From an uncultured Pseudomonadota bacterium (lineage in GTDB: Bacteria; Oederibacteriota; Muellerivitia; Muellerivitales; Muellerivitaceae): 37,696 nucleotides of DNA. Made by a program: the position numbers and the translations under genes. Positions 1 through 37,696 of this stretch are shown here, piece after piece (position 1 is the stretch's first letter; every line of letters begins with the position of its first letter). The notes beneath the pieces are model-generated. The model did not search any database. It was not told the origin of the DNA and saw only the letters and a list, made by a program, of their open reading frames with translations. Location of the stretch: contig CAWJKT010000031.1 in NCBI GenBank assembly GCA_963843375.1, positions 1 to 37,696 on the forward strand, read 5' to 3'.

Positions 1-1013
1 CACCCCCGCCGCCAGCGCCTGCGCCAGCGTGCCGATTCCGCCATGATGCACGACGACGGCGACCCGGGGCAGCAGCCGGCTGAACGGCGCGTAGTCCAAC
101 GCCAGCACCGTCGCCGGCAACTGCGCCGGCAGCTGGCTGACGCGCCGGTCACGAAAATGGCGCGCGCGCCCAAGCGGTCGCAGGCCGCCTGCGCCGTCGA
201 AAAAAACTCTCGGCCGTGCGCCATGGCGCTGCCCGGCGTGAACAGCACGGGCGGCGGCCCGTCCGCCAGAAATCGCTCCAAGCTCGGGTGTGAGGTCCTG
301 CCGGTCGCCCGGATCATACAGCGGAAAACCGGCGAGCCGGCAGCGCGGCGGCCAGTCGGGCTGCGGCGGACCGAACCATTCGGGAAACAGTCCCAGCACC
401 GCGTCCGGCGAATGCATCCACTCCCGCCCGAGACTGCGCGGAGGCGCGACTCCGGCGCGGGCGCAGGCGGCGCGCACGGCCGGTCCGGCCGCCCGGTCGA
501 GCGGATTCGCCAGGGCGAAGAACGCCCGTTTCAGCCAGCGGGGCAGCCGGCCGAACCATCCAGGTGCGCCCGCATCACCGGTGTGTCGTACAGGCTCATG
601 AACACCGCCGGCTGCAGGTGGATCGTGACCAAAGGCAGGCCGAGTTTCTCCCGCGCCACGCGCGCCCCGAGGGCGAGGAGGGAGCCGACCAGCACCACCT
701 CGCCGTCGGTCGGCGCCACCGTGGCGCGGATGACCTCGAAGTATTCCGCGGCCGCCCGGCCGGCGAATCCGAGCGTGAGGTTCAGGGCGCGCCCGGGATG
801 CCACAGATCGGGATTCCGGATGACGCGCTCGTAATCGCCCGGCGCGCCGACCGTGACGAAGGGCAGGCCGGCGCGCCGGGCCGCGCGGTCGAACGGGGGC
901 GCGACGACGATGGTCACGGTGTGTCCGCGCTCCATCAGGCTGCGGCCGATCCAGAGAAACGGATGCACGTCCCCGGCGCTGCCGAACGGCGTGAGAATGT
1001 AATGTCGCTGCAT
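1..1013 (-). CDS. GT1-family glycosyltransferase (RhlB/UGT-like); 3' end runs off the window; about 3 apparent frameshifts
   Basis: N-terminal FGSAGDVHP motif. Reading across frames gives LFPEWFGPPQPDWP, PPVLFTPGSAM and the C-terminal DYAPFSRLLPRVAVVVHHGGIGTLAQALAAG nucleotide-sugar motif. Frame changes near 560, 280 and 143. Confidence 0.85.
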
Positions 1014-1036
1014 GACCGGCCGCACGCGGCCCGCGC

Positions 1037-1459
1037 TCAGATGCTGTATTTCGCCCTGATGTCCCCGGGGATCGGGACCGCGCGGTTGGTCGCCAGGTTG
1101 ATCAGCTTGTACTCGGCGTGCCCGTTGAGGCAGCGCTTGCCGGTTTCCTTCTTCTCAAGCTCAAAACGCACCCTGACCCCGTCGGCATCCGGCAGAAAAT
1201 CCTCGATCCAGGTGCGCACCACGAAGCGCTCGCCCAGGCCGAGCGGGCGCAGGAAATCCATCGCGATGCCGGTCATGTACCAGCCCAGGCCGCGCCGGAT
1301 GAACTCGTCCCAGGACATGCCATAGCACCGCGCCATCTGGTCGTAGCGGGCCGCGAGCACGTAGTCCATGTAGCGGCTGCTGTGGACGTGCTGGAACAGA
1401 TCGATGTCATCCGGCCGCACCTGCAGCTCGGATTCGAATTTCGCGTAGACGTTCATCAT
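1037..1459 (-). CDS. Acyl-CoA thioesterase, 4HBT/YbgC hot-dog family
   Basis: VRPDDIDLFQHVHSSRYMDY motif and DFLRPL strand; about 140 aa from ATG at 1459. Confidence 0.85.
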   Translation of the reverse strand: MMNVYAKFESELQVRPDDIDLFQHVHSSRYMDYVLAARYDQMARCYGMSWDEFIRRGLGWYMTGIAMDFLRPLGLGERFVVRTWIEDFLPDADGVRVRFELEKKETGKRCLNGHAEYKLINLATNRAVPIPGDIRAKYSI

Positions 1460-1532
1460 CGCGGGGAACCTCAGCCCGCCGGAGGCCGGAGGCAAAACCA
1501 TCTTTTCACCGCCCCGGCCGGCCGCGCGCCGG

Positions 1533-1928
1533 TCAGGTCTCAAACAGGCGGTCGAGGAGCCGGCGGTCCCGCTTGGTCGGGCGGCCCGAGCCTTTGGCGC
1601 GGGCCAGAAGCTGCTGCACCCGCTGGGCGCGCGCCATTTCGTATTCGGCCGGCGGCGTCTGATCCTCGCAATAAGTGGCGACGAGGCTCGCGCCGACGCG
1701 CGACGGGGGCACGGCCCGGACCCTGAGGGTGCGGTGGATGAGCCCCAGGCGGACGACGACCAGATCGCCGGGCCGGATGTCCCGCGAGGGCTTCGCCGGC
1801 TGGCCGTTCACCGTGACGCTGCCCGCACGGCAGGCGTCCGTCGCCAGGCTGCGCGTGCGAAAGCTGCGCACGGCCCAGAGCCATTTGTCGATGCGTTCCG
1901 CCTCGGGAGACAGGGCCACGGCCACCAC
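1533..1928 (-). CDS. hslR: Ribosome-associated heat shock protein Hsp15 (S4 domain)
   Basis: RIDKWLWAVRSFRTRSLA...VNGQPAKPS and C-terminal GRPTKRDRR signature. Exact start uncertain. Confidence 0.9.
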   Translation of the reverse strand: MVAVALSPEAERIDKWLWAVRSFRTRSLATDACRAGSVTVNGQPAKPSRDIRPGDLVVVRLGLIHRTLRVRAVPPSRVGASLVATYCEDQTPPAEYEMARAQRVQQLLARAKGSGRPTKRDRRLLDRLFET

Positions 1929-1973
1929 CCTAGCGTGGCGCGGGTGGCGCGCAAAAAAAATCCTTCCGGGTCG

Positions 1974-2504
1974 TCAGCTCTTTTGCGGGCGGCGAAATTC
2001 CGCGCTGAACCAGTCGCGCAGGAGGTCCTTTTCGTAGCGCAGGTAGTCGTCCGGCGGCCACGCCGTCCGCATGTGGAAGGCGAGATCGGTGAGCTCGCGC
2101 TGGCCCGAATTGACGACGTTGCCCCTGGCGTCCGTCAGGCTGAACTCCAGTTTGATGCGCGGCGGATAGATCGCCCGCACGATGCGGACATCCTCGAACT
2201 GCGGACCCAGCTGGGGTTCGAATTCGCCCGCCAGGTCAATGTCGGTGATCTTGATCTCCAAGTGCTGGTCCGCCGGAACGTAGCGCTCACCCGTTTCCTG
2301 CAGGAACGTCCGGAGCTGGTCCATCAGGTCGGAGGGAGGCGGCGTCGCCCCACGCGTGCGCTTGAAATCGGTGAACTTCTGCGGCTCGACAAAAACGACC
2401 GAAACGCGCGCCGTGGGTTTGGACGCCGCCGGGGGGGTGGCGAGAACCAGCCCGGCGCCGGCGGTCGAGAGCAGCGCGGCAAGGATGATTACTTTTGATT
2501 TCAT
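1974..2504 (-). CDS. DUF3016 family exported protein
   Basis: Signal peptide MKSKVIILAALLST; motifs PQKFTD, ITDIDLAGEFEP, DVRIVRAIYPPRI and LRYEKDLLRDW. Real start is ATG 2504, not the 2828 ORF extension. Confidence 0.85.
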   Translation of the reverse strand: MKSKVIILAALLSTAGAGLVLATPPAASKPTARVSVVFVEPQKFTDFKRTRGATPPPSDLMDQLRTFLQETGERYVPADQHLEIKITDIDLAGEFEPQLGPQFEDVRIVRAIYPPRIKLEFSLTDARGNVVNSGQRELTDLAFHMRTAWPPDDYLRYEKDLLRDWFSAEFRRPQKS

Positions 2505-2642
2505 GGTCTGGCTGGGTTGGACGCAATATACACCCAAAGGGGTCCCGGGCCCAGCCGCCAATGGGTTTCCCGGCGGCGGCCCTTGATCACGCCGGGGCGG
2601 CTTGCCCAAGCCCAGACGGCGCCACATCATCCAACCCTGTCC

Positions 2643-2672
2643 TTGACACTCCGGAATGGCTCTGGTCAACCT
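2643..2672 (+). promoter_or_regulatory. Putative sigma70 promoter of rpmH
   Basis: Exact TTGACA at 2643-2648 and a weak -10 (CAACCT) 18 bp downstream, ending about 25 nt before the rpmH ATG. Confidence 0.4.
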
Positions 2673-2696
2673 CGACCCTCTTTTTTCGACAAGCCC

Positions 2697-2747
2697 ATGC
2701 AACCCACATTTCGCCCCCATCGCAAGAAGCGTGCCCGCCGCATCGGT
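2697..2747 (+). pseudogene. rpmH: 5' fragment (17 codons) of 50S ribosomal protein L34, truncated at the junction
   Basis: Translates to [17 protein letters not shown], matching the L34 N-terminus (MKRTFQPS..KR.R.HGFR.RM). It then continues KTVP* instead of FRAR. Confidence 0.8.
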
Positions 2748-5700
2748 AAAACCGTTCCCTGAGGAACATAACCTGCCACCTGGGCCTGATAGGTAAAGTT
2801 GTAGATCCCCACAGGGAGCGAACCCCAACTCACCGTCAATGTCTTTGTGGCGGCGTTATAAACCGTCGCCCCTCCAGATGGAATAGTCCCAAAACCGACG
2901 AAACTCAGATAGGGCGGAAGCACGTCGCTGACTATCACGTTGTTGGCCGGTCCGGCTGGAACGTTCAAACTGACCGTATAGGTAATGATGTCGTTGACAT
3001 CGGCCACCGTTTCGGAAGCCGTCTTGCTGATGTCAACATCCGGGGTTGGGGTGAAGGTCATAGTTGGAGTCCATGTGGTTGTGGGGGTGGGTGTGTTGGT
3101 AAAGGTATTGGTGGAAGTCGGGGTGGGGGTACTGGTGAATGTATTCGTGGGTGTAAAGCTATTGGTTGGAGTGGAACTGGCGGTAAAGGTTTTGGTGTTC
3201 GTTGGTGTGTTGGTCAGGGTGTAAGTATTCGTATTCGTGAAAGTCTGGGTGACCGTTAAGGTTTCAGTGTTCGTGACCGTCGCGGTGGGGGTACTCGTCG
3301 GTACGGGAGTCGTGGTATTAGTCGCGGTGGAGGTTTCAGTAGGGGTGGCCGTGTTGGTGGCGGTATTAGTCGGTGTATAGGTATTGGTGTTCGTCGAAGA
3401 AGCCGTATTCGTTGGGGTATTCGTAGGGCTGGAGGTTGAGGTATTGGTACAAGTTGCCGTTGAAGTATTGCTGTTGGTTGGAGTCGAGGTGGGGGTTTGG
3501 GTTGGGACAGGAGTCGTTGTATTGGTCGCGCTGAATGTCGCGGTCAAGGTAGCCGTATTGGTGGAAGTATTGGTGCCGGTCAAGGTGGCAGTATTCGTTG
3601 GAGTACTGGTCAAGGTGAAAGTGAAAATCGGCGTATTGGTGGAAGTGGGGGTGGGGGTATTAGTAGGCGTATTGGTTTGAGTGTCAGTGGAAGTTGCGGT
3701 GGGAGTATTGGTTTCACTAGGTGTAGCCGTATTGGTGAAAGTGCTGGTTGGCGTGTTGGTGACCGTTGCCGTTGAAGTCAGGGTGAGAGTGTTCGTCGTC
3801 GTGGCCGTAACAGTGGATGTCGCGGTGTTAGTGGGCGTACTCGTGTCCGTAGGCGTAATGATGGCCGTATTCGTCGGTGTCAGTGTAATTGTATTGGTAG
3901 CCGTATTCGTCGCGGTGTTGGTTGGAGTCTTTGTAGCGCTGTTAGTAGCCGTATTCGTCGCGGTTGAGGTTGAGGTATCGGTCGGAGTGTTAGTGGTAGT
4001 TGAAGTTGGAGTGGTCGTAGGCGAATTGGTTGAGGTGTTGGTGGGGCTATTGGTACGGGTTGGGGTTGCGGTATTCGTCGTCGTGGCCGTAACAGTGGAT
4101 GTCGCGGTGTTGGTAGGCGTGCTCGTATCCGTGGGCGTAATGATGGCCGTATTCGTCGGTGTCAGTGTAATTGTATTGGTAGCCGTATTCGTGGTGGTGT
4201 TGGTTGGAGTCGCTGTAGTGGTGTTAGTAACCGTATTTGTCGCGGTTGAGGTTGCGGTATTGGTCGAAGTATTGGTGGGTGTATTGGTAGTCGTCATGGT
4301 TGGAGTATTAGTTGTAGTTGGAGTTGGTGTGGTCGTGGGCGTGTTGGTTGAAGTGTAGGTCGGGCTATTGGTGCGGGTTGAGGTTGAGGTATTCGTCGAC
4401 GTGGCCGTGACAGTGGATGTCGCTGTGTTAGTGGCCGTACTCGTGTCCGTGGACGTAATGATGGCCGTATTTGTTGGAGTCATCGTAATCGTATTGGTAG
4501 CCGTATTCGTAGCGGTGTTCGTCGAAGTAGTTGTGGTGGTATTGGTTGTCGTGGCGGTCGCCGTGTTGGTCGTCGTGGCCGTAGCGGTGCGTGTAGTCGT
4601 GAGGGTGGCTGAATTGGTGGTGCTGGCGGTTGTGGTTGCGGTGGCGGAGTTAGTCGCTGAGGCCGTTGTCGTGGCAGTGGCGCTATTCGTAGCTGAGGCA
4701 GTGGCTGAATTAGTGGCGCTGGCGGTTGTAGTTGCGGTGGCGGAGTTGGTCGCTGAGGCCGTGGTTGTATTGGTGGGGGTGGCTGTCGCTGTGTTCACCA
4801 ACGTATTGGTGGGAGTATTGGTAAGGGTTGGCGTGGGAGTCCGGGTTGGCGTATTTGTGGGGGTATTGGTGGGGGTAGGAGTAGACGTATTCGTGGGGGT
4901 GTTCGTCGGTGTGGGAGTAGGGGTATTGGTAGGAGTGTTGGATCGACTGGGGGTAGGTGTATTTGTGGGTGTTGAAGTCGTTGTGTTAGTGGTGGTGGCT
5001 GAAGCCGTGGAGGTTGCCGAATTAGTCGTGGTGCTGGTAGCGGAAGATGTTGTGGAACTGGTAGTCGTCGCGGTGGCCGAGTTGGTTGTAGTCGCGGAAG
5101 CCGTGGAGGTGGCCGAACTGGTCGTGGTACTCGTGGTGGTGGCCGAGGCCGTGCGCGTGGTCGTGGCGGTGGCTGAATTAGTGGCGCTGGCGGTTGTAGT
5201 TGCGGTGGCGGAGTTAGTCGCTGAGGCCGTGGCTGTATTGGTGGGGGTGGCTGTCGCCGAGTTAGTGGCGCTGGCGGTTGCCGTTTTGGTTGCGCTGGGT
5301 GTGGGCGTGGAGGTGGGAGTGGGTGTTGTCGTGTTGGTAGGTGTTTTAGTGGGTGTATTGGTGGGCGTCGGAGTAGCGCAGTTACCGGTAAATTGGAAAG
5401 ACTGGAAGCTTGAATTTTCGCAATTGGTGGAGACTATACCCATATATCCGCTGGTACAACCGCTACCCGTGAAAGTTGCCGAGGCCGTGGCCGAGCCGAG
5501 TCCCGCCTGTGAGGTGGCGAGGGTCACGATATATTGGCAACTACTGTTAATGACCACCTGCACCCAAGAGGGACAGCTGCTGATGGGTGATCCCGCCGGA
5601 AGCGTCGCCGTGGCAACCGTTGAAGCAGCCGATGAGGTTTTGGAACCACTGTAAGTCACCCAATACAAGGTGCCAGTGTTGGATGACCCGTTGTTAAAGA

Positions 5701-7027
5701 ATTGAAGGCCGTAGGCATCCCCCGTCGTCTGACTGTATCCAAAAACCAACCCGCCGAAGTTGCCGCCATTCGTGCTCGTGCACATCGAAACCTGCAGGGT
5801 CCCCGGACCGCTTTGAACCTGGTTGTTCAATAAGAAATTATTGAGTCCATTACAACCCGAACTCATTGAAACCGACCCTCCCGATTCACTATAAGTTCCC
5901 TCGCCCGGCGGATTGATTCCAGACACCCATCCGGATGGTACGAAGGTGCCGTTGAAACTCGTGGTCACTGAGCATTGTTGGGTCGGATTACACTCATATT
6001 GCGCCACAATGGCCTGCTGCCAGAAACTCGACTTGGCATATTGAGTACCACTCACATTTAATCCCCATTGCAAGCTCATGGCACCGCTCTGGAAATTCGA
6101 ACCCAAGTCATAGTTTCTGTCCCGGTCGGAGGAGCCCGACCCGCTGCCGGGACAATTCAAGACGCCAGGGGCGCTGGTATAAACCGGGGGCCCGCCATTG
6201 TTGGTACCGCCGGTATTGGTCGCGGGTCCCGAACCATAGGGGTCGACTTGATCGACGTCCCCGTTAGTGCCGGACCAACATTCTTCCGCCCCGCCCACGA
6301 CCGACATTTGGGTATCCGAAGTGGAACAATCCATCCCCAAACAGGACCAGTTCAAATCGGCGTCAGGAGGAGCGGCGCCGTAAACAATCTCCCCGTTTTC
6401 TTCGATGTGCCAGGCGCTGTTGCCATCGGCTATAGCCACGGCGTCGGTGCTGGTGACTGCGGGGTTGGTGTAAAGCTCCACCAACGATTCACCCGCACAG
6501 CTGCCGCCGGGAGTCACGGGATAAACATATTGTTCTCCCCCTGAACCAGCGGTTCCGCCTAAAAGGGTCGGACTGATGGTATAACGAATGTTGTAAAAGG
6601 TATTAGCGTAGCCGCCATAGGTGACTCCCGCCCCTTCTTGCGTTCCCGCGGGCGTAGTCGACCCGTTAAAAGTCACTCCTGTCAGCACGGGCGGCGCGCC
6701 GTTCGAACCATAGTCGTATTCGATATAAAGGTAAGCCGTTACCGGTGTGGCACCAGGAGGTAGAGTAACGGTGAGTGATTGACCACATGTGCCGCCGACA
6801 ACTGTCTCCTGCAAACCAACTCCCTCGGCCACTAATTGTTGCGTTTGAGAAGTACCCGGTGCGGGATTGCCTGAGGAACAACCGGTATTGAAAGTAACTT
6901 GGGAGAAAGATCGACCAGCGCTTAAAAGGGAAATCGCAAAAATAAAAAACTTACAAAGATTCAATCTGAAACTTTGTTGGGACATTTTTAAAAAATCTTG
7001 ATCGGTTACAGATACTTTTTTCATCAA
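2748..7027 (-). CDS. Giant secreted/surface protein: signal peptide, Cys/Gly-rich domains, about 780-aa Thr-rich stalk, DUF11-like domain truncated at the junction
   Basis: Hydrophobic leader [17 protein letters not shown] (start 7027 or 6985). About 16 Cys in the first 550 aa. T-x-T-x repeats at about 3040-5377. ISKTAS...DIITYTVSL...NVIVSDVLP is DUF11-like. The ORF tail after QGTVL is unrelated sequence. Confidence 0.85.
3040..5377 (-). repeat. Low-complexity coding repeat (TPTNT/TATNS units) with three longer internal duplications
   Basis: Near-identical 130-140 bp blocks at about 3792-3929, 4074-4211 and 4392-4518, encoding TNTATNTIT(L/M)TPTNTAIIT(P/S)TDTST(P/A)[11 protein letters not shown]. 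Confidence 0.9.
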
Positions 7028-7090
7028 CCACCATCTGTCAATTTTTAAAATACCCTTATGCCATCTGTTGTGGTTTATCGCTTCAAATCA

Positions 7091-7290
7091 ATTTGGCTCA
7101 AAATGATTTAAGCCAAATAACGTTTTTCTTCCCTCCCATAAGCTTTTTACGCTTAACTAAATCTGCTTTCTCGTTCATCTTTTAGACGGATAACTTGTTT
7201 TTTAATCCGAAGGATTGTGAAAGTGTTGTGAAAGCGGTATTGAAAGTTTTAAATGTTACTTTGTTACCTTGACTATAATAATACCGCTTT
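7091..7290. promoter_or_regulatory. Divergent AT-rich control region with inverted and direct repeats
   Basis: Inverted repeat ATTTGGCTCAAA-N4-TTTAAGCCAAAT (7091-7118). TGAAAG at 7218, 7229 and 7241. Perfect 11-bp inverted repeat 7231-7241/7280-7290. TATAAT at 7274-7279. Confidence 0.5.
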
Positions 7291-7492
7291 TGCGATAAAA
7301 CTATGATTTTGGAGCCGAAAAGGGCCAAACGGTTTCCTAAAGCAAATTCGAAGGTTTTTGTGCACTTTTTAGATGTAAGAGTTCGCAAGGCTTAAAATAG
7401 AAATGTAATGTTATGATTTGCTTGCTCAAAGGCTTCCCAGGGGAGCACATCTTCATGCTTTTTGCGGTCCTTGATAAAATCAAAAGGTAAGA

Positions 7493-8707
7493 ATGATGAG
7501 AATTCCAAAAATTTTGAGCCTTATTGCCTTTGGATTTTTTGGGGCCGCTTCATTGACCTATGGGGATTACGGTTGTCATTTCACCATGGGCTCTCGTCTG
7601 TTCACGCCGTTAAACACCGAAGATAAAAAAATCTCTTTCCGCTTCACCGCTCAGGAAGCGATGAACCTCATCGCCGTTTCTTTTTATTGTGAAAAAACCC
7701 AAAAACCTCCCGCCTATAAGATCAGCCTCCAAGAAGATAAAAATGGACTGCCCGATTTAAAACCCTTAGAAACTTCCAGCGTTACCCCGAAAGGAGGTTG
7801 CTGGATTACCGTTCCCATCAACGACCTTACGCTTCTCTCCGGGAAGGTGTATCACCTGGTGATTGAACAAGACGCCACAAGGGGTGGCCAGCACAAAGTG
7901 GGAATTATTGATGACAACCATTTTGCTTCCATTTCGTACGGTGACCATCTCAATTCCTTTAATCCCAGGGCCGAGACTGTTGATCCACAACTGAATGTAT
8001 TGGTAAGCGAGAATGGAAAATGGAAGACACTCAACCGTCAACCCCTCTTCGCTCTTCATGGAAGCGGCTCCAAACTCCAGGGCGTACCCTATGACGAATT
8101 TGGCGAACTTCCCATCCACGGTGGCGCACCTGGTGACCACTCGAACGACCTCATTCAGGGGGAAGCCTTGCACCCCCATGAGGGTTTGACAGCCACGGGA
8201 TTCGCCATCCATGTTCGAAAAATCGGCGCTCCTACCGCTCCGCTCAATTACCGGGTCTATTCCATCAACTTCATGCAGCATAAAACCACCCTCGCATTTT
8301 CAGGTGAAGCCCTTCTTCCGTCGCAAGCCCCGGTTTCCTATGAGTGGGTGACCATCGGTATCAAAAAGGAAGACCATCCCCAGACTTTTCCTCCAGAGTG
8401 CCGTTACGTCGTTTTCCAAACCGATTCCGGCCGTGGGATATCCGATTCCCCCGGATGCGAGGATTGTTATGTACTATCGGAAGTTGGAAACTCCGGCGGA
8501 CTTGCGGGGGCTGCGGATCTAAGCTTCGACGGCGGCGCCCATCTTTCCCGGGAAGTCACCTCAACCGACGGCTGGAAAACTTGGGAGGATGCTTTTGAAC
8601 GGGATGCGAACGTGATTATCTTGGGTCCTAAAGGCTCAAACTCGGAATTGCCGGTGCCTGGACCCATTCCCACGCCTGCCCCCGTCATTATGGATGTCGT
8701 TCCGTGA
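7493..8707 (+). CDS. Hypothetical secreted protein, probably two related beta-rich domains
   Basis: 404-aa ORF with signal peptide. Both halves contain similar motifs (GCWITVPI / YEWVTIGI). Pro-rich tail; stop overlaps the next start (GTGA). Confidence 0.75.
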   Translation: MMRIPKILSLIAFGFFGAASLTYGDYGCHFTMGSRLFTPLNTEDKKISFRFTAQEAMNLIAVSFYCEKTQKPPAYKISLQEDKNGLPDLKPLETSSVTPKGGCWITVPINDLTLLSGKVYHLVIEQDATRGGQHKVGIIDDNHFASISYGDHLNSFNPRAETVDPQLNVLVSENGKWKTLNRQPLFALHGSGSKLQGVPYDEFGELPIHGGAPGDHSNDLIQGEALHPHEGLTATGFAIHVRKIGAPTAPLNYRVYSINFMQHKTTLAFSGEALLPSQAPVSYEWVTIGIKKEDHPQTFPPECRYVVFQTDSGRGISDSPGCEDCYVLSEVGNSGGLAGAADLSFDGGAHLSREVTSTDGWKTWEDAFERDANVIILGPKGSNSELPVPGPIPTPAPVIMDVVP

Positions 8708-9871
8708 ACCGTCCGAAATTTATAAAATCATCCCCAAAATCGGTGCTATGCGCCTTTTCGCTTTTGGCTCTTCTCTTTCTCTCAAGAAACTTTTCCTATG
8801 CGGAACAAATTATCGATACCGAGGATCCCTTAAAGGTTTCCAAAAACACTGCCTATACGCGATTGAAAAGCGGCTATTTCTCCGACGCCCTCTCCGCGGG
8901 CGAAGACGCTTTAAAAATGGCGGAAGAACCGTTATGGCCCCACCCATCCGGACATAGTCCCCTTCCTCATCGATCTCGCTACCATTCATCGATACATGGC
9001 CCATTATGTCGATGCCGAAGCCGCTCTCAAATGGGGCATGGCCCTTCAAGAAAAAGCATTCGGCCAGGATAATCTCCAAATAGCGCAAACTTTGGACCAA
9101 TTAACCGCCCTTTATTCGGATTGGGGCCGCTGGCAAGACGCCGAATACTATGGAAAAAGAGCGGTAAGCATCCTGCAAAAGGATGAAACGAACCCGGCTG
9201 ACAGCCTCCCCCAAGTTCTCGATCATCTTGGAACAGTTGAAATGGAAATGGGCGACGCTATTGAAGCCCAAGAGCTATTGCAAAAAAGCCTTAAGCTTCA
9301 AGAGAAGGGCCCCAATATCGATCCCCAGCTCATCATCCCAACCCTCGAACATCTTTCCCGGGTTTACGAATCAACCAAGCATTTCTCCGACGCTCAAAAC
9401 TGTCTTCAGAAGATTTTGGATATTTCAAAGAAAAATTACCCCGCCGATTCGGTTCAACAAGCGGATGCCATGGAATTATTGGGAAATTTTTACCGATCCC
9501 AAAAACAAAATGAAAAAGCCGAAAGCTTATTCCTATCCGCTCTTCCTATTTATCAGCGGTTCGTGGGCGTTTATTTTGGCTATTCGACTTTGGACTATGT
9601 TCGGAAGTTAGCAAAAGCCTATGAATCACTAGGTAAAAACAAAGAAGCGGAAGTGTTACTTCAAAAGAGCCAACCAACCCTCAAAAGCGTTTTCGGACCC
9701 AGCCACCCCCGCGTAGCTTTAGGTTTGCTGGATTTAGCCCAAGTGGAAGAGGCCTTGGATCAAAAATCCTTAGCCCAGGAAGATCTAAAGGAAGCGCTGG
9801 TGATTGCCCAATCTTTTTTCGCGGACACCCATCCCCTGGTGGTTAAAATCCAAAAACAGCTCCATTCATGA
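8704..9871 (+). CDS. Exported tetratricopeptide repeat protein (kinesin-light-chain-like TPRs); one apparent frameshift
   Basis: Removing one C at 8929 joins ORF 8704 to ORF 8996, giving ...AEERYGPTHPDIVPFLIDLATIHRYMAHY. Repeated G..HP.VA..L..LA motifs. Confidence 0.85.
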
Positions 9872-9895
9872 CCCATCCCACCACCCACAAAACCC

Positions 9896-11815
9896 ATGGC
9901 TGAATCCCAACCGAATTATTCCTCCCCGGCTACTTCAAACCGCCTTCATTTCATTTCAAATCCCTGGTTTTATCCGATCTTGGGCTGCTTTCTGCTGGTA
10001 ATACTTTTATCCGCCCGAAAAATCGGAAATTACGACCTCGGCTTTCATTTAAAAGCTGGACAGGCCATCGTCCGAAACCACTCCTTTCCCCAAAAAGATA
10101 CCTATACCTATACCCAAACCGACCGGGATTACCTGGATCCCAACGGCTTTTATCAAATTCTCCTATTTTTCTGTGTTAAGAACTTGGGTTATTCCTCACT
10201 CACCTTACTCAATATCGGAGTCATCCTTATTGTTTTTAGCATTTTATGGATACGCCTTCAGGCAACCCGGGCTCCCGCATGGGGAAAAACTTTGATATTC
10301 TTGGCCGCCATTCTAGTAATGGAACGGCGCTTTATCGTTCGTCCCGAGATATTTTCATGGCTTTTTTTAAGCCTAACCCTCTTTATCCTTGAATCCCGAG
10401 TCAATCGAACCCGAAACCTTCTCTTTTTATTGCCGATTGTCCAATGGTTCTGGGTCAACACTGAGGGACTTTTCCTGTTGGGCTGGGCGGTCATGGTGGC
10501 TTATGGAATCAGCGGATGGTTTCATGAAAAAAGGCTGGATCGAACCTTATTGCGTTATTTTCTTTTGTCGATTGGAGCGGACTTCCTCAACCCTTATGGA
10601 GTCAAGGGTTTATTCTTTCCCTTTGTTTTATGGACCCAGCTTCAAACCTCCAGTGTCTATAAACAAGCCATTACGGAATTCTTTACTCCCTGGCATTTCC
10701 TCGCTTATCAAAACCTTCAGTACGACCAAAACCTTCATATATTCATCTTCTTCTTTTTGGCTCTTTTGTCTTTAATCCTGCTCATCTCATCTTTTCGTCA
10801 ACGGAAAATCCACGAGATGGCCCTTTTCGTGATCTTTCTTTCCCTGGCCATGATGGCGGTACGGAACATTCCCTTTTTTATCCTGATCGATGCCCCCTTC
10901 TTGGGGGTTTGCCTGGCCGATTGGAAAATCAAATCCAGGTGGGGATGGTTATACAGCCCCCAAGCCGCGATTGCTTTCACTCTCCTTATAGTTCTTTTAG
11001 GATTAAGGATTGGAACCAATGCTTATTACGTTTCGGACCGCCGGAATGACCGAATGGGCCTGGGCTTGGATAGGGATCGCCTTCCTATAAAAGCCGTTCA
11101 GTTCATGATCCAAAACCGCTTGGACGGGCGAATGCTCAATGATTTAAACTTTGGGGGTTGGCTGGATTGGCAAGCCCCTCAGCCCACCTTCATTGACGGC
11201 CGCCTGGAAGTGCCCGAAGACTCTTTTTACCAGCAATACCGCAAGAGCTTTAATGCCACCGGCCTGATCCCGCTTTTAGCCGTTTATCAACCCCAATTGA
11301 TCGTAATGGAATACATTTCTTCCGTTCCCTGGGTGGATCAGTTAAAAAGATTCCAAGACTGGCGCCTGATTTATCTGGACGAATGCACGGCCATTTACGC
11401 TCGGAAGAACTACCTCCCCCAGATCCCTGCCCTTTCCTATCCTGAATTCATCAAATCCATGGGAATTCCGCAAGAAACAGAAATCTCCATCATGGGACAA
11501 CTCCAAGGCCTTAAACTTTCTAAATTTTCATCCTGGCTTGAAGGTTTTTATCTTCCCCAGGTCTATTCAATGGGTACTTTCAACATGGGGCTTTTTGCCT
11601 TAAGAACGGGCGAATACCAGAGCGCCCGGGATATTTTCATGGAGGGCTTCCGAGAAACCAACGGCGCTTATGGGGAAGTCTATTTCAATCTGGCTGTGGC
11701 CAACCTCAGGTTGAAAAATTACGTCGTAGGCAAACAGTGCCTGCAATACAGCCTCGAATTAGAACCCCGCAATCCTCCCGCCCTTCAAATGCTCAACAGT
11801 TTGGGAAATTATTGA
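9896..11815 (+). CDS. Polytopic membrane protein, GT-C-fold-like, with C-terminal TPRs
   Basis: First TM followed by YDLGFHLKAGQAIV...P.KD, an RPE motif, about 11-12 hydrophobic segments, a soluble domain with FGGWL/FIDGR, and TPR-like helices (EVYFNLAVA...LELEPRN). Glycosyltransferase function is inferred. Confidence 0.6.
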   Translation: MAESQPNYSSPATSNRLHFISNPWFYPILGCFLLVILLSARKIGNYDLGFHLKAGQAIVRNHSFPQKDTYTYTQTDRDYLDPNGFYQILLFFCVKNLGYSSLTLLNIGVILIVFSILWIRLQATRAPAWGKTLIFLAAILVMERRFIVRPEIFSWLFLSLTLFILESRVNRTRNLLFLLPIVQWFWVNTEGLFLLGWAVMVAYGISGWFHEKRLDRTLLRYFLLSIGADFLNPYGVKGLFFPFVLWTQLQTSSVYKQAITEFFTPWHFLAYQNLQYDQNLHIFIFFFLALLSLILLISSFRQRKIHEMALFVIFLSLAMMAVRNIPFFILIDAPFLGVCLADWKIKSRWGWLYSPQAAIAFTLLIVLLGLRIGTNAYYVSDRRNDRMGLGLDRDRLPIKAVQFMIQNRLDGRMLNDLNFGGWLDWQAPQPTFIDGRLEVPEDSFYQQYRKSFNATGLIPLLAVYQPQLIVMEYISSVPWVDQLKRFQDWRLIYLDECTAIYARKNYLPQIPALSYPEFIKSMGIPQETEISIMGQLQGLKLSKFSSWLEGFYLPQVYSMGTFNMGLFALRTGEYQSARDIFMEGFRETNGAYGEVYFNLAVANLRLKNYVVGKQCLQYSLELEPRNPPALQMLNSLGNY

Positions 11816-11901
11816 AAAAAACACATTCCACCAAGGCCGTTCGCGGTCATTGCCTGGCAAAGGCGCTCCTCGCGATGGCGGCAAACTGTGTCAAAACCCC
11901 A

Positions 11902-11941
11902 TTGTGGAAACCTTCACAACCTAGTCAAATTCAGCTAAACT
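11902..11941 (+). promoter_or_regulatory. Rex/CRP-like palindrome overlapping the -35 of a putative desaturase promoter
   Basis: TTGTGGA-AACC-TTCACAA at 11902-11919; TTCACA(11913)-N17-TAAACT(11936). Confidence 0.55.
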
Positions 11942-11983
11942 CCCCCTTCAAAATGAAGCTCCAAAATCCTAAGGTAAGCACTC

Positions 11984-13057
11984 ATGACTGAAGCAAAACA
12001 AACATTCCCCATGGCGGAAGCCAAAAAAATCTGCGAAGACCTCTTCGAACCAAGCGCGGCCATCTATTGGGCCGATTTTCTCTTTAACGCCATCCTTGGC
12101 TGGGGAACCTTCGTGTTGGCGGTTTTATCCTCCAATTTTTCAGCCATCCAAATTCTCAGCCTTGCCGTTTCGGTATTCTGCCTCTATCGGGCGGTCATTT
12201 TTATCCACGAACTGACTCATCTGAAAAAAGACACTTTTGGGTTGTTCCGCATAGTTTGGAACCTGCTTTGCGGCTTCCCTTTCATGGTCCCCTCTTTCAC
12301 CTATATGGGTGTCCACATTGATCACCACAAGCAGAAGATGTATGGCACTCGGGACGATGGCGAATACCTTCCCTTTGTCCTCATGGGCCATTTCCGGATC
12401 GTTCTTTTCTTCTTAACCATGCTGGTAGTTCCCTTCGTCTTCACCCTTCGATTCCTGCTGACTCCCATTTCCTACCTGATTCCACTGCTGCGCAAGCTCC
12501 TTTGGGAATACCTTTCGTCCCTTTCGATTGACCCCGAATGGGCCAGGCCCGCGCCCCAGGAAAGGGATGGAAAATGGTGGCAATTACAGGAATGGATGAC
12601 CTTTGCCTATGCCTTGGCTTTTGGATTGTTGTTGTGGAAAGGAATACTGCCGCTGAAGGTTCTGGTTCTCTGGTATATGGTGGCGACACTGATCTTGTTG
12701 ACCAATGGCCTTCGAACCGTCGCAGCCACCCATTGCTACCGCAACCCCGCGGACCATATTTTGGAATTTTCTGAACAGTTTTTGGACTCAGTCACCGTTC
12801 CCGGCAATCCCATTACCACAGGCCTTTGGGCGCCGGTGGGGCTTCGCTACCATGCCGTTCACCATTTGTTTCCGGGCATGCCCTATCACCACCTGGGGGA
12901 AGCCCACCGTCGCTTGATGAAGGAACTACCGGAGAATTCGATCTATCGCTTGAGCCTGCGGAACAGCCTTTGGGATGGTCTTTCACATATCTGGAAGGAA
13001 ACAACCGCCTCTCAAGCCGCCAAGCATGCGATTGGAAGAACTTCAAAAGTCTCTTAA
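11984..13057 (+). CDS. Membrane fatty acid desaturase family protein
   Basis: Three His boxes (HELTH, HIDHH, HAVHH) followed by LFPGMPYHHL; several TM segments. Confidence 0.9.
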   Translation: MTEAKQTFPMAEAKKICEDLFEPSAAIYWADFLFNAILGWGTFVLAVLSSNFSAIQILSLAVSVFCLYRAVIFIHELTHLKKDTFGLFRIVWNLLCGFPFMVPSFTYMGVHIDHHKQKMYGTRDDGEYLPFVLMGHFRIVLFFLTMLVVPFVFTLRFLLTPISYLIPLLRKLLWEYLSSLSIDPEWARPAPQERDGKWWQLQEWMTFAYALAFGLLLWKGILPLKVLVLWYMVATLILLTNGLRTVAATHCYRNPADHILEFSEQFLDSVTVPGNPITTGLWAPVGLRYHAVHHLFPGMPYHHLGEAHRRLMKELPENSIYRLSLRNSLWDGLSHIWKETTASQAAKHAIGRTSKVS

Positions 13058-13104
13058 AATACTCAAACTTCCTGTTTTCAACAAAACACGGCGAAATATT
13101 TCAA

Positions 13105-14070
13105 TTACTTCTCCCAAACCAATTCCTTCCACTCGGGTGGATTAATGTCCAGCATCACCAGGCATTCCTCAAAATCCACGGGAGGAGGGGCGGTATAAAT
13201 TTTCGTGATTCCCGTTTTGGGGTGTTGGAAAGAAAGTCGGAAGGCGTGAAGCATCTGGCGGGCCGCCAGATCGGAACCGCCTCCATAAACCGAATCCCCT
13301 AAAATGGGGTGGTGGATATATTGCAAATGAACGCGGATTTGGTGCGTGCGGCCCGTTTCCAGTTTTAAATGAAGCAGGCTGGCCTTTTCCGTCTTTCCCA
13401 GAACCACGAAATGGGTCACTGCGGGCTTCCCGCCTTCGGGTAACACCGCCATTCTTTTTCGGGAAACGAAATGCCTGCCCAATGGGGCGTTGATGATCCC
13501 AGGCCCTTCAATTTCCCCCTTCACGATCCCCAAATATTCCCGGCTGAGTTTGCGATACCTCAATTGCTTCACCAGGCTTTTATAGGCCAAGTCGGACTTG
13601 GCCACCACCAAGAGTCCCGAAGTGTCCTTATCCAGCCGATGAACCAATCCCGGCCTTTGAACACCCCCGACCCCCACGATATCCGGGCAATGGGCCATAA
13701 GGGCGTTGATAAGCGTTTTATCCGGGTTCCCCGCTCCCGGATGTACCACCATCCCCACCGGTTTGTTGATGACCAGAAGATACTTGTCCTCGAAAACAAT
13801 GTTCAAGGCGATATCCTGGGCCTGAATATCCGATTTCTTGGCGGGGGGAATGTTGACTTGAAAACTTTGGCCCTCCAAGACAATCAAGGAGACCTTCAAG
13901 GCTTTCACCGGAAATTGAGGAATGACACGGCCTTCTTTGACAAGGGCTTGGGCTTGGTTTCGGGAAAATGCCTTCAATTGGGAGGACAGGAAAACATCCA
14001 GGCGCTTACCCCCTTCGCCGGGAGGAACGGTCAGAAGGGTGGTTTGGGCTGTAGGAGAAGAGGGTTTCAT
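13105..14070 (-). CDS. rluD: RluA/RluD family 23S rRNA pseudouridine synthase
   Basis: S4 domain (RLDVFLS...SRNQAQ), INKPVGMVVHP, catalytic HRLDKDTSG, TGRTHQIRVH and LHA motifs. Confidence 0.92.
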   Translation of the reverse strand: MKPSSPTAQTTLLTVPPGEGGKRLDVFLSSQLKAFSRNQAQALVKEGRVIPQFPVKALKVSLIVLEGQSFQVNIPPAKKSDIQAQDIALNIVFEDKYLLVINKPVGMVVHPGAGNPDKTLINALMAHCPDIVGVGGVQRPGLVHRLDKDTSGLLVVAKSDLAYKSLVKQLRYRKLSREYLGIVKGEIEGPGIINAPLGRHFVSRKRMAVLPEGGKPAVTHFVVLGKTEKASLLHLKLETGRTHQIRVHLQYIHHPILGDSVYGGGSDLAARQMLHAFRLSFQHPKTGITKIYTAPPPVDFEECLVMLDINPPEWKELVWEK

Positions 14071-14291
14071 GGAAGGTCATTTTACCTGACCTCTGAAACA
14101 ATTAGGAAATTGGTTTCAGTCCGTTATTCTTGCGAGTCATGAATTTGATGGCGATGCAACCTAAGTTCTTGGGAGAGGTCCTATTTAAGGATTTTTATTT
14201 AAAAAATAAAGGTACTTGTCCCGAGAGGCAATGATGTCAAGACTGTCATGGTCATCGGCAACTCAAGGATCAATCCCCTAAATGACAGCCC

Positions 14292-15083
14292 TTATATTTT
14301 TTCTTTAGGATGCCGCAGGATAATCCAGATAATCACAAGAACCGACAGAAAAATAATGATCCCGCTCACGGCCTGTGACGCCGAGTTAAAGATAATCAAA
14401 TAATGTTTGTTCCAATCCCGTCTCCAAAATTCAATGACGAGCCGTAACGTTCCATAGGTAAGACCATATAAAGAAATCGTCAGCCATTGGTAACGAATGG
14501 TCCAACGCCTCGTCCAAAGCAGGAGCAGAAAAAGCGTAAAATCCCCGGCCATTTCCCAAAGCTGGGTAGGAAGATGCGGGATATTGTCCCCCGCCCCCGG
14601 AAAAATCATCCCGTGAACCGGGTCTTCAATTCCATAACAACAACCGTTTAAAAAGCATCCCACCCGCCCGATGGCGTGGCCCAGGAGGATATAAGGCGCC
14701 ACCAAATCAAAGCAGTAACTGATCGGCCATTTTTCCGCGCGAAACCAGTAAAAAGCCACTATCAAAGCCCCAAAAAGGCCCCCATAAAACACCAAACCGC
14801 CTTGCCATATTTTGACCGCGTCATACCAGTGGCCGTTTTCAAACTCCGTGTAGTTTTCCAAAACGTAAAACAACCTCGCCCCTAAAAGCGAGAAGACAAT
14901 AACATAGACCCCCAGGTCGAAAGCCTTTTGAAAACCTTGTTCATAGCTGATCCCCACTTTGGGACCGATATATTTACCCGCGTCTCTGGCGAAAAGAAAA
15001 ATACTGAACCCCAGCGCCACCGCCATGCAAAGGCCGTAGGAATAAAAGTGAATCGGGCCTATGGACCACAAAATCGGATACAT
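14292..15083 (-). CDS. lgt: Prolipoprotein diacylglyceryl transferase
   Basis: GARLFYV, IWQGGLVFYGG, IGRVGCFLNGCCYG, PTQLWE and R..IEFWR motifs. Confidence 0.95.
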   Translation of the reverse strand: MYPILWSIGPIHFYSYGLCMAVALGFSIFLFARDAGKYIGPKVGISYEQGFQKAFDLGVYVIVFSLLGARLFYVLENYTEFENGHWYDAVKIWQGGLVFYGGLFGALIVAFYWFRAEKWPISYCFDLVAPYILLGHAIGRVGCFLNGCCYGIEDPVHGMIFPGAGDNIPHLPTQLWEMAGDFTLFLLLLWTRRWTIRYQWLTISLYGLTYGTLRLVIEFWRRDWNKHYLIIFNSASQAVSGIIIFLSVLVIIWIILRHPKEKI

Positions 15084-15572
15084 TTAAACCCTTTCCCAAG
15101 ACTGCTTTGGTTTACCAAAAAAATAACCCAACAATAATAGAGTCAAACCGACCGTGATACAGGAATCCGCCAAGTTGAAAATATAAGGAAACCACTGGTG
15201 CTGATGGAAGCGGACATCGATAAAATCCACCACCTTCCTGTAAAAGACCCTATCAATGAAGTTACCCATCGCCCCGCCCCAAATCAACCCCAGAGCGAAC
15301 CGCTGAAGCCTTTTTTCAGGAGGAACAAACCGTTGATAGGCATAAACGATCAAACCCGCCCCAAAAGTAATGGTGACAAAAAAAGGGATTCGGATATAAG
15401 CGGGAGTATTGGCCATAAAACCAAAAGCCGCGCCCGGATTTTGGATATAAGTTAAATAAAGGTAATCACGAATCACCGTAATCGAATCTCCCATCCGGCA
15501 ATAATGCATAATAAGGAGTTTCGAAATTTGATCGGATAGAACCGCGAGAATGGAAACTCTTCGAATACTCAT
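15084..15572 (-). CDS. lspA: Lipoprotein signal peptidase II, downstream copy
   Basis: DQISK, NPGAAFG, GAMGNFIDR, VVDFI and FNLAD motifs; both catalytic Asp present. Confidence 0.95.
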   Translation of the reverse strand: MSIRRVSILAVLSDQISKLLIMHYCRMGDSITVIRDYLYLTYIQNPGAAFGFMANTPAYIRIPFFVTITFGAGLIVYAYQRFVPPEKRLQRFALGLIWGGAMGNFIDRVFYRKVVDFIDVRFHQHQWFPYIFNLADSCITVGLTLLLLGYFFGKPKQSWERV

Positions 15573-16051
15573 GCCCGGGTCTTCTGTCGATGACCCACAA
15601 TGTACTCAAATAGAAGGTAGGTTAGACCCACAGTGATACAAGCGTCCGCTACGTTGAAGATATAAGGAAACCACTGGTATTCGTAGTAACGCATTTCAAT
15701 GAAATCGACGACTTTGCCATATAAAAGCCGGTCCACCAAGTTTCCCAAAGCACCTCCCCAAACCAGCCCCAGGGCGATTCGGGTCCAAATCCTCTCATGG
15801 GCCAACAACTTTTGGTACATATATACGATAAAGGTCGCCGCCAGCGTGGCTGTGATGAAAAAGGGAATGCGCACGAAGGGCTCCAAATTAGACATGAAGC
15901 CAAAGGCCGTCCCGGGATTTTGGATATAGGTGAAATAAACGAAATCGGGCAAAAGGGGAATGGACTCATTTAAGGACATTTTGCTCAAAATCAGGAATTT
16001 GGTGGCCTGATCCAGGGCCACCACCAACATGGAAATTCCAGCCAGCGGCAT
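15569..16051 (-). CDS. lspA: Lipoprotein signal peptidase II, upstream copy
   Basis: DQATK, NPGTAFG, GALGNLVDR, VVDFI and FNVAD motifs. ATG 16051 overlaps the repaired ileS stop. Confidence 0.95.
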   Translation of the reverse strand: MPLAGISMLVVALDQATKFLILSKMSLNESIPLLPDFVYFTYIQNPGTAFGFMSNLEPFVRIPFFITATLAATFIVYMYQKLLAHERIWTRIALGLVWGGALGNLVDRLLYGKVVDFIEMRYYEYQWFPYIFNVADACITVGLTYLLFEYIVGHRQKTRA

Positions 16052-18913
16052 CAATCTTTGCCGTCCCCGACAGGCTGGAAATTTTGGACGATTGGCCCGC
16101 ATCGGTGGCAGATGTCGGGATAGGTTTTATCCATTTGCTCAGGGGGATAATAGTTCCAGCATCGGGCGCATTTTTGACCCGAGGATTTGCGGGCGATTGT
16201 TTTTAGCTTAAGATTGGCGTCTTCCGCCTGCCAAAGCCTCGGGTGACCCCTCCCCATCCTTTAATTCGACCTTGGAAACCAAAAAGAAGTAGCGAAGATC
16301 ATGATGATGCTTTTGAAGGATTTTTTTTACTTTTTCATTGCCCACAAAAAGCTCCACTTCGCCTTCCAGCGAACTTCCGATAGTCTTGGCTTGCCTTAAA
16401 CCTTCGAGAGATTTCAGGACCGCCCGCTTGACGGAAAAGATAGTTTCCCATTCCTGCGCAAGGGCATCCATGGATTCAAAATCCTGTCCCTGGGCCTTAT
16501 TGGTTATTTCTTTCAAAAGAGGCCAATGGGCTTCGAACACGCTCTTTCCTTCTTTGACCTTGAAGGCCTCCGGTAAAGATTGCCATATCTCTTCGGCGGT
16601 AAAAGAAAGGATGGGCGCCACCGCGACCACAAAACCTTTCAGGATATCGTAAAGGACTGTCTGGGCTGCACGGCGTTCCTTTGAATCGGTCGCAAAGGTG
16701 TAAAGCCGGTCCTTCAAAATGTCGAAATAACCGGCGCTAAGCCCGACGGAAAAGAACTTGTCAATATCGTGGAAGACCCTAGTGAATTGATAATTCTCGT
16801 AGGCCTGGTTGATGGTGAATAGAGTCTCCTGGGCTTCCCTAATCGCCCAGAAGTCCAGGGGGGTGAAGTCCTTTTCGCCCACGCGATTCACCGCCGGGTC
16901 AAAATCCGAAAGATTGCCTAAGATGAAACGAAAGGTGTTTCGAATTCGGCGATAAGCTTCCGACATGCGTTGGAGCATTTCCTCGCTGATGACCACGTCT
17001 TCCGTATAATTCTCGGAAGAGACCCAAAGCCGCAGGATGTCAGCGCCATACTTTTTCATCATTTCCAAGGGGTCGATAACGTTGCCCGCGCTCTTGTGCA
17101 TGGCCTTCCCCTGGGCGTCCAATACCCATCCATGCGTCAAGACCACGGTAAATGGAGCGTGATTCTTCAAGGCCACTCCGGTCCAAAGTGCGTGCTGGAA
17201 CCAGCCGCGGTGCTGATCGCCGCCTTCAAGGTAAAGAACAGTTTCGGCTTTCTGCAACTCGGGCCTCTGGTCCATCACGGCGAAATGGGAGCTGCCGGAC
17301 TCGAACCAAACGTCCAGAATATCCTCTTCCTTCACGAACTCGGCGGAGCCACAGGCGCATTTGAAACCTTGCGGCAGAACATCCTGAGCTTGATGCTGGA
17401 ACCAGCCGTCGATTCCCTCTTTTTGAACCAGAGACACGATCGATTCCAGGACCTTTTTATCCTCAACAGGCTTCCCGCAAAGTTTGCAATAAACCACGGT
17501 AATGGGAACCCCCCATGCCCTTTGACGGGAAATACACCAATCGGAACGCCCTTCAACCATGTTTCGAATGCGATCCTTTCCCCAGGCGGGTATCCATTGG
17601 ACCTTTTCGATCTCAGCCAGACATCTCTTTCGTAAATCCTTGTGGTCCAATTCAATGAACCACTGGGCGGTAGCCCGGAAAATGATGGGATTCTTCGAGC
17701 GCCAGCAATGGGGATAACTGTGCTGGATGGTTTGCAATGAGAGAAGCTTCCCTAAATACTTTAGTTTTTCAACGATCTTCGGGTTGGCTTCCCAAACGGA
17801 CATTCCCTCATATTCCTTCACCCGGGCGTCATAACGCCCAGCCTCATTGACGGGTGAATAAACCGGAAGATTGTATTTAAGGCCGATCTCATAATCTTCC
17901 CGGCCATGGCCGGGCGCCGTATGGACCAAGCCCGTTCCCGTATCAGCCGTCACATGGGTTCCCACCATGACCAGGGAATCCTGATCCAGGAATGGATGCC
18001 GTCCAATGGCCCTGTCCAACCGCTCGCCCCTGACTTCATCGATAATTTTGAAGTCCGTGGACTTCCATCCGCAGACACCCGCCACCTGGGGCAAGAGGAC
18101 CTTGGCCAAAACGTAATAGGCTTCGCCTACCTGTACCGTGACATATTCAAAATCCGGGTGGACTGAAATCCCCAGGTTGGCTGGCAAGGTCCAGGGTGTG
18201 GTGGTCCAAATCAAAAATGACAGATTTTTTAAGGGGGTATTGGGAAAAACGCCTTTCGGAAGCTGTTTCACGGGAAAAGCCACCGTCACGGAAAGGGATT
18301 CGTGATCGGCGTATTCCACTTCGGCCTCAGCCAGGGCGGTTTTACAGACCGGGCACCAATGAATGGGGCGAAGCCGCCGGCTGACGTAACCATCCGAAAG
18401 CAGCTGGGTCAGCGCCTTCACTAGTGAAAATTCATAGGTGGGGTCCATCGTCATATAGGGATGGTTGAAATCACCGAAAATGCCCAGACGCTTGAACTCG
18501 TCCCTTTGGCGGTTAAGGAATTTCTCCGCGTATTTGCGGCACTCCTTGCGGATTTCAACCTTGGACATGGTCTTGGCCTTAGACCCCAATTGCTCCACCA
18601 CCTTATGTTCAATGGGCATACCATGGCAGTCCCAACCCGGCACATAAGGGGTATCGTGGCCCCGCAAAGCCTGGTACTTCACGATAATGTCTTTTAATAC
18701 TTTATTCAGGGCGTGACCCATATGTATGTCGCCGTTGGCGAAAGGTGGGCCGTCATGCAGGACATATTTGGGGGCCCTAGGTTTCTCGAAGGTCCGGTTG
18801 TAAAAGCCCAAATGGTCCCAGAGTTTTAACCTCTCCGGTTCGGTTTGGGGCAGGTTGGCCTTCATGGGAAAGGAAGTCTGGGTAATGTTGAGGGTTGACT
18901 TGTAATCCGCCAT
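16051..18913 (-). CDS. ileS: Isoleucine--tRNA ligase, type 1; one apparent frameshift near 16234
   Basis: HDGPPFANGDIHMGH, WTTTPWT, GTGLVH, DWCISRQRAWG and AMHKS motifs. Removing one T from a TTT run restores the C-terminal CARC...CHRC zinc finger. Confidence 0.97.
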
Positions 18914-19023
18914 TTTTCGTCCAAATTCCTGGGATTTAAGACCGAAAGCTTATCAAATGCCCTTGGAAATGTTTAGTGTATTTTTGGCTGGTTTGGGAAG
19001 GAACCGGGGATTACAAATCACTT

Positions 19024-20328
19024 CTATCCATTCACCCGGAGGATTGAATTGTTCCCGCCCAATCCGTCATGGACATGCTCGGGGCTCGATGGATCGGAAA
19101 TCCATTCCAAATCATCCAAAACAAATTTGTAATGGTAGATACCGGGATTCAAGGAAATAATAAAACGGAAACTACCATCTTCTTGCCGGACCATAAGATC
19201 CGCGTCCTTATCCCAGTTGTTGAAATTTCCCACCAAGGAAACCTTTTGAAGCTCCTTTTGGGGCCGGTAGGTAATGGTAATCTTGATGGGCGGCTCAAAT
19301 GCCACGATCCGGTTGCGTCCCTGAGACTTGGCGACATAAAGGCTACTGTCGGCCTTCTTGACCAGATCCTCCTCATTGGACGCGTCCACGGGAAAGGTGG
19401 CGACTCCCCCTGAGACGGTGATCTTGGCCATAGGCTGGGATCGCATGTGATCAAAAAGAGTTTCAGCGATTCTTTGGCGGATTCTTTCTCCCAGTTCTGT
19501 AGCGCGCTTGCGGCTGGTTTCAGGAAGGACGATGACCATTTCCTCGCCTCCGTAGCGGGCGACAATATCCACTTCCCGGGCTTCCTGTTTGAGAATGGTC
19601 GCGATTTTTTTTAATACCTCGTTCCCCGCCGGGTGGCCATTAGAATCGTTGTATTTCTTAAAATGGTCGATATCCAGGATAACGAGGGACAAAAGACGGT
19701 GGTAGCGCTCGGCCCTGAGCCGTTCTTCTTTCAACCTTTCCAGGAAATAGCCGAAGTTATAAAGACCGGTTAAGCGGTCAGTAATGGCCATTTGCCTGGC
19801 ACGTTCATATAGTAGGGCATATTCGATCGCCAGAACATCCTGTGTGCCGCCATCCTCGCGAAACCGCATCGCTCCCTCGAAAAAGACAAGCCCCAATCGG
19901 TTTAACAGCATGGACACCTGGCTGACGGCGGGAAAATGGCCCGATATCTCGTGCTGGCCCTGGGGGCCCAAATCGACAATTTCACGCACGGCTTCACGCA
20001 CCGCATCCCGCATGGAGAAAAGGAGGAAAACCATATCGGTGGAAGATAACTGATGGTCCGTCTGGAGTTTTTTCAAATGGGCCAGTATCTGGCCAAACTC
20101 GTCGTCCACGGCCTGTTCCACGCTTCCCGACCTCTCCACCACAGCCACTAAATCAAAGAGAAGACCGCGCACCTCATAAAAAACACCATCGTTCCCGCTA
20201 AATCCTTCCAAGCGGTTGGACAATTGGCGGACTGAGGCTTGCCACCGGTCGCGAAGTACATGTTCCTTTTTTTGAAGAAACAAGGATAAGTTATTTTGTA
20301 ATGTGTCCATGAGTTTAATTTGTTCCAT
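19024..20328 (-). CDS. Diguanylate cyclase: RsbRD_N-like helical sensor, GGDEF domain, C-terminal AMPK-beta-like CBM48 glycogen-binding domain
   Basis: AITDRLTGLYN, ILDIDHFKKYND, I-site REVD five residues before GGEEM, and KSQGRN. C-terminus VSLVGNFNNW...LNPGIYHYKFVLDDLEWISDP...GGNNSIL. Confidence 0.9.
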   Translation of the reverse strand: MEQIKLMDTLQNNLSLFLQKKEHVLRDRWQASVRQLSNRLEGFSGNDGVFYEVRGLLFDLVAVVERSGSVEQAVDDEFGQILAHLKKLQTDHQLSSTDMVFLLFSMRDAVREAVREIVDLGPQGQHEISGHFPAVSQVSMLLNRLGLVFFEGAMRFREDGGTQDVLAIEYALLYERARQMAITDRLTGLYNFGYFLERLKEERLRAERYHRLLSLVILDIDHFKKYNDSNGHPAGNEVLKKIATILKQEAREVDIVARYGGEEMVIVLPETSRKRATELGERIRQRIAETLFDHMRSQPMAKITVSGGVATFPVDASNEEDLVKKADSSLYVAKSQGRNRIVAFEPPIKITITYRPQKELQKVSLVGNFNNWDKDADLMVRQEDGSFRFIISLNPGIYHYKFVLDDLEWISDPSSPEHVHDGLGGNNSILRVNG

Positions 20329-20371
20329 TATTTAAAAATGAGAAGGCGTGGAAGGGCGTGGAAAGCAGGAT

Positions 20372-21895
20372 TTATTTTTTCAGCATCTTACCGTATAGCT
20401 CCATATATTTCCCTGCTGAAACATCCCAAGAAAAATCCTGTTTCATGGCGCGTTGGACAAGCTCTTTCCACAATTTGGGTTGGTGGAAAGCCTCCACGGC
20501 GCGGCGGATAGCAAATAAAAGTTCATTGCCGCGGTATTGCTCGAAGGCAAAACCCGTTCCCTTTCTCCCGTCCGGGGAGAGGTTTTCGACCGTGTCGGCC
20601 AAGCCGCCGGTCTTACGGACAATGGGGATGGTCCCATATTTCATGGCAATCATTTGGCCCAAACCACAGGGTTCAAACCGCGATGGCATCAAGAACAGGT
20701 CGCTTCCCGCATAAATCAATTTTGCCAGCCGGCTGTCAAACTTCAAGGTCACGGAAAACTTGGAAGGAAATTGGTGCCGCAACCCCTCGAACAGAGTGTG
20801 GTAACGGGTGTCGCCCGTTCCTAAAACCACGAATTGGACGTCCATCGCCAAAAAGTTTTCAGCGATTTCGCCAATAAGATCCAGTCCCTTTTGGTCAACC
20901 AGCCGGGAAACCAGACCGACAATGGGAACCTCCGGCTTAAAAGGCAAATCTAATTCTTCAACCAGTTTCTTTTTGGAAGCTGCTTTTTTTTCATGATTCT
21001 TGAGAGTGTATTGAGCGGGTATTTCCTTATCCGTGGCCGGATTCCATTCGTCGTAATTGATGCCGTTCAGGATTCCATAAAGCGATGAAACGCGCGAGCC
21101 CAGGACGCCTTGGAGACCATGCCCAAACTCGTCCGTTTGTATCTCCTGGGCGTAACTTTCCGAAACGGTGCTCAAAGCATCGGCGTAAACGAGCCCGGCC
21201 TTGAGATAGTTGATCTGGTCGTAAAATTCCAATTTTTCATGTTGAAATTCCTCCCAACCGATTCCGGTCATGGGCAGAATATATTTTGGAAAAAGGCCCT
21301 GGTAAGCCATGTTATGAATGGTGAATAAGCTTCGAAGAGCGGCGAAATGGGGATCGGATTTATAGAGGGTCTTTAAATAAACCGCCGCCAAACCGGTCTG
21401 CCAATCGTTGAGATGAAGAATATCAGGATACCAGCGAAGCGCTTTAAGCATTTCGAATATGGCCTTGGAGAAAAAAGCAAACCTCTCCGCATTGTCGTGA
21501 TAATCCCCTTCCGCACTCCCGTAAAAACCATCACGGTCAAAATAACGGTCATTCTGGATGAAATAGGCCGTTCCAGCCGTAGAACCCAACTGGGTGGATA
21601 GAATGTCGGCGGTCATGTCCCCCATTCCCATCGGCACATTCAAACCCTTCACTTCCAATTTCAGCCTGAATTTCTCTGGGGAAATACTCTTGTATTTGGG
21701 TAAAACGATCGCAACTTCACAACCCGATTTCATCAAAGCCTCAGGCAGGGAACCCGCGACATCGGCCAGTCCGCCCGTTTTAGCGAACGGAACCGCTTCT
21801 GAAGCAACCAATAAAACCTTAAACTTGTTCCGGTGATGTCCCGGACGGGATGCGGGGGATATGTTTGTTGATTTTTTGGCGGCAGTACGTGGCAT
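20372..21895 (-). CDS. glgA: Glycogen synthase (GT5)
   Basis: PFAKTGGLADV, HLNDWQT, FTIHNMAYQG, SRLVDQKG and MPSRFEPCGL motifs; GGGAG RBS before ATG 21895. Confidence 0.97.
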   Translation of the reverse strand: MPRTAAKKSTNISPASRPGHHRNKFKVLLVASEAVPFAKTGGLADVAGSLPEALMKSGCEVAIVLPKYKSISPEKFRLKLEVKGLNVPMGMGDMTADILSTQLGSTAGTAYFIQNDRYFDRDGFYGSAEGDYHDNAERFAFFSKAIFEMLKALRWYPDILHLNDWQTGLAAVYLKTLYKSDPHFAALRSLFTIHNMAYQGLFPKYILPMTGIGWEEFQHEKLEFYDQINYLKAGLVYADALSTVSESYAQEIQTDEFGHGLQGVLGSRVSSLYGILNGINYDEWNPATDKEIPAQYTLKNHEKKAASKKKLVEELDLPFKPEVPIVGLVSRLVDQKGLDLIGEIAENFLAMDVQFVVLGTGDTRYHTLFEGLRHQFPSKFSVTLKFDSRLAKLIYAGSDLFLMPSRFEPCGLGQMIAMKYGTIPIVRKTGGLADTVENLSPDGRKGTGFAFEQYRGNELLFAIRRAVEAFHQPKLWKELVQRAMKQDFSWDVSAGKYMELYGKMLKK

Positions 21896-21941
21896 TAATC
21901 TCCCAACAATTTTCAATTAAGTCCAGCGATGGAACTGTGGC

Positions 21942-21969
21942 ATTATAAAAGTCAACCAAGGGCTGTCAA
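21942..21969 (-). promoter_or_regulatory. Consensus sigma70 promoter for glgA and the diguanylate cyclase
   Basis: Minus strand TTGACA (21969-21964)-N16-TATAAT (21947-21942). Confidence 0.75.
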
Positions 21970-22040
21970 GGCAAGAGCAAAAAAGGTCCAAAACTAACAA
22001 CACTAATATTGTTTTTAAATCGTTTCCGCTTCGAAGCGAC

Positions 22041-23576
22041 TCAAGGTAAATTCCATCGTTTATCGATATCTGCGGCGGTGATTTTAGATTTCGATTTAAG
22101 CGTTTTTTCCAATAGCTCCCTTATCCCAATTTGGGTTTTCCGGCGGGATTTCAATCTGCGGAAAAAATCATACCCGAAAGACCCTCCCGCCAAAAAATCG
22201 TTTACAGCCACTTGGTATTTCCGCTTATCGTTCAAAAGTTCATTACCTACCTTGATTTGGTAGCCTTCGCTTGTTTTTTCAATTGTAAGTCCAGAGACTT
22301 GCAAAAAATTGGCCGACCCTTTTTCAGCGGCTGATTCTTCAAGGGCTTTTCTTAAATAGATGCCGGGGACGTCAATCGCCACGATCTGACAATCGGTTGG
22401 AAAAATCTCATACAAAATTTCCCGGGTCAGATCGCCTGAATTGAAGGCGGGTTTGAAACAACCGTTATTGAGCAGGGCGATTTCGGTTTGTGCCGATTCC
22501 CGCATGGCATCCGTAGTGATCTCCCCCACGAGGGAATCCCCGTTATCCGCCTTAGTGAAGTCCCCCGTCACTGACGCCAGAACCTCATCGAGCGGTTTTT
22601 GCTTAAGCTGATCCTTATATTTTTGCAAAAGCTCAACCATCTTGGGATCCTCCGGAAGATCCGACGTAATGGGAATAAGCTGGTAGTGGTAATCCTCAAT
22701 GGAATAAGCGGCGATCTTCGTTTTAGTATCCCGGTGTCCTTCGACGGTTATATCGAGTCGGCCCAGGTATAAACCTTGGGCGCCGGCTTGGCCGATAATC
22801 GGGCCCAATAGGTCTCCATTCTTGGATTGGTTGACCAATGGCGTTGTCAATAACGTCTGGCTATAACCGCCTATGACAACATGGATGAAAGGGTTATCTT
22901 TGGCGAATTTCTTATCCGTTTCGACGCCCAAATTACTCAAGACAATGAATATATCCGCGTCTTTTTTTAAAATTGAATGAAGGCCCTTTGCGGAGGCTCC
23001 GGGCGGATTAAATACGAGGCCGCTCACCGCTTCGCGCCCGATGAGAGAGGGAGTTTCGGGGTTGCAGAAACCAATGAGCCCCACGCGGACTCCGGTTGCT
23101 TTCAAAACGTAAGGCCGGATATAGGGTTGGCCGCCGCTAACCACATTGGCCGAAACCCAAGGGATATGGAATTTTTTTCTAAAATCCAAAAGAGCTTTTT
23201 TCCCATAAGTGAAATCCGACTCCCCCAAACAGATGGCGTCGTATCGCATCAATTGGTAGGCGTCGCAATCCACCTCGCCGTGGGTCAATTCGGAAAAGGC
23301 TGTTCCTGAAAATAAATCACCGCTATCCACGAGAACCACATGATCGGGGCCGACTTCTTTGCGTATTTTCTCGATCAGGGCCATTCGTCGGGTGACACCG
23401 CCGACGGGTTTGGAGAGATCATCCTGGTGAATAGGATCGTCCTGACCGTGGTGATCGTTTGTAAAAAGAATGGTGAGAGTGACTTCCCGGGCTAAAGAAC
23501 CAGCGGGCAAGGAAAGGGAGAAAACGGCCAAAAGAAAAAGAGATGGGATTTTTATCCCTTGTTTTTGGACTGCCAT
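22041..23576 (-). CDS. Exported UshA/CD73-like metallophosphoesterase / 5'-nucleotidase homolog with a degenerate active site
   Basis: Signal peptide; LTILFTNDHHG, DSGDLFSG, PWVSANV and YLGRLD motifs; C-terminal FLQVSGL and VAVNDFLAGG. Motifs GNHE, SH and GHSH are altered. Confidence 0.85.
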   Translation of the reverse strand: MAVQKQGIKIPSLFLLAVFSLSLPAGSLAREVTLTILFTNDHHGQDDPIHQDDLSKPVGGVTRRMALIEKIRKEVGPDHVVLVDSGDLFSGTAFSELTHGEVDCDAYQLMRYDAICLGESDFTYGKKALLDFRKKFHIPWVSANVVSGGQPYIRPYVLKATGVRVGLIGFCNPETPSLIGREAVSGLVFNPPGASAKGLHSILKKDADIFIVLSNLGVETDKKFAKDNPFIHVVIGGYSQTLLTTPLVNQSKNGDLLGPIIGQAGAQGLYLGRLDITVEGHRDTKTKIAAYSIEDYHYQLIPITSDLPEDPKMVELLQKYKDQLKQKPLDEVLASVTGDFTKADNGDSLVGEITTDAMRESAQTEIALLNNGCFKPAFNSGDLTREILYEIFPTDCQIVAIDVPGIYLRKALEESAAEKGSANFLQVSGLTIEKTSEGYQIKVGNELLNDKRKYQVAVNDFLAGGSFGYDFFRRLKSRRKTQIGIRELLEKTLKSKSKITAADIDKRWNLP

Positions 23577-23582
23577 GAAGGC

Positions 23583-23933
23583 TTAGAATTCGCTAACGGC
23601 GTCTTGTTCGGTTTTCAAAATGTGGAAAAGGCCCGGCAGTTCTAAAAGGTCAAAAACTTTGTAGATGTCGGGGCTGACATTGGCAATTTTGATGTCGCCG
23701 CGGTTTTTACGGACATCTTTGATGATGCTCATCAAAACTCCAAATCCCGCGCTGGATATATAGGTTAATTTTTTCATGTTGAGGACAATTTTATATTGTT
23801 TCTTCTTAAAGAGTTCCTGAAGAATGGCTTCAAATTCTCCGACCGTATTGATATCCAAAACTCCCTCGATATCAACCACCGTCACCGAAGTATTGGACAT
23901 GGCGGCTCGCGTGGCAAGCACCAAACGTTCCAT
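23583..23933 (-). CDS. STAS-domain anti-sigma factor antagonist (RsbV/SpoIIAA-like)
   Basis: IEGVLDINT and LTYISSAGFGVL with the conserved phospho-Ser region; AAGGAGG RBS. Confidence 0.9.
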   Translation of the reverse strand: MERLVLATRAAMSNTSVTVVDIEGVLDINTVGEFEAILQELFKKKQYKIVLNMKKLTYISSAGFGVLMSIIKDVRKNRGDIKIANVSPDIYKVFDLLELPGLFHILKTEQDAVSEF

Positions 23934-23945
23934 GTAAACTCCTCC

Positions 23946-24869
23946 TTAAACGTTTACAACTGGGTCCGGAACCAAGGCTTCCGCAAACATTTTTGGGTCA
24001 TAGGGAATTAAGTCCTCTAAACCTTCACCCACCCCCAAAAAATAAACAGGAAGCTCGAGTTGTTCCGAAAGAGCTACCACAATTCCGCCTTTAGCCGTTC
24101 CATCCAATTTCGTCAGCACCAAACCCGTCAACTGCACTTCTTTGTTAAACTCTCGGGCCTGGTTCAAAGCATTTTGGCCGGTATTAGCGTCCAAAACCAG
24201 CCATTTCTCTTGATGAATTCCCGGAGCGGCCTTTTGAGCGACTCGCATGATTTTCCGCAATTCTTCCATCAGATTCTGCCGATTATGAAGCCGACCGGCG
24301 GTATCTACCAGTAAACAATCAGCTCCATGAGCCATCCCAGATTTTAAGGCGTCAAAAACAACCGCCGAGGGAGCGGCCCCATGAGAACCCCGGACAAACT
24401 CTACTTTAGCACGTTCAGCCCACTCCGTCAGCTGTTCTTCTGCCGCCGCACGAAAAGTATCTCCGGCCGCCAAAAGAACCTTCCTTCCTTCGGAGGAAAA
24501 CCGGGCCGCCAATTTACCTGCCGTCGTCGTCTTTCCGGCCCCATTGACGCCGGCCAGCAATATGACCACGGGATGAGCCAACTTCAGGGGATTATAAGCC
24601 TCCAAAAGTCTTTTAAATACGGCTTCCCGTAAATAACGGGTTAGTGTTTCGGCCGAGGGTTTCGCTTCAGTTTTTAATCGTTCCTGAACTTCCCGAACAA
24701 TCGCCTGGGCAGTGACTGCTCCCACGTCCACAGCCACAAGCCTTTCTTCCATTGCGTCCAGGGCGTCTTGGCTAAGCTTATTGGAACCCATCAAAACCGA
24801 GTCCAAATTCGCAGTCAAATGCTGTGCGGTTTTACGAAGTCCATTTCGAAATTTATCGAATAAACCCAT
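23946..24869 (-). CDS. ftsY: Signal recognition particle receptor FtsY (short form, NG domain only)
   Basis: GVNGAGKTTT, DTFRAAA, DTAGR, TKLDGTAKGG and GVGE motifs. Confidence 0.97.
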   Translation of the reverse strand: MGLFDKFRNGLRKTAQHLTANLDSVLMGSNKLSQDALDAMEERLVAVDVGAVTAQAIVREVQERLKTEAKPSAETLTRYLREAVFKRLLEAYNPLKLAHPVVILLAGVNGAGKTTTAGKLAARFSSEGRKVLLAAGDTFRAAAEEQLTEWAERAKVEFVRGSHGAAPSAVVFDALKSGMAHGADCLLVDTAGRLHNRQNLMEELRKIMRVAQKAAPGIHQEKWLVLDANTGQNALNQAREFNKEVQLTGLVLTKLDGTAKGGIVVALSEQLELPVYFLGVGEGLEDLIPYDPKMFAEALVPDPVVNV

Positions 24870-25076
24870 TTTAAACCAGCCTTAACGGGATGATAAAAAA
24901 TCCTCAAGACAAACTTTCCATCGTTATTTAACCAATCACCCGAATATATTTAAACGATACTAACACAAATAAAAGATCGGGTTTTATAAAGAATAATGTC
25001 ATGTTCGGCGGTTCAAATGCCAAACCAAATAGGCCGAGTCCAAACAGTTCTTTTGTTTTTTGGGAAAAGATACGGC

Positions 25077-28000
25077 TTAAGAGACGGGGGATTTCTCGGA
25101 AGAGTTTTCTCTAAACTTCGTTGAAATAATCTTTGAGACTCCCGATTCTTGCATGGTGACCCCATACATGACATCCGCCGTTTCCATACTTACCTTGCTG
25201 TGGGTGATCATAATAAACTGGGTTTTTTTGCTGAATTCACGCAATAAATGGGTAAAGCGGCCCACATTAATGTCGTCCAAAGGCGCGTCAATCTCATCCA
25301 ACAAGCAGAAGGGGCTGGGTTTCACCATGAAAAGGGCAAACAAAAGCGCGATGGCGGTCAGGGCTTTTTCGCCCCCCGAGAGGAGGGAAACGGATTGCAG
25401 GCGCTTTCCAGGAGGACGGGCCACGATTTCAATCCCCGATTCCAGTACGTCTCCTTCGTCAATCAGAATCAATTCCGCGCGCCCTCCCTCGAAAAGCCTC
25501 TGAAAAGTATCCTTGAAGTTTTCTTGAACCGTAGCGAAAGTGGACGTGAACAACTCTTTAGAGGTTAGGTTGATCTTGTTAATGGCCTTTTGAAGATCAT
25601 CTTTGGCCTTTAAAAGGTCTTCCCTTTGTTCGGTAAGGAATTTATACCTTTGGTTTAATTCATCATACTCTTCGACCGCCACCATGTTAACCAATCCCAG
25701 ACGCTCAATCTTCGCCCTCAACTCGATCGACGCCTTTTCAGCATCATCCCCGTTAAAACCTTTTTCGAGCGCGACGGGTGGGTTTTCCAAATCGACTTTG
25801 TATTCCACTTGAAGTTTTTCTTCGATATTACGAACTTCAACGTTGATCTGGGCTTCCTGAACCTCAAACCCGTGGACATCTTTCTGTATTTCGTCAAATT
25901 TAGACCGGGCTTGGCGAACCCTTTCGACCCTTTCCTCGGTTTCAATGGCAATCTTTTCGCGTTTTTCCACAAATATTTTTACCCGGGCATCGGACTCTTG
26001 TTTGGACTCGGATAATCCCCCCACTTTTTTCTCAAGGTCGGTTAAATCCAAGGAAAGTTGTTGTTCCTGCAAATCTAGCTGCTGATTTTCTTCCTTCTTT
26101 TGGGCCACGGATTGGGTGAGTTGGTCTTGTTCCTTTTGGTATCTCTCGGCCTCTTCCTTTGAGCGGGCGGCGACTTCATCCAGACCCGACAACTCCAGCT
26201 CCACCTGCAGGATCTGTTTGGCGATTTCGTCCTTTTGTGCCTGCAACTCTTGCAATTGCCGACGAGCCTTGGAAATCTCTTCCTGCGTCAGATGATGATC
26301 TTGTTCGCTTTGGGCCACCAGTTGGTTGAGCTCATGGATACGGTTCTTTTCAATGTTCCAGTGCTCTTCCAGGTTGTTTTTCTCTTTTTCCTTCTCCGTT
26401 TTTTCGGATTGCAACCGGGACAAAGTTTCGTGTAACTGGGTGATTTCCTTCTCGGATTCGGCCAGGCGAATTTTCAACTGTTGACGACGAGTCTCAGCGG
26501 TTAGAAGCTTATCTTCATTATCCTTCCGTTGCTTTTTGGTCTCCCCCAACGCGGATTCGGTTTCTTGAAGTTGATTCTCCAAATCCTTGAGTTTTCCGGC
26601 CAACTCGGACATTTCACGATGGCGCCCCATAAGCGAAACACCCGTCACCGCCGAACCGGCTTTGATAAAACCCAGGGGGCCAAGTCGATCGCCTTCTTTG
26701 GTGACGAAACGGGTACGGGAATACCTTTCCGTCAAACCCTCGGCCGACGCTAAATCTTTAACGAATACATCCTGTTCGAAAAGAAAACGCACCACCGGCT
26801 CCATTTCGGGATTGTACTTTAATAAGGAAAGAACCGAAGACTCCACGCCGGGTTCGGATAAGACGCTTTCAGCGAAACCCTGTCCCTGCAATTTGACCAG
26901 ATCCTCCAGCACGAACAAGGAGACTTTCCCTTGGCCCTCGGCCTTCAAATAGGCGATGACTTTTTCGGCGGCGGCCCGGTTTCGTACGACCAGGGATTGC
27001 AATTGTCCGCCCAACAGGGCTTCCACGGCACTTTCGTGGACCCGGTCGACTGAAACCAAGTTGGCCACCACTCCCAGGACTTCCTGCCACATCAAGGGCT
27101 CCGTTTGCTTGGCCAGGAGAACCGCTTTTACTCCTGAATCGTAACCGGTCAATTTGTTTTGAAGTTCTTCCAAAACCCCATAACGGGAACGAGCTTCCGA
27201 GAAGTTGTTGTTGAGTTGCTTCAGAAGGATATTCGTTTCGTCAATTTTAATTTCCTGCTGGGATAGGGCGCTTTGAAACTGAAGTATATTTTCATCAACC
27301 TGGATTTCCTCGGTTTGGGCCGCGTTTTTATCATCCTGAATCCCGGACAAGCGTTGTTCGGCGCTTGTGATTTCACTCCGGAATCTGTCGACCTGGGCAG
27401 TAAGTTCATTTACCCGCCGGGAAGTATCCTCATCCTGGGATTTCAACGATTCCAATTCGGCTTTCATTTGGGCTGATTTTTTCATTAGATCCATGACAGC
27501 CGCATTCTTATTTTCTAAATCTATATTTTTGGCGGAAAAATCGCCATCAAGCGCGGATAATTTCAAACTCAAATCCGCCTTTAAATTTTTCTTTTCCGTC
27601 TTTTGGGATTCCTTGTTTTGGGATAATTGAAGCCGTTCCGAAACCCAAATTTTCAGTTGTTCTATGCGGCTTAAACCCTCTTCGGCCTGCTGTTCATTAC
27701 GTATTTTTTGATCCGCCAGCATATGACGATGGCGCTTGGTTCCCTCCATTCGGCCTTGGGTAACCTCAACCTCACTACTAACCTTATAGGCCTGTTCCCG
27801 CACCCCGGCCAATTCCTGCTCAATTTCCATTAGATGGGTTCTCTGGTGTTTTTCTTCTTGTTCCAACTTATGGGTTTCGGTCTGGGCTTCGTTCAGGCGG
27901 TCTTTCACCTGATTCATTTTATGATTGAGATCTTTGAGTTTGGACTTCAGTCTGGTCAATTTGTCCAAATGGATCTGGACTTGGAGCTTCCCCAGTTCCT

Positions 28001-28658
28001 CTTTGTACTCACGGTACTTTTCAGCTTGTTTGGCCTGGCGTTCCAGGGTGGAAATCTGCCTTTTAATTTCAGCGATGATGTCGGAAATTCGGATGAGATT
28101 TTGTTCGGTGGCGTCCAGTTTGCGCAAAGCCTCAACCTTGCGCGCCTTATACCGGGTGATACCTGCGGCTTCCTCGAAAATAGCCCGCCGTTCCGCGGGC
28201 TTGGAAGTAACGATTTGATCCATCTGGCCTTGGGCCATGACTGAGTAAGTGCTGACACCAAGTCCAGTGCCCATAAAAAGTTCTTTTACATCCTTCAAAC
28301 GGGCAGGCGTCTTGTTGATCAGATATTCGGATTCTCCCGACCGGTAAACCCTACGGGTGATGGAGATTTCATTAAACTCAAGGGGAATCGTTTTGTCTTC
28401 GTTGGAAAGTGAGAGGGTAACTTCGGCCATGCTGGAGGGTTTGCGCGAATCCGTACCATTGAAAATAACATCCGTCATCTCGGAAGCCCTGAGTCCCTTA
28501 GCGGACTGCTCCCCCATGACCCAACGAACTGCATCGGAGACGTTAGTCTTGCCGCAACCATTGGGGCCTACAACAGCTGTAACACCAGGCTCAAATAAAA
28601 GCTCGGTTTTATCAGCAAAAGACTTAAACCCGTGGATTTCAAGTTTTTTTAGATACAA
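25077..28658 (-). CDS. smc: Chromosome segregation protein SMC
   Basis: GFKSF, Walker A GPNGCGKTN, coiled coils and hinge, LSGGEK, LLDEIDAPLD and ITH motifs; TTG start. Confidence 0.97.
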   Translation of the reverse strand: MYLKKLEIHGFKSFADKTELLFEPGVTAVVGPNGCGKTNVSDAVRWVMGEQSAKGLRASEMTDVIFNGTDSRKPSSMAEVTLSLSNEDKTIPLEFNEISITRRVYRSGESEYLINKTPARLKDVKELFMGTGLGVSTYSVMAQGQMDQIVTSKPAERRAIFEEAAGITRYKARKVEALRKLDATEQNLIRISDIIAEIKRQISTLERQAKQAEKYREYKEELGKLQVQIHLDKLTRLKSKLKDLNHKMNQVKDRLNEAQTETHKLEQEEKHQRTHLMEIEQELAGVREQAYKVSSEVEVTQGRMEGTKRHRHMLADQKIRNEQQAEEGLSRIEQLKIWVSERLQLSQNKESQKTEKKNLKADLSLKLSALDGDFSAKNIDLENKNAAVMDLMKKSAQMKAELESLKSQDEDTSRRVNELTAQVDRFRSEITSAEQRLSGIQDDKNAAQTEEIQVDENILQFQSALSQQEIKIDETNILLKQLNNNFSEARSRYGVLEELQNKLTGYDSGVKAVLLAKQTEPLMWQEVLGVVANLVSVDRVHESAVEALLGGQLQSLVVRNRAAAEKVIAYLKAEGQGKVSLFVLEDLVKLQGQGFAESVLSEPGVESSVLSLLKYNPEMEPVVRFLFEQDVFVKDLASAEGLTERYSRTRFVTKEGDRLGPLGFIKAGSAVTGVSLMGRHREMSELAGKLKDLENQLQETESALGETKKQRKDNEDKLLTAETRRQQLKIRLAESEKEITQLHETLSRLQSEKTEKEKEKNNLEEHWNIEKNRIHELNQLVAQSEQDHHLTQEEISKARRQLQELQAQKDEIAKQILQVELELSGLDEVAARSKEEAERYQKEQDQLTQSVAQKKEENQQLDLQEQQLSLDLTDLEKKVGGLSESKQESDARVKIFVEKREKIAIETEERVERVRQARSKFDEIQKDVHGFEVQEAQINVEVRNIEEKLQVEYKVDLENPPVALEKGFNGDDAEKASIELRAKIERLGLVNMVAVEEYDELNQRYKFLTEQREDLLKAKDDLQKAINKINLTSKELFTSTFATVQENFKDTFQRLFEGGRAELILIDEGDVLESGIEIVARPPGKRLQSVSLLSGGEKALTAIALLFALFMVKPSPFCLLDEIDAPLDDINVGRFTHLLREFSKKTQFIMITHSKVSMETADVMYGVTMQESGVSKIISTKFRENSSEKSPVS

Positions 28659-28977
28659 ACCCTATTTTCTCCAGCGAAGAAATGGAAAATAGGCCGAAAA
28701 GTGTTGGAGTAATATTGAAACGGCTTAATTTTTACAGACTCTATCATTACCAGGGGTAGATGGCAAGCGCTTTCGCCCTACTAAATGTAGGATAAAGGTC
28801 TCGAATAATCTTTCCCCAAAGAGGCCGCCCAAAGGAATTTTAAAAGGATTCCAAGGAATATTTTACCTATCGTGTCAGAGGAGAATAAAGGATGAAGAGA
28901 ATTAAAACCGAACCGGTAAGGTAAGCTTGTCATAAAAAGGGAAGACATTTTTTCCAGCTTATCGCTTCGGGAACAAC

Positions 28978-29452
28978 CTAGTTGAATTCTAAAAGCGAGA
29001 AAGCCAGATTTGTGCGGCGAAGACGACTGGAAATAAGACTGATCAAAGTGCAAAAAACCTCATAAGCCACCTCGGGGTTTTTTTTGAGAAATTTTTTAAA
29101 ATCATCCCCCTTGATCACATGAATCGAACAATCTTCCCGCGGCCTTGACCGTGGCGGAATAGGGGGCATCATCAAAAACGCTCATTTCCCCAAAAATGGA
29201 GCCGCGGCTCAAATCGGCCAAATACTTTTTTTCTCCCAGTTCTTTGCCGGATTTTGAAACTTCCGCTCTTCCATTAATAATAATGTGGAGGTTTCCGCCC
29301 GCCTGACCCTCTTCGATGATGACCTGTCCGGCTTTGAAATTTTGGACTTTTCCCAGTTTGAAAATCTGACTTAATATTTTGTCCTGCATGCCGTCGAATA
29401 AACTGACTTCTTTTAAAAAATCGGTCAGCGGCGCTTCTTTGCGGGTTGCCAT
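28978..29452 (-). CDS. Stand-alone cyclic-nucleotide-binding domain protein (no HTH); one apparent frameshift near 29137
   Basis: LKEVSLF, IIEEGQ...LHIIINGRAEV and GSIFGEMS...PYSATVKA. Removing one G continues AEDCSIHVI...RLRRTN. Confidence 0.85.
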
Positions 29453-29694
29453 GATCGTTTCCTCCCCAGTCGTTACATTTTATAAATGATTTTATTAATT
29501 TGGCTAGGATTGATCTCTTTCTTCACTTCGGGTTTCAATCACGGGAATGAGGCTTTAAATTTTCCTCTTCTCTTCCTTTGTTCATCCGCCAAATTAAATA
29601 ATATGTTCTCCACACTACAAACACCGTGGCCAAAAAGCCAATCCCAAAAAAGACATAAGAAATGCAATGCTTCAACATTTTTGGTCTTTAAGCC

Positions 29695-30509
29695 TTATTC
29701 ATCCGCCGATTCCTGGGAATATCGATAAGGCGCTTCCCAACTGGAGACAGTACGATTAGGGGTTAAACGACGCCCAAACTTCCTCTTAATCAGATGAAGG
29801 GCCGCTAAATCAGCGCTTCGGATTTTTTGAGCTTGTGTCAGCGAATATTCGGCAGGTGGAACGGCCTCACCCGGCCCAACTCTTAACCAAACTTTTTTAC
29901 CGGATTGGCGGATATAAACCTGTACGACCAATTTAGACTTGGGAGCGTTAAAGTTGAATTGGCGCCACTGCCGTCCCTCTTGTCCATCATAACTGCCTTC
30001 TTCTTGTTTGCCGTCTTGGGGACTAATTAATTTGTATTTTTTGAAAAGAAGAGCGTTCAGTATTTCCTGGGAAGTCCAAGCTATTCGGGAAGATTCGTTT
30101 CCACCTTTGGCCGTCACCCAGCCTCCGAAAATAACATTAGGCCTGTATTTTGAAACCTGCCAGGGCTTGCGCTGATGAGCGTGTTTTTTTGATTTTTTCG
30201 TATCGGAGGCTTCGGCAACTGGAGTTGCCACTGGTTCCGGAGAGTGACTGGAGTAACACTCGAGCTTGCAGATGACGTTTGCGGGGCAGCGACGGGCTGG
30301 CTAGCTTGGTCACCCGAAAGCGGAGGCAGGGCTGGACCCGCCGTGGAAGAAACTGGTTGATTCGCTGAAGGCGCGGGAATCGTTGTAGTGGCATTTGAGT
30401 TCGCCGCCTGACTTTGGTCAGGTAAGGGAGGAAGGGGGGGCATATCTTGGGCCGAAACAATACCTATCGTCATCGAAAAAAGGATGAACCCCAAAAATCG
30501 TTTCATCAT
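29695..30509 (-). CDS. Hypothetical exported protein with Pro/Ser/Ala-rich linker and basic C-terminal domain; apparent frameshift near 30241
   Basis: AAGGAG RBS and signal peptide MMKRFLGFILFSMTIGIVSA; ORFs 30114-30530 and 29695-30231 join with one added base. Confidence 0.65.
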
Positions 30510-30608
30510 GCCGAATGCTCCTTGACCCAAAATATAAGTCCTTTTAAAACGACCTTTATTTTAACCACTTTGATTGAACCCCCAACAAAATTCTTCCGTT
30601 AAAGAAGT

Positions 30609-31103
30609 CTAAAACTTCATCGTTAGAAGGGGAATTTTGAATGCCAGGGGCTGAGGAATGGAAAGGTTTTCGACATAAGTGGACGAGGATGGAGGGGGGT
30701 ATTTATTCGTTAAAACCGAGACGCAAGCGATGGTGGTGGATCCTAATCCAGCCGCAACCACAAAAGGAATGAAATAATTTCCTCCGACTCCGAATTTGCC
30801 TTGCGCCGCCAAAGAAACCAAACCGGTAATCCCAAAACTGGCCAAAGCCGTAAAAGGAAGCGAGGTAATAAAAATTATCTGGAAATCCTCCGGTTGGTTT
30901 TCTTTATATTCAATCCCGTCAGGGTCATATCCGTAAGCCTGGCGCTCGTATTCATAGGGTTTTGAAAAACCACTGGTAAGGTCGGTCTGATTTGAGGTGT
31001 TGGAGCTATCATCCGGAATGGACAATTGAGCCAAACAGTCCAAGGGCTGAATCGCCACAAGGGCGATAAAATTGATGGTAATGATTAAAGCACGCAATGA
31101 CAT
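30609..31103 (-). CDS. Hypothetical membrane protein
   Basis: 164-aa ORF with signal peptide, two hydrophobic segments and a C-terminal Phe. Confidence 0.65.
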   Translation of the reverse strand: MSLRALIITINFIALVAIQPLDCLAQLSIPDDSSNTSNQTDLTSGFSKPYEYERQAYGYDPDGIEYKENQPEDFQIIFITSLPFTALASFGITGLVSLAAQGKFGVGGNYFIPFVVAAGLGSTTIACVSVLTNKYPPPSSSTYVENLSIPQPLAFKIPLLTMKF

Positions 31104-31154
31104 GGACTTATTTTATATAGATGTAAATAGGAAAGAAACAACCAAAGCCTTTTC

Positions 31155-32126
31155 TTATTTAGACCTGGTTTCCACCTGAACACCCGGCACCTTCAAAAAA
31201 CCACCTTGTTTTAATGTTTGCTCTTGTCCGCGATCTCTCTGAACATAGGCGTTCCAAAATTGCAAGGAGGCTCGTTTAATCCATTCATGAACTCGCGGAT
31301 CACGTATCTTGCCGCTAAACTGGGTATCGGAGAAATCCATGTGGTTCGCGCCTTGGATGATGGCTAAATATTTATGTCCGGGTCTTAGGTGCTCAAAAGC
31401 TTTAAGACGCCATTGATAGGGTTCCCCGTTTTCCAACCCCTTATCTCTCGTTCCGGTCATCATGAAGATGGGTCTATGAACCATTTCCCAAGAATCATCC
31501 CGAAAGGCCCAACCACCGGGACCCTGGGGCGACAAAGCCAAAAAAGCCTCCACCCTCGTATCCTCAAACCCAAGAGGCTCATCGGAAGAAGAGTAAACTT
31601 TTGCCCCCGCAACCGCCATGCAGGTATAAGCGCCAAAGGAGTGGCCGCCCATTCCAACCCGGGTGGGATCCATGCGCCCCTTCAATGCGGGCACCCTATC
31701 TTCCAATTGGGGCAAGGAATCCAAAAGAAAGGTGATGTCCTTTGGCCGGTTTACCAGATTAGCCTTAACATTGACCATCTGGCGCATCGCCCGCAGGTTG
31801 TAAAAAGGACGTCCTGGTTTCAAAAGGGATTTATCACTTCCCAAGTGGGTGGGATTTAAAACCACATAACCGTTAGCGGCCCAATAGCGGCTCAAATAGG
31901 CATAGCCATCCTTGGAACCGCCCGCGCCGTGGGAAAAAATGAGGATTGGAAACCGGTTCGGCCCGGTGGTCTGCGGATAATAGATTTTCAGTGGCACATC
32001 CCGATTGCGGGCGGCATCATGCAGGGTGAGATTTATTGAACGAACCGAATAATTCGCTCCCAATAAAGGCATGACTTGGAAAAGGAATAGGATCGGTAAG
32101 GTAAATACCGCAAATCCTCTTTTCAA
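31155..32126 (-). CDS. Exported alpha/beta hydrolase (PAF-acetylhydrolase/chlorophyllase-like)
   Basis: IFSHGAGGS, RPKDI, GHSFG nucleophile, GTRD and GANHMDF motifs; signal peptide; GGAGG RBS before TTG. Confidence 0.85.
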   Translation of the reverse strand: MKRGFAVFTLPILFLFQVMPLLGANYSVRSINLTLHDAARNRDVPLKIYYPQTTGPNRFPILIFSHGAGGSKDGYAYLSRYWAANGYVVLNPTHLGSDKSLLKPGRPFYNLRAMRQMVNVKANLVNRPKDITFLLDSLPQLEDRVPALKGRMDPTRVGMGGHSFGAYTCMAVAGAKVYSSSDEPLGFEDTRVEAFLALSPQGPGGWAFRDDSWEMVHRPIFMMTGTRDKGLENGEPYQWRLKAFEHLRPGHKYLAIIQGANHMDFSDTQFSGKIRDPRVHEWIKRASLQFWNAYVQRDRGQEQTLKQGGFLKVPGVQVETRSK

Positions 32127-32229
32127 TTTAAACCTCCCCGCGAGGAAAAAAAGGAATCAGGGATATTATTTCTCTCAGAAGCGAAAAATTGAAACAAGGG
32201 GAAATATTGAAAATGCTTCCTAAACCAAT

Positions 32230-34101
32230 TTAAGCCCTAGGGTTTTGGGCCATTTGTTCAAGAATTTGTTTCGCCGAACTTTTAGCCGTCTGTTTTTCGG
32301 ATTTCATGCGCTGTTCATTGTTTAAAATCTTTTTGCGCATGCGAAGGTTCTGTGGGGTGACTTCAAGCAATTCATCGTCCTGGATGTATTCCAAACATTG
32401 CTCCAGGGAAAAAATAGTCGGCGGTTCCATCGTCAATGCCTCGTCGGAAGCCTTACTCCTCATATTGCTCAAGTGTTTAGTCTTGCAGGGATTGACGGCG
32501 ATATCGTTTTCACGAGTGTGTTCCCCAACAATCATTCCCTCGTAAACTTCCATGCGAGGATTGATGAAAAATTTGCCCCTGTCCGCCAATTGGAACATTC
32601 CGTAAGCCGCGGTGGTGCCGGCCTCAAAAGCCACCAGCACGCCCCGACTGCGCCCGCTGATTTCGCCCTTGAATTCCCCATAGCCGGCGAAAACATGGTG
32701 CAAAACGCCTTCACCTTTGGTGTCGGTCATAAATTCGGTGCGAAAACCCAGCAGGCAACGGGAGGGAATCAAAAACTCGATACGCGTGGTTACTTCCGAA
32801 AGCGGGGTCATGTTTTTCATTTCGCCCTTGCGAGCTCCCAATTTTTCCATAGCCACACCCACGCAATTATTGGGAATATCGACAATGAGATTTTCGTAGG
32901 GTTCTTCCAGCTTCCCATCTATCATTTTGAAAATGACCTGGGGCCGGGAGACTTGAAACTCAAATCCCTCACGCCGCATTGTTTCAATCAAGATTCCCAA
33001 ATGCAATTCGCCGCGACCCGCCACCTTATAAGCATCCGGGCTTTCGGTATCGCTGATTTTCAAGGTCGGATTGGCCTCCGCTTCCTTATATAAGCGGTCC
33101 CGCAAATGCCGCGAGGTCACGAATTTTCCTTCCTTACCGGCAAAGGGGCTGTTATTGACTGAAAAAACCATGGACATGGTGGGTTCGTCGATGGCGATAG
33201 ATGGCAGGGCTTCGGGTTGGGAACTGGAAGCCACCGTTTCGCCGATTTGCACGTCTTCCAATCCAGCCAAAAGGATGATATCCCCCGCCACGGCTTCCTG
33301 GCATTCCACTTGTTTAATTCCTTGATAAGTAAAAAGTTTGGTGGCGTTGCTAGTGACTTTGCGGCCGTCCAACTTGATCAGGGTGATGGGATCGTTGAGT
33401 TTGATCTTGCCCCGCTTGATGCGCCCAACCGCCATACGACCAAGATACTCGTTATAGGAAGTGGTCGTGACCAGCATTTGGAAGGGTGAGTCGATGTCGA
33501 CTTCAACGGGTTTAAAGTGGTTCACGATGGTTTCGAAGAGGGGTGTCAAATCGGTGCCGGGCTTGTCCAAATCCAGGGTGGCTTTCCCTTCCCTTGCGAT
33601 TGCGTAAACCACGGGATAACTGATCTGATGCTCATTGGCTCCTAGGGCGATAAAAAGATCCAGAACCGCATCCACTACTTCGTGGGGCCGGGCGTCTTTG
33701 CGGTCGATCTTGTTGATGACCACAATGGCGTCTAGGTTTTGCTCTAAGCTCTTGCGAAGGACGAATTTGGTCTGGGGCAAGGGCCCCTCCGCCGCATCAA
33801 CTAATAAGAGAACACCGTCAACCATCGATAAAATGCGTTCCACTTCTCCCCCGAAATCGGCGTGGCCTGGGGTGTCGACGATGTTGACCCGAACTCCGTT
33901 CCAAATCACCGAGGCGTTTTTGGAGAAAATAGTGATGCCGCGTTCTTTTTCTAGGTCATTGGAATCCATGACCCGCTCTTCCATATGTTCATTTGCCCGG
34001 AAAACCCCCGATTGCTTGAACAGGGCGTCCACCAGGGTCGTTTTGCCATGGTCAACATGGGCAATAATGGCGATATTGCGTAAGTCTTTTCGAAGCGTCA
34101 T
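32230..34101 (-). CDS. typA: Translational GTPase TypA/BipA
   Basis: IAIIAHVDHGKTTLVD, EKERGITI, DTPGHADFGGEVER, NKID, GRGELHL and EVTPQNLRMRK motifs. Confidence 0.97.
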   Translation of the reverse strand: MTLRKDLRNIAIIAHVDHGKTTLVDALFKQSGVFRANEHMEERVMDSNDLEKERGITIFSKNASVIWNGVRVNIVDTPGHADFGGEVERILSMVDGVLLLVDAAEGPLPQTKFVLRKSLEQNLDAIVVINKIDRKDARPHEVVDAVLDLFIALGANEHQISYPVVYAIAREGKATLDLDKPGTDLTPLFETIVNHFKPVEVDIDSPFQMLVTTTSYNEYLGRMAVGRIKRGKIKLNDPITLIKLDGRKVTSNATKLFTYQGIKQVECQEAVAGDIILLAGLEDVQIGETVASSSQPEALPSIAIDEPTMSMVFSVNNSPFAGKEGKFVTSRHLRDRLYKEAEANPTLKISDTESPDAYKVAGRGELHLGILIETMRREGFEFQVSRPQVIFKMIDGKLEEPYENLIVDIPNNCVGVAMEKLGARKGEMKNMTPLSEVTTRIEFLIPSRCLLGFRTEFMTDTKGEGVLHHVFAGYGEFKGEISGRSRGVLVAFEAGTTAAYGMFQLADRGKFFINPRMEVYEGMIVGEHTRENDIAVNPCKTKHLSNMRSKASDEALTMEPPTIFSLEQCLEYIQDDELLEVTPQNLRMRKKILNNEQRMKSEKQTAKSSAKQILEQMAQNPRA

Positions 34102-34114
34102 TTCAACCTCAGTC

Positions 34115-34153
34115 TAAAAATAAGAAGCCGGCGGGCATAAGCCAACCGGCTTC
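34115..34153 (-). terminator. Intrinsic-terminator-like hairpin just upstream of typA
   Basis: Minus strand GAAGCCGG-TT-GGC-TTAT-GCC-CG-CCGGCTTC followed by TTATTTTT. Confidence 0.55.
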
Positions 34154-34227
34154 AGGGAGGCGAGAGTATACCTAAAAATAGGTTTAAAACAAAAGGATTT
34201 CTAGTCTATGGGAATCTTAAATTAAGG

Positions 34228-35034
34228 TTAATGGGCTCTTAAAAAAGGGAGTATGACCTTTAAAAACCCTTCCGAATTGTCGCGAAAAACGGCATGCTCT
34301 GCTTTTTCAACCACTACTAACTGCCCCGGGAGAATCAACCCCTTTATCTTTTCCGCTTCCTGTTGCGAAACATAATTGCTATCTCCGCCTTTGATAAAAA
34401 GAATCGGACACTTAATCTTGCCCAACCAATGGTAGGTTTCTTTTTCCCTCCCCAACTTTTGGGTTTTCCAAGCCGCCGCGGGGGAAAAATTCCAGTCCCA
34501 TTCCCCGCTATCTCTTTTCCAGAATTGGCCTTTGTAATAAACGATGCGTTTTTCGTCTCCTGAAAACTTCTTTGTCAGGAACTTATCCAAAGTCCGTTCA
34601 TCGGCGAAGGGGGTGGGATATTCGGTGTAGCGAGTGAGATATTTTTTCCAACTCTCCAGGTCCGCGGTTAGGGTTTGGTCCACGATCGTCAGGGTCTGAG
34701 CCCTTTCCGGGAACAAGGCGGAAAAAACCATGGCGTTTCGCCCCCCCGTGGAATGGCCCACCACGTGAACTTTTGTGTGACCCAATGCCGCAGCCCAGGA
34801 CTCCACATCGGCCGCATGATCCTCAGGGGCATATCCTTCTTCCGGTTTGTCGCTTTGCCCATGCCCCCGCATATCAAAGACATAAACATGAAAACCGGTC
34901 TTCGCAAGCATATCCGGAATACTTGCCCAATCCTGCGCTTTGGCGGTTAAACCATGGAGCAGGTAAATGACCGGTCCCGAGGATCGGTATTCCAGGTAAA
35001 AGAATTTTCCACGACCGGTTTGGACGAAAGGCAT
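34228..35034 (-). CDS. Alpha/beta hydrolase (YbfF-like esterase)
   Basis: LLHGL, DMRGHGQS, GHSTGG, FIKGGDS and AEHAV motifs. Confidence 0.88.
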   Translation of the reverse strand: MPFVQTGRGKFFYLEYRSSGPVIYLLHGLTAKAQDWASIPDMLAKTGFHVYVFDMRGHGQSDKPEEGYAPEDHAADVESWAAALGHTKVHVVGHSTGGRNAMVFSALFPERAQTLTIVDQTLTADLESWKKYLTRYTEYPTPFADERTLDKFLTKKFSGDEKRIVYYKGQFWKRDSGEWDWNFSPAAAWKTQKLGREKETYHWLGKIKCPILFIKGGDSNYVSQQEAEKIKGLILPGQLVVVEKAEHAVFRDNSEGFLKVILPFLRAH

Positions 35035-35131
35035 CGCTTTATTTACTCGCTTAAATTTATTGGTATTTTAATCCTCGGCCTCTTACAACCCACTTTTTAT
35101 TTAAATCTTGAGCCGATACAATGCCGTTCCT

Positions 35132-36388
35132 ATGCCCCAACCCAAAAGATTCAATAAATCCCACGATCCCTACGCCGCCTTCCGATACTCAAATTATCGT
35201 TATTATACCCTGGGTAACTTCCTCTCCGTCATTGGTCAGCAAATGCTGCGGCTTGCGGTGGGTTATAGAATTTATCATCAAACCCACTCCTTTTTAGCCT
35301 TGGGTTTAGTGGGTCTTTTCATTTGGCTGCCGATTTTCTTTTTCATGCTGCCAGGCGGCGGCATAGCCGACCGATTCAACCGCAAATACATTGTTCTTAC
35401 CTGCAATTTGTTATACGCCCTTTGCGCGGCCGGTCTGGCTCTGGCCCCCCTAAGTTCCTCCCCCCTCTTGATAATGTACGGGTTCCTGTTTCTCACGGGC
35501 CTCAATAGGGCCTTTTGCGACCCGGCGCGCCAATCGCTTTTACCGCAATTGGTGCCGAAAAAGGACTTCACCAATGCTATTACATGGAACAGTAGTATTT
35601 TCCAAATCGCTTCGGTCGCTGGACCCGCCCTTGGCGGAATGCTTTATGCCGCCATCGGTTATTCAAGGGTTTGTGGTTTGGATGTGATTTTAGAATTAAT
35701 CTTTTTCGCGAACGTATTAGCCATCCGACAGGCCCCCTTAAATTTCAAACGCGAACCCGTTACCCTGGGATCCCTTTTGACGGGCTTGCGGTTCGTCCGC
35801 CAAAATAAGTTAATTCTTGCAACAATCACCATGGATCTATTCGCCGTTCTTTTAGGGGGGGCGGTGGCTATGTTGCCCGCTTTTGCTGACGATGTGTTGC
35901 ATTGCGGACCCGTGGGCTTGGGTTGGCTTCAATCCGCCCCGTCCCTCGGGGCATTTCTCGTAACCATTTTTATCACCCATCTTCCACCCATGCAAAAGGC
36001 CGGCCGTGTCCTGCTCTGGGCGGTTGCGGGTTTCGGAATGGCAACTGTTGTTTTTGGGTTATCCCACCTCTTTTGGCTCTCCTTCCTGATGATGCTGATA
36101 ACGGGAGCATTAGACCTGATCAGCGTGATCGTCAGGGGAACCCTAGTTCAAGTATTGACGCCTGATTCCATGCGCGGAAGAGTAAACGCGGTTAGCTATA
36201 TTTTCATTCATTCCTCCAACGAACTGGGAGGTTTTGAATCCGGGGCGGCGGCGGCGCTCATAGGCCTGGTTCCTTCGGTGATTTTGGGAGGTTTAGGAAG
36301 TGTTTTGGTTGTCCTGGCCGTTACCCGGATTTGGCCCGAAGTGATTCAACTTGGATCACTTCAAAATCCATTGAGGAAAGCTACCTAA
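35132..36388 (+). CDS. MFS transporter (EntS/DHA3-like)
   Basis: About 12 TM segments; GGIADRFNRK, DLFAVLLGG, TPDSMRGRV and SNELGGFESG motifs. Start 35132 (ATG) or 35108. Confidence 0.9.
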   Translation: MPQPKRFNKSHDPYAAFRYSNYRYYTLGNFLSVIGQQMLRLAVGYRIYHQTHSFLALGLVGLFIWLPIFFFMLPGGGIADRFNRKYIVLTCNLLYALCAAGLALAPLSSSPLLIMYGFLFLTGLNRAFCDPARQSLLPQLVPKKDFTNAITWNSSIFQIASVAGPALGGMLYAAIGYSRVCGLDVILELIFFANVLAIRQAPLNFKREPVTLGSLLTGLRFVRQNKLILATITMDLFAVLLGGAVAMLPAFADDVLHCGPVGLGWLQSAPSLGAFLVTIFITHLPPMQKAGRVLLWAVAGFGMATVVFGLSHLFWLSFLMMLITGALDLISVIVRGTLVQVLTPDSMRGRVNAVSYIFIHSSNELGGFESGAAAALIGLVPSVILGGLGSVLVVLAVTRIWPEVIQLGSLQNPLRKAT

Positions 36389-36434
36389 CCCCGATCCTGG
36401 AAACTTCCGGAAATTGCTTCGCAGCGAAAAATCT

Positions 36435-37696
36435 TCATCGTCCCAATTCCCACCGAAGCGCCGATTCAAGGGTGGGATAAAGAAATTGAAATCCTGAGTC
36501 AAGCAGCTTGGCTGGTTTCACCTGCTGGCCTTCTAAAAGAAGGGCTTCTCCCATCTCCCCGAAAATAGCCTTCACCATGAACCCGGGAAGAGGGAACAAG
36601 GTCGGCCTTTTTAAAACTTTCCCCAAAACTTTGGTGAAAACCGAGTTCGTCACGGACTGGGGGGCCGTGGCGTTCACCGGCCCTGAAAGCGAATCCGCAT
36701 AGATCAGGTTGTGATAAATGCCAATTAAATCTTCGAGGGAAACCCAGCTCATCCACTGTGTTCCCGTGCCAATGGTTCCTCCGGCCCCCATTTGAAAAGG
36801 AATCAGCATCTTAGCCAAGGCCCCGCCAAGGGAGGTGAGAACAATCCCCGTTCGTACATTCACCACCCTTATGCCCGCTTTACGGGCGGCTCGGTGGCCT
36901 CTTCCCAAGCCCGGCAGACTTCCGGCAGGAACCCCTCGCCAGCCGCGTTGGTTTCAGTCAATTCCTCAGCCCCTCGATCGCCGTAAAAGCCGATGGCGGA
37001 TGACAAAGAATCACGCGGGGAGGATGCTTAAGGGAAGCCATTGTTTCCGAGAGGAACCGGGTTCCTTCCCTCCGGCTTTTGAGGATTTCCTCTTTACGCT
37101 TCGTAGTCCACTTCCCCGCTCCGATATTTTCACCGGCCAAATGAATCAGAACATCGGTGCTTTCCAAGGCGGTTTTATCCACTTCCCCATGGTAAGGATC
37201 GCAAAAGATTTCCGAACTTTCCAATTTTGGGGGGCCGCGCACCATTGACCTGATTTGGTGGCCTCCACAAGACAAAAAAGTCCTCAAGGCGTTTCCGATC
37301 ATCCCGGAAGCCCCGTCCATCACAATTTTCAAAGGCGGTTTCCCGGAATAAGGATGGTACCGTTTCAGGTCATTTTGGGTTCTGGCATGGCGGAAAGAAA
37401 AAACATGTTCCAATTTATTTTGGATGTACCTTCCCGCTAGCGCCCGCCCCAAGAATCCCAAAGGGGGCTGATACTCGACATGATCTAAAAGAAAGCTGGT
37501 CCCTTCCGTATCGGGACTAAACTGGTGGGTATGGACCCATTTGGCGAAAGGACCCTGCACGTGCTCATCGCAAAATTGTCGGCTTTCAATATAGCCATAT
37601 GAATTCCGGCCGACCGGCGGAGAAAGGAATCGCCCATCTCCGAAACCGTCCGGCCTCCATCCGCGATGCCTCCGGTACTTTCAATGACCTTGATTT
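36435..37696 (-). CDS. TIGR01777/YfcH NAD-dependent epimerase with N-terminal SRPBCC domain; 5' end off the window; several frameshifts
   Basis: QGPFAKWVHTHQF (SRPBCC), GASGMIG, IHLAGENI, SAIGFYG...GFLPEVCRAWE (alternate frame), GTQWMSWV and KRPTLFPLP. Frame changes near 37003, 36890 and about 37600. Confidence 0.88.

Follow-up and report, generated by a model that had tools for sequence, protein, structure and literature searches.

A GGDEF-CBM48 fusion family, encoded beside glgA in Muellerivitaceae, as candidate glycogen-binding cyclic-dinucleotide cyclases

Cyclic-dinucleotide signalling and glycogen storage both govern settling, persistence and starvation in bacteria. The locus described here raises the question of whether the two are joined in a single protein, a GGDEF-type cyclase carrying a glycogen-binding module, and, if so, which nucleotide would be made and whether the position of the gene next to a glycogen synthase gene has functional meaning. 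The window, that is, the whole stretch of DNA that was analysed, comprises 37,696 nucleotides of contig CAWJKT010000031.1 from an uncultured member of the Muellerivitaceae (Oederibacteriota). The original prediction, made from the sequence of the window, was of a diguanylate cyclase tethered to or regulated by glycogen granules and co-transcribed with glgA.

Gene arrangement and linkage to glgA

All of the features described lie on the minus strand. The consensus promoter predicted ahead of glgA is present at 21942..21969 as a Sigma-70 type promoter-like site, TTGACA-16 nt-TATAAT, which matches the consensus at 12 of 12 positions and lies 26 nt upstream of the TTG start of glgA. Six perfect TTGACA/TATAAT sites with a spacing of N16-18 were observed in the 4.05-Mb genome, against 1.2 expected from base composition. 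The glgA gene (20372..21916) encodes a GT5 glycogen/starch synthase of 514 amino acids from the TTG start, with an alternative ATG start at 21895; its identity was borne out by Pfam matches to both expected GT5 domains, Glyco_transf_5 (E 2.5e-87) and Glycos_transf_1 (E 6.2e-13).

The cyclase gene (19024..20328) was delimited from the open reading frame, Pfam matches and orthologues, and encodes 434 amino acids with RsbR-N-like, GGDEF and CBM48 regions. The gap of 43 nt (20329-20371) originally given between the two genes is correct to the first ATG, at 20328. Since the orthologues and the database gene call start at M7 (20310), a protein of 428 amino acids is likely and a gap of 61 nt (20311..20371) more likely than one of 43. 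Neither a terminator-like site nor an obvious Shine-Dalgarno sequence was found in this gap. The predicted solubility of the product agrees with its hydropathy: the highest 19-residue Kyte-Doolittle mean is only 1.3, indicating that no membrane segment is present. No signal peptide was found in the sequence either, and a secreted or membrane protein was rejected.

The possibility that reads might split the GGDEF and CBM regions into separate genes, the fused frame being an assembly error, was also rejected. In the 28 other Muellerivitaceae genomes with the gene, every match was an open frame free of internal stops. The match spanned the GGDEF and CBM regions to residue 432-434 in 23 of these genomes, was shortened in two (ending at residues 403 and 413) and was cut by contig ends in three, two of which hold two pieces. 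The CBM-GGDEF junction was also covered by run contigs of two studies, which showed neither differences nor indels there.

The predicted linkage to glgA proved strict within the family but did not extend beyond it. In all 25 Muellerivitaceae loci with upstream sequence, the gene immediately upstream is glgA, in the same orientation; the proteins of these loci range down to 58% identity and represent at least 15 genera. Among 23 orthologous loci the gap between the two genes ranges from 19 to 257 nt with a median of 59, and in five of them it measures 146-257 nt, leaving room for a separate promoter. By contrast, glgA was not found nearby in any of the 14 more distant GGDEF-CBM48 loci examined, where the neighbours vary and include GH116, a HAD phosphatase and M16 peptidases, among others. 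Conservation in the Muellerivitaceae also extends to the downstream side, occupied by ileS in 25 of 26 loci, and the genes surrounding the cyclase in the window (smc, ftsY, STAS, 5'-nucleotidase, ileS, two copies of lspA, and lgt) all lie on one strand and are unrelated to one another. As ileS is nearly as conserved as glgA, and the whole belongs to a long row of housekeeping genes on one strand, the adjacency may be inherited order only. On that view the protein would sense glycogen or some other cue without reference to GlgA, and the supposed system would shrink to a single gene. We regard this as a serious possibility that falls short of being probable. The retention of glgA over such a range of divergence and genera and the shortness of most gaps count against it, as does the predicted sharing of a substrate or ligand by GlgA and the cyclase, which would be a functional reason to stay linked. 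From the arrangement of the genes, the cyclase gene is probably transcribed with glgA from the consensus promoter in the Muellerivitaceae.

The fusion family, its CBM48 module and its N-terminal domain

The predicted combination of GGDEF and CBM48 domains is real: 117 of the best 120 database clusters carry both. The fusion was present in 37 of 99 genomes of the Oederibacteriota and in 6 of 301 Planctomycetota genomes, and in a quick tree the CBM-linked GGDEF domains formed one group (SH-aLRT 96). A search for longer forms found no homologues of more than 760 amino acids, which is weak evidence. A CBM-only search of a representative library, dominated by tandem-CBM proteins, also returned one protein (P0204) with EAL, GGDEF and CBM48 domains. 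Members of the family are widespread in uncultured soil and freshwater bacteria, where they are annotated merely as diguanylate cyclase. A full-text literature search found no paper on a GGDEF-CBM48 fusion, consistent with the earlier statement that no characterised enzyme of this kind is known. Judged from these sequences, the fusion proteins make up a genuine and conserved family that has yet to be characterised.

The C-terminal module (residues 359-433, 19030..19254), a putative glycogen binder, matched the Pfam profile AMPK1_CBM (PF16561) with 45.6 bits against a cut-off of 26.8 (E 8.3e-12) and carries the motifs GNFNNW...YHYKF...EW..DP...GGNNS. Sixteen of 16 members examined matched PF16561, and ten of them also matched CBM_48 (PF02922). 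The assignment to the AMPK-beta type, with two tryptophans and a lysine available for sugar contact, was upheld, the AMPK beta1 glycogen-binding domain (1z0n) being the top PDB match by phmmer (E 7.6e-7). Residues W372, K401, W409 and L423 align with W100, K126, W133 and L146 of AMPK (rat beta1 numbering), so that four of five contacts are kept; the fifth, T148, is replaced by Gly425. In AMPK, mutation of W100, K126, W133 or L146 lowers glycogen binding, and glycogen inhibits the kinase allosterically through its glycogen-binding domain, according to the accessible text of one report (PMC2642990). Of 143 fusion-family proteins, 142 keep W372, K401 and N427, as do all 14 distant loci. At position 409 the family has tryptophan and the distant loci have one of W, Y and F; position 423 varies (L, M, Q, W, F, Y, V). 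The full-length model places the strands of the module over residues 348-432 with moderate confidence (block pLDDT 54-86). Its closest relatives outside the fusion are found on alpha-amylases, GH57 and glucodextranase-type proteins.

The CBM48 might serve in vivo as an intramolecular or protein-protein regulatory module rather than as a glycogen binder, or might bind some other glucan or oligosaccharide such as imported maltodextrins. The CBM of AMPK also packs on the kinase domain, and the loss of the T148 contact and the variability of position 423 would fit such a role. We nevertheless consider it improbable: the two stacking aromatics, the lysine and Asn427 are kept across two phyla, which would be difficult to account for if the module had no sugar to bind, and the protein is cytoplasmic, where glycogen is the main alpha-glucan. 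The genome contains glycogen genes besides the glgA of the window, namely glgP-like genes and two CBM_48 enzymes, and the cyclase is its only AMPK1_CBM protein. The best glgC candidate in this 80%-complete genome scored 121 bits against the TIGR02091 cut-off of 424.9.

The N-terminal domain (residues 7 to about 165, 19834..20310) is all-helical in the model (pLDDT 76), as had been expected, and resembles RsbRD_N. The Pfam profile RsbRD_N (PF14361) matched residues 17-114 of the window's cyclase with 22.3 bits, just below the cut-off of 24.3, and nine of 16 relatives matched at E up to 0.01 (best E 5.4e-8). Structural comparison with VIA-align ranked 3zta_A fourth (Z 7.4, rmsd 4.1, 112 of its 139 residues aligned), and the best Z obtained was 8.3; both values are within the noise for helical proteins. 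Foldseek with this domain gave no match at E up to 0.001.

When modelled as a symmetric homodimer, the N-terminal domain gave an ipSAE of 0.64 (runs 0.21, 0.68 and 0.64) against 0.02 for the best control, with contact agreement of at least 77% and a partner pLDDT of at least 62. In the benchmark for such models, 20 of 30 solved homo-pairs attained this ipSAE mark, as did one of 23 single chains. The idea that clustering on a granule drives the dimerisation needed for catalysis is unsupported as originally put; because the model already pairs the N-terminal domains as a homodimer, granule clustering is not needed for dimerisation and was rejected as a necessity.

Active site and probable product

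The GGDEF catalytic domain (residues 181-340, 19309..19788) matched PF00990 over the full length of the profile (positions 1-161 of 161; E 6.6e-46). Foldseek returned 6zxb_A (E 6e-16) and matched DgcR, WspR and PleD at E about 1e-15; sequence comparison with DgcR (6zxm) gave E 3.9e-36, and identity to DgcR in the structural alignment was 38%. All of the motifs listed in the original prediction can be read from the sequence: DIDHFK, the active-site motif GGEEM (19537..19551) and an intact RxxD I-site (REVD, 19567..19578) five residues before it. The motif GGEE[MLFV] is found in 140 of 141 fusion-family proteins and the I-site is kept in 137 of 141. Eight residues (D219, K224, N227, R258, E262, E263, K334 and R338) do not vary among 16 diverse members; K334 and R338 align with K289 and R293 of DgcR, and the metal ligands align as well. 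The invariance of GGEE, the metal-binding aspartate, N227 and K334/R338, like the complete profile match, makes it very improbable that the domain is catalytically dead and acts as a nucleotide receptor. Such a role would be in keeping with the non-canonical residues described below and with weak GdpP-type GGDEF profile matches in five of 16 members (best E 3.8e-6).

Two positions that bear on the choice of base depart from the canonical enzymes. Alignments place Asn236 (19621..19623) at the base-selectivity position, equivalent to D344 of PleD, D191 of DgcR and S348 of GacA. This residue is asparagine in all 141 fusion-family proteins and at 15 of 15 distant fusion loci, whereas aspartate occupies the position in 87 of 87 generic GGDEF domains sampled (ordinary GGDEF genes in genome contigs that matched the pattern VARYGGEE, among the matches listed) and in 14 of 17 GGDEF matches of the window's own genome. 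Phe192 (19753..19755) aligns with the cross-dimer base-contact position, which is arginine in canonical enzymes and Tyr304 in GacA. Phenylalanine or tyrosine is found here in 141 of 141 fusion-family proteins, and phenylalanine, tyrosine or leucine in 14 distant loci, as against arginine in 75 of the 87 generic domains. Given asparagine at the selectivity position and the exchange of the cross-dimer arginine for Phe, Tyr or Leu, the product cannot be assumed to be c-di-GMP, and the designation of the enzyme as a diguanylate cyclase is unsupported as it stood.

It may still be that the enzyme is a strict diguanylate cyclase tethered to glycogen, making c-di-GMP only, with Asn236 selecting guanine through N1-H and O6. 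The full set of catalytic residues and the I-site would suit this, as would the rich c-di-GMP network of the genome (15 PilZ matches and about 16 GGDEF domains). The c-di-GMP-I/GEMM riboswitch family RF01051 gave no match in the genome, a result that carries no weight, as the control gave none anywhere. The genome also encodes a separate DAC-type c-di-AMP cyclase, so that a second adenine cyclase is not needed; the idea that the present enzyme is the genome's only route to c-di-AMP was rejected on the same ground. The accessible text of PMC6456294 further describes GGEEF-type motifs as functioning when the selectivity residue is a long one. Against this, enzymes that strictly produce c-di-GMP conserve the selectivity aspartate according to the accessible text of PMC9140294, a pattern that the generic domains follow and the fusion proteins without exception do not. 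The cross-dimer arginine, described in the source text available as favouring guanine, is likewise replaced in all fusion members. Guanine specificity of this strict kind is, in our view, rather unlikely.

Judged on the aligned residues, a mixed or adenine-containing product of the 3',3'-cGAMP type is about as plausible as pure c-di-GMP. More tentatively, the CBM48-linked GGDEF clade might represent a second, independent route to purine promiscuity, its members being bound to glycogen and making 3',3'-cGAMP or some other cyclic dinucleotide that contains adenine; if so, these bacteria would signal their carbon store through a messenger different from c-di-GMP. Natural Hypr enzymes of the Ser/Thr type have only the GGDE[F/Y] form of the motif, according to the accessible text of PMC6456294. 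The pairing of asparagine with GGEEF would fit the 'Goldilocks' distance rule, which forbids that of serine with GGEEF. A literature search for Hypr GGDEF enzymes with asparagine at the selectivity position found nothing relevant.

Proposed function and relation to known systems

The explanation towards which we lean is that of a cytoplasmic, dimeric GGDEF-type cyclic-dinucleotide cyclase whose C-terminal CBM48 binds the cell's own alpha-glucan, either glycogen or its branched or linear oligomers. The N-terminal domain would make the dimer, as the homodimer model suggests, and may take in a second input, passed on by the linker helix. The CBM would either place the enzyme on glycogen granules or, by analogy with AMPK, alter its activity on binding glycogen; in both cases the cyclic-dinucleotide signal would be set by how large the carbon store is or what state it is in. 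The family would then constitute a bacterial counterpart of the way AMPK senses glycogen, contained in a single chain that lends itself readily to expression and assay; it might also be a new source of signals of the cGAMP type. Its active site is unlike both described GGDEF classes at two product-setting positions, and this departure offers a natural test of the rules of GGDEF base selectivity.

Several known systems share parts of this arrangement. The cyclase resembles PleD, WspR and DgcR in its fold, catalytic residues and I-site, and also in the helical linker that leads into the DxLT turn; it differs from PleD and DgcR in having Asn236 for the guanine-binding aspartate and in reading NFGY where canonical enzymes read NRR. 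The Hypr GGDEF enzymes (GacA of Geobacter and Bd0367 of Bdellovibrio) have likewise exchanged the selectivity aspartate for a residue able to donate and accept a hydrogen bond, and GacA also has an aromatic residue in place of the cross-dimer arginine and the same REVD I-site. The cyclase is distinguished from them by asparagine rather than serine or threonine, by GGEE[MLFV] rather than GGDE[F/Y], and by an input formed of CBM48 and the RsbR-N-like domain rather than a receiver domain. The RsbRD_N matches of its relatives recall the N-terminal (non-haem globin-type) sensor domains of RsbR stressosome proteins, including the Moorella protein of 3zta, although the cyclase chain has no STAS domain and the window's own protein falls below the Pfam cut-off.

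The Streptomyces GlgX system also ties a cyclic dinucleotide to glycogen metabolism and involves a CBM48-bearing protein. The glycogen-degrading enzyme GlgX is there regulated by binding of c-di-GMP, as described in the accessible text of PMC9530166. This was the sole direct link found in print, in the source text available, and it runs from the nucleotide to the glycogen enzyme. The wiring predicted here is opposite, the nucleotide-making enzyme itself carrying the glycogen-binding module, and the GGDEF-CBM48 family would thus form the reverse arm. The beta-subunit CBM of AMPK (rat beta1 GBD, 1z0n/1z0m), the 'glycogen sensor', shares with the cyclase the predicted joining of a signalling enzyme to a glycogen-binding module; that of AMPK sits on a scaffold subunit of the kinase, whereas here the module and a bacterial nucleotide cyclase form a single fused chain.

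The glgA-cyclase locus

The cyclase gene occupies positions 19024-20328 of the minus strand and encodes a protein of 434 aa, or 428 aa when read from M7. Directly upstream on the same strand lies glgA (20372-21916), whose 514 aa product matched Glyco_transf_5 with an E value of 2.5e-87. The perfect promoter proposed in the original prediction was recovered as a promoter-like TTGACA-16-TATAAT at 21969-21942 (minus strand), matching at 12 of 12 positions and situated 26 nt upstream of glgA; six perfect sites of this kind were observed in the 4.05-Mb genome against 1.2 expected from composition. The intergenic gap of 43 nt described earlier is correct when counted to the first Met, but orthologues and the database gene call start at the second (M7, 428 aa), and the real gap is therefore probably 61 nt. 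No terminator-like site was found when the gap was scanned.

The two genes form part of a same-strand run comprising smc, ftsY, a STAS gene, a 5'-nucleotidase gene, glgA, the cyclase gene, ileS, two copies of lspA and lgt. The genes for the STAS-domain protein (23583-23933) and the 5'-nucleotidase/metallophosphatase (22041-23576) are located directly upstream of the glgA promoter (together 22041-23933, minus strand). The lspA copies are tandem signal peptidase II paralogues (15569-16102 and 15084-15572) between ileS and lgt (region 14292-16102, minus strand). A 1,453 aa ORF at 2666-7027 (minus strand) has a signal-like N-terminus and approximately 900 residues of Thr/Pro/Asn/Ser/Ala low-complexity repeats. 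Several imperfect tandem repeats and the GC skew of +0.5 at 3-5 kb are due to this ORF, which yielded no Pfam match. Positions 1-2700 have a GC content of 0.61-0.73, compared with approximately 0.48 elsewhere in the window, and ORFs overlapping on both strands, of which the two searched gave no match to Pfam; the contig may here be foreign or have a chimeric end.

The possibility that GGDEF and CBM are separate genes fused by an assembly error was rejected. Contigs from runs of two studies, one of which is possibly the window's own source, cover 18909-19815 and 18944-19587 and cross the domain junction with zero differences and zero indels. The gene is also an open frame without internal stops at every match in 28 other genomes of the family Muellerivitaceae. 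The match spans GGDEF and CBM to residue 432-434 in 23 of these, ends at residues 403 and 413 in two, and is cut by contig ends in three, two of which carry the gene in two pieces.

Domain architecture and the CBM48 module

Pfam assigned residues 181-340 to GGDEF (E 6.6e-46, whole profile covered) and residues 359-433 to AMPK1_CBM (45.6 bits; cut-off 26.8). The protein had been described as soluble, in agreement with the lack of any hydrophobic segment (maximum 19-residue Kyte-Doolittle mean of 1.3). In an AlphaFold model (pLDDT 78) the N-terminal domain is helical, a long helix leads on to the GGDEF fold, and the C-terminal module is all beta; Foldseek with the whole model retrieved the diguanylate cyclases DgcR, WspR and PleD (E ~1e-15).

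Residues 17-114 matched RsbRD_N at 22.3 bits, below the cut-off of 24.3, while 9 of 16 family members matched it, the best with an E value of 5.4e-8. A model of the N-terminal domain (pLDDT 76) aligned with the RsbR N-domain of the Moorella stressosome (3zta_A) over 112 residues at rank 4 with a Z score of 7.4, within the noise range for helical proteins; other globin-like and B12-binding-domain helical bundles scored similarly, and Foldseek with this domain model returned no match at E up to 0.001. Two copies were modelled as a symmetric dimer with an ipSAE of 0.64 (runs 0.21, 0.68 and 0.64; best control 0.02), on a calibration in which 20 of 30 solved homo-pairs and 1 of 23 solved single chains attained this mark. 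Contacts agreed at 77% or more, with pLDDT no lower than 62. The modelling supports a putative constitutive N-terminal dimer; clustering on a glycogen granule, previously suggested as the driver of GGDEF dimerisation, would thus be unnecessary to pair two GGDEF domains.

The assignment of the C-terminal module to the AMPK-beta type was upheld by phmmer against all PDB sequences, where the AMPK beta1 glycogen-binding domain ranked first (1z0n, E 7.6e-7), followed by GH13 pullulanase and Sip2. The carbohydrate contacts of rat beta1 are W100, K126, W133, L146 and T148, and mutation of contact residues reduced glycogen binding (McBride et al., PMC2642990). In the phmmer alignment W372, K401, W409 and L423 of the cyclase pair with W100, K126, W133 and L146, and Asn427 with N150, whereas T148 is replaced by Gly425. 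All 14 distant loci (those outside Muellerivitaceae) and 142 of 143 family proteins retain W372, K401 and N427; at position 409 the family carries Trp, and the distant loci carry Trp, Tyr or Phe. The closest CBMs outside the fusion are carried by alpha-amylases, one GH57 enzyme, a glucodextranase-type protein and tandem-CBM proteins. The cyclase is the only AMPK1_CBM protein of its own 80%-complete genome, which elsewhere encodes glgP-like genes and two CBM_48 enzymes. The glycogen phosphorylase match (G000:C3:64901-67040) is broken up among several frames, a sign that this gene may contain frameshifts or assembly errors.

Distribution of the fusion and its linkage to glgA

A search for homologues revealed a conserved family with both domains: PF00990 and PF16561 were both present in 117 of the best 120 clusters from a collection of 5.8 billion proteins, the other three being truncated. 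Where a database name existed it was only 'diguanylate cyclase (GGDEF)-like protein'. Orthologues were found in 28 of 30 other Muellerivitaceae genomes, the two lacking one being 85% and 63% complete. Across the phylum Oederibacteriota the fusion occurred in 37 of 99 genomes and 4 of 23 families, with a different N-terminal part in the other three families. It was also present in 6 of 301 sampled genomes of Planctomycetota (the phylum of a Pirellulaceae genome), some with N-terminal extensions bringing the total to 650-706 aa, and this was the commonest phylum in an ESM Atlas cluster of 81 proteins, all with GGDEF and 77% with AMPK1_CBM. A 691 aa relative, P0204, combines EAL, GGDEF and CBM48; its CBM is 62% identical to that of the window, and it has the same Asn and NFGY.

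A quick maximum-likelihood tree, built from 77 GGDEF domains and rooted at the midpoint, placed all 28 CBM-linked domains in one group (SH-aLRT 96), with 35 generic domains and 12 from the own genome lying outside it. Within this tree the GGDEF of L130, a locus of the window's phylum (genome G079), grouped with the Planctomycetota loci L128 and L129 (SH-aLRT 96), a placement that hints at gene transfer between the two phyla.

The linkage to glgA held within the family but not beyond it. glgA lies directly upstream on the same strand in 25 of 25 Muellerivitaceae loci with upstream sequence, the four without a match ending at or inside the cyclase gene; the gap is 19-257 nt (median 59, 23 loci), and ileS is the downstream neighbour in 25 of 26. 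In contrast, glgA was absent from the fetched flanks (up to ~8 kb per side) of all 14 distant loci, seven from other families of the phylum, six from Planctomycetota and one further from the phylum. A genuine, stable linkage thus exists in one lineage, but it is no property of the GGDEF-CBM48 fusion as such. Neighbours of the distant loci differ, with GH116, M16 peptidases and a Cof-type HAD phosphatase among them. In both phyla the fusion gene has M16 peptidase genes next to it (L114, L115, L124 and L125), and a Cof-type HAD phosphatase gene (Hydrolase_3/S6PP-like) is directly downstream in L114 and L115. Within Muellerivitaceae the cyclase gene lies next to the glycogen synthase gene and is probably expressed together with it.

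Active site, product and comparison with known systems

The designation 'diguanylate' cyclase, previously taken as given, was not sustained, since the guanine-selecting Asp is replaced by Asn236 and the cross-dimer Arg by Phe192. Alignments to solved enzymes placed Gly-Asn236 against Gly-Asp in DgcR and the Marinobacter cyclase, and against Gly-Ser348 in GacA, the Hypr (cGAMP-producing) enzyme of Geobacter. According to PMC9140294, PMC8041772 and PMC6456294, the selectivity Asp (PleD D344, DgcR D191) hydrogen-bonds the guanine base, Ser or Thr there marks Hypr enzymes producing 3',3'-cGAMP, and Ser-to-Asp mutants of these revert to c-di-GMP; the first describes the Asp as conserved in strict c-di-GMP producers. 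The second determinant described is the cross-dimer residue, canonically Arg and Tyr304 in GacA; here 'NFGY' replaces 'NRR'.

Position 236 is Asn in 141 of 141 family proteins, in all eight distant loci of the phylum and in seven further loci (six Planctomycetota). Position 192 is Phe or Tyr throughout the family and the seven further loci, and Phe, Tyr or Leu in the seven phylum loci covering it. Among the matches listed, 87 generic GGDEFs (80 loci), a set in which the search pattern favoured GGEE-type enzymes, had Asp in 87 and Arg in 75, and two ordinary GGDEF genes inside the same distant loci had Asp and Arg. Asp was present in 14 of 17 GGDEF matches of the own genome; the Asn cases were the cyclase, one degenerate domain and an unrelated GGDEF without CBM (G000:C11:380395-380871; 'NHRF', GGEEF) lying outside the CBM-linked clade.

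The Asn side chain equals that of Asp in length and can serve either as hydrogen-bond acceptor for guanine N1-H or as donor to adenine N1. Asn236 might accordingly give a product that is mixed or contains adenine. With GGEEF, an Asp-length residue is tolerated in the published 'Goldilocks' model, and natural Ser/Thr enzymes are stated to be exclusively GGDE[F/Y] (PMC6456294), whereas GGDEF-CBM48 members have GGEE[MLFV]. A literature search for Asn at the selectivity position found nothing in print. The 15 PilZ matches and the DAC c-di-AMP cyclase of the own genome leave c-di-GMP and a cGAMP-type product both plausible as messenger. A small stand-alone cyclic-nucleotide-binding domain protein of 116 aa is encoded at 29102-29452 (minus strand).

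Judged from sequence and models, the balance tips slightly towards a cyclic-dinucleotide cyclase that is cytoplasmic and dimeric and binds the glycogen of the cell through its CBM48. Its interest lies in the proposed reverse wiring, from glycogen to nucleotide, and in an undescribed class of GGDEF selectivity site. The RsbR-N-like domain would take in a second signal. The CBM48 would localise the cyclase on glycogen or, alternatively, modulate its activity as in AMPK, an enzyme reported to be inhibited by glycogen via the glycogen-binding domain of its beta subunit (PMC2642990).
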